Shown: positions 1 to 64,000 of the stretch, in pieces
How the letters are laid out: each line of letters starts with the position of its first letter
How positions within the stretch are numbered: position 1 is the stretch's first letter
NCBI GenBank assembly: GCA_963728405.1
Contig: CAVSJV010000007.1
Location: forward strand, 64,001 to 128,000
From: Methanomassiliicoccaceae archaeon
Lineage (GTDB): Archaea > Thermoplasmatota > Thermoplasmata > Methanomassiliicoccales > Methanomassiliicoccaceae
Length of the DNA stretch: 64,000 nucleotides
Direction of reading: 5' to 3'
The notes under the pieces: model-generated
What the model was told of the DNA's origin: nothing
Databases searched by the model: none
Seen by the model: only the letters and a program-made list of their open reading frames with translations
Made by a program: the position numbers and the translations under genes

Positions 1-149
1 AGGGACCGCCCTTGATGGGGCATGATCAACTTGACCTGGGGGCTCGTCGACAGAGATCCATCCCCACGTCTGATGCATTAGCCGATTGGTCATAGCGAAT
101 GATACCTTGGCACGTTATTATGTTCGCTCAGGGCGTTAGGGGGACGGAC

Positions 150-1037
150 ATGGACGAGACGGACATTCTAATCACCAAGGAGCTAGCCATCGACCCCCGT
201 CTACCGTACCGAGACCTCGCCGACCGTTTGTCGCTGTCCGTCAACGGTGTGCACAAGCGCATCCAGCAGCTGATATCCACGGGTGTCATCGCCGTTTCAG
301 GGCCGGCCTGACCCCTCAAGTGACCGGCGGGGGTTTCCTGAACATCTACGGCCGGTCGCTCTCGACGAATCTGACCGCGACGATGGAACAGGTAGGCGGT
401 CATCCCTGCACCTCCCGCATTATTGCGGCTGGTGGGCAGTTCCTGTATGTGGATGCTCAAGTTCGATCAAACGAGGAGGTGCAGGAGTACCAGGCGTTGG
501 TCAGAGATGTCGGAAGGATCGACGACCTGAAGGCCATGGTCATTCTCATGCTCGGCCCGCCACCGGTCAAGGATCCTTTGTCTAAGCTGGACTACAGGAT
601 TGTCAAGGCCCTATCGTGGGACTGCCGACGCCCTCTTCACGAGGTGGCCGAGGAAATTGGCTCCACCGCCAAGACCGTGAAGAGGCGGCTGGAAAACTTG
701 GAGGCACAGAGGTGGATATGTTACGTACTTGACTGGGTGCCCTGTCATCGGGCGATTCATCTCTATCGTCCACGCCAGGGTGCGTGCCGATAGGTCAATG
801 CAGGAGATCGCCCTAGCGATGAACAGAAAGGACCCGCACATCCTGGGCGTTGGCGCCTCGAACACCCAACCCAGCCTGATGATATTCTCCATGTGGGCCC
901 GGGACCTCCGGGAGCTGAGGGTGGCGAGAATCCCTCAATACCGACGGCGACTTCGAGTCGCTGTACTCGAACCTGTTCTACGACATGAGGCTCTACCACG
1001 GTGGATGGACAAGCTCATCGCCGACCGGTCGAAGTGA
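150..1037 (+). CDS. Lrp/AsnC-family regulator with two HTH domains (split by about 3 frameshifts)
   Basis: [41 protein letters not shown] and a second [41 protein letters not shown], in successive frames (ORFs 99-311, 320-793, 729-1037). Confidence 0.75.
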
Positions 1038-1186
1038 CTGGCTTCGTACCGCGTGACCCTTTTGTCCACCGGCGAGGGGACGAACTGGCGTTTTTCCATC
1101 AACGGACGACAGCTTCCTCATTTGGGCAGGGGACGCGGCCTCAAGACCTCCTCGGCGGTAAGTGCCACTATAGGAAGGTAGACAAG

Positions 1187-2117
1187 ATGGAAGCGATCAA
1201 TCATCGAGGGCCTGGTCAAGAAGTACGGACCGACCGTGGCAGTGGACCACGCCAACCTGCGGGTGGACGAGGGAATGTGTTCGGCCTGATCGGGCCGAAC
1301 GGCTCGGGCAAGTCGACCATCATCCGCTCGCTGCTCGGGCTCATCCCTCACGAGAGCGGGCGGGTCATGGTCTCTGGAGTGGACATGCTCAGGCCGACGC
1401 GCAGCGGAAGGTGCGGGTCGGCTATCTGCCTCAGCGGGCAGCGTTCCAGGAGTGGAGGACCGCGGAGCAGGCCCTCAACACGCTGGGGCGGTTATCGGGG
1501 TTGGAAGGAGAACGCCTTGAGCAGCGGGTGGACGAGGTGCTGGAGCAGCTGGGCATCGAGGAGTTCCGCTCAAAGAAGGTAGACAAGCTTTCAGGGGGAA
1601 CGCTACAGAAGCTGGGCTTCGCCCAGGCGATACTGCACGAGCCGACGGTACTCGTTCTCGACGAGCCCATGGCCGCCCTGGACCCGGCCAGCCGTTTCCT
1701 GTTCAAGAAGATCATCCGGGAGCCTGAGGGCGTCCGGGACGACCATCCTGTTCTCGTCCCACATCCTCTCGGGCGTCGAGGACCTGGCCGATATGGTCGG
1801 CCTCCTCCAGGGCGGGAAGGTCCGCTACTCCGGGCCGATCAAGGGCCTGGAGAAGATGGTCGCCATCCGCTCCGAGCTGGTGGTCGAGCTGATCGACGAC
1901 AGGGGCGAGTGGAGGTCGGTAAGCCTGCCCGGGGTCGATCTGCGGCAGCCCTCCGCCGGCCTCCTGGTGGCGCACGTCAGTGACCTGGAGAAGTGGGACA
2001 CTACCGTACCCAGGATCATCGAGGCGCTGATGAAGGCAGGGTGTCACATACGATCGTTCAACCGCCACGATCCCAAACTCGAGGACCTCTACATGGCCTA
2101 CGTGGGGATCGAACTGA
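1187..2117 (+). CDS. ABC transporter ATP-binding protein (ABC-2/drug-export type), frameshifted
   Basis: Walker [10 protein letters not shown], signature LSGGTLQK, Walker B LVLDEP and H-loop SSHIL, spread over ORFs 1001-1582, 1411-1983 and 1793-2581. Confidence 0.85.
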
Positions 2118-2763
2118 GCCTCGGCCTCCTGATCAAGGATGAGATGAACGGCTTCTATCGCTCTAAGGTGATGGCGATCCTGTTTGTCGGACTGCCTCTC
2201 CTGGCAGTGCTGCTGTACTTCTTGTCGCCGGACCTCGGGAGCATGCCCCTGGGCGCGTTCACCGCGATGCTGGTGTCCTCGGTGGCCGGCCTGCTGGCCT
2301 CGACCACTCTGGCGGTCTCGATAATCAACGAGCGCTCCCAGGGCGCGTTCGACCTCTTCCTGGTGAGGCCGGTCAAACGGTCACACCTCCTGCTGGCGAA
2401 ATACCTGGCAGTAGTGGCCTGCGTGGTCATGGCGGCGGTGCTGGCGTTAGTGTTGGCGAACGGCTATGACTGGTACACAAGCGGTGCAATGGACCTGGGG
2501 CGCTGGTCGACCCGCTACTGGTCACCGTCACCATGGCATGCATCTCCTGCGCCGCGGCGGTGCTCTTCGGTACTCTGGTGAGGTCGGTGCTGGTGGGCGT
2601 CATTCTCACCATCTATGGTGGTAACCAGCTGTCCGCGGTGGTGGTGCTGCCGGCGCTGCAGAACATGCTGTCCCTGGAGACCACCGTGGTCATCGGGCTG
2701 GTGGTCGCCGCCGTCGTCCTGGGACTGGCAGTAGTGATCTTCGGCCGTAAGCTAAGCTCCTGA
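2114..2763 (+). CDS. ABC-2 type permease, frameshifted
   Basis: Hydrophobic helices and the permease motif SIINERSQGAFDLFLVRPVKRSHLLLAKY; continues in ORF 2533-2763. Start approximate. Confidence 0.8.
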
Positions 2764-3156
2764 ACGCTTCGCCCCCGATGAGCCCTGGAAAGGGTGAGGG
2801 GGATGAAAAGAACTCCGCTGAGCTGGGTTCCACCTTGAAGAACCTGCAAAGGCCTCTTTCTCAAAGAGAGCACTGTTATCAAATCGTTCTTCCCTCGTTG
2901 AGAGTGGAATGAGTAAATTCATGGCTATCGATCACACTTGAAAATCCGGAGATGGTAGCTTATTCGCATACCCGATCGAGGACAATACGGGTCAGGACTG
3001 GAGAGAATGATGTTGCCGCCTCAATCTGTCACGAGGGATGACGTCTCTCGGTCGCCGATTCCGCCGGGAGGATCTCATCTCCGTTGTTGGTCGAAAAAGG
3101 AGTGGCCTAGAAGCACTGCGATCGTCGGGGATGGTCAAAAATTAGATAAAAGCTAA

Positions 3157-3232
3157 TGGTGGGTCTGTCCGGATTTGAACCGGAGTCACCAGCACCCCAA
3201 GCTGGAAGGATACCAAGCTACCCCACAGACCC
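3157..3232 (-). tRNA. tRNA-Pro(GGG), CCA encoded
   Basis: Minus strand GGGTCTGTGGGGTAGCTTGGTATCCTTCCAGC-TTGGGGT-GCTGGTGACTCCGGTTCAAATCCGGACAGACCCACCA folds as a cloverleaf with anticodon GGG. Confidence 0.95.
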
Positions 3233-3269
3233 GTGGATAAAGGGGTTATACTGAAGAGGTTTAAAGCGT

Positions 3270-3461
3270 TTATCCCAGGGGGATGACCTCATCGATCAGG
3301 TCGGCGTGCGCCACGATCATGCGGCGGCAGCAGTAGCGCTGCAGGCCCAGATCGTCAAGGACCTGCTTCGGGTCCTCGCCCAGCTGTACACGCTTGATGT
3401 ACGTCTGGTAAACGCCTCCGACGACCTTGCCGCATGTGAAGCACCGAACTGGGATGATCAT
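3270..3461 (-). CDS. rpoN: DNA-directed RNA polymerase subunit N (Rpo10)
   Basis: [12 protein letters not shown]...RYCCRRM signature; follows rps9. Confidence 0.97.
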
Positions 3462-3466
3462 TCAAA

Positions 3467-3868
3467 TCACCGGTACGACTTCTGTCTCTTCTTCCGAGCG
3501 CCACGGCCCAGGGGCTTCTTGGGAAGCTTCCTGCGCGCATCGCTGATCAGCAGAGAGCGATCGTAGGTCTTGAACATTGTTGCCAGTTCCTCGTCCTTCA
3601 GGAACTCGACCAGGCCCTTGGCGATCGCAGTGCGCGTCGCCTCGGCCTGACCCATGAACCCGCCGCCTGCCACGTTGACGTGGACATCGACCTTGGTGGC
3701 CTTGTCCCCGGCGAGGGCCATAGGCTCCATGATCTTGAGGCGGGCGAGCTCGGGATTGTAGATCTCGATCGGGACGTTGTTGATCTTGACCTTGCCGGTG
3801 CCGACGCTGACGACGCACCTGGCCACGGCCTCCTTTCTCTTGCCGCTGGTGTTAACAACTTCTGCCAT
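3467..3868 (-). CDS. rps9: 30S ribosomal protein S9 (uS9)
   Basis: SGKRKEAVAR, GGGFMGQAEA, GARKKRQKSYR; start taken at ATG 3868. Confidence 0.97.
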   Translation of the reverse strand: MAEVVNTSGKRKEAVARCVVSVGTGKVKINNVPIEIYNPELARLKIMEPMALAGDKATKVDVHVNVAGGGFMGQAEATRTAIAKGLVEFLKDEELATMFKTYDRSLLISDARRKLPKKPLGRGARKKRQKSYR

Positions 3869-3873
3869 ATGGT

Positions 3874-4293
3874 TCACCTCAACCTCGATCCGAGGTGCTC
3901 GGCGACCTCGCCCAGTGTGACGTACTTGTCCGTCCACAGGTTGGTGGCCGCTTCTACCTGCTCCATCTTGGCGGAGACGAGGTCCTTGGGTACTCCAACA
4001 TATACTGTCAGGTGCCGGTAGACCTCCCTGCCGTGGGAAGACTTGAAAGGGATCATCCCGCGGACGGTCCTCTTGAGTATGAGATCGGCCCTCTTGGGGA
4101 AGAACGGACCGTTGATCTGCTTACCGCGCTTGTACTTGGCGGTGTAGTTGTCGAAGATCACGTCCCGGTTCCCGGTGATGATGGCCTTCTCAGCATTGAC
4201 AACGATGACATCCTCGCCATTCAGTATGCGCTTGGCGATGTTGGTGCTCATGCGACCAAGGATGTGCTTCTCTGCGTTTATGACAACGACCAT
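3874..4293 (-). CDS. rpl13: 50S ribosomal protein L13 (uL13)
   Basis: INAEKHILGRMS...VVNAEKAIITG...GPFFPKRAD...RTVRGMIP. Confidence 0.97.
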   Translation of the reverse strand: MVVVINAEKHILGRMSTNIAKRILNGEDVIVVNAEKAIITGNRDVIFDNYTAKYKRGKQINGPFFPKRADLILKRTVRGMIPFKSSHGREVYRHLTVYVGVPKDLVSAKMEQVEAATNLWTDKYVTLGEVAEHLGSRLR

Positions 4294-4298
4294 TCAGC

Positions 4299-4661
4299 TC
4301 ACCCCATGATCCTGACACCGGTGCCGGTCGGGTCCTTCTCGATCAGCTCGGTGATGGTCATCCTCTTTCCGCCGGCCTCTTCGATCGCCTTGGAGGCGGA
4401 CGCGGAGAATCTGAACGCTGCTACCGTGACCTTCTTCTTAAGGCTCCCGGCTCCCAGCACCTTGCCGGCGACAACGATGACGTCGCCCTCGTTCGCGTAC
4501 CGCTCCAGCCTGCTCAGGTTGACCTCGGCCCAGTTATTGCTGGGCTTTTCCAACCGTAGAGCAATGTCTCGCCAGATGGCGGTTTCCTGCTCCCGGGACT
4601 CCCTCTTCAGATCGGCGATGAGGGCCACCAGGTTAAGGTCCGTCTTGTGTGATGTTTTCAT
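4299..4661 (-). CDS. rpl18e: 50S ribosomal protein L18e (eL18)
   Basis: EVNLSRLERYA...VVAGKVLGAG...VAAFRFSASA; first gene of the L18e-L13-S9-RpoN operon. Confidence 0.97.
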   Translation of the reverse strand: MKTSHKTDLNLVALIADLKRESREQETAIWRDIALRLEKPSNNWAEVNLSRLERYANEGDVIVVAGKVLGAGSLKKKVTVAAFRFSASASKAIEEAGGKRMTITELIEKDPTGTGVRIMG

Positions 4662-4720
4662 TCTGACTCCCTCGACATTGAGTAGACGGCTCTAATAGAG
4701 AGCTATATTATATACTTTCC

Positions 4721-7700
4721 TCAGGGGCAAGCCTCCTCGCGGCGGTCGTTTGGGCTATCTGGCCGTGCTGAGGACGCGCCCTCCTCCTTGGCCGAAGGGG
4801 ACTCCTCGGAAGCGAGGGCGCCCTTCTCGCCCAGTTTGACGACGACGGCCTCGATCCGGGAGCGGAGAACAAGGGTCGGCCGCTTGTATCCCAGCAGGCC
4901 GGCCACCTTGGTCACCACCTCCTTCATGTTGGCGTCCTGGTCCTTCGGCACGCAGTACAGGACCAGGCCCTCGAGCTCCAGGTCGCAGACCTGATCGATG
5001 TCCCGGCGGTGCTCGTCGCTCCGGCGGACCGGGACCACGTCCTCGTCCGCCGCCCACAGGTAGTCCTCATCCACCCGGACGGCGTGGCCGTCCAGAGAGC
5101 CGATGGCCTGGACCAGCACCTTGTCGATGTTGCCCGGCCTCTTCCCCGTCGCGGCGGCGACCAGGTCCTTGACGCGGTCGCGGACGATGGCGATATGGAC
5201 GGGTCCTTCCATGCCGACGACCCGGACGACCGCCTCGGCCAACGCCTTCGACGGCTCGGAGCGGTATAGGGCGACGAGCGCTTCGTCCCTTAGGTCTGCC
5301 CTGCTATAGGGTATGCAATCTTCCTTGGGCTCGCCCATCTCGGGGACGGCGACGGTCGCGACCAGCACTTCTGCGGGCCGGTTCGCTACCTCGCGGGCGG
5401 CCTTCTCCGCTTCCTCCTCCCTTGCCTTGGCCACCGCGGCCATGATCCTTTCCACCTCGGCGTCCTTGTCCTTGATCCAGTCCTGGGACCATAGGCGGAG
5501 CAGCCTCCAGCCCAGGTTGGATAGCACCTCGACCTTCAGCCGCTCCCGGTCGCGGGCGCTGCCGGCCTTGCGGTAGGACGGCCCGTCGGTGAGGATGCCC
5601 AGCAGGTAGTTGCCGGGCCGGTCCGGGTCGACGATGGCCAGATCTACTCGGGCCAGCGACCGCCCCACCTTCTCTTCGACGACCAGGCCTTTCGATTCAA
5701 GCCAGGAACGGACCTCTTCCTCCGAGGGGATTGAGGTCCGAGGCCCGTCCACGGCCGCGTCAGTATCATGTTCTGCCGCTCGAGCGTACCGCATGTACGA
5801 GCGGAGCGCTTCCACGCCCGGCGTGGAGCCTTCCAGCTCCTCCGGCTGCAGCGAGGTGACCAACTTCACGTGCTCCCTAGCCCTGGTGATCGCCACGTTG
5901 AGACGCCTTTCCCCACCGGGCCGGTTCAGCGGCCCGAAGTTCTGGAACATCCGTCCCTTGGCGTCCTTGCCGTAGCCGATGGAGAAGAGCATCACATCCC
6001 TTTCGTCGCCCTGCACGTTCTCCAGGTTCTTGACGAAGAAGCCCTCTTCGGCGTCCTCGTTGAGCAAGGGTGCCAGCGACGGCAGCGTGGTGATGCGCCG
6101 CTCTAGCTCCTCGATGATGGCCATCTGCTGGGGCTCGCTGAACGCTACCACCCCCAGGCTCTTGTTGGAGTGGGAGAGCACATGCTCTACCACCAGGTCC
6201 GCGACCTTCTCTGCTTCCTTGGCGTTCTTCCTGGTCCTGGCCCGATCGTACCGTCCCTCGGGCACGTGCACGAACCCCACGCCCAGCCCGGGGCGGTCCA
6301 GCATGGCCGAAGGGAAGGTCAACAGCCGCCCGCCGTAGAACTGCTGGTTCGAGAACGCTATCAGGGACTCCTGCCGTGAGCGGTAGTGCCACAGCAGCAT
6401 GCGCTGGGGCATCGCCGATGAGCACTCGTCCAGGATACTTTCCAGGTCGGGCACGTCCTCTTCCTCGTCGTTGAGGTCGCGGAAGAAGTCCGTGGGCGGC
6501 AGCTGCTTGCTGTCACCGACGACGATCACTTGGCGCGCCCGCATGATCGGCCCGATGGCGTCCTCCGGTCGCACCTGGGACGCCTCGTCGAAGATGACCA
6601 GGTCAAACCTCGCCTTGGCGGGGTCGAGGTACGTCGACACTGACAAGGGGCTCATCAGCAGGCATGGTTTCAGCGTCTGGATCGGCTGCATGGCCTGGGA
6701 GAAAAGCTCCCGCAGCGGGCGCAGCTTGCGCTTCCTGCTCACTTCGTGCCGCAGGACCCACAGTCCGCTGCCCTGTTCCGGCGAGGATACCTCGCAGAGC
6801 TCTCTCCTTCTAGCGTCCAGGAGCGTTCGGGCCCTCGAAGGCGCCTGCTCGATGTGGCGGCAGTCCAACTCGGCGAAGTGAGCGATGCTGCGCTCCTGGG
6901 TCTCGCGGTCGAAGTCCCTCAGACGGCGGTCCCTGGACAGCAGGAGGTCGTGCCACAGCGTGAAGTAGCGCTTCCGCACGCCCTTCCACACATCCGTTGC
7001 CGGCAGCTGTCCCTGGGCCGATAGCATCAGCAGATCGGCCATCCCGCGCTCCGCCGCTTCCCTCCTGACCCGAGAGATCTCGGTCCACTCCTGGAACAGC
7101 GCGACGCTGTCCAGGTGCTCCTGGGCCCAGGTGGTCAGCTCGTCGAACGAGATCTCGTGCAGGGAGCGGCCGTGCGCGAGCCGGCCAAGCTCGAACAGAT
7201 TGCCGATCGAGGATAGGGCCCCCTCGAACCGCAGTGCCGCCCCCTCCACCACGTCCACGCGGGTCTTTAGCCCGGCCAGCTCGTCGGGGCCGCCGCACAG
7301 CAGTTCGATCAGGGATGGAGACGTCGGCTGGCCATACTTCTCGTAGTATAGCTTGGTCCACCTGATCGAGTTCCGCAGCTTGTCCCAGTCGGTGTTCTCG
7401 CCCCGGAAGTGCTGGCCCAGCACGGAGGAGCATTCCGCTTCCAGAGCGAGCAGGCGGTCGGCCAGCTCGGAGGTGCGGACGATCTCCTTCAGATCATCGG
7501 TCGCTTCCTCGAACGAGACCTTCCTCTCGTTCCTGGCGAGGGAGCGGAGCTTGCCCATGTCGCTGCGGTAGTGCAGGCTGAGCAGGCGCTTGGTCACGTG
7601 GTGATAGTCGTCCTGGAACCGCCGCTGCATCGAACGGAGGTCCAGAGCGAGCACGTCCTCATGATACATCTGGCGAAGCCAGCTCATGCGGGCCCCGAAC

Positions 7701-9367
7701 TCCAGATAGCTACTGCGCATGTCCTCGACCAGCCGGATGAGTCGGGAAGGGTCGGACTCCAGCCATTCCGGCCGCGGGTACGGGGTCAGGTTGACGGTCC
7801 GCAGATGGTTGATCAGGTCGGCCGTTCCCTTCAGGTCCGTGGGGGCGGCAAGCCCGTAATCTTGGTATAGCGGTCCGAGCACTTCTGCCAGCCTGATCTT
7901 GGCCAACTTCAATGTGGACAGCCGATGAACGATCTCTGATTGGGCGCTCAGCTTCCACGAGTCCAGAAGACAGTCGGACCAGGGGTGCGTCTCACTACCC
8001 ACCAGAACGGAGGCGTAGCCTTCCACGTCCTTGACCAGCGGCTCCAGCGGCTCCAGGTCCCGCTTCGACATTCGTTCCAGGTTCGGGAACGTGAGCGGCA
8101 CTTCAGGCGCCGAGCGCAGCAGCGTCAGCTCCGACAACAGCTCATGAAAGCTCATCCCCAGTCCATCGCGCACCTGATGCAGCGCGTCCACATAGCCGTC
8201 CAGCGACGCCCTCGCCCGGTCCAGCTCCTCCCGGTCCGACGGCAGCGCTTCCGTCGGAGCGGGCGCGGACAAGCAGCGGGAAAGCTCTTCGACGACCTCC
8301 TGCCGCCCCCGGTCATGGTTGTGCAGCTCCAAGCAGTAATCGCCCAGACCGCGGGCCTCCAGACGCTTCTTGACCACATCGAGCGCGGCCATCTTCTCGG
8401 AGACGAACAGCACCGTCCGGCCGCTCGCCAGCGTCTCGGACACGATGTTGGCGATGGTCTGGCTCTTCCCGGTCCCGGGCGGCCCCTGCAGCACGAAACT
8501 GGTCCCGCTCAGTGCCAGGGCGATGGCCTCCTGTTGGCTGGAGTCAGCGTCCAGCACCTGGAAGTCTGGCCGGGTGGCGTCCCCGTCCAGGGACACTGGA
8601 GAGGTAAGCTCGCCCTTGGCGGCCGGCTCCCCGGCCAAAGCTCTTACCACGGGGTGGGCGGAGGCGAGGTCCTTGAACTGCCCCAGCTCGTCGTACATGC
8701 ACATCTTGGGGAACTTGAACAGGCCGAGGTAGGCGGCATCATTGACCTCCCATCCGAGCCGCGCGAAGGTCAGCCGCACGCTGTCCAGGTACGCGGCGAG
8801 CTCGAAGTTCTCCTCCGGCAACGCCGGCAACGTGAGTGACAGTTCCGACCTCAGCTTATGGGCCAGGGTCGGATTGACCGCGATCTCCTCTCCGGACTGC
8901 TTGAGCACGTAGGGGTCCAGGGGGCCGGAGCGGCTCAGCTCCACCGGAACGAGCAGGAGGGGCGATCGGACCTTCTCGCCCTGGGTGCTCTCCGAGGACC
9001 ACTCCAGGACGCCGATCGTTAGAAATAGGATGTTGACGCCCTGCTCTCGCATGGCCTCGCGGGCCTTGGTGCGCATGACCATCAGTGAGCGGTCGCCCTT
9101 GCCCTTTTCGACGTTCGAGAGGACCTTTCTCATCTCGCCCTTGGGGGCGATGGTCGCCTCGCCTTCCGGACCGAGCTCGACCTCGAACGACAGCTTGCGC
9201 TCGACGACCTGACGAAATATCTCCGGCGGCCCCGGGGACGACAGACGGAGGCAACCCAGGCGACTCTCTTTGATATCGAGGAGCCGGTTCCTTAGGCTGG
9301 TATCCACCAGATTCTTTCTCCATCTCTCGATACGTACGTCTACAGAATCTACTTTCAGAGTGCTCAT
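4721..9367 (-). CDS. DUF4011 - SF1 helicase (UPF1/DNA2-like) - Vsr/REase-like nuclease - DUF3320 protein (Hhe-like architecture), 1548 aa
   Basis: N-term WRKNLVDTSLRNRLL (DUF4011); Walker A QGPPGTGKSQTIAN; FDLVIFDEASQ; VVGDSKQLPPT; WHYRS; ENVQGDERD; RRLNVAITRAR; nuclease-like VDLAIVDP...RDRERLKVEVLSNLGWRLLRLWSQDW; C-term VVGMEGPVH (DUF3320-like). Confidence 0.88.
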   Translation of the reverse strand: MSTLKVDSVDVRIERWRKNLVDTSLRNRLLDIKESRLGCLRLSSPGPPEIFRQVVERKLSFEVELGPEGEATIAPKGEMRKVLSNVEKGKGDRSLMVMRTKAREAMREQGVNILFLTIGVLEWSSESTQGEKVRSPLLLVPVELSRSGPLDPYVLKQSGEEIAVNPTLAHKLRSELSLTLPALPEENFELAAYLDSVRLTFARLGWEVNDAAYLGLFKFPKMCMYDELGQFKDLASAHPVVRALAGEPAAKGELTSPVSLDGDATRPDFQVLDADSSQQEAIALALSGTSFVLQGPPGTGKSQTIANIVSETLASGRTVLFVSEKMAALDVVKKRLEARGLGDYCLELHNHDRGRQEVVEELSRCLSAPAPTEALPSDREELDRARASLDGYVDALHQVRDGLGMSFHELLSELTLLRSAPEVPLTFPNLERMSKRDLEPLEPLVKDVEGYASVLVGSETHPWSDCLLDSWKLSAQSEIVHRLSTLKLAKIRLAEVLGPLYQDYGLAAPTDLKGTADLINHLRTVNLTPYPRPEWLESDPSRLIRLVEDMRSSYLEFGARMSWLRQMYHEDVLALDLRSMQRRFQDDYHHVTKRLLSLHYRSDMGKLRSLARNERKVSFEEATDDLKEIVRTSELADRLLALEAECSSVLGQHFRGENTDWDKLRNSIRWTKLYYEKYGQPTSPSLIELLCGGPDELAGLKTRVDVVEGAALRFEGALSSIGNLFELGRLAHGRSLHEISFDELTTWAQEHLDSVALFQEWTEISRVRREAAERGMADLLMLSAQGQLPATDVWKGVRKRYFTLWHDLLLSRDRRLRDFDRETQERSIAHFAELDCRHIEQAPSRARTLLDARRRELCEVSSPEQGSGLWVLRHEVSRKRKLRPLRELFSQAMQPIQTLKPCLLMSPLSVSTYLDPAKARFDLVIFDEASQVRPEDAIGPIMRARQVIVVGDSKQLPPTDFFRDLNDEEEDVPDLESILDECSSAMPQRMLLWHYRSRQESLIAFSNQQFYGGRLLTFPSAMLDRPGLGVGFVHVPEGRYDRARTRKNAKEAEKVADLVVEHVLSHSNKSLGVVAFSEPQQMAIIEELERRITTLPSLAPLLNEDAEEGFFVKNLENVQGDERDVMLFSIGYGKDAKGRMFQNFGPLNRPGGERRLNVAITRAREHVKLVTSLQPEELEGSTPGVEALRSYMRYARAAEHDTDAAVDGPRTSIPSEEEVRSWLESKGLVVEEKVGRSLARVDLAIVDPDRPGNYLLGILTDGPSYRKAGSARDRERLKVEVLSNLGWRLLRLWSQDWIKDKDAEVERIMAAVAKAREEEAEKAAREVANRPAEVLVATVAVPEMGEPKEDCIPYSRADLRDEALVALYRSEPSKALAEAVVRVVGMEGPVHIAIVRDRVKDLVAAATGKRPGNIDKVLVQAIGSLDGHAVRVDEDYLWAADEDVVPVRRSDEHRRDIDQVCDLELEGLVLYCVPKDQDANMKEVVTKVAGLLGYKRPTLVLRSRIEAVVVKLGEKGALASEESPSAKEEGASSARPDSPNDRREEACP

Positions 9368-9552
9368 CCCAACCGCTCATGCTCACGGGGTCATGTTAAA
9401 AAATGGTTCGCATGTCAGTTAGCTCTCCAAGAATGATAACACTACGCTAGCCACAGCAGTCCAGATAGGTAAAACCATTAGCAGCAATTATATATACCCT
9501 CCTTCATAATCAGTAAGGCTTTAGGGGAACTTAGGATAGTATTGGTGTTATT

Positions 9553-10782
9553 ATGATTCGATTTGGTCCAGCGGGCATTCCTCTCTCCTGCAAGGGCAGG
9601 ACCCTCCGTGACGGCATTGAGGACGTACACGGTCTCGGCCTCAATGCGATGGAGGTTCAGATGGTCAGGGTCAACGTCATCGACCGCTTCCCGGACGAGG
9701 AAGAGGTAGGACGGACGCCTTTGGAAGTGGAGAGCGATCTCATTATGGAGATTATGCGGGTCAAGAACAAGAAGGAGGTCCGTATGACCAGGCCCACCGA
9801 GAAGATCAAGGAGGACGACACCTTAATCACCTTGGCTTCCGGGCTCGCTCAGAACTTCAAGGAGCTGAAGGAGCTAGGAGAGATGGGCAAGGAGATGGAC
9901 GTCGAGCTTTCGATGCATACTCCTTATTACATGGACCTCGCTTCGAACTCCGATCTCACCGCGCGGTGCATGGACAACATCCGCTGGGCCGGCACGATGA
10001 CCGACCAGATGGACGGTGGCCTTGTCGTGACCCACCTCGGACTGGCCTCCGACAAGAACAAGAAGGAGGCCAAGAAGAACATCACCGAGAACATCACATC
10101 CATCATGGAGTGGTGGGAGGACAACAAGATCAAGCCGCGCCTCGGCTTCGAGACGAGCGGCCGTCAGGAAGTGTTCGGCTCCCTGGATGAGGTCCTCGAG
10201 ATGTGCGACAGCATCAAGGGCACTGTTCCGGTGATCAACTTCGCCCACGCCCACGCCCGGGAGAGCGGCGGGTTGCGGGAGCCGCAGGACTTCGGCGCTC
10301 TGCTGGACCGCATCAAGGATTACGTCGGCGGGCATTTCTACACCCACTTCTCCGGCGTGGAGCATGAGGGTGGCAATGAGAAGAGGATCACCCCGATCAA
10401 GAAGGGCGATCTCAAGTTCGAACCTCTGGCCGACTTTTTGGCAGAGGAAAATCCCAACATCACCATCATCTCATCGTCCCCGCTGTTGGAGCACGACGCG
10501 ATGTACATGAAGGTCATCTACGAGCGGGTGCTGACCAAGCGCGTCGCCAAGGAGACCAAGGTGAAGAAGGTCGAGACGGGCGGCAAGGACGAGGGCGAGG
10601 AGGAGGAGGGCGAAGAGGAGGGCGAAGAAGAGAAGCCGAGGCCCAAGCCCAAGGTGGAGAAGAAGCCCGCCCCCAAGCCGGCCGAGAAGCCCAAGGCGCC
10701 GGTCAAAGGGCCGACCAAGGTCATGCCCCTCAAGGTCGCGGTGGCCAAGGCCGCCCCGGCCGCGGCGAAGAAGAAGCGGTAG
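9553..10782 (+). CDS. Endonuclease IV (Nfo)-like TIM-barrel protein with an insertion and a long acidic/basic tail
   Basis: MIRFGPAGIP, LSMHTPYY, VVTHLG, GFETSGR, INFAHAHAR, THFSGVE; tail GEEEEGEEEGEEEKPRPKPK...AKKKR. Confidence 0.8.
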   Translation: MIRFGPAGIPLSCKGRTLRDGIEDVHGLGLNAMEVQMVRVNVIDRFPDEEEVGRTPLEVESDLIMEIMRVKNKKEVRMTRPTEKIKEDDTLITLASGLAQNFKELKELGEMGKEMDVELSMHTPYYMDLASNSDLTARCMDNIRWAGTMTDQMDGGLVVTHLGLASDKNKKEAKKNITENITSIMEWWEDNKIKPRLGFETSGRQEVFGSLDEVLEMCDSIKGTVPVINFAHAHARESGGLREPQDFGALLDRIKDYVGGHFYTHFSGVEHEGGNEKRITPIKKGDLKFEPLADFLAEENPNITIISSSPLLEHDAMYMKVIYERVLTKRVAKETKVKKVETGGKDEGEEEEGEEEGEEEKPRPKPKVEKKPAPKPAEKPKAPVKGPTKVMPLKVAVAKAAPAAAKKKR

Positions 10783-10790
10783 GGGCCCGG

Positions 10791-11330
10791 ATGCAGGACT
10801 CGCTGCGGTACATCCTGAGGGAGATGGAGGAGGCGCTGGCCCGCACTGATCCCAAAGCGGTCGAGGGCGCCATCGCTGCCCTCGCCGCGGCGAGGAAGAT
10901 ATTCATCTACGGGGTCGGCCGCTCCGGGCTGGTCGGTCAGGCGTTCGCCGTTCGGCTGGTCCAGATGGGTTTCGATGTGCACTTCGTCGGTGACATGACC
11001 ACGCCATTCGTGGACGAGTGCGACCTTGTGATCATTGTCTCCAACACCGGTGAGACCATGTCCGCGGTGCAGACCGCCAATATCGTACGCAGGGTCGGGG
11101 CGAAGGTCATATCGGTGACCTCGAACCCCAACTCCAAGCTCGGCCACGCGTCCAACATCATCCTGGAGGTCGGCCAGGCCAAGGATGACCAGAAGAAGAA
11201 GTATGCTCCGCTGGGGACGATATTCGAGGACGCCGCCCTAGTGCTCTTCGACTCGCTCGTGCCGGTGATCATGGAGCGTACGGGCCAGAACGAGGCGTCG
11301 CTACGCCGCCGACACGCCATCTGGGTCTGA
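10791..11330 (+). CDS. SIS-domain protein, 6-phospho-3-hexuloisomerase (PHI/HxlB)-like
   Basis: IFIYGVGRSGLVGQAFAVRLVQMG, VSNTGET, APLGTIFE. Confidence 0.85.
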   Translation: MQDSLRYILREMEEALARTDPKAVEGAIAALAAARKIFIYGVGRSGLVGQAFAVRLVQMGFDVHFVGDMTTPFVDECDLVIIVSNTGETMSAVQTANIVRRVGAKVISVTSNPNSKLGHASNIILEVGQAKDDQKKKYAPLGTIFEDAALVLFDSLVPVIMERTGQNEASLRRRHAIWV

Positions 11331-11349
11331 AGGATCATTCCGAAAAGAC

Positions 11350-11989
11350 TCAACGGTCGGCGGTCTGCCGCATCCGCACCGTCGTCCCGTAGTAAGGGTT
11401 CTGGAACTCATCCCAGTAGATGGCGAACGGCCGGGAGCGGATCTTCCCCTCATCGAGGAAGAACGCCTCGATCTCCTTGCTCACCGGATCGATGACGATG
11501 GCCGAGTGGGCCCTCTGGCCGAACATCGAGCGCTGGGTCTGCACATCCCGTCCCGGACATGAAGCAATGGTACGAGGGATGGGAGTGATACCAGCCGACG
11601 ATGACATAGCGGAAGCCGATCTCCTCGAGCGACTCGAACAACTTCTCGAAGGCCCCCCGGTCGAAGCGGACGCTGACGTCGGTCGCGTCCAGGTCCGTCG
11701 TCGCCACGTCCCGGACCAATGCGTAATCGGCGCCGTTGTGCTGGTAGATGCCGCCGAGCAGCAGGCCCATGACCTCTTTCCGCTCGTTTACATGCATCAG
11801 GGCGTGATTGCGGATCTTCTCCTCTGCTACCTTGGAGATGTACAGCTCATAACTTTTCTTGCTCCGCTCCCGGAACTCGGCCTGGCATTTATCGGTGAGC
11901 CACTTATGTGCCTTGATCCGTTCGGACGGGGGAGGAGTGAGCGCCTTGATCTCGCCGACCTGCCCGCCAGTGATCTGGGGTTGGCTCAC
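11350..11989 (-). CDS. JAMM/MPN+ isopeptidase, Rpn11/CSN5-like (one +1 indel at about 11547-11549)
   Basis: EVMGLLLG...VGWYHSHPSYHCFMSGT, continuing in the next frame as DVQTQRSMF...AIVIDP. Removing one G from a GGG run gives the full E-HxH-x7-S-xx-D motif. GTG start overlaps the E2 stop. Confidence 0.9.
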
Positions 11990-12486
11990 TTGCCCACCAC
12001 CTTGGGGGCGGGGGCGGACAGCATTGGTGGCAGGTGCGTCTCGCCATGATTGAAGTATTCGGCCGCGGCGGTGCAGCTGTCGGTGCCGAACGGGCTCGCC
12101 GGATTGGGGCTCATGACCAGGGACTCAACCCCCTTGATGAACGAGATGATCGTAGAATTGAAGCTCCAGTCCTCCAGGAGCTTGGTGCACAGGTGGCCGC
12201 CGTCCTCCGGCATCATGATGTTGGGATGGAAAATCGAGGTCAGCCAAATGACCGTGGGTTTCTCGAACGGATAGTCCTTGCCGACGATCATGCGGAATCG
12301 GTGGTTGTACCGTAGCGCCACCTTCCCGCCCTCGACGACCGGTCCGGGGACCTTGTTCAGCTCGACATCGATCTCAATGGGAAAGGCCGCTCCCGACCCA
12401 AGGGCCGGTGGGGCGCTGACATAGCTCGAGATGGCGCGCAGTTCGTTCCTCAACCTCGACAGCAGGATATCAGCTGGAAGCGGCAC
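11986..12486 (-). CDS. Ubiquitin-conjugating enzyme E2 (UBC fold)
   Basis: RLRNEL helix 1; DYPFEKPTVIWLTSIFHPNI (HPN); GHLCTKLLEDW with catalytic Cys; LVMSPNPASP. Confidence 0.93.
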   Translation of the reverse strand: MPLPADILLSRLRNELRAISSYVSAPPALGSGAAFPIEIDVELNKVPGPVVEGGKVALRYNHRFRMIVGKDYPFEKPTVIWLTSIFHPNIMMPEDGGHLCTKLLEDWSFNSTIISFIKGVESLVMSPNPASPFGTDSCTAAAEYFNHGETHLPPMLSAPAPKVVGK

Positions 12487-12727
12487 GGCATCCGCCCTCG
12501 GGGTCCGGGATTAGCTCCAGCTCATCATTGTTCATGATGGCCGCCTCGACCACCGTCTGCTGACCGCGCAGCAGCTTCTTGCCCCTCCTTAGAACATAGG
12601 CCCCGGCGTCCTTCTCCCAGTACCCCGCCGCGCCCTCGATGATCTCCACCACGGTGTTCTCCGCCTCTAGCTCCATGTCCACCGTCGACCCGCTCTCCGC
12701 GTTCCTGACCTTCACCCTGAGGGGCAT
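12470..12727 (-). CDS. Ubiquitin-like protein precursor (79 aa to GG plus 6-aa extension CRAASS)
   Basis: Beta-grasp pattern aligns by eye to ubiquitin: TVDMELEAENTV with TITLEVEPSDTI, and RGKKLLRGQQTV...LELIPDPEGG with AGKQLEDGRTL...LHLVLRLRGG. Overlaps the E2 start. Confidence 0.88.
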   Translation of the reverse strand: MPLRVKVRNAESGSTVDMELEAENTVVEIIEGAAGYWEKDAGAYVLRRGKKLLRGQQTVVEAAIMNNDELELIPDPEGGCRAASS

Positions 12728-12744
12728 AATATCGTTGTTGCGAG

Positions 12745-12765
12745 ATTAATAATGGCAATTAAAAC
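12745..12765 (-). promoter_or_regulatory. Putative archaeal TATA-box region of the Ubl-E2-JAMM operon
   Basis: Minus-strand GTTTTAATTGCCATTATTAAT, 18-38 nt upstream of the Ubl ATG; no SD, so possibly a leaderless transcript. Confidence 0.45.
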
Positions 12766-13045
12766 TACCGATTGCAATCAGCTAATCTGATACCAAACCT
12801 CTTAGAATCTTCACCGATCAGCCGAATAAATCCAAACCACTTCCCACTTTTTTGTCCAGACAGAATTCATTCCCAGGGATCATTTGGAAAAATACCGGTT
12901 GCCCCCGCATTATTGTTCGAGGGTAGCATATATGTATAGAATCTGTCCCCCTCGCCTAATAATGGCACGCTTGTCTAATCGCATAACAAATGAGGTCGTC
13001 AATGGCCTGGCTAGAATGTCCATGCGACGAACGTTCGAATAGTAT

Positions 13046-14200
13046 TTGAAGATGCGATTCCCCTTGCTAACCCAGAGCAAATTCATGGAGAACAGCTTAG
13101 CGGGGACTTCTCTAAACGAGGCTGAGGGGTTTAGGTCGAAGGTGGTCAAGGAGATCGGCCGGGAGCAACAGATCTTAGAGGATGTCAAAAAGCCCTCCCA
13201 TAGTTACAGGATCAGCTGGACGATCGCTTTGTTCATCATTGGCCTGTACGTGGTCCTCCTGTTCCTCAACCCGGTAGCCTATCTCCTGTGGCTGATCGTC
13301 GCCTTTATCCTCCGGAGCTTCTACTGGATCAGTTGGTTAATCCCTACTACAAGACACAAAGGCTCTAGACCGAAACAGGAGAGACTCAAATTGTCAGGGA
13401 CTATCAAAGGGCCCATCCGCTACCTTATCAAATGGAAGAAGAAGCTCGGATTGGAGCTAGGGACGACCACGCTGGTGACGGGGATGGCCCCACTGGCTCT
13501 AAGCAACTTCATCCTCTTTGGTATCGGCATCGGCCTGGGGATATACTTTGGCCTCATCAGGCACCTTTACGATTACAATACGACCTTGAACATCCTGGCT
13601 GAGATGGCCCTCATACTGGCCGCCTTTGTCATCATGATATTCATAAGGCCCCAGGAGCGAGGATTCATGCGAATGGCCGAGAAGCTCAGGGGGAGATACG
13701 AGTCGGTACAAAAGAGTGGTAGGATCGTTGCGATCATCGTCATCGCCCTCATGGGCCTATTCGTCGCCCTCCTCGGGTTCGTTTTCGTCCTCTCTATGTT
13801 CGCCCCCGGCGGCACCTGGCAATCGATACTCGCCAAGCTAGAGGCGAATGGTCTCTACAACCTTTACCTCCTCTTGCTCATATTCGTCGGTGAGCTGTTC
13901 CTATTACGACACTTCCAAGCCATCTCCAGTAGGAGGATGATAAGGCGGTACCTGAGCGACCGGATCCCCATGCTGAGGGCCGAAGTGTTGGACCCCCTCG
14001 ACGAAGCCATCTCTCGAGCCAAGGCAGCTAATTCCTCCACCGTGGACCAGAAAGCCTTGAAGGACGCCAAGACCAATTATTACAGCACCATAATTTTCGA
14101 TGTGTTCGATCACAACATTTTTGGCTTTTCACAGGTCTATGTGATAGGACCAAAGTTCAGGGTTCTCCTGGACGAGGACGCCTTAGCTCACATTCGTTGA
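13046..14200 (+). CDS. Hypothetical polytopic membrane protein (about 6 TM helices)
   Basis: 384-aa open frame with several hydrophobic segments; visibly lower GC than flanks; start uncertain. Confidence 0.7.
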   Translation: MKMRFPLLTQSKFMENSLAGTSLNEAEGFRSKVVKEIGREQQILEDVKKPSHSYRISWTIALFIIGLYVVLLFLNPVAYLLWLIVAFILRSFYWISWLIPTTRHKGSRPKQERLKLSGTIKGPIRYLIKWKKKLGLELGTTTLVTGMAPLALSNFILFGIGIGLGIYFGLIRHLYDYNTTLNILAEMALILAAFVIMIFIRPQERGFMRMAEKLRGRYESVQKSGRIVAIIVIALMGLFVALLGFVFVLSMFAPGGTWQSILAKLEANGLYNLYLLLLIFVGELFLLRHFQAISSRRMIRRYLSDRIPMLRAEVLDPLDEAISRAKAANSSTVDQKALKDAKTNYYSTIIFDVFDHNIFGFSQVYVIGPKFRVLLDEDALAHIR

Positions 14201-14551
14201 ACTGGATAGTAGGGCGATTTTGATTGATTTATTCGATATTACGAATGAGCTCGGAAGGGGTATTTCATTTTCGGCCGCCTCCCCCGCAAACTATCGACTT
14301 CATGTAGCTATTCTGATAGTGAACTTCCCCTCCTTTAGGGTTGAGTCTCTCACCTCGACCACTGGGCGTCGAGCGACCTTCCTTGCCGCTAATATTTCGA
14401 ATGTCCACCCGAGTGATATTCGGCCGTCAGACCAACATGATGTCGTCCACCGCGGAAGAGGTCACTTACCTACAGATAATAACTTTACAGGGGCTGGCAA
14501 AGCAATGGGTAGCAACTCATCTGGCATGACTCGTTCGAATGAAGGATGTTT

Positions 14552-14903
14552 TCATGGGCCCCCCATGCTCGCTTTTAGTAAAATTGACTCTTCTTGTACC
14601 TCAATGTCCAGACCAGTGGCAAGACGGGATATGAACGACCATCTCTTCATCGCAACGTAGGCAGTCTCGATCGACACGATGGTAGCAAATAGGCTGGCGA
14701 GCAAACCAAACATCCATGATCCTGGAAAGTGGAAGAAAGATGATCCATCGCTTCTCGTGGAGAATGCTACGGCCAAGGTGACCAGTATGTACATTGAGAA
14801 GCATCTTGCGGCTATCTTGATGTCTTCGGAAGCCCATGCAAGAAGGAATGTTATCGGAATAAGGTAGTAGCCCGTGTGGATCTTTAGATATAAAGAACTC
14901 AGT
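14552..14903 (-). pseudogene. C-terminal remnant of a membrane protein (possibly GT-C/GT87-like)
   Basis: Frame reads LSSLYLKIHTGYYLIPITFLLAWASED...MYILVTLAVAF...WMFGLLASLFATIVSIETAYVAMK; an in-frame TAA lies immediately upstream and there is no N-terminal part. Confidence 0.4.
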
Positions 14904-15217
14904 TAACTAAATGGGTCGAAAAGTGTCTGGCATAGCTTTTCTGCTCGGCATTGGCAGAGCAGTTTGGTGCAAAAACATGCCAGACACGACTGGTTCGGAG
15001 CTCAAGATACATAGCGTTGGCATGAGAACGACGAACGATACGTTCGTCGCGGAGAACTGCTCGCGGCGATCATGGTCTCGTACGAGCAATTGAGGGGATG
15101 TGACCTCGATGAGAGATCGCGTCAGAACACCTATTTCTTGATGACTTTTGTATATGATCGTCCAACCGGTTTGTCAGTGAAAGTGCTCGTGGCTATTAAT
15201 CGCTCCTTCGCCCGAGG

Positions 15218-16015
15218 CTATCCGTCCAGATGCATCGGGCAGGCCGGATCGACCGAAAGTTCGAGCTCGTCCCAGGCGTTCCTCAGCCCATTGTAGTGCA
15301 GGACGTGCTTGATGACGGCCTCCTGCCGACGGCAGACGATCTTCAGCGCCTCCCGCACCTGCACCGCGGCGATGAGCGCCGTGGTCGTGATTTCCGCCGG
15401 TACCTTCGGCTCGAAGAACGTCACCTCCGAGCCGGTGCAGGAGTGCCTCCTCTCCAGTATGCGGTAGTGGCTCCGGTTCATTCCACACTGCAGGCACGGG
15501 GTCAAGGGAGGAACGACCACCTGCACCCGGCCAGCGAACCCGTTCGTACCGCCGTCGATGTACGGTACCCCGTTATGGTACGAATGGGCGTTGACATGCA
15601 GCCGCGCCGCCACGTTGTCCAGGCATCCTAGGACGATGTCGTGCTTTTTCCACTCGTCTTCCGGAAGCTCCTCTATCCGCTGTTCGAAGGTGCGGACCTC
15701 CACCGCTGGATCAAGCTCCATGGCCCTCGACGCAACCGCCTCGGTCTTGAACCTCTTGGCCTGCTGGTCCTCCTCGCGGAAGAACACGCAGCGGTTGAGG
15801 TTGGAGCGGACCACCCGGTCCATGTCGATAAGAGTGAGGCGCCTGGCCCCGGCCAGCACTAGGTCCTTCACCGCCTCATTGCCGAGAGCGCCAGCCCCCA
15901 CGACGATGAAGGATGCGCTCTGCACCCGTTCCATATCCAGCCACTCGATCCGTCGGGAGCGCTCCCAGCGGTCCTGGTCGATCTCACCGGCGTGGATGGG
16001 CTCGGTCATTGTCAA
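15218..16015 (-). CDS. E1-like ubiquitin-activating enzyme (ThiF/MoeB/UBA family, UBA3/UBA2-like motifs)
   Basis: IVVGAGALGNE, IDMDRVVRSNLNR, DIVLGCLDNVAARLHVN, PYIDGGTNGFAGRVQV, Zn ligands TPCLQC...ACPMH, candidate catalytic Cys in RHSCT. Confidence 0.9.
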   Translation of the reverse strand: MTMTEPIHAGEIDQDRWERSRRIEWLDMERVQSASFIVVGAGALGNEAVKDLVLAGARRLTLIDMDRVVRSNLNRCVFFREEDQQAKRFKTEAVASRAMELDPAVEVRTFEQRIEELPEDEWKKHDIVLGCLDNVAARLHVNAHSYHNGVPYIDGGTNGFAGRVQVVVPPLTPCLQCGMNRSHYRILERRHSCTGSEVTFFEPKVPAEITTTALIAAVQVREALKIVCRRQEAVIKHVLHYNGLRNAWDELELSVDPACPMHLDG

Positions 16016-16223
16016 GTCGCCTTTCGTTCGGCAATGACATTTATCCTGATTAAATAATATTCCCTATGCTATCACCATTGATTATGTTCTGGTGACTTAT
16101 ATTAACCTTCGATATACTCCATCCTATAGTCAGGTGTAAGGCTACGTTAAATGGATGGTTTGATATGCGGACCTCTCGCTTCTTTCGTGGAGCGATGATG
16201 GAGCATTTGGAAGAGGTGACCTG

Positions 16224-16631
16224 ATGGCCTCGTCCGATGGAAATGGGGCGAGGATCCTGCTCATGGACGATGAGGAGAGCATCCTGGAGGTGACCAGCGA
16301 GATCTTGAGGGTGTTCGGCTATGAGGTCGAGAGCGCTCGTGACGGTGAGGAAGCTCTCAACAAATATCACCGCGCCATGCTCGAAGGAAGGAGGTTCGAC
16401 CTGGTCATCATGGACCTGACCGTGCCTATGGGCATGGGCGGCCAGGATGCGGTGCGCGAACTGCTCAAGATCGATCCCCAGGCCCGGGCCATCGTATCGT
16501 CCGGTCACTCTACTGACCCGATCATCTCTAACTACCGGGCCCACGGGTTCGTAGGGGTCATGCCCAAACCGTACCGGATGGAGGAGCTGGACGCCATCGT
16601 GAAGAAGGCATTGGCATCCGCCCCAGGGTAG
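16224..16631 (+). CDS. Stand-alone response-regulator receiver (CheY-like)
   Basis: RILLMDDE, FDLVIMDLTVP (phospho-Asp), IVSSG, PKPY. Confidence 0.9.
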   Translation: MASSDGNGARILLMDDEESILEVTSEILRVFGYEVESARDGEEALNKYHRAMLEGRRFDLVIMDLTVPMGMGGQDAVRELLKIDPQARAIVSSGHSTDPIISNYRAHGFVGVMPKPYRMEELDAIVKKALASAPG

Positions 16632-16704
16632 GCCCGGGGGTAGTGGGCCACGGCCAGTCCAAATGATTTTAATATTCCCTGACCGCTTGCCCAATGAGCA
16701 TTCC

Positions 16705-17820
16705 ATGAACGGCGATTTCAAGGTCACCCCCTGGGAGGTCAGCGGCGAGATCGATTACGACCTGCTGGTGGAGAAGTTCGGGACCAAGCGGATCGACCAG
16801 ACGCTGCTCGAGCGCCTAGCCAAGTACGGCGAGCTGCACCCTTTGCTGAAGCGCGGGGTCGTGTATTCGCATCGCGACATGGACTGGGTCCTGGACCGCT
16901 ACGAGGCGGGGGAGCCCTTCTACTTGTACACCGGGCGCGGGCCCTCTGGGCACACCCACCTGGGCCACCTCATGCCCTGGTTGTTCACCAAGTACCTGCA
17001 GGACACCTTCCGAGTACCGTTGTATTTCCAGCTCACCGACGACGAGAAGTTCCTATTCAATAACAACCTGGAGCTCAAGGACACTCGGGAAATGGCGTAC
17101 CAGAACCTCCTGGACGTCATCGCTCTAGGCTTCGATCCCAAGCTGACCAAGATAATGGTCGACACCGAGTACATCCATCACCTTTACCCGCTGGCGTTGA
17201 AGGTGGCCAAGCGGATCACCTTCTCCACGGCCAAAGCGGTCTTCGGGTTCGATAACTCCACCAACATCGGGAGCATCTTCTACACCAGCATCCAGGCCGC
17301 TCCGGCGTTCCTAGGTTCGGAGATCGTGGGCAAGAACATCCCCTGCCTCATCCCGTGCGGGATCGACCAGGACCCTCACTTCCGCGTGACCAGGGACATC
17401 GCCCCGGCCCTCGGCTACTACAAGCCGGCACTGCTGCATAACAAGATGTTCCCCGGGCTGCAGGGCTCGGACAAGATGTCCTCGTCCCAACCGAACTCGA
17501 CGGTGTACACCACCGATCCGCCTAAGCTCGTGCGCAAGAAGATCATGTCGGCGTTCACTGGCGGCGCGGTGTCGGTGGAGGAGCAGAGGAAGAGCGGGGG
17601 CAAGCCCGAGGTCTGTTCCGTCTACAAGTACAAGTTCTATCTCTTCGAGAAGGACGACCAGGTCCTGGCTGACCTGTATGATCGGTGTCGCAAGGGAGAG
17701 ATCCTGTGCGGGGAATGCAAGAAGACCCTCGCCGACAGCATCGTGACCTTCGTGGAGGACCACCAGAAGAAGAGGGAAGAGGCCAAGGACCGGATCGAGG
17801 AGTTCATGCTCCGGGATTGA
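16705..17820 (+). CDS. trpS: Tryptophan--tRNA ligase
   Basis: VTPWEV, YTGRGPSGHTHLGH, CGIDQDPHFR, KMSSS. Confidence 0.97.
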   Translation: MNGDFKVTPWEVSGEIDYDLLVEKFGTKRIDQTLLERLAKYGELHPLLKRGVVYSHRDMDWVLDRYEAGEPFYLYTGRGPSGHTHLGHLMPWLFTKYLQDTFRVPLYFQLTDDEKFLFNNNLELKDTREMAYQNLLDVIALGFDPKLTKIMVDTEYIHHLYPLALKVAKRITFSTAKAVFGFDNSTNIGSIFYTSIQAAPAFLGSEIVGKNIPCLIPCGIDQDPHFRVTRDIAPALGYYKPALLHNKMFPGLQGSDKMSSSQPNSTVYTTDPPKLVRKKIMSAFTGGAVSVEEQRKSGGKPEVCSVYKYKFYLFEKDDQVLADLYDRCRKGEILCGECKKTLADSIVTFVEDHQKKREEAKDRIEEFMLRD

Positions 17821-17827
17821 GACGGAA

Positions 17828-18211
17828 TTGCATCCCATCGGCGTCGTCCGGTCAGTGAAGGGCAATGTCAGCGAGATCGAGCTGCTTCCCGAACTGCAGG
17901 AAGGGCTGTACCGCATCGATGACAACGAAAAGCTCCTGGTCCTTTTCCAGTTCGACCGGAGCGAAGGTTACGAACTGAAGGTCCATCCTCGTGGTGATCC
18001 CAGCAACCCGCTGGTGGGCGTGTTCGCCTCCCGGAGCCCCAACCGGCCTAATCCCATCGGAGCGACCGTGGTCCAGTTGGTCAAGGTGGAGAACAATGTG
18101 CTGACGGTGGAGGGGCTGGACGCCTGGGAGGGGACGCCGGTCCTGGACATCAAGCCGGACCGGCCCCGCCCTGCACTTGATATCGACCGCATCGAGGGAA
18201 AGACTAATTAG
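17828..18211 (+). CDS. tsaA: tRNA (t6A37-N6)-methyltransferase TrmO/TsaA family
   Basis: GVFASRSPNRPNPIG and GLDAWEGTPVLDIKP. Confidence 0.9.
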   Translation: MHPIGVVRSVKGNVSEIELLPELQEGLYRIDDNEKLLVLFQFDRSEGYELKVHPRGDPSNPLVGVFASRSPNRPNPIGATVVQLVKVENNVLTVEGLDAWEGTPVLDIKPDRPRPALDIDRIEGKTN

Positions 18212-18235
18212 CTCTAGAGAATTTCACAGTTCATT

Positions 18236-19757
18236 ATGACCGCCTCGGAGATCATAGAGGGGCTGAGCGCCAACGAGGCCCGCCTCCTGCTGGCATTGAA
18301 TCGCCTGAACGGCCCCGCGTCACCAGAGCAGGTGTTCGGGACCGGCGGCTTCGAGCAGCAGATAGAGGTCATGAACGCCGGTTCCTGGCTGCAGGCCAAG
18401 GGCGCGGTTCAGATCTCCGAGGTGGCGCGAAAGGTCTACTCCTTGAAGGGGAAGGAAGCACTGGAAAAGGGGCTGCCGGAGCGAAGAGCGCTCCAGCTCC
18501 TGGAGCAGAAGGGCGGGGAGATCGAGATGAAGGACCTCTCCTCGGGCCTGGGTCGGGAGGACGCGAGCATCGCCCTGGGCTGGCTGAGGAAGAAGAATTT
18601 GGCCACCATCCGCAAGGATGGGGACCGGACCGTCATCACCATCACCGAGAACGGCCGGGCCATGCTGGAGATGAAGATGGAGGACGAGCTCGTCCTCGCT
18701 TCCCTGGCCACCGGAGACCTCTCCGAGGACCGCCTGGACAAGGGAACGATCGCCCAGCTGAAGTCCCGCCAGGACCTGGTGGTGGAGAAGCTGGTGGTCA
18801 CCAGAACTCTGACCCTGACCGACCTGGGCCGCGAGCTGATCGACATGGGCATCGAGGTCAAGGAAGAGGTCGCCCAGCTTACGCCGGAGCTGATCCAGAC
18901 CGGGAAGTGGAGGGACGTCACCATACGCAAGTACGACGTGCGGACCTTCGCTCCCGCCGTCTATCCCGGCAAGAAGCACCCTCTGACCCGTATCGCCGAC
19001 GAGGTCCGCAAGATCTTCGTGGACATGGGATTCCAGGAGATCGATGAGGAGTACGTCCAGCCAGCCTTCTGGAACATGGACGCGCTGTTCACGCCCCAGG
19101 ACCACCCGGCCCGGGAGCTGCAGGACACCTTCTATCTGAAGAATCCTGGACGACTGCCGCTGGAGGACGATAACATCGTGAGCAAGGTCTGCTCCATGCA
19201 TGAGGGCGGGGGAGATACCGGCTCCCTGGGCTGGCGTTATGGCTGGTGCCGCGAGGAGTCGGAGCGCGCGCTGCTGAGGACCCATACCACGGTCAACACC
19301 ATCCGCCACCTCTGGAAGAATCCCGAACCGCCGGTGAAGGTGTTCTCCCTGAGCAAGGTGTTCAGGAAGGAAGCGATCGACGCCACGCACCTGCCGGAGT
19401 TCACCCAGATAGAGGGCATCATCATGGAGAAGGACGCCTCCTTCGACATGCTGTGCGGCGTGATCAAGGAGTTCTACAAGCGCATGGGCTTCACCGACAT
19501 ACGCTTCCGCCCCGGCTACTTCCCTTACGTGGAGCCATCGCTGGAGATCGAGGTCATGTTCAAGGGCAACTGGATGGAACTGGGGGGCGCAGGCATCTTC
19601 CGTCCGGAGGTCACCGCGCCGTTCGGGGTAAAGTACCCGGTCCTGGCGTGGGGCATGGGCTTCGAGCGCCTAGCCATGTTACGTTGGAACCTTAAGGACC
19701 TGCGGGACCTCTACATCAGCGACGTGGACATGCTCAAGAACGTCCCCGTTAATTTGA
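18236..19757 (+). CDS. pheS: Phenylalanine--tRNA ligase alpha subunit
   Basis: GKKHPL, FWNMDALFTPQDHPARELQDTF, LLRTHTT, VFRKEAIDATHLPEFTQIEG, YFPYVEPSLE, AWGMGFERLAM. True stop is probably near 19755; the ORF as given runs to 19813. Confidence 0.96.
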
Positions 19758-21013
19758 GGGAGTTGGCCTTCAGCGCGAACTCGAGGGACTTGTCGCGCTG
19801 GCCGATGCTGTAGTACATGTCCGAGATCCGATTGTAGAGCTCGGTCTGCTTGGTCTTCATGGCGTTGCGGCTCAGGGAGAACATGCGAAGGGCCTCATCA
19901 TCATCGCCGGTCTTGAGGGCGATGTGGCCCATGAGGAAGTAGGCCCGGGCCTCATCCTCCGGTTTCTCGAAACCGCGGTTGAACAGCTTCCGCAATATCT
20001 CCCTCGGTTCGTGATAATCCTCATTGCGGATCAGCGCCTCGGCGATATTGCATTCCAGCGCGGTATTGATGTGCTCATCGTACACACCCCTGGCCCGGAT
20101 GAACGCCTTGTACGCGTTCTGATAGTCCTTGCGGTCCAGGTGAAGCATGCCCTCGATGATGTAGCCGTCGAACCGCTCCGATGGGATGGAGGAGGTCTCC
20201 ATGAACTTAGTGATGATCAGACAGTACTCGTGCTTGCCTACCTGCCTGGCCGTTTCCGCTTGAAACGTAATGCACGATGCCGTTGTAACCGCGGGCCACG
20301 TCCCTGATGTTGGAGACTGCTTCCAGCAGGTCGTCGTCCGGAGCGAGCAACAGTTCCTTGGCGTGATGGAAGACCAGGATCTCGGCATCAGCGAACCGCT
20401 TGGCGCAGACCAGGTGGAACAACACCTCCTTGAGGTCGTCCCAGTGCAGCCAGTAGTCGGCGGCGAAGTTGTGATAGTCCTTGAGCTTCTCGGGGTGGGT
20501 CACCGATACGACGTACTCCTTCAGCTCAGGAGGAAGGTCGACCATGCCCCGCTCGTCCATCGGCAGCAGGGATGTGGCAATGTCCGGCAGGACCTCGCGG
20601 CGGAACGGTTTCCTGAAGACGCAGGACATCGCTACCACGGGCTTGAACTTGTCATCCAGGGCCTTCCATAGCTCCGGACCCTTGCACTTGCGGATATCCT
20701 GCAAGGGGGTGAGGTCGATATCGTTCTCGTCGGCGTACTGTCTGATCTCATGGGCCTTCTCCTCGCCCTGGCTGGTGAGGAAGTACACCTTGCGTTTGGT
20801 CCTTCCCCTCTTGATGTGGGACAGCTTCTCGCTGACCTCCTTGGAGTCCTTGAGCTTCTTCAGTTCTAGGGCCGCGTGGGCCCTCGAGATCCTCAGGGCC
20901 GCTGCGATGCCGTCCTGGCTAATGTCGATAGGGACATCGAACGCTTCCTGGAACTTGGAGTACTGGGATAGGTGGAAAATGATGCGTTCACCCACAGTCA
21001 AAGATACTGCCAT
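19750..21013 (-). CDS. Winged-helix HTH + TPR-repeat protein (frameshifted)
   Basis: N-term SQDGIAAALRISRAHAALELKKLK...KRKVYFLTSQG (wHTH); C-term TPR-like ARAYFLMGHIALKTGDDDEALRMF in ORF 19711-20388. Confidence 0.75.
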
Positions 21014-21081
21014 ATCCTCCCCTTGGACCCCTTATTGGAACGCAACAAGGCTATTTATGAATTGACATCGGTTGTATGGGC

Positions 21082-22362
21082 CTACACGGTTATCCTCGGG
21101 CCATGAAGACGCTTCGCCCTCACCGCGTACTCTTCCGCCTTTTCGGTCATGCCCATAAGGCCGTAGGCGTCCGATAGGCGGAGATACAGTTCGCCGTTCT
21201 CCTTCTCCCTGGCCGCCCCACGGCTCTTGCTGAAGAACCGCACCGCCCCCGAGCCGTCACCCGAACGTAATGATATGGTCCCCAACTGGAAAGAATATTC
21301 TCTCCAGTTCGTCCCCGTCCTTGGCCCCCTGGAAGATGAGGCGGTCCAGTACCTCCTTGGCCTCCCCGAGGCGGCCTGCCTGGATCAGCGTTTCCGCCGT
21401 TTCGCATTCCAGATTGCCGTTCGGCCCCCTGCTCAGCTCACGGGCGGCCCTCAATCGCTGCATGGCGCCATCCAGGTCGCCCTTCGATCGCAGCACCAGC
21501 GCTTCGACCATCAGGCCGTTGAAACGATCCTGGGGAGAAGGCAGCGAGCAAAGTTCCCTCGCCTTCCCGAGGGCGATCTCACTGCTCCCGGCCCGCCGGG
21601 CGATCTCCGCCTGGGCATGGAGTATTTGTCCTCGGTAGCGTTCAGCGGTGGCGGTCACCGAGCAAACGATGTCCAGCAGGTCCCGGTCAGCCGGACCCAG
21701 GGAGTGCGGCCCCTTGGACGCCAGGAGCATCTCCGCCTCACGGGACCGGTTGGCCTTAAGAAGGTGGTAAAGCCGCTCCCGATAGTTGCCATGATCGAGC
21801 CAGTAGTCCGCCGCTTGGGATTGGTATTGTTTCAGCAGATCAGGGGAGACCTGCCCGGGACGTAGGCTCGCAGGTCCGGAGGCATGTCCACCATTCCCTC
21901 CGGGTCGACCGGCAGCAACGATACGGAAGTTAAGGGCAGGGCGGTCCTCTCGAACGGCCGGCGGAACACGCAGGCCTGCGCGAGAACGGTCCTTTGCTCA
22001 ATGTCCAATCCGACCCAGATCTCGGGGCCCTTGCACTTCTTGAGGTCAAGGAAAGGCTGGACATCAATGCCCTCGCTCTCCGCGAACAGATGGATCTTGC
22101 GGGCCCGTTCCTCGCCGGGGGAGGAGAGGAAGTACACCTTGCGCTTGGTCTTTCCCTTTTTTATGTGAACGAGATTTTCCACGACCTCTCCGGCATCCTT
22201 GAGCTTCTTGAGCTCGATGGCCGCGTGGGCCCTCGAGATCCTCAGGGCCGCTGCGATGCCGTCCTGGCTGATGTCCAGGGGAGCGTCGTAGCTGTCGAGG
22301 TACTTGGAATACTGCGCAAGGTGAAGGACTATCCGCTCTCCCACGGTCAGGGTGCCGGGCAT
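21082..22362 (-). CDS. Winged-helix HTH + TPR-repeat protein, tandem paralog (frameshifted)
   Basis: Near-identical N-term LTVGERIVLHLAQYSKY...SQDGIAAALRISRAHAAIELKKLK; TPR-like pieces in ORFs 21257-21730 and 21082-21285. Confidence 0.72.
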
Positions 22363-22430
22363 GAGAGGTCGATTTTCCATTGTATCTATATAATTGACGA
22401 TATTAAATGTATATTTCGTTACTGACCAAA

Positions 22431-22827
22431 TCAGGAAGGCCAGGCTCGCGGAGGTGAGACCTCGTCGATGGCCTCGACATTGATGATCACTACTGCCTGG
22501 GGCGGAGGAAGTTCGATCGTCAGGGCCGATGTGGGACTGCACATCTTGACGTACGTGTCGGTATCCTTCGCCATCCGTCCCTTTCCTCTTAGCTGGTACC
22601 CCTTTCCGTCCGCGCCCAGGGCAATTACCGAGACATGCGGATCGAGGACGATGTTGTGTGCCGTTCGCCCAGCCACCAGGTCCGCGAACACCAGGTGTTC
22701 GTCGTCCATCACCTCCAGGCTGCTCTTGGGGGCGACATTAGGCATGCCGTCAGGGGATACCGTCGCCACCAGCGCCGGCCTGTGGACCTTAACCGAATCC
22801 CATGATCTCCGGGGACATCTTGACCAT
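22431..22827 (-). CDS. Pyridoxamine 5'-phosphate oxidase-like FMN-binding protein (indel near start)
   Basis: LVATVSPDGMPNVAPK...LVFADL...TAHNI...NP-like...GYQLRG; upstream start MVKMSPEIM lies in another frame. Confidence 0.8.
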
Positions 22828-22924
22828 CAGAGCACCAGAAAACAATGATAACTGCATGAATAAAAAAGAGCCGAGAAGAGGTTTGGATATATTGGGAAAC
22901 GTTTAGTGGAGGGTTGAACCCACC

Positions 22925-24319
22925 GAGGTTAAGGGCCGAGCTTAGCTCGCTGTTGATCTCGCTCAGGGCGGTGCCGATGTCCTCGGCGGCCCTGTTGTGT
23001 TCCGACATGTTGGCGGCCATGATGGCCGAGGCGCAGCGGTCGGCCACGATCTCGAGCAGCCTGACGTCCCGCTCGTTCCGGGGGCGCGGGGAGGTCCAAG
23101 CGACGTGCAGCACCCCGATGAGGTCGGTACCATATCTGATCGGCACGCCCAGCAGGGTGTGCGCTCCCATGGTCTTCAGCTCAGCAGAGACGTTCGACTC
23201 GGCCTGGGCGTTCTCCACGTACAGGGCGTGGTTCTCGGCCACGATGGAGCTGGGGAACAGAGCGGACACGCTCTCAATGTAGCCGGGCGCCATCCTTTCC
23301 CCGAAGCCGAAGGCGGCCCGGGCCAGCAACTGCTCGCCGTTGCGGACCATGACCATGCCCGCCTCGGCCCTGGTGACCACGGCGAGATTGCGAAGTAATC
23401 CGTCCATGGCCAGATCGGGCTGGGCGACGTTCACCGAGATGGTGGCGACCTGGGTCAGGTCCGACAGTTCCTCGCTTACCTCGGTCAGCTGCTTAAGGAG
23501 CTGCTCTTTGTCCTCCTGAGCCTTCTTCTTTTCGCTTATGTCCTTGACCCGATCCATGCGGACCTCGGTGCCCTTGTACATGATGTCCCGGGAGATGATC
23601 TCCACGGTGAGGGTGCGGCCGTCCTTGCAATTGAGCATCACTTCGAACGTCCCTTCGGTGGCGCCGGAGAGCTGCGGGGTGACCAGTCCGCGCAGCCCTG
23701 GGGTCACCAGCGAAGCGAGGCTCATGCCCACCAGTTCCGAGGGCTCATAGCCGATCATCTGGGCATAGCGTTCGTTAACCTCGACGATCTTGCCGTCCTG
23801 TACGATGGCTAACCCCTCGAAGGCCGTGCCGACCATCAGCTGGGTGCGCTCCTTGATCTCCAGTAGCTCCTTCTCCAGCTTCTCGGTATTCTTCTTCTCG
23901 GACAGGTCTGCTACCAGGGCGTAGTAGTACTGCACTTTGCCCTCCTTGTCATTGGTCTGCCCGAGCGTTATCCCGACCGGGGTCCGAGAGCCGTCCTTGC
24001 TGGCATACTCCTTCTCATAGGTCTGGGGCTGGCCGGTCCGGCGAAGTTCTTCCATGGCCTGGGCCTCCTGTTCCTGCCATTCGGCGGGAGTAAGGTAGAG
24101 GACCCACTGCATGGACCGCAGCTCCTCTTCCGAGTATCCGGTCAATTTGGCGAACGCCTCGTTGAAGGCCATGGTCCTGCCGTCCGGATAACCGGCCACG
24201 AAGGGCATGGGCGATTTGTCCATGGCGTCAGCTAGCAAATGAACATACTCCCGAAGGATGCGCAACTCCTTCTGGGTATTAATTTCTGGTTTCTCGTTAA
24301 GATTGGACATAATGCTCAC
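22925..24319 (-). CDS. PAS-PAS-GAF sensory protein, apparently C-terminally truncated
   Basis: PAS motifs NEAFAKLTGYSEEEL and VNERYAQMIGYEPSELVG...CKDG; GAF LLGVPIRYGTDLIGVLHV...RLLEIVADRCASAI. Similarity ends at ELSSALNL, followed by AT-rich sequence. Confidence 0.8.
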
Positions 24320-24492
24320 TCTCGATGGAACTCCTCCCCACCATCGCCCTTCGAGTCTCCATCAGGCTCCGCCGCGAAGCGACCACGGGCGCGGGACGCG
24401 AGAGCATCTTCGTCGTACCATTAAGATTTTCCCCCCTGAATCATTACTTGTATGAATGACCGGCGGTCGATGGTCCGGTTCGAGATGATCTG

Positions 24493-25346
24493 ATGAGACT
24501 ATTGGTGAGCAGCCCGGAGGATCAGGCCAGCGTGAACATCAGGGACGAGCTTATCGCCCTGGGCGGGTGGGAACCGTCCGGGCTGTTCGAAGGGAGTCCG
24601 GCACTGGTCCGGGGTGAACTGACCCTGGTCACCATCTCGGGGATCCATCTCCGCTGCGACCATATCGACGACCAGGTCGAGGAACGTTAGGGCGGAGGCC
24701 GGCAGAGGTCATCTTCCTGTCCCGGCACCGGGCAGCTTCCGGGCGGCCCTCCCTCACCGTCCATCCCATCGGCAACTGGAACAAGGCCGACCATGGGGGT
24801 CGGGAAGGTGAACTGGTCCGGGCCGCCCCGGACCTTATGACCTCGCTGCTGAGGGAGCTGAAGCGCCAGGCTACCGGTCTGCAGTTCGAGGTGACCTACG
24901 AAGTAACGCATCACGGCCCCTACCTGGAGACGCCAACGTTGTTCATCGAGATAGGGAGCAGCGAGGCCACGTGGGACGACCGGGACGCGGCCCGGGCCAT
25001 CGCCCGCTCGCTGGTGGGAGTACAAGTGATGGAATGCCCCAGGGCCATCGGTATCGGGGGCGGCCACTACGCTCCGAGGTTCACCGAGGTCAGTCTGACT
25101 AAGAGGATAAGCTTCGGCCACATGCTGCCGAACCACGCCCTCGACCTCAAGGACCTGGACGACCTGACCCTGAAGATCCAAAAAGGGATGGAGCGGAGCG
25201 GCGCCTCGCTAGCCTATATTCAAAAGAAATCGATGAAGAGGTCCGAGGCCACCATGGTGTCAAAGCTCATTTCCGACATTGGCTACCGGGCGGTGGACAG
25301 CTCGGACCTGGAGGACATCACGCCGGCGTCCCCCGATGGGGCCTGA
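24493..25346 (+). CDS. dtdA: Archaeal D-aminoacyl-tRNA deacylase (frameshift at about 24688)
   Basis: DQASVNI, IFLSRHRAASGRPSLTVHPIGN (other frame), EVTHHGP, FIEIGSSE, IGIGGGHYAPRFT. Confidence 0.9.
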
Positions 25347-25349
25347 ACA

Positions 25350-25832
25350 TCACTTCTTTTTGGCCTTCACTGCCTTCTTGTCGGACTTCATGGTCCCTTT
25401 GGCCACTGGCTTGGCCTGTTCCGCTTCCAGCTCGGCAAAGACCTGGGTCAGGCCCTTCTTGGCGATCGACCAGGTCGGCACGCCTCCCACTACGACGGCC
25501 ACATGCATGGCCTCCACGATCTCTTCCTTGGTGGCGCCATAGTTAGCGGCGACACGCGCCTGGGGATACACGCAGTCCTCGCACATCCTGGTAGCGACAC
25601 AGGCGAGGGCGATCAACCTCTTGGTCTTGCGGTCCAGGGCACCGTCCTCCACCAGCACACGGTCCAGCTCTTTTATGATCACGGCCAGCTCCGGGTGATG
25701 CTCCCGAATGTGCGCTAGAGCATGAGGCACGTAGTTGCCCATGCGGCAACCCATCTCTGACACGGCGTCCTCGGCGCTTACTTCATCCTTCAAGTTCTTG
25801 ATCTTCTTGCATTGCTTGTCGTTAATGGCCAT
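25350..25832 (-). CDS. Carboxymuconolactone decarboxylase/AhpD family protein
   Basis: GALDRKTKRLIALAC...CEDC...GATKEEIVEA; Lys-rich tail. Confidence 0.88.
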   Translation of the reverse strand: MAINDKQCKKIKNLKDEVSAEDAVSEMGCRMGNYVPHALAHIREHHPELAVIIKELDRVLVEDGALDRKTKRLIALACVATRMCEDCVYPQARVAANYGATKEEIVEAMHVAVVVGGVPTWSIAKKGLTQVFAELEAEQAKPVAKGTMKSDKKAVKAKKK

Positions 25833-25903
25833 GTGATCGATCCCTCCGATATGTCGTTGGTTTGCACTATATTCCCGAAGGGTGATAATGATTTACCCGA
25901 TGG

Positions 25904-26587
25904 TCAGCCATCGATGACGGTGCCCTTGATATTCTGACCTAGGATGGCCGCGCGCATCTCATCAAGGTCGCGCCCATCGACCACCAGGATGGGGATGCGG
26001 CAACGCTTGACGATCTTCGCTCCCAAGGGATCGAAGACATGGGAGCTGCCCGCACCATGCTTCCCCTTGTTCATCATGTCGTCCAGCTGCTGGAAGGTGA
26101 GATGTTCGTACTTCACGCAATCCTTGACCTTGCGCGGGTCGTGCGAGTACACCCCGTCCACCGAGGTGGCATTGACGATCCGGGACGCTCCGACCTTTTC
26201 CGCCAGTGCGGCGGATACTCCGTCGGTGGTGTGCCCCGGGGTCGTACCGCCCATTATGGCGATCCTCCCTTTCTTGCCCTGAGAGGCCGTCCCCCCGATG
26301 GTGTGAGGCACCCGGTCGTAAGCCCGATCGCCCAGCGCCAGCTGGAGAAGGCGGGCGTTCAGTCTGGTCACTTCGATGCCCATCTCGTCCAGCTGGTCCT
26401 CGGTCGCGGACAGCTCGCGGCCGGTGACGATGTAGTAGCGGGCGATCTTGCCTCCCCCGCAGACCACGTAGATATCGAGGTCCTTGGACAGCGTTTTCAG
26501 GAGAGCAGCGAAATCGTTAAGGAATGCTCCGTCCCGGTCGTCCGGGATGATGATGGAGCCGCCTAGGGAGATGACGACCTTTTCCAT
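25904..26587 (-). CDS. pyrH: UMP kinase
   Basis: VVISLGGS, VVCGGGKIARYY, GGTTPGHTTDGVSA, ATSVDGVYSHDP. Confidence 0.95.
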   Translation of the reverse strand: MEKVVISLGGSIIIPDDRDGAFLNDFAALLKTLSKDLDIYVVCGGGKIARYYIVTGRELSATEDQLDEMGIEVTRLNARLLQLALGDRAYDRVPHTIGGTASQGKKGRIAIMGGTTPGHTTDGVSAALAEKVGASRIVNATSVDGVYSHDPRKVKDCVKYEHLTFQQLDDMMNKGKHGAGSSHVFDPLGAKIVKRCRIPILVVDGRDLDEMRAAILGQNIKGTVIDG

Positions 26588-26655
26588 GTGGGTTCACCAA
26601 TAGATTTAATACGGCAATATCTTTAGTGTAGAAAAAAGCGTAGGTCGAACCAACA

Positions 26656-27910
26656 ATGGCTCCAGATGAGAGCGATAATGATAGAATGATGGAGAAGCGC
26701 AGGTACGATTTCAAGCGCGCCCTAGAGGAGATCAAAGATATCCACGGGCGCGGCACTGAGCTGGTCTCCGTCTGACGTGCCGCCGGACAAGCAGATATCC
26801 GACGTGGCCAATTACCTCCGGAACGAATACTCCCAATCACAGAACATCAAGTCCAAGAGGACCAACAAGGCGGTCACCGGGGCGATCGAGTCGATCCTGG
26901 CCCGCTTGAAGTACTTCAAGACCCCGCCCGAGAACGGGGTCATCTTCTTTGTGGGGGAGGCCCCTACATCGGGCGATCAGACCAAGCAGGTCCAGTTCGT
27001 GCTGGAGCCTCCGGAACCGATCACCTCGTTCATGTACCGGTGCGACTCGGAGTTCTATATCGAGAAGCTATGGGACATGCTAGACGAGAAGATGACCTTC
27101 GGCCTCATCGTCATCGACCGGTCGGAATCGACCATCGGGCTGGTCAAAGGCAAGAGGATCGTATCGATCAAGAACATCAACTCCATGGTGCCGTCCAAGC
27201 ATGGCCGGGGCGGCCAATCGGCTCTCCGTTTCGAGCGGTTGATCGAGATCGCCGCCCACGAGTTCTACAAGAAGACCGCCGAAGTGGCCAACGAGGCGTT
27301 CCTGGCCCAGGCGAACCTGAAGGGCGTCCTTATCGGAGGGCCGGGCCCCACCAAGGAGTTCTTCGTCAAGGAAGAGTACCTCAACCATGAGCTGAGAAAG
27401 AAGATCGTCGATACCTTCGATGTCTGTTACACCGACGAGTACGGCCTCAAGGAACTGGTAGAGAAGGCCAAAGAGTCGTTGACAGATCTGGACCTCATGC
27501 GTGAGAAAGCCCTCATGCAGAAGCTCCTCGAGGAGATCCGCAAGACCGACGGCGGGCTCGCCAGCTACGGTGAGGAACAGGTCCGCCACGCTCTTGCACT
27601 AGGGGCGGTGGAGACCCTGCTCATCTCGGAGGGGCTGAGGAAGAAGCGCGTGACGCTCAAGTGCCCCCAGTGCAACTGGTCCGGGCAGGTGACCGTCGAA
27701 AAGGTCGAGGGCGCCCGGTGCCCCATGTGCCCGACGGCCACGCCGATCATCGAGTCGAGCCTAGACTTCGTGGATGCGTTCTACGAGGATGCCAGCAAGG
27801 TCGGCACCAAGGTCGAACTATTGTCGATCGATTCGGAAGAGGGCGAGATGCTGATGAAGGCGTTCGGCGGCATCGCGGCCATATTGAGGTACGGAATAGG
27901 TGGAATGTGA
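26656..27910 (+). CDS. prf1: Peptide chain release factor aRF1 (in-frame TGA at 26773, continues in the +1 frame)
   Basis: N-term ...GRGTELVSV then TGA; the +1 frame gives VPPDKQISDV...NIKS...YRCD...GRGGQSALRFERL...FGGIAAILRY. Confidence 0.95.
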
Positions 27911-29627
27911 TGGACCCGCTCGCACCGTTCTTGAACGAGGTCCGTAGCGCGGCCAAGGCAGCGTTCGCCCAGATGGGCGCCGAGGTCTCCTTCGAGATCG
28001 AGGTCCCCTCGACCGGATTGGCGGACTTCGCCGTTCCATGTTTTCCCCTGGCCAAGGCATTGAGGAAGGCGCCACCGCTGATTGCCGAGGAGGCTCTCAG
28101 CAAGCTCCCCAAGACCGAGCTTATCGCCAAGGCGTGGGCTGACAAGGGCTACCTGAACTTCAAGCTGGATGACCTGAAGCTCAATACCTCCACCCTAAAT
28201 GCCATCAAAGAGATGAAGGACGGCTACGGGAAGGGGGATGACGGCGGGATGAAAGTACTGCTGGAGCACACCTCGGTGAACCCGACCGGCCCGATTCACA
28301 TCGGCCGCGCTCGCAACCCGATTATCGGCGATACGCTGGCCCGGTGCATGCGCGCCTACGGCTACGACGTCACCACCGAGTACTCACGTCAACGACGTCG
28401 GCAAGCAGGTGGTGCTTCTTACTTGGGGCCTGGAGAACATCCGGCCGGAGGACGTCCCCGTCATCGAGAGCGAGAAGGCCGACCACCGTCTGGTGGTCTT
28501 CTACCAAAAGGCCAACAAGATGATGGAGAGCGATCCGGACATCGAGAAGCAGGTCGGACAGATGCTCCGCCGCTTCGAGGATGGGGATGAGGAGGTCATC
28601 GCCAAGGTGCGCAAGACCGCCAAGCTGATGCTCGACGGGATCATCGAGAGCCTCCTCTCCATCAATGTGGTCATCGACCAGTTCACATGGGAGTCACAGT
28701 TCATCAAGGACGGCAGCGCTCACAACGTGGTCGAGGAACTGAAGCGCTCGGAGCACTGCAGTCAGGACAATGGCGCCTGCTACCTCGAGCTGAAGACGTT
28801 CGGGATCCACGGCAAGGAGACAAAGTTCTTCTTCACCCGGGCCGACGGGACGACGCTGTACACCACCAGGGATATGGCCTATCATTTGGACAAGTTCTGC
28901 CGGGCCGATCGCCTGATCAACATCCTGGGCGAGGACCAGAAGCTCGGGCAGGCCCAGCTGGCCATCGCATTGAAGTTGCTGGGCAAGGACCGTGCTCCGG
29001 AATGTGTGTTCTACTCATTCGTGTCGTTGCCGGAGGGCCGCATGTCCACCCGCAAGGGTACCGTCGTCTACCTGGACGACCTCATCGAAGAGGCCGAGGA
29101 GCGCGCGCTGGACGAGGTCCGCAAGCGCCGGACCGATCTGCCCGAGGAAAAGATGCGGGAGATCGCTCGATCCATCGGCCGCGGCGCGGTCCGCTATAAC
29201 ATCGTTCGCGTGCAGCCGGAGAAAGCGCTGGTCTTCAAGTGGGAGGACGCCCTGAACTTTGAGGGGAACAGTGCTCCCTTCGTGCAGTACGCTCACGCCC
29301 GCGCCTGCAGCATCCAGAGGAAGGCCGGGCAGTTCAGCAAGGACATCGATCCGGCCGTGCTCACCAATGAGTATGAACTGCGCCTGATCCGGGTGCTGGC
29401 CCGGTATCCCTCGGTACTCAGGGAAGCGGGGGAGAGGGCGCGCATCCAGGTGCTGCCGGCCTACGGTCATGAGGTCGCCGCAGCGTTCAACCAGTTCTAC
29501 ACCTACGTTCCGGTCCTGAAGGGTGAGGAGAACAAGGACGCCCGTCTCGCTCTGGTGGACGCCACCCGCGTCGTGCTGGCGAACTGTGCTGACCACCCTC
29601 GGTCTGAGCGCCCCGGAGGAGATGTAG
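27910..29627 (+). CDS. argS: Arginine--tRNA ligase (two frameshifts)
   Basis: EHTSVNPTGPIHIGRARN, RADGTTLYTTRD, MSTRKG, APFVQYAHARACSI; ends LGLSAPEEM* at 29627. Confidence 0.93.
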
Positions 29628-30121
29628 ATGAAGATCGTCCCTCTGAGCGACGAGGACCGGGTGTCGGTGCGCATGCTCGAGCTGGCCTGCATCCGGGAGT
29701 ACATCGAAGGTCCCATGAAGCGGAAGTGGGACGAGTTCGATCCAGGAGACGCGGCAGAAGCTGGGCGCCTCGGCCAGCGGCTCCTTTGGCCATTACCGGA
29801 GTCTCCGGTCTCAGCTTCGTGGCCAAGGAAGGGGACAAGATCGTTGGCTTCATTTTCGCCCAGACGGTGTCCTGGATCGATGGCATCGAGAAGGCCGTAT
29901 GGGTCGAGAACATCGGGGTGGACCCGGAGTTCCGGCGCATGGGCATCGGCTACCTGCTGCTGAAGCACCTCGCCCTGGAGGGTAAGAAGCAGGGCGCCCA
30001 GGTCCTACACTCGTCCATATCTCCGGACAATGTCAGCTCGCTATTATTGCACAAGAAGCTGGGCTTCCTGGCCGAGAACAGGAAGGTCGCCTACCTCGAC
30101 CTGAATAATTTCGTTCAATAG
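29628..30121 (+). CDS. GNAT family N-acetyltransferase (frameshifted)
   Basis: FVAKEGDKIVGF...VENIGVDPEFRRMGIG...N...LHKKLGF. Confidence 0.85.
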
Positions 30122-30842
30122 AGATTGATGTGCTCCCGGAGCCCATACCGAGCATGGACCATTTCGTCGGCAAGCATACATTCGCGTTCTGACAGCCCAC
30201 CGGTCTCCATATCGACGTCCAGTGCTTCAGCGAACCCTCGTTGCATCGCTTTTTTTATCGTCCCCACAGGCGGAAGGTCGGATAGCTCCTCGGCCAGCGA
30301 GGTCATACTGTCCCGCGACCGCTTGTTCGAGCGAAGAACGGAGAACATGCGCTCGTAGTCAGTGCGGACCAGGAGCGTGCCGTGCTGCAGGACCACGCCA
30401 TGGCGCCGGATCTGCGCGCTTCCGGAGATCTTGCGGCCGCCCACCAACACATCGTTCACCGGCTTGAACTCCGCCCTGACGCCAAGAACATCGAGCGCCC
30501 CGATGATGCCTTGGCAGATGATGCGAAACGTTCCTGGGGGCTTTCTGGCATCGAGCATTTGTCCACCGCCACAGCGTAGATGAGCTGGTTGGGGTCGGTG
30601 TAGATGGCGCTGCCTCCGGACAGCCGTCGGACGATGCTCACCCCCCTCCGCTCGGCCGCCTCGATGTCCACGCATTCCCTTATCCGCTCGAAATGGCCCA
30701 GGGATATGGTCGGCACGGTGCGGCGATACAGGTGTAGGGTGTTCGGGACCGATCCCTCGTTCCTGGCCAGGAGGATGGCCTCGTCGATGGCGGCGGAACG
30801 GGCCGGTTCGAGAAGGTCCGAGTCCACCAATCGCCAGGACAT
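30115..30842 (-). CDS. Lipoate-protein ligase A family, catalytic domain (frameshifted)
   Basis: AAIDEAIL, VRRLSGGSAIY, NDVLVGGRKISGSAQ, VLQHGTLL. Confidence 0.88.
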
Positions 30843-30885
30843 GAGCGGAGAAACGAGAAGGAGATAGGAAAGGATTTCGCTCGGC

Positions 30886-32042
30886 CTAGGTAACGATTTC
30901 CTTGACCCGGCCCTCTTCGACGGCCCGCCGCACTTCCATCGCCAGCCTCCGCCCGGTGGACACGTTCTTCCTCCACAGGGAGTTGCCGTAGGCGTGGCCG
31001 ACGTTCATGTGGACGTTGGTCCCGCCGCCGATCCTCGGAGCCACGTCGTAGATGTAGAACTGAGGTCCTTGTCCACGCAGGTCTGGAGGCAGAACGGCCC
31101 GATGATGCCGGGGGCGAAATGCTCCTTTGCAGCGGCGACGAACTTCTCCGCCAGCTCGAAGGCATTCTCTAGGAGCGACTCGCGAATGGTCGCAGAGTTG
31201 TGGCCACAGACCGTGTACTCCGGGACCTTCTGCTCGTCGTTCAGGGTGAGCTGCTGGGCGGCCGGTATCCTGACGTGGCCGTCCAGGGACGACTCGAAGC
31301 GCCAGTCCACGCCGATGAGCTCGACCCTCTCGCCCTGCCTCTCCAAGGGGGAGTAGAAGAAGTCCAGGTTGAACACCGGCCCGATGATGTACTCCTCCAT
31401 GCGGGCGTGGTCCAGGGACCCCTGCTCGATCACACCCTGCTTGATGAGCTGCTCGGACTTCTCCTTGTACTCCTTGTAGGAGGCGCAGGTGAAGAAACCC
31501 CGCTCCAGCTTCTTCTTGGCATGGTGCAGCTTGACTATGCTGAGGGAGTTGATATCCTTGGGGTCGGTGATCTTCCTCGGGTAGGGTAGCCCGGCCTTAT
31601 CCAATAGCCAGTAGTAGTCCTTGGGCCCGCCGCGGTCCTCGCTCCTCAGCAGGTTCCTCGACCCCACCAGGGGCACCTGGAAATCATCCTCCACCGCATC
31701 GATGGAACAGTAGGAGGTGAAGGACCGGTTGGGGACGAACAGGGTGCTACGGCTCCTTAGGTCGTTCATGACCTCCGGCCTGAGGATATCCTTGAACTTG
31801 GGGAGCAAGAGGACCTCGTCGACCATCCCCCTCGTGATATTGCCATTCTTGTCCCGGAACGCTTTGAAGTAGCGCGAGTACGGGGTGTCCCTTCCGTCCT
31901 GGCAGACGGCCAGGGTCCGGAAGCCTTCCTCTACCGCCCCGTCACAGGTGTCCAGCGCGGAGTGGGAGCCCAGGACGCCGATCTTGGCGGTGCTCAGGTC
32001 ATAATCTTCCACCATTTCTTGGACGACCTTTCTCTCTATCAT
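30886..32042 (-). CDS. purP: PurP-family ATP-grasp (formate--AICAR ligase family), frameshift near the C-terminus
   Basis: GSHSALD...GAVEEGF, VPNRSF, ERGFF, EEYIIG, IGPFCLQ; C-term RIGGGTN...GRRLAME...KEIVT*. Confidence 0.88.
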
Positions 32043-32092
32043 GAACAATCACCGTTGATGCTAGGTGAAGGAGGTAGGGCAAATAAAGGTTA

Positions 32093-33329
32093 TCAGGTGA
32101 CCGCACCCAGCCCCAGGGCGAAGATGACCCCCATGAGCGCCAGGGCTCCGATCGAATCGATGGCCGATGAGGTCAGGGGGATGCCGTGATCGTCGGGGTT
32201 GAGCGAAAGCCGGTAGGTGAACACTGCAACATAGTAGGAGATGATGTTCAGGCACGTCACGGTCGATCAGGCCAGCGGTCAGGGAGAGGAACACCATCTC
32301 CAGCAGACTGGGCGTTCCCAGGCCGAGGAGTACGGCCACGGTGTACGACGATATCCCCACCAGGGCGAACACCCACAGTGCGAACAGGTAGATGATGGCA
32401 AAGTTCTCCAGGGCCGCTCGACCGGGCGTCCGGCTCGGTTTCAAGATACCCATGTGGAGCAGCGAGGAGAACCGCGAGGTCAGTATACCGCCCAGGGCGT
32501 TGGCGTCCTCCAGGAAGGGAGGGATGAGCACCAGAAGTGCCGGCAACGCCACCAGGCTCTCCAGCTGCTGGTCGATGGTGACACCGGCGACGATGTCCAG
32601 CAGGATGCACAGTGTCAGCACAGGGGAGCTCTGGATGAAGATCCGGCGGGCTTCCCCTGCCCCCCGGGTCAGAGCGAGGTAGGCGAGGGCGACGGTGACG
32701 ATGACGAAAGCTATCGACAGCAGCAGGACGGTCCAACTGGGGGCGCCCAGGACGATTATAGCTGCCAGAAAGAGCATGGGCAGGGTCACGATATCCCCGG
32801 CTGCGGTGATCAGCGGGGCGGAGATGTTGTCGATGTCCCAGTTCCGCCGGAACCCCAGGGAGGCGACCAGGATGTTGATGAGGATGAGAACAAAGCCGGC
32901 CAGCACCCCCCCGAGCACGGAGATGAAGATGAAGGCCTCGAACGGGCCGGTGCTGACCCCCAGCCCTTCGGCCACGATCTTGGCCAGGACCCCCATCAGC
33001 ACCGACATGACCAGGGTCAATAGGAGGGATGACTCCATGTTGCTCCTGAGGATGCTGCCCTTACGGAACGACAGCTCGAACGTGCCGATGTGCATCGAAG
33101 TGCCCAGACGGCTCCCCAGCGCCCCATAGACGTTGCCGCGCATGCCAATGGCCGGGGGTATCAATATCATGAGCCCGGGGAGCAGCTGCAGTGTCCCGGT
33201 CATGGAGCCCAGGGTAGCGCCAGCGAGCAGGTCCCCGAGCGACGATATCATTAGGGCCACCAGGCCCAGGGTGAAGACCGATTTATTGCGAGAGAAGAAT
33301 GACCTCGTACCCTGTAGCAAACGGCTCAC
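32093..33329 (-). CDS. MgtE-like divalent cation transporter (duplicated membrane domain)
   Basis: PPAIGMRGNVYGALGSRL, DIDNISAPLITAAGD, second repeat LNPDDHGIP after a frameshift. Confidence 0.85.
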
Positions 33330-33575
33330 CCCGCATACGGAAGCCTATCATCCCTATATCAATTTCTTCAGCTAGGGTGGCTATATTGGCGGATGCAAGC
33401 CCCCGACCCCTCCGATAATTGATATATATCGGTTAAGGATTAATGGAATGCGTGAGTTGGTATGGCTCCGTGATGGCGTGGTGGACATCAATTGAATGGA
33501 AGAGCGGTTAGCGATATTAATATGCTGAAGAGCTTCCGTTTTACCCCGCCACGCATAGTGGGAGGATGCTGATCG

Positions 33576-34209
33576 ATGCCTTTTTTCGATGAGCCTGACA
33601 ACGAGGAGAAGGAAAACCTCACCGTCAGGGAGCTGCTCACCGAGATGAAAGACATTTCCGAAGTAGTGGTCGACCTGGCCTATGCCGCCTTGCTCTTTGA
33701 CAGCCAGGAGATCGGAGCCGAGGTAAGGCATCTGGGCTCTCGTATGGACACCCTGAACCACGAGATCAAGATCCGGATGATGCTGGCATCCCGCACCAAG
33801 GAGGACGCGGTCCAGCTGTCCGGCCTTTTACAGGTGGCGGAGGGGGCGGCGTCCATATCCAAAGCCGCCGGGGACATCGTCGAGCTCCTGGAGCTCAATC
33901 CCAAGACCACCCCCATCATCAGCCTGGTGCTCAAGGAGGCCGAGGAGAAGATCCGCCTTCTTACACTATCCGACCAATCGGACATGAAGGGCCGGACCCT
34001 AGAGGACCTGAGCGTGGAATCGGAGACTGGGATGAGGATCATCGCCATAAAGCGCGGCATCCGCTGGATCTATCGATCCGGACGAAGAGGTCAAGCTGAA
34101 GGAAGGCGACGTGATGGTCGTCCGGGGGACCGAGGACGGATTTGAACGCCTGCGCCGGTTCGCATCGGGGGCGGAACGATGGCCCGTATATCCGCCGCAG
34201 GAGGAATGA
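33576..34209 (+). CDS. PhoU + TrkA-C (RCK-C) domain protein (frameshift near end)
   Basis: LLTEMKDISEVVVDLAYAALLF; GRTLEDL...TGMRIIAIKRG. Confidence 0.82.
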
Positions 34210-34796
34210 TGGGCGCCCTCGAGGACATGCTGCTGGAGATCAAGGACACCTCCGAACTGATGGTCGACCTGGCCTACTCTTCCCTATTGTACAACAACGG
34301 CGAGATCGCGGATGAGGTCTACCAGCTCGACATCAGGATGAGGGAGCTGGAGGATGAGATCCAGGAGATGGCCATCCAGAATGCCACGGTGGACAAGGAC
34401 ATCAAAACGGCGCTGCTCATCATCCGGATGGCCCACTCGGTCGGCGAGATCTCCACCGCCGCGCTCAAGATCGCCGATGTGGTGCGGAGGGACGTGCCCC
34501 CCCATCCCGTCATACAACTGTCATTGAGAGAGACGGATGTCATCATCACCGCGGTCGCGGTGGGCGGGGGCTCCGACCTGGCCGGGGCGACCCTCGGTTC
34601 GGTCAAGTTGGCGTCTAACAGTGGAATGTATGTCATCGCCATCCGGCGGGGGCGCAGGTACATCTACGGCCCCGATGCCAGCACTCCTATCATGGAGGAC
34701 GACACATTGTACGCTCGCGGTCCGGAGGATGGAGAACAGTACCTCAAGGACCTGGCCAGCGGCAAAGAGCACCTGGAAGCTAAGGACCTTAAGTAG
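34206..34796 (+). CDS. PhoU + TrkA-C domain protein, paralog
   Basis: LLEIKDTSELMVDLAYSSLLY; GMYVIAIRRG...GPDASTPIMEDDTLYARG. Confidence 0.85.
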   Translation: MMGALEDMLLEIKDTSELMVDLAYSSLLYNNGEIADEVYQLDIRMRELEDEIQEMAIQNATVDKDIKTALLIIRMAHSVGEISTAALKIADVVRRDVPPHPVIQLSLRETDVIITAVAVGGGSDLAGATLGSVKLASNSGMYVIAIRRGRRYIYGPDASTPIMEDDTLYARGPEDGEQYLKDLASGKEHLEAKDLK

Positions 34797-34818
34797 TCTG
34801 GATAAGGGGATGAAAAAG

Positions 34819-34891
34819 TAGCCCCGGGCAGATTCGAACTGCCGTCGCAAGGTCCAGAGCCTCGCATGATTGACCGCTACACTACGGGGCT
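34819..34891 (-). tRNA. tRNA-Gln(CTG)
   Basis: Minus strand AGCCCCGTAGTGTAGCGGTCAATCATGCGAGG-CTCTGGA-CCTTGCGACGGCAGTTCGAATCTGCCCGGGGCTA. Confidence 0.95.
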
Positions 34892-34968
34892 GTAGTAGTT
34901 GCCTGGAAAAAGCTCTTGGCTTTTAAATGTATCGCTCCGGGACCGGGGGGCGCCCGGTCCGCGCAGCC

Positions 34969-35608
34969 TTACTGTTTGAACTTCTTGATCGCGGCGATGA
35001 TGCGATCGTAGATCTCATCGATCTCGCCCTGACCGTTGACGTTGATCAGGATGCCCCGGTCAGCGTAGAGCTTTGACAGGGGCAAGGTCCGCTCATTGTA
35101 GACCCGGAGCCGCTCGCGCACCACTGTTCTCGGTGTCATCGGTCCGCTGGTACAGCTCCCCACCGCACTTGTCGCACTTGCCGGCGATCTTGGGCGGCTT
35201 GGCGATCAGGTGGTAGACCTCATTGCACTGCTTGCAGATGCGGCGGTTCACGATGCGGTCGACGATGATCTGCTCGTCCATGTCCAGGTTCACGGCTATG
35301 TTGACCTGGGCGATCTGGTCCAGCATCTTCGCTTGTTCCAGATTGCGCGGAAATCCGTCCAGCAAGAACCCGCCCTTCAGCCCGGCCAGTTTCTCCTGGA
35401 TAAGTCCGATGACCAGCTCGTCAGGCACGAGCTTACCGGCGTCCATGAACCCCTTGGCCTTCACGCCCAAAGGAGTGTTGTTGCGCACCGCTTCCCGCAG
35501 GAGGTCCCCAGTCGATATCAAGGTGAGGCCGAGCTCCTTGCACAGCCTCTTCGCCTGGGTGCCCTTTCCCGATCCGGGAGCGCCCAGCAGCACCATCTTA
35601 GCGTCCAT
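34969..35608 (-). CDS. adk: Adenylate kinase (bacterial-type with Zn lid; frameshift at about 35125)
   Basis: GAPGSGKGTQA, STGDLLR, LDGFPRN, CKQC...CDKC, QRTDD; C-term VRERLRVY in another frame. Confidence 0.95.
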
Positions 35609-35680
35609 GGGAATGTCGTATATGCTCCTCCCTTAAGCCATTTTTCTCCATCCCCAATGATTTTATCAGACTGATGCGTC

Positions 35681-36241
35681 ATGGCTACGATAGGTGATGC
35701 CATGCTCGCGGGAAAGAACATCGGCCTCCGGCCCCTGCAGACCGAGGACGTCTGGTTGTTGTATAAGTGGTTCAATGACCGCCGGGTCATCGAGGACCTC
35801 GGCGCTCAGCGAGCCCTTTTCTGTGTCTCCATGGAAGAGGAGCGCAAGATCGTGGAGAGGCGGCTGTCCTCCCCCACCGACCGCGATTTCATCATATCTG
35901 ACCTCGAGAACGACAAGGCCATCGGTTGGGCTTCATTATCGCGTATCGACCAACGTAATGCCGCGGCCGAGGTATTCATCATCATCGGGGAGACCTCGGA
36001 ATGGGGAAAGGGCCGTGGTAAGGAAGTGACCAGGATGCTCGTTGAACACGCCTTCAACGTCATGAACCTTCACCGCATCTACCTACGGGTGCCGGAATAT
36101 AATCAGAGGGCCATCGCATGCTTCACCGCCTGCGGTTTCCAGAAGGACGGCGTCCTGCGCGACGACCATCACCATCTGGGCGCCTACATGTCGTCGCACC
36201 TGATGAGCGCGCTTAGGAGCGAAGGGAGGGGAGAACGATGA
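35681..36241 (+). CDS. RimJ/RimL-type GNAT acetyltransferase
   Basis: WGKGRGKE...AFNVMNLHRIYL...YNQRAIACFTACGFQKDGVLR. Confidence 0.88.
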   Translation: MATIGDAMLAGKNIGLRPLQTEDVWLLYKWFNDRRVIEDLGAQRALFCVSMEEERKIVERRLSSPTDRDFIISDLENDKAIGWASLSRIDQRNAAAEVFIIIGETSEWGKGRGKEVTRMLVEHAFNVMNLHRIYLRVPEYNQRAIACFTACGFQKDGVLRDDHHHLGAYMSSHLMSALRSEGRGER

Positions 36242-36783
36242 TCGAAGGCGCCCTGGTCCGGCTGAGGTGCCCAGAGCGAGGGGACCTGCCCACCCTGGTC
36301 AGGTGGATAAATGACCCCGAGGTCACCGAGTTCCTGCAGTTCGAGCCGCCCATGTCCCTGGAGGACGAGGAGGTATGGTACCAGGAGATGTTGAAGAGCA
36401 AGGACCGGGTCTTCGTCATCGAGAGCAAGGACGGAAAGCTTATCGGCAATATCGGCCTCATAGGGTTCGATTGGAAGAACCGGAGGACCGACATCGGCAT
36501 CATGATCGGCGAGAAGGAGGCCTGGTCCAAGGGCTATGGTACCGACGCCATCACCGTCCTGCTGCGCTACCTGTTCGGAGAGCTTAACCTCAATCGCGTC
36601 TCCCTCTTCACTGACTCCACCAACGCCCGGGCCTTGAGGTGCTACGAGAAGTGCGGCTTCCAGACCGAAGGGCTCATGCGAGAGTATCGCTTCAAGCGGG
36701 GGCGGTACATCGACTGCGTCCTCATGTCCATCCTTCGCCGGGACTGGGAACGTTCGGGCGGGCGGAAATGGCCGTCACCGTAG
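36238..36783 (+). CDS. RimJ/RimL-type GNAT acetyltransferase, tandem paralog
   Basis: WSKGYGTDA...FGELNLNRVSL...NARALRCYEKCGFQTEGLMR; ATGA overlap with the previous gene. Confidence 0.9.
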   Translation: MIEGALVRLRCPERGDLPTLVRWINDPEVTEFLQFEPPMSLEDEEVWYQEMLKSKDRVFVIESKDGKLIGNIGLIGFDWKNRRTDIGIMIGEKEAWSKGYGTDAITVLLRYLFGELNLNRVSLFTDSTNARALRCYEKCGFQTEGLMREYRFKRGRYIDCVLMSILRRDWERSGGRKWPSP

Positions 36784-36807
36784 GTCAACGTACGCTGGCC
36801 TCTGAGG

Positions 36808-37748
36808 TCACTTCAGCACCTCTTCATATGCTTGCATGACCCGCTTCACGATCTCGTCAGCAGAGTGCTTCTCCCTGACATAGTTACGTCCGGCCAGGCC
36901 GATCTCCCTCATCCGGGGCAGGTCACTTATGCTCTTGGCGAGGGCTTCCTTCAGCGAACCGATGTTCGGCTCGATGGTGATGACCGGGCAGCCGGGATAG
37001 AAGCGACGATACTCCTGGTCGAAGGTGGATATGGAGACCTTGCCCATGGCCATGGCCTCGAAGGTGGCCAACCCGATGATGCTCGGTATGCCCACCGTGG
37101 GGGCGTCGATGACCTGGTCGATGAGGATGTGGATCTCGCCAGCTCCTTCATGGCCGTGGCATGGTCCACGCGGTCGAGGATGACATATTCGAAGTAGAGC
37201 CCCTCTTGTTTCAGCTCCTCCAAGGCCTGATGGATGAGGTCAGTGCCCTTGGCCCTTCGATTGGTGGCCATGTGGAACACCCGCGGACTGGCCGCTGCAT
37301 CGAAGGAATATTCGTGCGCTCCCACCGGATTGGGGACGTATTCGCCGTCGGGGATCCATTTCAGCAGGTCTGGCCGGGATAGGAACTTGTGGTGGGCCAG
37401 GAACCTATAGTGCATGCCGTAACCGTCTCTGGTCTCGCTGCCGTGGTAGTGCACCACCATCGGCTTCCTCAGGTACAGCCCCATGGCCAGGACGTCCCAT
37501 CGCTTCCGATGGATGCCCCCGTGGACATGGATGATGTCGAAGCCCTTAGCGTACCGCAGGATCCGCCGCCCATTGGCGATGTCCCCGGACAGGCTTTCGT
37601 GGGTGTAGTAGAAATCCACATCGTGCGGCTCGTTCAGCGTATTGGACCAGGTCTCCATGACCACCGCGTGGTGGCCCAACCTCCGTTGGGCCTGGGCGAG
37701 CTGGTTGGCCACCCCGGCCTGGTTCTCCACGTGAAGGATCCGCATCAT
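36808..37748 (-). CDS. Glycosyltransferase family 4-like (frameshifted)
   Basis: MRILHVENQAGVA, FDIIHVH, VVHYHGSE, RRAKGT, IIGLATFEAMAMGK, GRNYVREKHS. Confidence 0.82.
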
Positions 37749-37846
37749 CTCCACTGAACAGCGAACGGGTAGAAAAAGGAAAAGCTTCTTCCAGCGAAAA
37801 CTGTCCTCGGCAAGGATGATATGCTCTGGCGACAATGGTCGGACCC

Positions 37847-39035
37847 ATGGCAGAACGGAAGGACGAGGTCGCCCTGGTCGGATGCGATGACTACGATCGC
37901 GAGCGGGTCCTGACCGCAATAAGGAGACTCCTTGGAGATGCTGGGCGGTCTGGATCGTTTCGTCGCTCCCGGGCAGCGCGTTCTGCTCAAGCCAAACCTC
38001 CTCCTGGCCGCCCCGCCGGAGAAGTGCGTGACGCCCCACCCGTCGGTCGTTTTCGCGGTGGGGAAACTGCTGAAGGACCATGGGTGCAAGGTGATCATCG
38101 CCGACTCCCCCGGAGCCGGCCTGTCCTACTCCGAAGGGGGTCTCCGGAAGGTGTACGCCGCTACCGGTCTGGACAAGGTGGCCGAGGAGCTGAACATCGA
38201 ACTGAACTTCGATACCACCTACCAGGAGGTCCCCAATCCCGACGGCCGCAAGGTCAAGCGGTTCGTGGTGATCAGCCCGGCCCTGGAGGTCGATGCCATC
38301 GTTTCGGTATGCAAGGCCAAGACCCATGTTATGACTGCCATGACCGGGGCGACCAAGAACACCTTCGGCCTGCTCCCGGGCTGGGAGAAGCCCAGCTTCC
38401 ATTCCAGGATGGAATCGGCCAGCGACTTTGCGGAGATGCTGGTCGACCTGAACGATCTGATGAGGCCACGCCTCCATATCATGGACGCCATCATGGGCAT
38501 GGAAGGCGATGGGCCGAACAACGGCGACCCTCGCAAGATCGGTGCGGTGGTGGCATCGGCGAACTGCCATGCCCTGGACGTGGTCGCGGCCAGGCTCATG
38601 GGCTTCGAACCAAAGGACATCTGTACCATACGGGCAGCGATCGGAAGGGGCCATTTGGACAAGGATCTGGCCGGCGTCACGGTACGGGGGATGCGGATCG
38701 ACGACCTGGCGGTCAAGGATTTCAGGAAGCCCTCGACCTATGTGCCCGGGGGGCAGTACGAGCAGGGTCGGTTGATGCGTTCGGTTGCCAAGCTCGCCCG
38801 AGCCTACGCCCTGCGGCCCGAGGTCATCACCGAGCGGTGCGTCGGCTGCGGCCAATGCGAGAGGGTATGCCCCAAGAAGACGGTGAAGGTCAAGAATGGC
38901 AAGGCCCGGTTCAAGTACGGCGAATGCATCCGTTGCTACTGTTGCCATGAGATGTGCCCGCACGATGCCATCGCCCTGCGGCACAGCGCCGGCGGACGTC
39001 TGCTGGCCCGGATGACCGGGGGCAAAGCTCGCTAA
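37847..39035 (+). CDS. DUF362 + 2x[4Fe-4S] protein (frameshift near start)
   Basis: VLLKPNLL, KAKTH...MTGATKNTFG, DAIMGMEGDGP, CVGCGQCERVCP and CIRCYCCHEMCP. Confidence 0.9.
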
Positions 39036-39134
39036 GGCATGTCCGCAAAATGACAAAAGCAGGCGGAGTGTGACAGGCCCGGAGCGACTTGATTATTATC
39101 CGCCTTGAACACTATCCCCCTTTCGGAAGATAAG

Positions 39135-39530
39135 ATGAAGTTCGAGGAGTTCAAGAAGGATACCGAGATCAGGGCCTCGGTCCGCAAAAAGGAATATTCC
39201 ATCGCCAAGGTCGCCACGGTCCCGACGCTGGACCAGAAGGTCTTTGCCGTGATCACGGACGGCGCCGAGATCACCGTGGTGGCGGAGGTCGATCACGGGC
39301 TCAAGGTGCTCGAGGAGGAGGAACCCTTCCGCATAATCTCCTTCGACACCAAGCTGCCGTTCGACCTGATCGGCTTCCTTGCCTATATAACAAAACTGCT
39401 GGCCGATCAGAACATAAGTTTGTTTGCCATCTCATCGTTCTCAACGGACCATATCCTGATGAAGGAGGCCTACTTGTCAAAAGCGATCGAGGTGCTCAAG
39501 GGCGCCAAGGTCAAGATCGACATGAAATGA
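39135..39530 (+). CDS. ACT-domain protein (CASTOR/ACT_7-like)
   Basis: EITVV...LPFDLIGFLAYITKLLADQNISLFAISSFSTDHILMK. Confidence 0.85.
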   Translation: MKFEEFKKDTEIRASVRKKEYSIAKVATVPTLDQKVFAVITDGAEITVVAEVDHGLKVLEEEEPFRIISFDTKLPFDLIGFLAYITKLLADQNISLFAISSFSTDHILMKEAYLSKAIEVLKGAKVKIDMK

Positions 39531-39555
39531 AAAAAGGAAGAGGGACGGTCCGTTC

Positions 39556-39966
39556 TCAGACCATCTTCTTTCCGGCGTCGTAGGTGGCGCTCTGGTTCCA
39601 GACCTCGGTAGGTTCGAAGACCCAGACCCCCCGCGCCTGCAGCCCCATGGACTTTAGGGCCGCATTCATCTGTTCGAACAACGGTCCGGCGGTGACGTAG
39701 TCCTTCACCTTGGCCCGGACCTCGTACGACTTCATCTCCATGGTCACCAGGATGGAGACCAGGCTGCCGTCGGCCTTGGCATTCTCCAGGTTCTTGCTGG
39801 TGTGCTTCATGAGGATGGCCCCGGCCATGATCATCTCGGGGCTCGCGGCCTTCAGGCTTCCCAGCTGCACCAGGTGGATGTTGCCTCCCTCGCTCTTCGT
39901 TCCCAATACCCTGGCCGACTTCGGATCGTTTATCGCTTTCATTACTTCTTCAGGTAGACCCACCAT
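39556..39966 (-). CDS. Pyridoxamine 5'-phosphate oxidase-like FMN-binding protein
   Basis: RVLGT...KHTSKNLE...SYEVRAKVK...GPLFE...EVWNQS. Confidence 0.8.
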   Translation of the reverse strand: MVGLPEEVMKAINDPKSARVLGTKSEGGNIHLVQLGSLKAASPEMIMAGAILMKHTSKNLENAKADGSLVSILVTMEMKSYEVRAKVKDYVTAGPLFEQMNAALKSMGLQARGVWVFEPTEVWNQSATYDAGKKMV

Positions 39967-40120
39967 GGTAGTTCACCTGAATAAGGGAGGCAAGCGATAC
40001 CGCTTATAGGTTTGCGGCCTCTGCAATCATAGAAACCTCCGTAGGCCGTGATGAAGGGACGAAAACCGCATGTATCGGGTCCAAACAAAGTAAGATTTAT
40101 TATCGGACATCGGCCATGGC

Positions 40121-41569
40121 GTGCTCAGTGATGTCATGGACCAGGACGTGGTTGCTCAGATAGGATCGATCGTTGGCGAGAAGAACTGCTCCACCCGGAT
40201 AGCGGACCTGTATACCTACGGTTTCGACTCATCCATCCATCACGTCACCCCGGATATCGTTGTCCAGCCCCGTAGCACCGAACAGGTGGCTAAGCTGATC
40301 AAACTGGCCAACTCGCTCAGGATCCCAGTAGTTCCACGCGGCGCCGGTACTGGCCTTTGCGGCGGGGCTGTGCCCCTCAAGGGCGGGATGGTCATCGATC
40401 TGACCAGGATGAACAAGATAAAGGAGGTCCGGGTCGAGGACCTCTTCTGTGTATGCGAGGCCGGTGTGGTCTACGATAGTCTGCAGAAGGCGCTCGGTCC
40501 GTTCAAGTTCACCTTCCCTCCGACCCCAGGCAGTGCCGAAGCGTGTACCATCGGCGGTATGGTCGCCACTAACGCCTCGGGCATGCGAGCCGTAAAGTAT
40601 GGGGGTACCAGGGACTATGTCCTCGGCCTGGAGGTCGTGCTCCCGACCGGTGAGATCATCAGGGTGGGGACAAGAACGCTGAAGAACGCTTCCGGATATC
40701 AGCTGGAGCGTTTGTTCGTGGGCAGCGAGGGCACTCTGGGCATAATCACCGAGGTCACCCTACGTATCGTGCCCAAGCCGAAGAAGATGGCCATGATCCT
40801 GGCGGGGTTCGATACCCTGGAGAAGGCCGGCAAGTGTGTCTCCGCGCTCATCGCCAAACCTCTCCTGCCGTCGGCGGTCGAGCTGATGGACTCGACCTGC
40901 ATCCGGGCCGTCAACAAAGCGATCAATGCCGGCCTGCCGGACGTAGCAGCGCTGTGCATGATCGAGGTCGATGGCGACCCCAAGGTCGTGGCCGAGGAGC
41001 TGATCGAGGTGGTCAAGGTGGCAGAGTCCATCGGCGCGATCGGCCTGCAGCGATCGGACGATGCCGCCCAGATGGCCAAGTGGACCAACGCCCGGAAGAG
41101 TGTCATGTCCGCCCTGTCCCGGTACGGAGAGGGCTCGGTCTCCGTCTCCCTGGCCGATGATATGGCGGTGCCCATCTCCCAGATACCCGAGGCGGTGGTC
41201 GAGTTCGGCAAGATCGCCCAGAAGTATGGCGTCATCATCGGGACCTATGGACATGCCGCCGATGGCAACCTACATACCAAGATGCTCTTGAACCCCGAGT
41301 CACCTGAATCATGGCGCAACGGGGAGAAAGCCGTCCGTGAGATCTTTGACACATGCATCCGGCTTGGCGGCACTGTCACCGGGGAGCACGGCGTCGGCAT
41401 ATCTAAGGCCCCCTACTTCCAGAAGGAGAGGGCCACTGCCCTCGGGGCGATGAGGGCTGTCAAGAACGCCCTCGATCCGAACGGCATCATGAACCCCGGC
41501 AAGATGCAGGAGTGGGAGGGTTGCATTATCCAGCATCTCAGGTACCCCTGCCCTGACCAGAAGGACTGA
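40121..41569 (+). CDS. FAD-linked oxidoreductase, GlcD/D-lactate dehydrogenase family
   Basis: VPRGAGTGLCGG, TIGGMVATNASG...KYG, FVGSEGTLGIITE, GHAADGNLH, GEHGVG, DPNGIMNPGK. Confidence 0.93.
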   Translation: MLSDVMDQDVVAQIGSIVGEKNCSTRIADLYTYGFDSSIHHVTPDIVVQPRSTEQVAKLIKLANSLRIPVVPRGAGTGLCGGAVPLKGGMVIDLTRMNKIKEVRVEDLFCVCEAGVVYDSLQKALGPFKFTFPPTPGSAEACTIGGMVATNASGMRAVKYGGTRDYVLGLEVVLPTGEIIRVGTRTLKNASGYQLERLFVGSEGTLGIITEVTLRIVPKPKKMAMILAGFDTLEKAGKCVSALIAKPLLPSAVELMDSTCIRAVNKAINAGLPDVAALCMIEVDGDPKVVAEELIEVVKVAESIGAIGLQRSDDAAQMAKWTNARKSVMSALSRYGEGSVSVSLADDMAVPISQIPEAVVEFGKIAQKYGVIIGTYGHAADGNLHTKMLLNPESPESWRNGEKAVREIFDTCIRLGGTVTGEHGVGISKAPYFQKERATALGAMRAVKNALDPNGIMNPGKMQEWEGCIIQHLRYPCPDQKD

Positions 41570-42223
41570 TCAGAAGAAAAAGGTGGTGAAATTGGCGAGG
41601 AACGCCAGTATGCCGCAGACGCCGAAAGCGGCCACATAGATCGGAACGTTCCATCTCATCACCTTATATCCATCAAAGGGCGGGATCGGTAGCAGGTTAA
41701 ATGCTGCCAACATCAGGTTGATGGATCCGATCAGGTAGAGTGCGAAGGCCAGCAACCCTGAGTTGAGCACAACGCCGGCCGTTAGGAATGCCAGCCCCAG
41801 CCCGAGATTGGTCAGCGGCCCGACTATGCTGATGACCCCATTCTGCTTGCGGTTGATCATCCCCTGGATGTACACCGCGCCGGGTGCAGCGAAGATGAAC
41901 CCCATGAATGAGAACACCACCGCCAGCATGAGGCCGAATGGATAGGCCCGAAACTCCGCCCATGCCCCGTTCCTCTGGGCCATCACCTTGTGGGCGAACT
42001 CGTGGAGCATGAATCCGGTGAGCACCGCGGTAAGCGATACTCCAAAAGCGAACAGGAGACTGTCCATCGTGCTTAAACCGCTCACCCGCGGGGTGAGGTA
42101 GAAGAACATGGTGAACGCGAAGGTGAGCGCCGCCACGGCGATGAAGATGTTCTTCAGCTCGGTCTTGCCAAAGGTGATCTTGCCATAGCCAGGAGGTATG
42201 TATATGGTCTTCGGGTCGTACAT
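41570..42223 (-). CDS. Site-2 protease (M50) family membrane metalloprotease
   Basis: HEFAH, GPLTN, FNLLPIPPFDG. Confidence 0.92.
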   Translation of the reverse strand: MYDPKTIYIPPGYGKITFGKTELKNIFIAVAALTFAFTMFFYLTPRVSGLSTMDSLLFAFGVSLTAVLTGFMLHEFAHKVMAQRNGAWAEFRAYPFGLMLAVVFSFMGFIFAAPGAVYIQGMINRKQNGVISIVGPLTNLGLGLAFLTAGVVLNSGLLAFALYLIGSINLMLAAFNLLPIPPFDGYKVMRWNVPIYVAAFGVCGILAFLANFTTFFF

Positions 42224-42317
42224 CTCGCCTCCGCACTAGGGCCATCTTGCTAATAAATATTGACCCGACGCTCCCGGGTCCCCCGACAAAAGACCTGCTT
42301 TCTTCCTTCCGCCCATA

Positions 42318-42467
42318 CTATAAGATGAACGCGAGGATGGCCAGTATGATGAATGTGATGAAGAGCCACTTGGCTACCAAGAACGAGAATCCAGCTACCC
42401 CGGATAACCCGAGCAGGGCGGCAATTATGGTCGATGCGATGAACGGCACCATAAGTTCCAGTATCAT
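42318..42467 (-). CDS. Small membrane protein, DUF1328/UPF0391-like (49 aa, below the ORF-track cutoff)
   Basis: Hand translation MILELMVPFIASTIIAALLGLSGVAGFSFLVAKWLFITFIILAILAFIL* matches the IAAxxGxxGxA...AKxLFxxF pattern. Confidence 0.7.
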   Translation of the reverse strand: MILELMVPFIASTIIAALLGLSGVAGFSFLVAKWLFITFIILAILAFIL

Positions 42468-42624
42468 TCCTATCGACCCCCGTTGCGCCTCATGATCATT
42501 TAAGTGCCAGGCCAGCCATATTGGCTCTTTCGGTCATCTGGTCTTCGATCGGACGGCTGGTCAGGCCGGCTGTCCGCCTGAGCAAAAGCTCTTATCATCA
42601 TGCCCAATCTCCAACCTCGACCCG

Positions 42625-43707
42625 ATGGACCTTATACTGTTCCTTCTGAGCCTTGCCATCATCCTGACCAGTTGCGAGTTCTTCACCAACGGGGTGGAGT
42701 GGATGGGAAGGCGGTTCAACCTCGCCGAGGGTGCTGTAGGCAGCGTGCTGGCAGCGATAGGAACGGCCCTGCCGGAAACGATAGTTCCTCTCATCGCCAT
42801 CCTGGCCGTGGGCGGCAGTGCCGGTGAGGAGCTGGGCATCGGGGCCATACTGGGTTCGCCATTCATGCTGGCGACCCTCGCCCTGTTCGTGTGCGGCCTA
42901 TCGGTCCTGCTGTTCCGTAAGCGCAGGCGGACCAATTCATTATGCATCAATGGCAGCCTGGTGCGCCGGGACCTCAAGTTCTTCTTGCTGGCCTACTCCT
43001 TGGCCGTGGCGGCGGCATTCTTGCCGGCGGACCTCAAGTACCTTAAGGTGGTCCTGGGGGTCGGCTTGCTGGGCTTATATGGTGTCTATGTTTGGCAATC
43101 TCTCAAGACCGGCTCATCCAGCGAGGAGGAGCTCAAGGGCCTCTATTGCAGCCGTTTGTTCGGGGGCCGCTCCTCGAAGGAGGCGTTGCATCCGTCGGAG
43201 GATCCCGTGGCCGAAAAGATCGATGTCATCAGGAAACATCGCCCCGCCACCTGGATGATCTTCTTCCAGGTGTTCATGGCGCTGGTCGGGATCATCGGCG
43301 GTTCCTACATCTTTGTGGAACAGATAAAGGCCCTATCTATGGACATCCAGGCGCCCCTGGTCATCGTGGCCATCCTGATATCGCCCGTAGCCACGGAGCT
43401 CCCGGAGATGTTCAACGGCGTGCTGTGGATCCGGGAACGGAAGGACACCTACGCCATCGGCAACATCACTGGCGCGATGGTGTTCCAGTCATGCATACCG
43501 GTGACCGTCGGTCTGCTGCTCACGCCCTGGGCGATCGACCTGGCGGAAAAGACCAGCGGCCTCATGGCCGCAGCCATGGGCATCGCCCTGTTATCCGGCG
43601 CGATCCTTTACCTCCGCTCAACGGGCCAGGAGCTGAAAGTGTCCGCGTTGATGGTGGGCGGGCTTCTCTACATCTTCTTTTTCGTTCTGGTGCTTATGAA
43701 CGTATAG
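42625..43707 (+). CDS. Na+/Ca2+ antiporter (CaCA) family
   Basis: Alpha repeats GTALPE...GAILGSPF and ATELPE...GNITGAMVF. Confidence 0.9.
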   Translation: MDLILFLLSLAIILTSCEFFTNGVEWMGRRFNLAEGAVGSVLAAIGTALPETIVPLIAILAVGGSAGEELGIGAILGSPFMLATLALFVCGLSVLLFRKRRRTNSLCINGSLVRRDLKFFLLAYSLAVAAAFLPADLKYLKVVLGVGLLGLYGVYVWQSLKTGSSSEEELKGLYCSRLFGGRSSKEALHPSEDPVAEKIDVIRKHRPATWMIFFQVFMALVGIIGGSYIFVEQIKALSMDIQAPLVIVAILISPVATELPEMFNGVLWIRERKDTYAIGNITGAMVFQSCIPVTVGLLLTPWAIDLAEKTSGLMAAAMGIALLSGAILYLRSTGQELKVSALMVGGLLYIFFFVLVLMNV

Positions 43708-43751
43708 GTGATGCCCACATCAAATAACTAGAAATACCAGACGCATTTAAG

Positions 43752-45638
43752 TTGGTGGCCCATTTCGAGCACGGCAAGGTAGGCTTCCGATGGTGTGACA
43801 GCTGCGGGACCCTCATCCTCGGACCGAAGTGCGATGTCTGCGCTTCGGCCGGTAGATACTTCGAGGTCTCCAAGCCTGCGGATATAAGGCCCTGCATGGG
43901 CAAGAGCGCGGACGTGCTCTCTGATATTTTCCAGAAGCATTTCGGCGTCTCCGATTTCATTAGGAACCGTACCATATTCCTGAACAAGGTGTCGGGCGAG
44001 GACAGGACCGACGAGATAGTTTATCAGGGCATGGTCATCGGTACGCTCCGTTACGACCTCAAAGCCTGTGGGTTCCAGCTCGACCTGCGGCTGGAAGGCG
44101 CGTTACTGCTTCATCCCCTGGCCAAGAAAGGCGTTGTGGTGATCGGCCATGACACCGGTCATCTGAAGGGCAAGAACCTGCCGGGAAGGATGATCAATGA
44201 GATCAAAGGCGAGTTCGCGGCCGGCGATCCCCTGATCGTTCTGGCCGGAAGCCTGGTGTGCAGCGCCGTGGCCAAGGTGTCCAGCGAGGACGCTCCCACC
44301 GCCGACAAGGCCGTGGGCGTCAGGGATGTGGGCAAGGGCACCATCGAGGTCGTCAAGCGCAAATCCTCCTGGACCGGGTTCGTCAATGCCAATGAGGGCC
44401 ACTTCCGCACGCTCGAATCGAAGACCATATCGGACATCAAGTCCTTCGTCGGGAACAACAAGCTGCCCGTGACGCTCTCGTTCAGCGGGGGGAAGGATTC
44501 CCTGGCCTGCTACGGGCTGGCGTCCCGGGCGCTCGAGGAGTACGTGCTCATCTTCGTCAACACCGGCCTGGAGTTCCCGGAGACGGTTCGCTTCGTCGAG
44601 GAGTTTGCCAAGAAGAACCGCAAGCGCCTGCTGATAGCTGATGCAGGCAACGCGTTCTGGGAACAGGTCGACTCGTTCGGCCCGCCGGCCAAGGACTTCC
44701 GGTGGTGCTGCAAGGTCTGCAAGCTCGCCCCCCTGACCGAGCTGATCGAGAGAAACTTCCCCCAGGGAACGGTCACCATAGAGGGCAACCGCGCCTACGA
44801 GTCCTTCGCCCGCTCAAACATCGCCTTTGTCGAAAGGAACCCCTTCGTCCCGAACCAGGTAATACTCAACCCCATCCGGGAATGGAGGGCAGTAGAGGTG
44901 TGGGGCTATATCTGGTGGAGGAACCTCGATTACAATCCACTTTACGAACAGGATTTCGAGCGCATCGGGTGTTACCTGTGCCCCTCCTGCCTGGAAAGCG
45001 AATGGAAGAACACCTCCCGGATCCACCCCAAGCTACACGCCCAATGGAACGCCCACCTGAAGGCGTGGTCCGAGAAGAACGGTGGAAGCGAGGAGTACGT
45101 CAAGTACGGCTTCTGGCGATGGAAGGTCTTCCCGCGGAAAATGAAACAGCTGGCCGAGGAAGTGGACCTGAAACTTCCGGAGGTCCGTTCTGACCGCATC
45201 GACCTTAAGTGGGTCAAGGGCGTGTCGCCCTGCGTCACGGGAGGCTATTCCGCCGAGGGAGTGCTGTCCGTGCCGCACAAGAGGGAATTCCCCATGATCG
45301 TGGAGGCCCTCAAGACCATCGGTCAAGTAAAGTACTCCAAGGACTTCGAGATCGCTCTGGTCAAGACCAAGGATTCCACCCTAAAAGTGTTCGGGGGCGG
45401 TCAGCTGGTGGCGACGGGGCCCTCTCCGGAAAAAGCCCAGCAGATCTTCGAGGCCGGGGCCAAGGCGTTGCTGCGGGCCCAGCTGTGCACGCAATGTGGC
45501 ATATGCATTCGCAGCTGCCGCACCAAGGCCATCACCATCGACCGCGGGCTGATCGTGAACGAGGAGCGATGCAACCGGTGCGGCAAGTGCGCCGAAGCGT
45601 GTGTGGTCGCGCACTACTATGATAAGCTGGTGAAATAG
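43752..45638 (+). CDS. PAPS-reductase family protein with PUA-like and 4Fe-4S domains
   Basis: N-term WCDSC...CDVC; SFSGGKDS; RWCCKVCKLAP; RIGCYLCP; C-term CTQCGICIRSC and CNRCGKCAEAC. Confidence 0.9.
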   Translation: MVAHFEHGKVGFRWCDSCGTLILGPKCDVCASAGRYFEVSKPADIRPCMGKSADVLSDIFQKHFGVSDFIRNRTIFLNKVSGEDRTDEIVYQGMVIGTLRYDLKACGFQLDLRLEGALLLHPLAKKGVVVIGHDTGHLKGKNLPGRMINEIKGEFAAGDPLIVLAGSLVCSAVAKVSSEDAPTADKAVGVRDVGKGTIEVVKRKSSWTGFVNANEGHFRTLESKTISDIKSFVGNNKLPVTLSFSGGKDSLACYGLASRALEEYVLIFVNTGLEFPETVRFVEEFAKKNRKRLLIADAGNAFWEQVDSFGPPAKDFRWCCKVCKLAPLTELIERNFPQGTVTIEGNRAYESFARSNIAFVERNPFVPNQVILNPIREWRAVEVWGYIWWRNLDYNPLYEQDFERIGCYLCPSCLESEWKNTSRIHPKLHAQWNAHLKAWSEKNGGSEEYVKYGFWRWKVFPRKMKQLAEEVDLKLPEVRSDRIDLKWVKGVSPCVTGGYSAEGVLSVPHKREFPMIVEALKTIGQVKYSKDFEIALVKTKDSTLKVFGGGQLVATGPSPEKAQQIFEAGAKALLRAQLCTQCGICIRSCRTKAITIDRGLIVNEERCNRCGKCAEACVVAHYYDKLVK

Positions 45639-45677
45639 CCATAGTTTAAAATAGGGACACATTTTCCTAGGGGATGG

Positions 45678-46403
45678 ATGGACTTCACTTCCTTAGCGGC
45701 CGCGGCCATTGGTTTCGCCCCGCCCATAGTCCTGATGCTATGGACCCTGCAGAACTACACCTACCCTAAGGTCGAAAAGCCCTACTTCAGCGATCCCACG
45801 CTGTTCGGCATGTTCGCCATAGGGATCGTCGTGGGGGTCGCCCTTTACGTTGTCTCATTGCTCATAGCGCCGGCATACGCCTTGGTCGGATTCTTCCTCG
45901 AGGAGACGGTCAAGCTCATGATCATAAACATGCCGAGGTTCCAACGGCGTGCCGACACCCCGTTCTACGCGTTCGGTCTCAGTGCGGGGATAGCTTCTGC
46001 CCTGGCCTTTGGGCTGGTGAATCGGGCGTTGGTCGGCGTGGGCTTCGACGCCGTGGCGGTCATCATCATGGTCGTGTACTCGATCATGATCGCCCTCTTG
46101 CAAATTTCCACCGGTACGACCATCGGGATGGGTGTGGCCCGAGGGACGCCCTGGCCGTTCTTCGGGCAGGCGGTAGTGGTGCATCTGGCAGCAGTGCTGC
46201 TGCTCGTCCCCTTCAGCACGGTCCTCGGCGAAGGCGAGAGCGCGATAGGCATCGTCCTGTTCGTGGTGGCCTTCTTCTTTGTAGCAACCTACTATTGGTA
46301 TGTCCACCGCAAGCTCCTTCCCGCGTACGTCAGGGAGGCTCTGGCTAAGATGGGAGGTATGAAACCTAAAAAGGCGAGAAAGGAACGCAGGTCGAAAGTT
46401 TGA
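45678..46403 (+). CDS. Membrane protein, PrsW-like
   Basis: Multiple TMs with EETVK (EExxK) and a later VVH; the other PrsW motifs are degenerate. Confidence 0.55.
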   Translation: MDFTSLAAAAIGFAPPIVLMLWTLQNYTYPKVEKPYFSDPTLFGMFAIGIVVGVALYVVSLLIAPAYALVGFFLEETVKLMIINMPRFQRRADTPFYAFGLSAGIASALAFGLVNRALVGVGFDAVAVIIMVVYSIMIALLQISTGTTIGMGVARGTPWPFFGQAVVVHLAAVLLLVPFSTVLGEGESAIGIVLFVVAFFFVATYYWYVHRKLLPAYVREALAKMGGMKPKKARKERRSKV

Positions 46404-46414
46404 AATCATATTAA

Positions 46415-47558
46415 TTGGGTGATAATAACGTGGAACAAGGTCAGAAGAAGCGTTCGGCCGTGAAGGCGATCGCTGTGATCGCCGTTGTGATAATACTTGC
46501 CCTTCTTCTCTTGACGCCTGCGGTCCAGGGTTTTCTAAGGGACCTTATTCAGTCCCCATTCCAGCCTCGTTACCCGGAGAGCGCGACCTTCACCCTCGAG
46601 CGGACGATGACCGTGGACGCCAACGGCGGCGAGGTGCTGAACTACACGTTCGACATTTGCGAGCCGATCAATATCTCACAGAACGGTTACGCCATCCAGG
46701 ATGTCAGCTCCATCGCCTATTCTCCAGCCGTATCGACCGAGGACAGTCCGGTATGGCCAGAACTGGGTCACCTGGTACGGGTCGTCCTTCTCTGGTCAAA
46801 AGGCCAAGACCTCCACCGCCACTTACGAAGTGACGGTATACACGCACATATGGGACATCGACAAAGAGAAGTCGCTTAACGTGTCCGATATCCCGTCGTC
46901 CCTGAAAGCGACCTACCTGCACGACGAGTGGAAGATGGACATGTCCTCCTCCGAGATCGTGGCCACATCAAATTCTATCGTCGGCACCGAGACCAATGTT
47001 TACCAGATCCTGCGGGACATCTATAACTGGATGACAGCCAATGTTCGGTATCCGACCACGACCTCCGGCGGCGAGCCGCAGAGCGCCCTGGAGACCCTGA
47101 GCTCCCGAGTGGGCGATTGCGACGACCAATCCATCCTGTTCTGCTCACTGGCCCGGGCTGCGGGTGTGCCGGCATGGCTGCAGATGGGCGCGCTGTACGT
47201 GAACGCCGAGAACAGCTGGGGAGGCCACGGATGGCTGCAGGCCTACATTCCGCTCAGGTCAGGCGGCGGAGAGAACGTGACCATCGACGTGGTCAACAAG
47301 GATTTCCTGGTGTTCCGTCCTAACCGGTTCGTGGACTTCACCGACGACGGCGCTGGTGACCATCTGAGCGATTATTATTACACTTTCTACACTACCTACG
47401 ACCCCAAGACCTATGCTCCGGGATCGGGACCGGAGTATAGCGAGGCGTACGTGAAGATCAGCTATGTGGAGTCGAGCAAGAAGATTAGCCAGGGGGCGGT
47501 GTACGAGTTGGCCGACCTCATACAGGTCGGTACCGTCCGGGTGCAGACTCGTAGATGA
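46415..47558 (+). CDS. Membrane-anchored transglutaminase-like protein (frameshift at about 46740)
   Basis: N-term TM; GDCDDQSILFCSLARAAGVPA, GHGWLQ, TIDV catalytic triad. Confidence 0.85.
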
Positions 47559-47949
47559 TGCCAGCGCTGAGCATTCGGGCCATCAGCTTGTCAAGAGCAC
47601 CCTCGTCCGCGGTCCCCAGCGCCTTCATGATGTCGTCCTTGGTGAAGGCCTTGCTTTCCTTTGATAGCTCCAGGACCAGCGACCTCATCGCCTGCTCGTC
47701 GGACGGGATCCCGGTGCGAGGGACTGGGGCGCTCGGATAAGGAGCGCCGGGCATCTCGATGTCGTAGACCAGCCGCGCCCCGACCTGCCGGACGCCATCG
47801 GCCAGCTCTTTGGGGGAATCGGTAGAAAAATAGACCTTGGCCCTCTTGACATCGATCTTGCCCCCGCAGCGGGGGCAGGTTATGCGGGCCATGTTGAGAT
47901 CCGCCCCCTGCACCAGGGTGCAGTGCGGACAGATAATCACGCCGAACAT
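47518..47949 (-). CDS. Zn-ribbon (DUF1922-like) + C-terminal winged-helix protein
   Basis: MFGVIICPHC...TCPRCG; C-term LSAGIIYESAPGRYRPV. The ATG directly follows the IS right end. Confidence 0.7.
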   Translation of the reverse strand: MFGVIICPHCTLVQGADLNMARITCPRCGGKIDVKRAKVYFSTDSPKELADGVRQVGARLVYDIEMPGAPYPSAPVPRTGIPSDEQAMRSLVLELSKESKAFTKDDIMKALGTADEGALDKLMARMLSAGIIYESAPGRYRPV

Positions 47950-49250
47950 GTGAACTACCCCTCCGAAGGGGCGTCTTGCTTCAACCACTCGACTTGCATC
48001 ATTCTCAATGATGTAGCGGTCCAATGTCCACAAGCGAGTTCGGGCAGTTCCTGCCCTACCTTCTCAATACCTCGGTGGAGGATATTGATGGAAGCGTTAT
48101 GGTCACGCGATAGCGATAGACCACAGAATGGACAGTCGTGTCGTCTATCGCCTAGTGTTTTAGGAACTAGCTTGCCGCAGCCGGAGCACATCTGACTCGT
48201 GTTTCTTGGATCGACCTGAACGAACAGCTTACCAGCATTTTCAGCTTTGTAAGCTAGTTCCTGGTTCAGCGAACTCCAAGACGCGTCGGATATGCTTCTT
48301 GCTAGTCTGCGATTCTTGACCATGTTGCCTGGGTTAAGTTTCTCCGTGACAATGAGGTCGTAATTGTTCACGTACGCTCTTGAGACCTTGTGCTGAAAGT
48401 CGTTCCGCTGGTTCTCAACTCTTTCGTGGCATCTAGCGACGATGATGCGCTGCTTCTCTTTGTTCTTCGAACCTCTTTGCTTTTTGCTCAATCGTCTTTG
48501 TTCTTTTCTTAACTTCTTCAACGCTTGCTTAAGATGGCGAGGATTTTCGATCTCGTGGCCGTCGCTGTCGACGATGTAGTGATCTAAACCAACGTCTAGT
48601 CCGATGGCCTGCTCGATTTTGACCGTTTCGTAATTGTCTAAGCCAGTATCGACGACAATGAAGGCGTACCATTCACCCGATGACATTTGTTTTATAGTTA
48701 TTTGCTTGATTCTGCCAATAACCTCGTGATGAAGACGAATTGGGATTTCCCCTATTTTCGACAAATAAAGAAGACCGAACTTATCATTTTTTGGCAATAG
48801 TTTGAACCCTATCTGATTGTAGGTAAAGGACTTGAATCGAGTCTTATTCTTGAAACGCAGCTTGCCAATTCTCTTCCCTTTTTCCTTAATTGCCCTTTGA
48901 GCCTTAATGTTATAAAACAGACGATCCCTCACAGGCTGAAGGCATTTTGAGTAGACGTCTCTTAGTTCTGGCATCTCATCCTTGAGCTGTGTTAGGAACC
49001 TGCCCGTCTCATAATGGTCCATTAGCCCAGCATTGTACTCCTCCAGAAGTCTATTATATACCAAGCAACAAAGATCCCTAACCCGGATGAGCTCCCGCTC
49101 TTGATCCATATTTGGATAGATGCGGAACTTGTTGGTGAGTATCATCTCTGTCAAAAATTCTTCATGACATTGATGGTTATAAGGTTAGAGGGGAGGTGAG
49201 CGAAAGTGCTCTAAAATGGGCTCACTCCTATCTCTTCCCAGGGGTTGACT
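47950..49250 (-). mobile_element. IS200/IS605-family (IS1341-like, tnpB-only) element; left boundary approximate
   Basis: AT-richer than flanks. Right end GACGCCCCTTCGGAGGGGTAGTTCAC (hairpin + TTCAC) ends at 47950. An imperfect hairpin GGAGTGAGC...GCTCACCTCC lies upstream of tnpB. No tnpA. Confidence 0.82.
47955..49154 (-). CDS. tnpB: RNA-guided endonuclease TnpB
   Basis: KFRIYPN...YNRLL; RuvC-I IGLDVGL, RuvC-II IVTEKL, Zn finger CSGC...CPFC, RuvC-III RDHNASINI. Confidence 0.95.
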   Translation of the reverse strand: MTEMILTNKFRIYPNMDQERELIRVRDLCCLVYNRLLEEYNAGLMDHYETGRFLTQLKDEMPELRDVYSKCLQPVRDRLFYNIKAQRAIKEKGKRIGKLRFKNKTRFKSFTYNQIGFKLLPKNDKFGLLYLSKIGEIPIRLHHEVIGRIKQITIKQMSSGEWYAFIVVDTGLDNYETVKIEQAIGLDVGLDHYIVDSDGHEIENPRHLKQALKKLRKEQRRLSKKQRGSKNKEKQRIIVARCHERVENQRNDFQHKVSRAYVNNYDLIVTEKLNPGNMVKNRRLARSISDASWSSLNQELAYKAENAGKLFVQVDPRNTSQMCSGCGKLVPKTLGDRRHDCPFCGLSLSRDHNASINILHRGIEKVGQELPELACGHWTATSLRMMQVEWLKQDAPSEG

Positions 49251-49261
49251 ACTCATCAGAT

Positions 49262-49732
49262 CTAGTATTCGACGAATACCAGGGCAGCGACGCAGGCCCC
49301 ATAGTTGTCCATGGGGACGGAGAGCTCCTCGATCCGGTACTCGATGGCCTCCATCTCGATGCCCCTGAGCTTGGCCATCTCGTCCATCTTCCATTCCATG
49401 ATCTCGCGCAGGGCCTTCTTTGATCCATGGATATGTCCCTCGGCAACATAGCCGCCCTTACCGTCCTTTCGGAACCCGTAGGCGATGCCGGCGGAGATCA
49501 TCTCACCCTCCCCGCCTCTCATTTGGGCGAGGACGCAGTGGGTGATGGTCCCCATGGGCAGCTCTCGGATCCCTACCTGCTCGGCGTTGACCGGCAGGAC
49601 CGATGAGACGGAGACGATGTTAAGCTCGCCGATGCCGGCCTCGAGCAATGCCTTGTCGAAGGCATTTAGGTCGGAGACCTTGCTCACGGCGCAGCCAGAG
49701 GAGACGAAGAATTTCTTTGGGACGAGATGCAT
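49262..49732 (-). CDS. pdaD: Pyruvoyl-dependent arginine decarboxylase
   Basis: LNAFDKALLEAGIGELNIVSVSSVLP (SS self-cleavage site), ISAGI, GYVAE. Confidence 0.9.
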   Translation of the reverse strand: MHLVPKKFFVSSGCAVSKVSDLNAFDKALLEAGIGELNIVSVSSVLPVNAEQVGIRELPMGTITHCVLAQMRGGEGEMISAGIAYGFRKDGKGGYVAEGHIHGSKKALREIMEWKMDEMAKLRGIEMEAIEYRIEELSVPMDNYGACVAALVFVEY

Positions 49733-49936
49733 AAACCGATGTAATTAGCACCTCGAATTTAAGGGTTTCCCTCTCCGACCAAGCGGCGTGGTAACGGTGC
49801 TCCCAGGCTGACCGCCGATGGCCCTCGCCGTGTAAATTATATGGAAATAAAGATTAATTAAGTCGGATGATCCGTTCCCGATGGTTTCGGACAACATAGC
49901 GCTCAGCGACACCTTGGCCGATCGATTCGATGCGCC

Positions 49937-50911
49937 TCAGTCTTCCAACTTCATCATTTCCATGCGCTGGGGTGTCGATTGATCGGTCCGGATGTCCCGG
50001 AACTCGCGCTCCAGCATCTTCACCTCACGGCTGTTCAGGGCCCCCGGGCTTATGGGCAGCAGGAAAATGGAATCGGTCACTGCCGTCGCTTCGGACAGGA
50101 GCTGCACGAATTTCAGTATCTTGTTGAAGTTGTTCTGGGAGACCAGGTACTCAAGCCCGCTTATCAGGAAGACCGCCCCCTCGCTCTGCTCGAGGAAGGT
50201 CTTGATCTCGTTATAGATGAGCGGGACATTGGTCGGCTCTCGAGCGTTGCCCTTATCGCCCTCATAGGACAACCACACCAGCTGCGCCCCGTCCAGGCGA
50301 AAGGTCTTACGCAGCCTCTCGGGATATTCTCTGGAGATGCAAAGGCCCCGGCTCCCGTGGGCGATGTAGTCCTCCAGGATCTCGAACGCCTCCCGGGAGT
50401 TATCGGACTCGATCAAGTACGCGCAGCCGGATTCCAGATTATACTTCCTCGCCGACGCACTGATGGCCAGGGGCGGGGGGGCCGAGGCCATCTCGGACGG
50501 GATGAGATGGTGCACGCACCTCTCCGCCCCCTGGGACATGCACACGACCTCGGTGGCCTTGTAATGCCGCCCCAACAGCCCGGAGGCGATGCCCGACAGG
50601 TAACCGCGGGTGAAATCGCATCGGCGGCCATGGGAGGCCTCGACCGATTCGTCAAAGGTGACCACGATCTCGTCGGCTGTGACCTTCATCACCTTCGTTC
50701 TGGACAACCCGCTCTCCGACCACAGCTGGGAGAAGACCTCGGCGAAGCTGTCCAATTCAGTGACCGGTACGTCCAACGAACTGACCAGGGTCATGCCCGC
50801 CTTGAACCCGGTCCGTTCCAGGGTCTCTCCGGCCCAATCCCCGGCCATCAGTTCCAGCTCTTCACGGAGCGACAATAGCGCGGACGCCGGCATGACGAAG
50901 AAAGGGTTCAC
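49937..50911 (-). CDS. V4R-domain + DUF835 (inactive KaiC/RecA-like) fusion
   Basis: V4R: WSESGL...CDFTRGYLSG...EVVCMSQGAERCVH. DUF835: GLCISREYPERL...VWLS...GLEYLVSQNNFNKILKFVQLLSE...EVKMLERE. Confidence 0.85.
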   Translation of the reverse strand: MNPFFVMPASALLSLREELELMAGDWAGETLERTGFKAGMTLVSSLDVPVTELDSFAEVFSQLWSESGLSRTKVMKVTADEIVVTFDESVEASHGRRCDFTRGYLSGIASGLLGRHYKATEVVCMSQGAERCVHHLIPSEMASAPPPLAISASARKYNLESGCAYLIESDNSREAFEILEDYIAHGSRGLCISREYPERLRKTFRLDGAQLVWLSYEGDKGNAREPTNVPLIYNEIKTFLEQSEGAVFLISGLEYLVSQNNFNKILKFVQLLSEATAVTDSIFLLPISPGALNSREVKMLEREFRDIRTDQSTPQRMEMMKLED

Positions 50912-51420
50912 TTCCCGGCCTCCATGACCATTCGGCCCAAGCTCTCAAAGGCCTCCTGGACGCCGTTCCCGGTCTTGGCACTGGTGAACAGTAGCTCTCG
51001 TCCCATCTTCGCCCTGGTCTCGAGGACGTTCTTCAGCTCCAGCTTGCTCTCGAGATCGGACTTGTTCACGATAGGGATGACCGGCACCGGCCCGGTGACG
51101 TTCTCCAGGTCCGTCTTCCATTGGGGAAGGTGCAGGAGCGTCTCCTCGCGGGTCTGGTCGCAGACCAGCAGGGCACCGTTAGCTCCGTTATAATAGGCGG
51201 CATGCAAGGTCTTTTGAGACCTTTGGCCAAGCACATCCCAGATCATAAGGGTGAGCTGGACGTCCTCGTACTCGATGACCTTCTTGGAGACCTTGGTGCC
51301 GAAGCTCATGATATACTCGTCTCTGAAACAATCAAGCACGTACCTGCCGATCAGACTGGTCTTCCCGACTCCGCCGTCCCCTAAAAGGCAGACCTTGCGG
51401 ATAATCCTCTTCTTGTCCAT
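50908..51420 (-). CDS. Ras-superfamily (Rab-like/Rup) small GTPase
   Basis: G1 GDGGVGKTS, G2 region YIMSFG, G3 IWDVLGQ, G4 NKSD, G5 TSAKTG; no C-terminal Cys. Confidence 0.92.
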   Translation of the reverse strand: MDKKRIIRKVCLLGDGGVGKTSLIGRYVLDCFRDEYIMSFGTKVSKKVIEYEDVQLTLMIWDVLGQRSQKTLHAAYYNGANGALLVCDQTREETLLHLPQWKTDLENVTGPVPVIPIVNKSDLESKLELKNVLETRAKMGRELLFTSAKTGNGVQEAFESLGRMVMEAGK

Positions 51421-51512
51421 GGCAGGCCGGAAAGAATCGCCATGTCCGTATAAATACATTAGCTGGAAAAAATCGTTCTCCCGTTCTTATAAAATGGAAA
51501 GGCGGGGCGGCC

Positions 51513-52280
51513 TCAGCCGTAGACCACCGATTCCTCGGGCGTTAGCTTCTTGGGCTGGTTGACGCTCTCCATGGCCGCCTTGATCTGCCGCTCGATCTCC
51601 TCCGCTTCCTTGTACAATGGGTCGGGGTCGATCTTGATCTCTGGCAACATCTTGGCCACTACCTCCAGGAGCTTGGCCGAACCCCTGGCATCGGGGAAGT
51701 TGACCCGGGCCGGTCCCAGCAGGCAGATGACGTCCAGGCCGCGGATCTCGCCGCCGAAGAGCATGACCCCGGTGATGCCGCTGACCATGCCCTCCTTCAT
51801 CTCCTCCACCCCGTATTTTTTAAGGAGCTCTCTGCTCGCCGGGGAGCTGCCGACCCCATAGATCTTGGGCTCGTCCGTCGTTTGCCAGTTGATGCCCTCA
51901 AGGGACACGATGGTCTTGACCCCCTTCTCCTGGCAATAGTTCAATAGCGTATCGGCGAGCGGCTGCACCAGCTCCGGCTTGGGCATGAACTCGGCCGCGA
52001 CGGTGATGAGCTGCCTACACTGCTCTCCCTTATCGCTGCAACGTCGCTGGCCCGCGTACACTCGGACTGGCGGGGAGGGTACCCCTTCGTGGATGAGGGT
52101 ATAAGGGGGGAAGTCCTTGGACATGATCCCGGCAACACGCTCCAGCTTGGAGGTCCTGATGATAAAATTGGCCGCTATGGAGCTGACCAGCCCTACCGAG
52201 GGGAACCCCACTATCATCATGCCGTCATTGAAATTATCCGTTTTGTACTCGTGGATGATCAGGTCTGATGTCATAGTCAT
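51513..52280 (-). CDS. PAC2-family proteasome assembly chaperone (PbaA/PbaB-like)
   Basis: IVGFPSVGLVSSIA, PPVRVY, SGITGVML, PDARGSAKLL, LYKEAEEIE; C-terminal VYG is an HbYX-type motif. Confidence 0.88.
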   Translation of the reverse strand: MTMTSDLIIHEYKTDNFNDGMMIVGFPSVGLVSSIAANFIIRTSKLERVAGIMSKDFPPYTLIHEGVPSPPVRVYAGQRRCSDKGEQCRQLITVAAEFMPKPELVQPLADTLLNYCQEKGVKTIVSLEGINWQTTDEPKIYGVGSSPASRELLKKYGVEEMKEGMVSGITGVMLFGGEIRGLDVICLLGPARVNFPDARGSAKLLEVVAKMLPEIKIDPDPLYKEAEEIERQIKAAMESVNQPKKLTPEESVVYG

Positions 52281-52428
52281 TCCTTCGGACAGTTCTCGAT
52301 TTCAGGCGAGCGTACTTAATCCTTTTCCGTACCCAGGCTTCCCAACGGCCCCCAGGTTCGTTCAGAAGACGGATTCAGGTGACGGATATGGAAAGTAATA
52401 TGGTCGGGCTCGCTCTTTTGAAGGGTCC

Positions 52429-53703
52429 GTGAAGAACGAGATCATCATCGAACGCACGGCCGGGGGCATACCCGTCGTCGTGGAACGCCTTCCTTACGCT
52501 CACTGTGCTTCTTTCTCGGTATACATCGGTGCGGGATCCCGGGATGAGGTGAACGACCAGGCGGGCATAGCTCATATGCTTGAACACATGCTGTTCAAGG
52601 GCACCCAGAACCGCACCGCCAAGCAGATGTCGGAGGAGATCGAGGCGGCCGGCGGGGAGCAGAACGGCTACACTACGAAGGAGGTCACCAGTTACCAAGC
52701 ATACGCTCTCGATGAGACGGGGGAGGTGGCGGAGGACATCCTGGCGGACATGGTCCTGCATCCGCGCCTGGAAAAGGGGTGCCTGAAGACGGAGAAGAAC
52801 GTGGTCGTGCAGGAGATCCGCATGATGGAGAACGATCCCGAGGATTTCATTCATGTGTTGTTCACCGAGACCATGTGGGGCACGCATGCCATGGGCCGTT
52901 CGGAAGCCGGATCGGTAGGGACGGTCGAGTCGCTTACCGACCAGGATGTCCGCTCGTTCTTCGAATCCCATTATCGCCCGCCCCGCATGGCCGTGGTCGT
53001 TACCGGTAATGTCAAGCTTGCTCAGGTCATGGACTGGGCGTCCAGGAGCTTCGATCCCCTGGAGCCGGCCAAGAACGAAAGGCCGCGCGAGGCGCCCGTT
53101 CCGATCGCGCAGTTCAAGGTGTACCCCCGGGATGATAAGCAGGCCTACGTGGGCATGGGCTTCCCGGGTCTGAGCTCGGTCCACCCGGACCGTTTCGCCC
53201 AGCGGCTGATGACCACGGTCATGGGCATGGGCACATCGTCGCGTTTGTTCCAGGAGATCAGGGAGCGCACCGGACTGGTCTATGAGATCTTTGCGTCGTC
53301 GTCGAGTTACACCGATTGCGGAGCCATCAGCATCTTCTTCAACACCTCGGTCAAGGACCAGGAGAAGGTCGTCAGGCTGGTGGCGAAGGAGATCGATCGC
53401 CTAAAGACCGAGGGCCTGGACAAGGAGGAGCTGAAGCGTGCCAAGCACCTTCTAAAAGGCATCTACGTTCGAAGGTTGGAGAGCACCGAGACCCGGATGA
53501 TCCGTCTCGGCGAGATGTTCATGGCGACCGGCGAGGCACTGACGGCCGAGGAAACGCTTCGACGGATGGACGCGGTTACCGAGGAAATGGTCTTGAGGTC
53601 GGCCCAGGAGCTGATGACCAGAGACACACTGACCATTGCTATGCACGCCCCAGGAAAGGAGAGCGAGGCCGCGGTCAAAAGCCTTAATGACCTAGACTTC
53701 TAG
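52429..53703 (+). CDS. M16 (pitrilysin-family) zinc peptidase
   Basis: GSRDE...GIAHMLEHMLFKGT (HxxEH), SSRLFQEIRE. Confidence 0.93.
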   Translation: MKNEIIIERTAGGIPVVVERLPYAHCASFSVYIGAGSRDEVNDQAGIAHMLEHMLFKGTQNRTAKQMSEEIEAAGGEQNGYTTKEVTSYQAYALDETGEVAEDILADMVLHPRLEKGCLKTEKNVVVQEIRMMENDPEDFIHVLFTETMWGTHAMGRSEAGSVGTVESLTDQDVRSFFESHYRPPRMAVVVTGNVKLAQVMDWASRSFDPLEPAKNERPREAPVPIAQFKVYPRDDKQAYVGMGFPGLSSVHPDRFAQRLMTTVMGMGTSSRLFQEIRERTGLVYEIFASSSSYTDCGAISIFFNTSVKDQEKVVRLVAKEIDRLKTEGLDKEELKRAKHLLKGIYVRRLESTETRMIRLGEMFMATGEALTAEETLRRMDAVTEEMVLRSAQELMTRDTLTIAMHAPGKESEAAVKSLNDLDF

Positions 53704-54164
53704 GTCTGGGCGATCAGTTCGAGCACCGTTTTGACGGTGCCCTCGAGCGCCGCCTCGATCTCTGGAGTCATGGTCTCGCTTACGGTGAACACATCGTTCA
53801 CTTCGACCGCCACGAACATGATCCTCCGGGGGAACCGTTCCGGCTCCAGGGACCTGCCCAGTTCAATGGTGGTGGCGACGTTCGCTTCGTGCGGATTGAC
53901 GCCGTGAACCGTATCGCTGAACGCTTCCGGATCGAGCACCAGGATGGTCCCCGGCCTCTCCCCTGATTTGAGGATGGCATCGACGACGATGACTCGGTCG
54001 TAGTCCAGCATGATCTCTATGAGGTCCAGCCCGCTGGTGCAGGCCTCCTGGAGGTCCACGCCCTGGACGCCTCTCTTGGAGAGCTCCTGTAGTACCCTGA
54101 GCCCAATGGCATCATCGCACATGATGGGGCTCCCGATCCCAAGTATTAGCGTTCTGTCGCTCAT
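53700..54164 (-). CDS. Hydrogenase maturation protease
   Basis: LILGIGSPIMCDDAIG, VIVVDA, NPHE. Confidence 0.92.
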   Translation of the reverse strand: MSDRTLILGIGSPIMCDDAIGLRVLQELSKRGVQGVDLQEACTSGLDLIEIMLDYDRVIVVDAILKSGERPGTILVLDPEAFSDTVHGVNPHEANVATTIELGRSLEPERFPRRIMFVAVEVNDVFTVSETMTPEIEAALEGTVKTVLELIAQT

Positions 54165-54535
54165 TCATCCGAGCCAATATGAGGCGAATAAAAAGAGTTT
54201 TCGATTATGTCCCCCGGTCGTCCGTCACATTAGTAAGGCACCGTGGAATATCCAGAACGAATGGTTGCCAGATCTCCAACCTGGATTGGATGGGGGAAGC
54301 AAAATGTCCGGAGGGGCGGACAGGGCGTTGCCATCTGCCTTCGCTTTATGCCATTGATCTGCGATGAAGGCTGATCATCATATCGATCGGGACCTTCCAG
54401 AACTAACTTGTCTCACGTTCTGCCCGCTCTCCCCTGGCCTGCTGACCTCCCGTAGGAGTGGCGCGTGGCATCGATCCTTCGACCCAGCGGGCGGGGCAGG
54501 CTAATTATTATCTCCCCCGCCCATTCCGGAACAGC

Positions 54536-55360
54536 ATGCCCGAGCGTGAGCTTAAGCTGGAACCGGCGATGGTCCTGAAGGTCGAGGGAAGGACGTTGAC
54601 CGCCCGGCAGCTCGAGGTTCTTCGGGCGGTGCTCGAGGAAGGGAGCCAGAACCAGGCGGCCAGGAAGCTGGGCATCAGCACTCCGGTCCTGAACCGTTAT
54701 ATCGGTCAGATCGAGGCAAAGGTCGGCGCGACCCTGCACACAGCCACCCCGAGGGGGACAGTGCTCAATGGGGAGGGGGAGCGCATCGCGCGTGAGTACA
54801 TCGCACTCTGTCAGAGGATGCTCCCCACTGGGGGCACAGTGATCGGTGGTACCATTATCTCGGAAGAGCTGCTCCTGGGAGCGCTGAGCAAGATCGATCC
54901 CGAAGGAACCTGTGATCTGACCATCTCGGACGATGAGCGCAACTTGAGGGACTTTCAGGCCGGGCTCATGGACGTGGTAGTGCTGGACGACCCGCTCAAT
55001 ATGTTCGACCTCGAGGGAGTGATGTGGCAGGAGGTCGCCACGGACCGTTTGCTGCACGTGAACAATGGGCCTCGGTACGCCCGTTTCATGTATGGGGCCC
55101 AGAGGATAGGGTTCAGGCACCTGGCGAGCATGGGGGGCCAATATTCGATCGAGCGGACCTTTCGCTCTCTCGAGATGATGGTCGACTCCGGCCTGAGCTT
55201 CTTCGTCAACGAGTCCCTGGCCCTCCGGAAGGGGATGAGGATAAAGAGCGACACCGACCCCTCTAGGTTAGAGCACAAGCTCAATGCCGTATATCGCAAG
55301 GAGACCCCCCATGCAAGAAAAGTACTGGCCGAGCTGAAACGGTCCGGTCGAAGAGTATAA
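54536..55360 (+). CDS. LysR/ModE-type HTH transcriptional regulator
   Basis: RQLEVLRAVLEEGSQNQAARKLGISTPVLNRYIGQIE...GTVLNGEG. Confidence 0.8.
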   Translation: MPERELKLEPAMVLKVEGRTLTARQLEVLRAVLEEGSQNQAARKLGISTPVLNRYIGQIEAKVGATLHTATPRGTVLNGEGERIAREYIALCQRMLPTGGTVIGGTIISEELLLGALSKIDPEGTCDLTISDDERNLRDFQAGLMDVVVLDDPLNMFDLEGVMWQEVATDRLLHVNNGPRYARFMYGAQRIGFRHLASMGGQYSIERTFRSLEMMVDSGLSFFVNESLALRKGMRIKSDTDPSRLEHKLNAVYRKETPHARKVLAELKRSGRRV

Positions 55361-55384
55361 CCTATTTAGGTAAAGCAAGAACCG

Positions 55385-55405
55385 TTTTTGATATATGTTT
55401 ATATA
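55385..55405 (+). promoter_or_regulatory. Putative TATA box upstream of hdrCB
   Basis: TTTATATA about 35-40 nt before the hdrC start; SD-like AGGTGA at about 55428. Confidence 0.55.
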
Positions 55406-55438
55406 CGCCGGTAGCATGAACATGCCCAGGTGAATTAA

Positions 55439-55951
55439 TTGTCATCTCCCAAGGAACCAAGCGCTGAATTCGCCGATCAGGTTTCGAAGTCGTACGGAGG
55501 CGAGAGCTTGATGCTCTGCTTCCAGTGCGGCACCTGCACCGCCAGCTGCCCCTCCGGTCGCATGACCTCGTTCAGGACCAGGAAGCTCGTTCGCAAGGCC
55601 CAGCTCGGGTTGAAGGAGGAAGTCCTCAAGTCTCCCGACCTGTGGATGTGCACCACCTGTTACTCCTGCATGGAGCGCTGCCCCCGTGATGTACAGATTG
55701 TTGACATTATTACCGTCCTCAGGAACATGGCCATCAAGGAAGGCGTCATGTCCGATGAGCACAGAAAGGTTGGACAGTACCTGCTGGCCAATGGCGCCAC
55801 CGTACCTCTGAACGAGAAGTTCGAGGACCTGCGCCAGAAGCTCGGTCTGTCCCGCCGCCCGGTCACCACCCTGGGTGACAAGAAGGCCCTGGAGGACTTC
55901 CAGAAGATCCTGAAGGCCACTGGGTTCGACAAGCTGGTCGGAGGTGCTTAA
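55439..55951 (+). CDS. hdrC: CoB--CoM heterodisulfide reductase subunit C
   Basis: CFQCGTCTASCP and WMCTTCYSCMERCPR; adjacent to hdrB. Confidence 0.93.
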   Translation: MSSPKEPSAEFADQVSKSYGGESLMLCFQCGTCTASCPSGRMTSFRTRKLVRKAQLGLKEEVLKSPDLWMCTTCYSCMERCPRDVQIVDIITVLRNMAIKEGVMSDEHRKVGQYLLANGATVPLNEKFEDLRQKLGLSRRPVTTLGDKKALEDFQKILKATGFDKLVGGA

Positions 55952-55952
55952 G

Positions 55953-56804
55953 ATGGGCAAGAAGTATGCGTTGTTCCTCGGTTGCGTAGCTCCTGCCCGG
56001 TACCCCGGTATCGAGTCCGCCACCCGTGAGGTCTGCAAGACCCTAGGTGTGGAGCTCGTCGAGCTGGAGGGTGCCGGTTGCTGCCCCGCCCCCGGTGTGA
56101 TCAGGTCCTTCGAGCAGGACGCCTGGCTCGCTCTAGCTGCCAGAAATCTCGCCCTGGCTCAGAAGAAGGGCGTGGACATCCTGACCATCTGCAATGGTTG
56201 CTACGGCTCCCTATTCGACGCGGCCCATGTGCTGCACGAAAGCCCTGAGAAGCTTCGCCAGGTCAACAAGATCCTGCGCGAGGTCGGTCTGGAGTACAAT
56301 GGCGAGACCAAGGTTCACCACTTCGCTGAGCTATTCTACAAGGAGATCGGTGTGGACGCCATCAAGGCCCATGTGAAGGCTCCTTTGGACCTCAAGGTCG
56401 CCGTTCACTACGGCTGCCACTTCCTGAAGCCCAGCCACCTCAAGAACCTGGACGACCCAGAGCGCCCCAAGATCCTTGACGAGCTCGTGGAGGCCACCGG
56501 CGCCAAGAGCATCAATTACAAGGACAAGCAGATGTGCTGCGGTGCGGGCGGCGGTGTCCGTTCCGGGAACCCGGCCCTCGCGACCACGTTCACCGTGGAG
56601 AAGCTGAAGAACATAAAGGCCGCTGGAGCGAGCTACATTATCGATGTGTGCCCCTTCTGCCACCTACAGTTCGACAGGACCCAGAAGGATGTCAAGGGCT
56701 ACGATATACCAGTCATCCACCTGTCCCAGCTCTACGGCCTCGCCCTGGGCGTGCCCAAGGAGAAGCTCGGTCTGGACGCGCAAGAGATCCCGGCCAAGTT
56801 CTGA
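55953..56804 (+). CDS. hdrB: CoB--CoM heterodisulfide reductase subunit B
   Basis: FLGC...GCCPAPG, ICNGC, HYGCH, CCGAGGG, VCPFCHLQFD (two CCG domains). Confidence 0.96.
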   Translation: MGKKYALFLGCVAPARYPGIESATREVCKTLGVELVELEGAGCCPAPGVIRSFEQDAWLALAARNLALAQKKGVDILTICNGCYGSLFDAAHVLHESPEKLRQVNKILREVGLEYNGETKVHHFAELFYKEIGVDAIKAHVKAPLDLKVAVHYGCHFLKPSHLKNLDDPERPKILDELVEATGAKSINYKDKQMCCGAGGGVRSGNPALATTFTVEKLKNIKAAGASYIIDVCPFCHLQFDRTQKDVKGYDIPVIHLSQLYGLALGVPKEKLGLDAQEIPAKF

Positions 56805-57021
56805 GCGAAAAGAGGCTCACGCCTCCCCTTCAGTCCTTTATTTTTTCCTATATTTCTGCGTGCAATTAAATATCTGGCCGCGGTCTATTTGTCCAGGCAT
56901 ATGCTCTATAAATTGAGAAAAAGTTAACACCATACTACCAGTAAATCTTAACGGCCTTTAATTTTTCACCTATATAGAAAAGAACTTAGATATGAAGGGA
57001 CATATCTCACTTCAGATATAA

Positions 57022-57354
57022 ATGCCGACAAAAACCATAACTAAGGCCGCTAAGCCCGCCGCAAAGGGCAGGGTCAGCTCTGCCAGCGCTATGAAGGCCG
57101 CCCCCAAGAAGGCCGCCCCCAAGAAGGCCGCCGCGCCAAAGAAGACGGAAACCAAGGCTGTAGCCAAGAAGGTCGTTGCTCCGAAGAAGGCCGCCCCCAA
57201 GAAGGTAGCCCCCAAGAAGGCCGCCGCGCCAAAGAAGACGGAAACCAAGGCTGTAGCCAAGAAGGTCGTTGCTCCGAAGAAGGCCGCCCCCAAGAAGGTA
57301 GCCCCCAAGAAGGCCGCCGCGCCAAAGAAGCCTGCCGCCAAGCCCAAGAAGTAA
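57022..57354 (+). CDS. Histone H1-like Lys/Ala/Pro-rich basic protein
   Basis: 110 aa made almost entirely of APKK/KAA units; preceded by an AT-rich promoter-like region (TATATAG at about 56970). Confidence 0.75.
   Translation: MPTKTITKAAKPAAKGRVSSASAMKAAPKKAAPKKAAAPKKTETKAVAKKVVAPKKAAPKKVAPKKAAAPKKTETKAVAKKVVAPKKAAPKKVAPKKAAAPKKPAAKPKK
57115..57330 (+). repeat. Perfect 93-bp tandem repeat (about 2.3 copies) inside the H1-like gene
   Basis: Units begin at 57115, 57208 and 57301; each encodes APKKAAAPKKTETKAVAKKVVAPKKAAPKKV. Confidence 0.9.
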
Positions 57355-57568
57355 GCGCTCGACGGTTGACCGAACAAACCCCGAACCAACGATCAAGTCG
57401 CTAGGTCATGAAGGGTCAACTACAAATTTTGAATGAACAGGCTGGGCTGTCAGCCCTAGCGGCACAAAGATTTTTATATAAGTGGTCCCTTCGACCATTA
57501 TCCCGTTCACCCGAGCCTGACGACCCGGAGCACCGCTCTTGGCCGCGGCCCGATCACGGAGGATTACT

Positions 57569-58312
57569 ATGGCTGTAAAGAAGGCGAAGACGGCAGCGAG
57601 AAAGGTCAAGGACAAGTGGAAGGCAAAGGAGTGGTACAAGCTCTATGCTCCGAGGATGTTCAACCAAGTTGAGCTAGGAGAGACCCCGAGCTCCGAATCC
57701 ACAGCTCTGATGGGCAGGAACACCGAGGTCACCGTTCACGAATTGACCGGCGACTTCTCCAAGATGCACATCAAGATCCGCTTCCAGGTCACCGACATCC
57801 GCGGCCTCGACGCTCACACCGCCTTCATCGGTCACGATCTAACCAGCGATTATGTTCGCAGGCTGACCCGCAGAAAGAGGACCAAGACCGACCACGTGGT
57901 GGATGTTCGCACCAAGGACGGTTTCCTTATCCGCATAAAGCCGATGAGCATAACTGAGCAGAGGATCCAGGCCGCCCAGGAAACGGCCATCAGGAACATC
58001 ATGACCGCGACCCTTAACGACCTGGCCTCGAACATGACCGTCTCCGAACTGGTCAAGTCCATCATCACCGGGGATTTGTCCAAGGAGCTCGGTTCCGCAG
58101 CCAAGATCATCATCCCCATCAAGCGGATCGAGGTTCGCAAGAGCGAGGTCCTGGAGGTCGGAACAGCTTCGGGCGAGGAGCCGAGCATACAGGAGAGGTT
58201 CGGCCAGGAAGCCGCTGCCCAGGCAGCTGCCCAGGCGGCCGCAGCCCCCCCGGCCCCCGCCGAGGAGGCCTCTGAGGAAGAGGCCGTCGAGGAGACCGAG
58301 GAGCAGCAATAA
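57569..58312 (+). CDS. rps3ae: 30S ribosomal protein S3Ae (eS1)
   Basis: KDKWKAKEWYKLYAPRMF, ELTGDFSKMHIK, DYVRRLTRR, IIPIKRIEVRK. Confidence 0.96.
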   Translation: MAVKKAKTAARKVKDKWKAKEWYKLYAPRMFNQVELGETPSSESTALMGRNTEVTVHELTGDFSKMHIKIRFQVTDIRGLDAHTAFIGHDLTSDYVRRLTRRKRTKTDHVVDVRTKDGFLIRIKPMSITEQRIQAAQETAIRNIMTATLNDLASNMTVSELVKSIITGDLSKELGSAAKIIIPIKRIEVRKSEVLEVGTASGEEPSIQERFGQEAAAQAAAQAAAAPPAPAEEASEEEAVEETEEQQ

Positions 58313-58323
58313 CTCTGAACCGT

Positions 58324-58430
58324 GCCGGGGTGGCTCAGACTGGTAGAGCGACGGACTCATAAGGTCCTGGCCTTACGCCAGGGTCCGAGAGATCCGTAGG
58401 CCATGGGTTCAAATCCCATTCCCGGCACCA
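58324..58430 (+). tRNA. tRNA-Met(CAT), elongator type, with 30-nt intron (58362-58391) at position 37/38; CCA encoded
   Basis: GCCGGGGTGGCTCAGACTGGTAGAGCGACGGACTCATA[AGGTCCTGGCCTTACGCCAGGGTCCGAGAG]ATCCGTAGGCCATGGGTTCAAATCCCATTCCCGGCACCA; the intron contains the hairpin CCTGGC/GCCAGG. Confidence 0.92.
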
Positions 58431-58562
58431 ACTTCCTTTCATATCGGACGGGCTCCGTCCATCTTTTCATCCTTCTATTTAATTAAAGCCTATTTTTCGG
58501 TCTGGACGTTCAGCCGTATCCTTAAAGTAGATTGACTGCCGTAGGCAAAGGCCGGTGAAGGG

Positions 58563-59750
58563 TTGAGAATTATCATCTATACCGGGAAGGGTGGCGTGGG
58601 GAAGACCTCGGTCGCCGCCGCCACCGCCCTCAGGTCCGCTCGAATGGGTCACAAGACCATCTTGATGTCCACCGACGCGGCGCACTCGGTCTCCGACTCT
58701 CTCGAAGTGACGCTGTCCGGCCAGATAACCAAGGTCGAGGACAATCTCGACGCCATCGAGGTCGACATGCTTTACGAGCTGGAGACTCGTTGGAAGGAGA
58801 TCCAGAAGTACATATCTGATTTCCTGTTATCGCAGGGAATGGACGCGGTCTCCTCGAAGGAGATGGCCGTCCTGCCCGGGATGGAGCTCATGTCCGCGCT
58901 CTTCTACGTTGAGGACTTCTACAAGCGGAACGAGTATGACGTCATCGTGCTGGACACGGCCCCTACCGGGGAGACGATGCGGCTGCTGAGCTTCCCCGAG
59001 GTATCGGAATGGTACACTGATCGCCTCTACGGCATGTTCAAGAACATGCTGCGGGTCGCCCGTCTCACCGTCGGAAAGATGATGAGCACCCCCCTGCCGT
59101 CCGAGGAACTGCTGAAGGACATCGAGATATTGGGGGAGCGGATGAAGGCGGTGCAGAAGATCCTGCAGGACCCCGATATCACATCCATCCGTCTGGTGGT
59201 GAATCCCGAGAAGATGGTCATCAACGAGACCAAGAGGGCCTTCACCTACCTGTGTCTGTACAACCTGACCGTCGAATGCCTGGTCGTGAACCGGGTGATA
59301 CGTGAGGATAGCGGTTGCTACTTCGAAGAGAAACTGGGGGAGCAGGAGAAGTACATGCAGATCATCAACGAGTCGTTCAGCCCGTTGAAGATCCTGAAGG
59401 CGTACCAACTGCCCGTGGAGCTGGTCGGGCTGAATTCCCTGGAGAAGCTTGGGGACATGGTGTTCGGAGAGATCGACCCCATCACTCATTTCTCCACCGA
59501 AAAGCCGATGGACATCTATTCTAAGGATGGCATGGACATAATAGCTTTGAAGCTTCCGTTCGCTATGAAGGAAAGCGTCAACCTATATAAGTCGGCCGAC
59601 AGCTTGCTGGTAGAGGTTGGCCAATATCGCCGGTCGATCTCCTTGCCAACCACTTTCGCCAAGAAGGAGCCCGATAAGGCGGAGTTCAAGGAGGGGCACC
59701 TGCTCATTATGTTCAAGGGTGATGAGAATGGAAGGGGAAAGAAAAACTGA
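58563..59750 (+). CDS. ArsA/Get3-family ATPase with C-terminal HSP20-like domain
   Basis: GKGGVGKTS, STDAAHS, LPGMEL, LDTAPTGETMRLL, LVVNPEKMVI; C-term LLVEVGQYRRSISLP...AEFKEGHLLIMF. Confidence 0.9.
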   Translation: MRIIIYTGKGGVGKTSVAAATALRSARMGHKTILMSTDAAHSVSDSLEVTLSGQITKVEDNLDAIEVDMLYELETRWKEIQKYISDFLLSQGMDAVSSKEMAVLPGMELMSALFYVEDFYKRNEYDVIVLDTAPTGETMRLLSFPEVSEWYTDRLYGMFKNMLRVARLTVGKMMSTPLPSEELLKDIEILGERMKAVQKILQDPDITSIRLVVNPEKMVINETKRAFTYLCLYNLTVECLVVNRVIREDSGCYFEEKLGEQEKYMQIINESFSPLKILKAYQLPVELVGLNSLEKLGDMVFGEIDPITHFSTEKPMDIYSKDGMDIIALKLPFAMKESVNLYKSADSLLVEVGQYRRSISLPTTFAKKEPDKAEFKEGHLLIMFKGDENGRGKKN

Positions 59751-60069
59751 AGGCCGTGGGTGCGAGGACGAGGCCGCCCGCAAGCGACGGATCAAGGCGG
59801 ATGCGGAGAAGATGTCCGATGCGGTCTTCTCCAAAGAAACGCGCGATCATCTGGTCAGGGCGAGCACGGAGGTCATCCTGGCCGTCGATTCGATGATCCC
59901 TCGGGACAAGATACCGGAAGATGTCAAGCAACACTACCTGGCCGCCAAGCGCGAGACCATGCTGCTCATCCGATCGGTCCTGGATGCCCAGATCACCATG
60001 GTGCAGGACCTGGAGAGCGATAAAGCAGCTCCGCCAGAACCGGGACTGAAGAAGATCGACCTTCAATGA
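59728..60069 (+). CDS. Small helical hypothetical protein coupled to the ArsA/Get3 gene
   Basis: Overlaps the ArsA stop; GGTGA SD before ATG 59728; internal repeat HLVRASTEVILAV / HYLAAKRETMLLI; ends KKIDLQ. Confidence 0.7.
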   Translation: MEGERKTEGRGCEDEAARKRRIKADAEKMSDAVFSKETRDHLVRASTEVILAVDSMIPRDKIPEDVKQHYLAAKRETMLLIRSVLDAQITMVQDLESDKAAPPEPGLKKIDLQ

Positions 60070-60070
60070 A

Positions 60071-60661
60071 CTAGGTGATGGGGTCGCGAACGAAGATCTC
60101 CCGGCACTCCGCGCATAGCAACGGTCCCTGGCCCGAGGCTCCGCCGGTCTGCCTCAGATCGTAGGAGTAGTTCTCACAATTCTCACAGTAACCCTGCAGG
60201 GAGATGGGCTCCTTCTCATCGGTCACCGGCGCGTTGATGCTCTTCCATTCCCTGGTTATCTCGATCAATGAGGGCGATAGCCTGGTGATATCGTTCTCGG
60301 TGAGCATGCCGACGAGCTGCTCTCCCACCACCACCGGCAGGCGGCGAAGGCGCAGCTGGGCCATCTTGCGGCCGGCGGTGGCGACGCTCTCTTTCGGCCC
60401 CACCGTCACGAGGGGCGAGGACATGATGTCGCGGGCCTTGACCTGGCTCGGACGCCTGTCCTCGGCCACGAGCTTCTCCACGAAATCCTTCTCGGTGACG
60501 ATGCCGAGCGGCAAGCCGTCCTCGATGATGATGACGCTGCCGACCTTCCAGGACCGCATGAGGGTCGCGAGGTCCTTCGCCGTAAGGTCCGGACTCCCGA
60601 TGACCGGGACCTTGGTCATGATGTCCTCGACATAGATGTCCCGCGCTCGTTCCATGGCCAT
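60071..60661 (-). CDS. CBS-pair protein with C-terminal Zn ribbon
   Basis: VEDIMT...GIVTEKD...ARDIMSSP...RRLPVV...GMLTEND; CENC...CAEC. Confidence 0.88.
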   Translation of the reverse strand: MAMERARDIYVEDIMTKVPVIGSPDLTAKDLATLMRSWKVGSVIIIEDGLPLGIVTEKDFVEKLVAEDRRPSQVKARDIMSSPLVTVGPKESVATAGRKMAQLRLRRLPVVVGEQLVGMLTENDITRLSPSLIEITREWKSINAPVTDEKEPISLQGYCENCENYSYDLRQTGGASGQGPLLCAECREIFVRDPIT

Positions 60662-60779
60662 GCTTATCGATTGAGTGCTCACGGTAGAAATAGATTGTTC
60701 GCCGACGGACGAGGAGGAAAAGGCCAGGGGGCCGGCAAAAGAACGATAAACCGTCAATGGCATCTGTAAGGGCTGAGGT

Positions 60780-61394
60780 ATGAAAATGCGCGACGGCGAG
60801 GGCGAGCTGGCGGTCAGGATCGCCAGGCAATCGGTGGAAGCAGAGGTCAGGGGAGCGACCAAGGGGCATGTGGACGCCCCGGAGAGCTTCAATGAGAAAA
60901 GGGGTGTGTTCGTCACCCTGAGCAACTATCCAGGCCATCTGCTGAGGGGCTGTATAGGGTTCCCGGAGCCGATTTTCTCGCTGGCGAGCGCGCTGATCCA
61001 GGCGGGGCATCATGCCTGTCATGATCCCCGGTTCGACGACCTGCAGGTCGACGAGCTGGACCACATCACCATTGAGGTGACCATCCTTACTCCCCCGGAG
61101 GAGATCAGTGTCACCGACCGTAAATCGCTCCCGCAGATGATCGAGGTCGGCAAGGACGGTCTCATCGCCGAGTTCGGCCCCTATCGCGGCCTCCTGCTGC
61201 CGCAGGTGCCGGTAGAATGGAACTGGGACGCCGAAGAGTTCTTGGGGCAGACGTGCATGAAGGCTGGAATGTCCCCGGACATGTGGCTGGACAAGCGGAC
61301 CAGGTTCTATAAGTTCGGGGGCGAGATATTCTCCGAGCAGACCCCCCGGGGAAGGATAGAGAGGAAGGACATCACCCATGGAGCTTGTCGTTGA
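60780..61394 (+). CDS. AMMECR1/TIGR00296 family protein
   Basis: RGVFVTL...LRGCIG...DPRF...GLLLPQVPVEWNW...CMKAG. Confidence 0.92.
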   Translation: MKMRDGEGELAVRIARQSVEAEVRGATKGHVDAPESFNEKRGVFVTLSNYPGHLLRGCIGFPEPIFSLASALIQAGHHACHDPRFDDLQVDELDHITIEVTILTPPEEISVTDRKSLPQMIEVGKDGLIAEFGPYRGLLLPQVPVEWNWDAEEFLGQTCMKAGMSPDMWLDKRTRFYKFGGEIFSEQTPRGRIERKDITHGACR

Positions 61395-62634
61395 AGGCCG
61401 CGCGTTCGTAAAGGGGCGCCTGTCGAAATGGTGCATCGGGATCGAGGGCGGTAAGATCGCTGCCCTGGGTAAGAACATCAAGGGAGAGGAGCGGTTCGAT
61501 TACAAGGACTGGCTGATCCTCCCTGCAGCAATTGATCCTCATGTTCATCTCAGGGATCCCGGGCTCACCAGCAAGGAGGATTTCTCCACTGGTACCCTGG
61601 CTGCTGCGTTCGGCGGAGTAGGGTGCGTGCTGGACATGCCAAACACGTTGCCGCCATCGATCGGGCCGAGGGACCTGATGGAGAAGAAAGAGGCCATCGC
61701 CCGGAAGGCCTGGACCGATTACGGACTGTTCGCCGGCTGCGTGCCGGGCGGAAAGCTCGATGCGATGGCCCCGCACGTCGTGGGCTTCAAGTTGTTCATG
61801 GGCTCCTCCACCGGCAAGCTCCTGGTGACCGAGGAGAAGGATATGCTGCGCGTCGGCCAGGCCGCTAAGGCGTCGGGAAAGGTGCTGAGCGTGCACGCCG
61901 AGGACGAGGGCCTGATCGGCAAAGCGTCGGAGCACGACCTTGCTGACCATATGAGGAACCGCCCCTATCAGGCGGAGGTGTCGGCGATCAACAAGCTCGC
62001 GAGGATGGATTGCCGCATCAACGTCTGCCACGTTTCCTCGGCCGCCGGTCTTGATGCCTTGTCCGCTTCCCCGTTCACCAAGGAGGTGGCGGCCCACCAC
62101 ATGTTCCTCGACCGGACGAACGAGAAGGGGGCATTCGCCAAGGTCAACCCGCCGCTGAGGACCAAGGACGACCGGCTGGCGCTATTCCAGGCGTTCATCG
62201 CCGGTAAGATCGATATGCTTGGTTCGGACCACGCCCCGCACACCATCGAGGACAAGACGCAGGAGTTCGATTCCGCGCCATCCGGCATGCCCGGGGTCGA
62301 GACCCAGATACCGATCATGCTCGCCCTGGTGAAGAAAGGAACGCTACCTCTAGATGTGCTCGTTCGAGCGATGGCCGAGAGGCCGGCCGAGGTCTTCGGG
62401 CTGAACAAGGGCAAGATCGAGGAGGGTCGGGACGCCGACCTGATGGTCGTCGACCCGCGGTCCATGGCGGGCATAAAGGTTAATAACCTTCACAGCAAGT
62501 GCGGCTGGTCCCTCTACGAAGGGTACGATGCCATCTTCCCCTATGCCACCCTGATCCGGGGCGTGAAGGTCGTGGAGGATGGGAGCATCGCCGGAGAGAG
62601 GGAAGGACGGGATGTTGTTGTTCAGCGACCTTGA
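61378..62634 (+). CDS. pyrC: Dihydroorotase (amidohydrolase)
   Basis: IDPHVHLRDPG, DMPNT, VHAED, KVNPPLR, GSDHAPH, SKCGWSLYEG. Confidence 0.9.
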   Translation: MELVVEGRAFVKGRLSKWCIGIEGGKIAALGKNIKGEERFDYKDWLILPAAIDPHVHLRDPGLTSKEDFSTGTLAAAFGGVGCVLDMPNTLPPSIGPRDLMEKKEAIARKAWTDYGLFAGCVPGGKLDAMAPHVVGFKLFMGSSTGKLLVTEEKDMLRVGQAAKASGKVLSVHAEDEGLIGKASEHDLADHMRNRPYQAEVSAINKLARMDCRINVCHVSSAAGLDALSASPFTKEVAAHHMFLDRTNEKGAFAKVNPPLRTKDDRLALFQAFIAGKIDMLGSDHAPHTIEDKTQEFDSAPSGMPGVETQIPIMLALVKKGTLPLDVLVRAMAERPAEVFGLNKGKIEEGRDADLMVVDPRSMAGIKVNNLHSKCGWSLYEGYDAIFPYATLIRGVKVVEDGSIAGEREGRDVVVQRP

Positions 62635-63739
62635 TGTGGATATGTCGGAGCTGGAGGCTAAGACCTTCACCTGTGACGAGAAATGTGGGCTGTGCTGCCT
62701 CTGCCAGGCCGAGGTCCTGCCCCACGAGGTCGAGTATTTCAAGAAGAACCACCCCACCCGCATCGTGATGAAGAACGAGCCGCACCGCCACGTCGCCCTC
62801 GCCTTGAAAGGGGGGGAGGGGCCGTGCTCGTTCCTTGCTCCCAATCGTCGATGCCAGATCTATAAAGACCGACCGCATTACTGCCGCCAGTTCCCTTTCC
62901 ATATGTACCTGGGCAGCAGGGTCCAGGTCGAGCTGGACCTTTCCTGTAGGGGAGTCTGGATGGGCGGCCAGATGGACGCGCTTCTAGTCGGTGGTCAAAT
63001 GGTCTCCGACAACCTGGAAGTGGTGAAGAGAACGCTCCAATCGTCCCGTTCGGTATACCGGGAGTTCGAGGCTAACTGCGAGGACGCCGGCATCGCCCGC
63101 GCCCCCGAGGCCCTGCGGCGCAACATGGCCCAGAGGATCGCCGATCTCGCTGACCTGCAGTACCTGGCCAAGGTGTTAGACCTCTCGGCCGAAGATGAGG
63201 AGATGGAGCTGCCCGGTCCGGTGGCCCCCGGCGAGTATGACCGCAAGGAGCTGGAGGCGTCCGCCCGGGAGACCGGACTGGAATCCTTGAGCGCCGAGGA
63301 CGTGTTCTCGGCGTCGGTGTATTGCGATCCGGCATACCGGTGGAACATTCTGCTGGCCCACGAAGAGAAGGTCGACTGGACGGTCATGAACGACGACGGC
63401 GGCCTCACTCCCGTCCGTTCGATCGACTCCAAGCAGGTCAAGCTTCTGGAGCCGGAGGGAGAGGGCCGAAACATCTTCCTATCGTACATGAACACCTTGA
63501 ACCGCCGGGACAGCATGCTTGGCTACGTCTACTACCTGGTCGACGAATATGGCTACGAGGACCCGGTCGCCAACACCTACTATGGGGCGATGGCCGCGGC
63601 GGCGCTGGACCTGCTGTGGCGCTCATCCCTGGTCGCCCACATCAGGAACGGGAAGCTGGACCGGCAGGGCATGATCGAAGGCATAATCTCCTATGACATG
63701 GACCGTCTGGACGCACCGACCATCGGGGCGTTCATCTAG
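62612..63739 (+). CDS. YkgJ-family Cys-cluster (Fe-S/Zn) protein
   Basis: FTCDEKCGLCC...CSFL...CQIYKDRPHYCRQFPF...CRG. Confidence 0.85.
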   Translation: MLLFSDLDVDMSELEAKTFTCDEKCGLCCLCQAEVLPHEVEYFKKNHPTRIVMKNEPHRHVALALKGGEGPCSFLAPNRRCQIYKDRPHYCRQFPFHMYLGSRVQVELDLSCRGVWMGGQMDALLVGGQMVSDNLEVVKRTLQSSRSVYREFEANCEDAGIARAPEALRRNMAQRIADLADLQYLAKVLDLSAEDEEMELPGPVAPGEYDRKELEASARETGLESLSAEDVFSASVYCDPAYRWNILLAHEEKVDWTVMNDDGGLTPVRSIDSKQVKLLEPEGEGRNIFLSYMNTLNRRDSMLGYVYYLVDEYGYEDPVANTYYGAMAAAALDLLWRSSLVAHIRNGKLDRQGMIEGIISYDMDRLDAPTIGAFI

Positions 63740-63798
63740 CCCCAGACTAGTAAGCTTAAAATAGTCCTCGGTTTATGGGGCAGATTGGTGGCTGTAAA

Positions 63799-64000
63799 AT
63801 GCAGAAACCTCTGACCGTTCTAAACCAGGCGATTAACCGTCCCGTTATCGTCGAGCTGAAGGCTAATAGGGAATACCGGGGTATCCTGGACGGATATGAC
63901 CCGCATATGAACTTGGTCCTCAAGAACGCGGAAGAACTCATCAACAACGAAGTTGTGAGAAAGCTCGATGTAACCGTCGTGCGCGGGGACAACGTAATTT
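63799..64000 (+). CDS. Sm-like (SmAP/LSm) protein, truncated by the window edge
   Basis: [46 protein letters not shown]...VVRGDNVI (Sm1 and Sm2 motifs). Confidence 0.93.

What the first reader, a model, noticed from the sequence alone, without database searches (positions are those of the whole stretch)
12470..12727. Ubl is a pro-protein (GG|CRAASS) and keeps a K48-equivalent Gly-Lys
Seen: the di-glycine at residues 78-79 is followed by CRAASS before TGA. By-eye alignment puts RG-K50 at ubiquitin's G47-K48. Known (from memory): Caldiarchaeum ubiquitin is also made with a short Cys-initiated extension after GG, which its Rpn11 homolog removes. Inference: the co-encoded JAMM is the obligatory maturase, which gives an activation switch, and K48-like chains may form for proteasome targeting.
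Basis: partly seen in the sequence, partly recalled or inferred. Interest (0 to 1): 0.8.

Follow-up and report, generated by a model that had tools for sequence, protein, structure and literature searches.

The report
Ubiquitin-like protein with overlap-made tail
A small ubiquitin-like protein of a methanogen-related archaeon really carries six extra residues after its Gly-Gly end, but they arise because its gene runs into the start of the next gene, so this is an ordinary precursor and not a special switch.

Summary
The 85-aa ORF at 12470..12727 (-) ends ...ELIPDPEGG|CRAASS*, and RRG-K50 is present. The protein is a confident beta-grasp Ubl. It lies in an E1(ThiF)-Ubl-E2(UBC)-JAMM(Rpn11-like) cassette conserved across the window's order and found in 80 of 301 sampled genomes of its phylum.

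- **Tail.** It is not a conserved propeptide. Of 118 database representatives, 40 stop right at GG, and Cys begins only 9 of the 78 tails. The E2 start always lies 2-7 nt after the GG codons. Where no in-frame stop falls in that spacer, the Ubl frame runs into E2 until a TGA formed by E2's conserved Asp/Glu codon. This gives exactly 6 residues in all 11 genomes of the genus.
- **Maturase.** A protease is still logically needed here. The co-encoded JAMM is the natural candidate (complex model 0.92 against a best control of 0.00, possibly from memory of solved complexes). JAMM is equally conserved in tail-less lineages.
- **JAMM frameshift.** The window's break is most likely an assembly error, because ArgRS and aRF1 are broken in the same assembly.
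- **K50.** It aligns with ubiquitin K48 but is Arg in 15 of 118 representatives and lies in the modelled JAMM interface.

This is a new member of a known kind, of modest interest.

The parts
12491..12727 (-). Mature ubiquitin-like protein, residues M1-G79, ending ELIPDPEGG
   Evidence: ORF and sequence. AlphaFold2 mean pLDDT 88.8 with strand-strand-helix-strand-strand-strand order. Foldseek TM about 0.8 to SUMO, ISG15, ubiquitin, NEDD8 and Caldiarchaeum ubiquitin 6fnn_C. 195 homologs.
12473..12490 (-). Six-residue C-terminal extension CRAASS after Gly-Gly. The stop TGA follows at 12470..12472.
   Evidence: pLDDT is below 50 for residues 80-85. The tail is 6 aa in 11 of 11 genomes of the genus, with first residue C, S, F or Y (Ala in the sister-genus genome G015).
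12470..12486 (-). 17-nt overlap of the Ubl 3' end with the E2 5' end. The E2 GTG start at 12486 lies 4 nt after the GG codons. The Ubl stop TGA lies inside E2 codons Ala5-Asp6 (gcT GAt).
   Evidence: The E2 N-terminus M-x-L-P-x-D/E-I/V-L is conserved across families, and its start lies 2-7 nt after GG in the 39 loci read.
12578..12580 (-). Lys50 codon (aag) after Gly49, the positional equivalent of ubiquitin Lys48
   Evidence: HMMER profile alignment to ubiquitin chains pairs rrGkkllrG with faGKqLedG. The column is K in 103 and R in 15 of 118 representatives.
11986..12486 (-). E2-like ubiquitin-conjugating enzyme, 166 aa, with HPN...C motif (IFHPNIMMPEDGGHLC)
   Evidence: Pfam UQ_con 5.2e-13. 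Best PDB sequence matches are eukaryotic UBE2S, UBC12 and Rad6, about 2e-9. It is the only UQ_con match in the genome.
11548..11989 (-). JAMM/MPN+ protease, N-terminal part up to the frame break. The GTG start overlaps the E2 stop (GTGA).
   Evidence: Pfam JAB 1.5e-11. The sequence reads ...GWYHSHPSYHCFMSGT, then leaves the frame.
11547..11549 (-). G-run where the window has one base more than its relatives. This breaks the JAMM motif H-x-H-x7-S-x2-D just before the Asp.
   Evidence: sequence; single-base excess against G003 at 11549; the relative's contig X5 leaves out one base at 11547; motif intact in 27 of 30 loci, with 2 cut by locus ends and only the window broken.
11350..11547 (-). JAMM C-terminal part in the other frame (DVQTQRSMFGQRAHSAIVIDP...)
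   Evidence: 98% identical to the intact G003 protein.
15218..16015 (-). E1-like adenylating enzyme (ThiF family), the first gene of the cassette in relatives
   Evidence: Pfam ThiF 7e-52. Best PDB matches are eukaryotic Uba1, Uba6 and Uba7 adenylation domains at 1e-25, ahead of ThiF at 3e-18 and MoeB at 6e-15. It lies directly upstream of the Ubl gene in 11 of the 12 relatives' genomes read.
12728..15217 (.). Lower-GC insertion that separates E1 from Ubl in this genome, including a 384-aa membrane-protein ORF at 13046..14200 (+)
   Evidence: GC is 43-55% against 60-64% in the flanks. Relatives other than G003 have E1 and Ubl 10-110 nt apart. No curated family for the ORF and no Rfam match.

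Best explanation
The ORF encodes the modifier of a eukaryote-like but RING-less E1-Ubl-E2-JAMM conjugation cassette that is widespread in the window's phylum (Thermoplasmatota-type, judging by the names sources give its homologs).

The six residues after Gly-Gly come from how the Ubl and E2 genes are coupled. The E2 start codon always sits 2-7 nt after the GG codons. The conserved Glu-Gly-Gly codons (GAG GGC GG) probably also serve as E2's Shine-Dalgarno site. Lineages with an in-frame stop in that short spacer make a ready-made Ubl ending in GG. In this genus the codon after GG is a sense codon (TGC here). The Ubl frame therefore reads out of frame through E2's conserved N-terminal codons (M-P-L-P-A-D) until the TGA formed by xxT-GAy at E2's Asp/Glu6. 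That fixes the tail at 6 residues and dictates residues 2-5.

The tail is disordered and must be removed before E1 can adenylate Gly79. The adjacent Rpn11-like JAMM most likely does this in addition to its conserved job of deconjugation.

Shown: the sequence, the overlap geometry, the family-wide variability, the fold, and the Rpn11/UBC/Uba1 affinities. Inferred: cleavage by JAMM, the Shine-Dalgarno role, and conjugation itself.

K50 is the positional equivalent of ubiquitin K48 and the only nearly invariant Lys. Its conservation as K or R fits a basic recognition patch at least as well as a chain-acceptor role.
For: **Overlap geometry.**
- In 39 loci from 38 genomes the tail is 0 aa in 15, 1 aa in 8, 2 aa in 1, 5 aa in 1, 6 aa in 13 and 9 aa in 1.
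- The start codon preceding E2's x-L-P lies 2-7 nt after GG in all of them. The script resolved 37. For 4 it picked an upstream in-frame GTG, and for L013 and L046 the ATG is read by eye from the printed DNA.
- Tail-less genomes read GGA TGA/TAA/TAG then ATG. One-residue tails are ATGA-type overlaps.

**Family variability.** Of 118 representatives, tail length is 0 aa in 40, 1 aa in 22, 2 aa in 16, 6 aa in 23 and other lengths in 17. The first residue is A 18, N 13, C 9, Y 9, S 8 and others.

**JAMM.**
- The motif is intact in 27 of 30 loci whatever the tail.
- The intact G003 orthologue best matches Rpn11 (5e-16), CSN5 (2e-13) and CsRpn11 (2.8e-11).
- Complex model of G003 JAMM + Ubl + Zn: score 0.92, best of 3 controls 0.00. 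That mark was reached by 58 of 80 solved complexes and 2 of 110 mismatched pairs. The runs agree in at least 93% of contacts and the partner's pLDDT is at least 90.
- In the model, Ubl residues 73-82 touch JAMM residues 72-76, 135, 137 and 145-148, while Ubl 47 and 49-52 touch JAMM 114-118.
- The precedent that uncleaved pro-ubiquitin cannot be activated by E1 is in PMC5654768.

**Other.** The 16S 3' end ...GGATCACCTCCT is present in the genome. The tail has pLDDT below 50.
Against: - No biochemical or expression data exist. No RNA run held the stretch.
- The window's own JAMM is frame-broken inside its catalytic motif. If that is real, the proposed maturase is missing in this strain.
- The complex model may pass from memory of solved Rpn11-ubiquitin and CsRpn11-CsUb complexes. 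It was also run with my own alignments and a riding zinc, unlike the calibration.
- A constant 6-residue tail kept across a whole genus could also reflect selection for a propeptide. The overlap explains its sequence but does not exclude a use.
- The Shine-Dalgarno role of the E-G-G codons is an inference from 4-5 complementary bases.
Confidence: 0.78

Rival explanations
1. The Cys-initiated extension is a selected propeptide that makes JAMM an obligatory, regulated activation switch, and K50 builds K48-like chains that send targets to the proteasome.
For: - The tail is present in 11 of 11 genomes of the genus.
- Caldiarchaeum's propeptide also starts with Cys and is removed by Rpn11.
- K50 aligns with K48 and is the only nearly invariant Lys in the 46-sequence alignment.
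- In Caldiarchaeum a Lys near the K48 position (K53) was modified in vitro.
Against: - 40 of 118 representatives have no tail, and Cys is first in only 9 of 78 tails.
- Tail residues 2-5 and the stop are fixed by the E2 codons.
- JAMM is equally conserved without a tail.
- Column 50 is Arg in 15 of 118 representatives, and Ser or Arg in three of the four genomes read from the most divergent family.
- K50 lies in the modelled JAMM interface.
Confidence: 0.12
2. The system is decaying in this strain. The JAMM frameshift is real, the precursor cannot be trimmed, and the Ubl is not conjugated.
For: The window has one extra G in the run at 11547-11549, which removes the catalytic Asp from the frame. 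E1 has been separated from the Ubl gene by a 2.5-kb lower-GC insertion.
Against: - The same assembly shows frame breaks in arginyl-tRNA synthetase, aRF1 and a PurP-like gene within about 12 kb, several at single-base indels. A living cell could not tolerate these, so indel errors are the likelier cause.
- All other cassette genes are open and 90-100% identical to those of G003.
- A second JAMM (Prok-JAB type) exists elsewhere in the genome.
Confidence: 0.1
3. The tail is an artefact: a miscalled stop (TGA read as TGC) in this assembly.
For: The assembly carries many single-base errors. TGC is one substitution away from TGA.
Against: Eleven of 11 genomes of the genus, one of a sister genus and many database proteins have a sense codon and a 6-residue tail. 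Two public contigs are identical to the window across the site.
Confidence: 0.02
4. The protein is a sulfur carrier of the ThiS/MoaD kind working only with the ThiF-like E1, not a protein modifier.
For: The E1 is short (265 aa) and hits ThiF/MoeB models below their cut-offs. The Ubl misses Pfam ubiquitin.
Against: - The operon includes a UBC-fold E2 with HPN...C and an Rpn11-like JAMM.
- The E1 matches Uba1 and Uba6 better than ThiF or MoeB.
- The nearest folds are SUMO, ISG15 and ubiquitin.
- A separate ThiF-type gene exists in the genome.
Confidence: 0.04

Closest known systems
Caldiarchaeum subterraneum ubiquitin system (CsUb, E1, E2, RING srfp, CsRpn11)
   Same: Beta-grasp modifier ending in Gly-Gly and made as a short-tailed precursor. 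UBC-type E2. E1 closer to Uba1 than to MoeB. Rpn11-like JAMM beside the operon. Its JAMM is shown to cut exactly after GG, and the precursor is refractory to E1 (PMC5654768 and PMC6043591, passages; Foldseek hit 6fnn_C).
   Different: - No RING E3 in the cassette. The genome gives only a sub-threshold RING_2 hit about 220 kb away.
- The Ubl is too divergent for Pfam ubiquitin.
- Gene order is E1-Ubl-E2-JAMM on one strand.
- The tail is 6 residues made by overlap with E2, and is absent in a third of the family.
- The host is a euryarchaeal lineage, not Aigarchaeota or Asgard.
'JAMM-3' class of prokaryotic JAMMs found in Ub-E1-E2 operons without E3 (Fuchs et al. 2018, PMC6043591, section 6 read in full)
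   Same: JAMM more similar to Rpn11/CSN5 than to desampylases, encoded with Ub-, E1- and E2-homologs and no RING protein. Fort et al. 2015 (PMC4453063, passages) had already singled out a Methanomassiliicoccus luminyensis MPN protein as Rpn11-related.
   Different: Those papers give no account, in the text I could read, of the Ubl, its tail or the E2 overlap in this lineage. Their cluster-map membership lists are in figures or supplements that I could not see.
Eukaryotic ubiquitin, SUMO and NEDD8 precursors
   Same: C-terminal extension after Gly-Gly that must be removed before E1 activation. A Gly-Lys in the turn equivalent to G47-K48.
   Different: Eukaryotic precursors are trimmed mostly by cysteine proteases. 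Their tails are not made by gene overlap. K48 is invariant in ubiquitin (recalled), whereas here it alternates with Arg.
Bacterial BilABCD / CBASS Cap2-Cap3 ubiquitin-like defence systems
   Same: The same four activities: Ubl, E2, JAB protease and E1.
   Different: - PADLOC gives only weak generic hits: BilD 28 bits, E1-E2 about 49 bits, JAB about 23 bits, and none for the Ubl or E2.
- The locus is a fixed, syntenic chromosomal site between a SIS-domain gene and tryptophanyl-tRNA synthetase across an order, not a variable defence island.
Archaeal SAMP/UbaA/HvJAMM1 sampylation
   Same: Beta-grasp modifier with a GG end, a ThiF-type E1 and a JAMM deconjugase.
   Different: Sampylation needs no E2. 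The JAMM here scores 30 bits against a 130-bit cut-off for the desampylase model, and the genome has a separate Prok-JAB gene.

Membership tests
Ubiquitin-like protein modifiers (beta-grasp, conjugatable) | Beta-grasp fold | tested here: met
   AlphaFold2 pLDDT 88.8, pTM 0.77. Foldseek probability 1.00 and TM about 0.8 to SUMO1, ISG15, ubiquitin, NEDD8 and CsUb.
Ubiquitin-like protein modifiers (beta-grasp, conjugatable) | C-terminal Gly-Gly exposed or exposable | tested here: met
   PDPEGG in 118 of 120 listed homologs. It is terminal in 40 and followed by 1-14 residues in 78.
Ubiquitin-like protein modifiers (beta-grasp, conjugatable) | Dedicated E1 and E2 encoded with it | tested here: met
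   ThiF-Ubl-E2-JAMM are contiguous in 11 of the 12 relatives' genomes read, and also in two genomes of other classes.
Ubiquitin-like protein modifiers (beta-grasp, conjugatable) | Isopeptide conjugation to target lysines | not testable with these tools
   Needs proteomics or in-vitro reconstitution.
Ubiquitin proper (Pfam PF00240) | Score above the family's gathering threshold | tested here: not met
   No PF00240 hit for the protein or anywhere in the genome at E <= 0.1. The profile against single ubiquitin chains gives E 0.45-1.5, significant only on polyubiquitin by summing repeats.
Pro-ubiquitin type precursor processed by Rpn11-like JAMM (Caldiarchaeum type) | Extension after GG present in the gene | tested here: met
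   CRAASS, present throughout the genus.
Pro-ubiquitin type precursor processed by Rpn11-like JAMM (Caldiarchaeum type) | Extension conserved across the family | tested here: not met
   0 aa in 40 of 118 representatives. Lengths range 0-14 with no conserved sequence.
Pro-ubiquitin type precursor processed by Rpn11-like JAMM (Caldiarchaeum type) | Adjacent JAMM with intact E...HxHx7SxxD and Rpn11 affinity | tested here: inconclusive
   Intact and Rpn11-like in relatives. In the window the motif is broken by one extra base, probably an assembly error.
Pro-ubiquitin type precursor processed by Rpn11-like JAMM (Caldiarchaeum type) | Cleavage exactly after GG by that JAMM | not testable with these tools
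   Only a complex model is available: 0.92 against a best control of 0.00, which may be from memory of solved complexes.
Caldiarchaeum/Asgard complete Ub toolkit | RING-type E3 in or beside the operon | tested here: not met
   No such gene appears between the flanking SIS and TrpRS genes in the 12 relatives read. The best RING_2 hit in the genome scores 22.8 bits, below the 27.3 cut-off, in a zinc-ribbon protein far away.
K48-equivalent acceptor lysine | Lys following Gly in the strand 3-strand 4 turn, aligned with ubiquitin G47-K48 | tested here: met
   HMMER profile alignment. G49-K50 lie between model strands 44-48 and 51-53.
K48-equivalent acceptor lysine | Lys invariant in the family | tested here: not met
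   K in 103 and R in 15 of 118 representatives. GSK, GSK and GRS in three genomes of the most divergent family.
Bil-type antiphage ubiquitin-like system | Matches to BilA/B/C/D models and a defence-island context | tested here: not met
   Only BilD at 28 bits, with no BilA/B/C. The locus is syntenic and core across the order.

The most novel reading that the evidence does not exclude
A whole archaeal phylum outside Asgard and TACK carries a vertically kept, RING-less, eukaryote-like ubiquitylation cassette: E1, Ubl, E2 and an Rpn11-like protease. Whether the modifier is born ready or as a precursor is set only by where the stop falls relative to the coupled E2 start. Nature has therefore produced matched 'with propeptide' and 'without propeptide' lineages. 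In the tailed lineages JAMM trimming could have become a real rate-limiting activation step, and the nearly invariant K50 could build K48-like chains read by the archaeal proteasome/Cdc48 machinery.
Probability: 0.15. Interest if true: 0.65.

Novelty: new member of a known kind. Interest (0 to 1): 0.38.

Why it matters
The specific claim, a ubiquitin-like precursor trimmed by a JAMM protease, repeats what has been shown biochemically for Caldiarchaeum and is standard for eukaryotic ubiquitin, SUMO and NEDD8.

Two things are worth keeping. First, there is a simple genetic explanation for why such tails appear and vanish. The E2 start is anchored a few bases after the Gly-Gly codons, so loss of one stop codon yields a short precursor whose sequence is dictated by the next gene. 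This warns against reading function into such tails. Second, the cassette itself (E1-Ubl-E2-Rpn11-like JAMM, no RING) is conserved at one chromosomal site across an order that includes cultivable methanogens, and was found in 80 of 301 sampled genomes of the phylum. My literature searches found only a passing note on its JAMM. It could therefore serve as a tractable euryarchaeal model for minimal E2-dependent ubiquitylation.

Tried and rejected
- **Expression.** No RNA holder was listed for the stretch, so nothing can be said about expression.
- **Reads.** No public run held more than 0.15 of the sampled words. The contigs laid confirm the GG-TGC junction in X1 and X2 (one study, possibly the source). 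No contig of the same strain covers the JAMM break. Only a roughly 90%-identical relative (X5) does, and it lacks the extra base. The break could therefore not be settled from reads.
- **Family libraries.** NCBIfam has no family for the Ubl or E2. PADLOC gives no defence-system assignment. Pfam gives only a sub-threshold YukD hit for the Ubl. Rfam finds nothing in 12400..16300.
- **Fusion precursors.** Open frames of 728 and 400 aa around the Ubl in G095 and G124 looked like possible E1-Ubl-E2-JAMM fusions. On reading them they are spurious upstream open frames in very GC-rich DNA, and the genes are separate. I did not run the 'longer' or 'shorter' protein search, so I make no claim about fused forms elsewhere.
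- **RING E3.** Only a sub-threshold hit was found, in a zinc-ribbon protein. It is not accepted as an E3.
- **Literature.** Searches found no paper on a Methanomassiliicoccales or Thermoplasmatota Ubl/E2 operon in the held library. Grau-Bove et al. (PMC4327156, passages), Koonin 2015 (PMC4571572, passages) and PMC11354881 (passages) do not mention it. PMC7203096 (passages) held nothing relevant. Supplements are closed. Supplementary Fig. 1 of PMC5654768 and the cluster-map membership of PMC6043591 may list this lineage, which would lower the novelty further.
- The search of protein representatives, the protein-atlas search, the second structure job and two of three homolog searches were not used.
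Full report
**What is there.** On the minus strand, 12470..12727 encodes an 85-residue protein, MPLRVKV...ELIPDPEGGCRAASS.
- Gly78-Gly79 are ggc gga. Six sense codons follow (tgc cgt gcc gct tcc agc), then TGA.
- Directly downstream on the same strand lies a 166-residue UBC-fold E2 (Pfam UQ_con 5.2e-13, motif HPN...C). Its GTG start at 12486 is 17 nt upstream of the Ubl stop.
- A JAMM/MPN+ protease follows (Pfam JAB 1.5e-11). Its GTG start overlaps the E2 stop.
- A ThiF-family E1 lies at 15218..16015 (7e-52).

**What the protein is.**
- Pfam gives only a sub-threshold YukD hit, and no ubiquitin hit. The genome as a whole has no PF00240 match.
- An AlphaFold2 model built on 46 homologs is confident (pLDDT 88.8). 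It has the beta-grasp order of elements and a disordered tail, with pLDDT below 50 for residues 80-85.
- Foldseek places it with SUMO, ISG15, ubiquitin, NEDD8 and Caldiarchaeum ubiquitin at TM about 0.8.
- A profile of the family finds essentially only ubiquitin chains in the PDB. It is weak per domain, at E 0.45-1.5 on single ubiquitins, and significant only by summing repeats on polyubiquitin.
- The partners look eukaryote-like. The E2 best matches UBE2S, UBC12 and Rad6. The E1 best matches Uba1, Uba6 and Uba7, ahead of ThiF and MoeB. The intact JAMM of the sister genome G003 best matches Rpn11 (5e-16), then CSN5, then Caldiarchaeum Rpn11.

**How widespread it is.**
- The protein has 195 database homologs, named by their sources as Methanomassiliicoccales, Thermoplasmata or 'Methanobacteriota'.
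- It was found in 50 of 61 genomes of the window's relatives and in 80 of 301 genomes sampled across the phylum.
- In 11 of the 12 relatives' genomes whose surroundings I read, the genes are contiguous as E1-Ubl-E2-JAMM. They lie between a SIS-domain gene plus an AP-endonuclease-2-fold gene on one side and, in most, tryptophanyl-tRNA synthetase on the other.
- Two genomes of other classes have the same four-gene order.
- It is therefore a core, syntenic cassette and not a defence island. PADLOC gives nothing specific.
- In the window and in G003, a lower-GC insertion separates E1 from the Ubl gene.

**The tail.** Among 118 database representatives that carry the invariant PDPEGG, tail length is 0 aa in 40, 1 aa in 22, 2 aa in 16, 6 aa in 23 and other lengths up to 14 aa in 17. 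The first tail residue is A 18, N 13, C 9, Y 9, S 8, I 7, R 6 and others. So the tail is neither conserved nor typically Cys-initiated.

The DNA explains it.
- E2 begins M-x-L-P-x-(D/E)-(I/V)-L in every family, and its start codon lies 2-7 nt after the GG codons in all 39 loci read.
- In 15 of these loci a stop directly follows GG (GGA TGA ATG..., GGA TAA ATG..., GGC TAG ...ATG).
- One-residue tails are ATGA-type overlaps.
- In all 11 genomes of the window's genus and in one of a sister genus, the codon after GG is a sense codon (TGC, TCC, TTC, TAC, TAT, GCC), and four bases separate GG from E2's GTG or ATG.
- The Ubl frame then reads E2's first codons out of frame. Residue 2 is N+GT or N+AT of the start codon (Arg, Ser, His). 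Residue 3 is G plus two bases of E2 codon 2 (Ala, Gly, Asp). Residue 4 is xCT (Ala, Pro). Residue 5 is xCC (Ser, Pro).
- The stop is the TGA made by the last base of E2 codon 5 and the GA of its conserved Asp/Glu6.
- This accounts for the constant length of 6 and the pattern x-[RSH]-[AGD]-[AP]-[SP]-x.
- TGC and TAY are one substitution away from the TGA, TAA or TAG that occupies this very codon in tail-less genomes. That fits a simple stop loss (inference).
- The conserved Glu-Gly-Gly codons contain GAGG 8-9 nt before the E2 start. The genome's 16S rRNA ends ...GGATCACCTCCT. These codons probably serve as E2's ribosome-binding site, which would explain why the E2 start is pinned next to GG (inference).

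**Is the sense codon real?** Yes. Besides the 12 genomes above, two public contigs (X1 and X2, one study, possibly the source sample) are identical to the window over 12290..12595.

**JAMM as maturase.**
- E1 enzymes adenylate the free carboxylate of the last Gly. For Caldiarchaeum, the nine-residue propeptide CGEPIRRAA blocks E1 and is removed precisely after GG by its Rpn11 homolog (PMC5654768 and PMC6043591, passages).
- By analogy, the tail here must be removed, and the co-encoded Rpn11-like JAMM is the obvious enzyme.
- I modelled the intact G003 JAMM with the identical Ubl precursor and zinc. The score was 0.92, with the best of 3 controls at 0.00. That mark was reached by 58 of 80 solved complexes and 2 of 110 mismatched pairs. 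The runs agree in at least 93% of contacts and the partner's pLDDT is at least 90.
- In the model, the Ubl C-terminus (residues 73-82) touches the catalytic residues (E72 region, H135, H137, S145-D148).
- Like complexes are solved, so this pass may be from memory. The run also used my own alignments and a riding ligand. It shows likeness, not cleavage.
- Against the idea that trimming is what the JAMM is for: its motif is intact in 27 of 30 loci whatever the tail, including the 13 tail-less loci that were not cut (2 further loci are cut by their ends). Its conserved role is more likely deconjugation, with trimming as an extra task wherever a tail exists.

**The broken JAMM.**
- The window reads tcc ggg acg gga tgt..., with one G more than every relative. 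The frame leaves H-S-H-P-x7-S-G-T just before the Asp and resumes in another frame at DVQTQRSMF.... A relative's contig also lacks that base.
- In the same assembly, long intact ORFs of relatives are split between frames at many places in the next roughly 20 kb. Several coincide with single-base indels against G003.
- Three of the split genes are arginyl-tRNA synthetase, aRF1 and a DUF1246/DUF1297 (PurP-like) gene.
- A second ThiF-type gene on another contig is split as well.
- A cell cannot live with broken ArgRS and aRF1, so the assembly carries indel errors. I rate the JAMM break as an artefact at about 85%. It could not be settled from reads.

**K50.**
- The profile alignment pairs ...rrGkkllrG... 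with ubiquitin ...faGKqLedG... and the terminal GG with G75-G76.
- In the model, G49-K50 sit in the turn between strands 44-48 and 51-53. Positional equivalence to G47-K48 is therefore supported, although no residue-level superposition was available.
- K50 is the only nearly invariant Lys in the 46-sequence alignment, which makes it the best candidate if chains form.
- However, the column is Arg in 15 of 118 representatives, including five RRGRR with no Lys in the pentad. Three genomes of the most divergent family read GSK, GSK and GRS.
- R47, G49, K50, K51 and L52 are in the modelled interface with the invariant F114-E115...F118 of JAMM.
- A Lys/Arg alternation fits a basic recognition patch at least as well as an acceptor. 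Chain formation and proteasome targeting are untested.

**Comparison with the known.**
- The closest characterised system is the Caldiarchaeum Ub/E1/E2/RING/Rpn11 set. This one lacks a RING E3 in the cassette. The genome has only a sub-threshold RING_2 hit in a distant zinc-ribbon protein.
- It fits the class that Fuchs et al. 2018 sketched as 'JAMM-3': JAMMs nearer to Rpn11 and CSN5, found in Ub-E1-E2 operons without E3 (section 6 read in full).
- Fort et al. 2015 had noted a Methanomassiliicoccus luminyensis MPN protein as Rpn11-related.
- I found no paper in the held library describing the Ubl, the E2 or the tail in this lineage. Supplements were closed and may list it.

**Verdict.** The 'activation switch', the significance of the Cys and the K48-chain idea are not supported. 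The tail is best explained as a genus-level by-product of Ubl-E2 gene overlap. This is a new member of a known kind, with modest interest for the finding itself and somewhat more for the little-described, phylum-wide RING-less cassette.

Noticed in passing
window about 20264, 21281-21293, 21825-21854, 24681, 26772, 28383, 29583, 31059, 32263, 34073: Long ORFs that are intact in relatives (G003, G008) are split between reading frames in this assembly. They include arginyl-tRNA synthetase, aRF1 and a DUF1246/DUF1297 (PurP-like) gene. Several breaks coincide with single-base indels. This points to indel errors in the assembly, so frame breaks in this window should not be read as pseudogenes.
   Followed up: partly
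window 12728-15217: A lower-GC stretch (43-55% against 60-64%) is inserted between the E1 and Ubl genes, which are adjacent in 11 of the 12 relatives' genomes read. It holds a 384-aa multi-pass membrane ORF with no curated family (13046..14200 +) and about 1 kb without a convincing ORF. In G003 the same junction holds a different insert, an 864-aa response-regulator/PAS/histidine-kinase gene.
   Followed up: partly
G000:C2:78525-79218 (outside the window): A second ThiF/MoeB-type E1 gene matches the Pfam model in two pieces in different frames (positions 1-91 and 88-237). This is another likely indel error, and probably the sulfur-carrier/SAMP-type E1.
   Followed up: no
G000:C17:165116-165409 (outside the window): A separate Prok-JAB type JAMM (44 bits, 132-aa open frame) exists in the genome. 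It is the likely desampylase-type paralogue and a possible alternative trimmer.
   Followed up: no
L051:1051-1920 (-) = G000:C7 near 299,000 (outside the window): A 289-aa protein has a RING-H2-like Cys/His pattern (RING_2 at 22.8 bits, below cut-off) followed by several double zinc ribbons. It is the only, and weak, candidate for an E3 in this genome.
   Followed up: partly
relatives: genus g3 (G012, G016, G018, G020): The Ubl was not found with this query in 4 of 4 near-complete genomes of one genus of the window's own family, although it is present in most other genera of the order. This may be a lineage-specific loss of the cassette.
   Followed up: no
L056 (G111:C75) and L057 (G128:C52): Some genomes of other classes carry a second, divergent Ubl copy (29-35% identical). 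The copy read in L056 ends in PDPQGG and lacks the Gly-Lys (...LMLNNQVLPAG...).
   Followed up: no
window 10593-10663: The AP-endonuclease-2-fold ORF (9553..10782 +) ends in a Glu/Lys/Pro-rich low-complexity tail. That tail differs from G003 by 3-nt and 48-nt in-frame indels.
   Followed up: no
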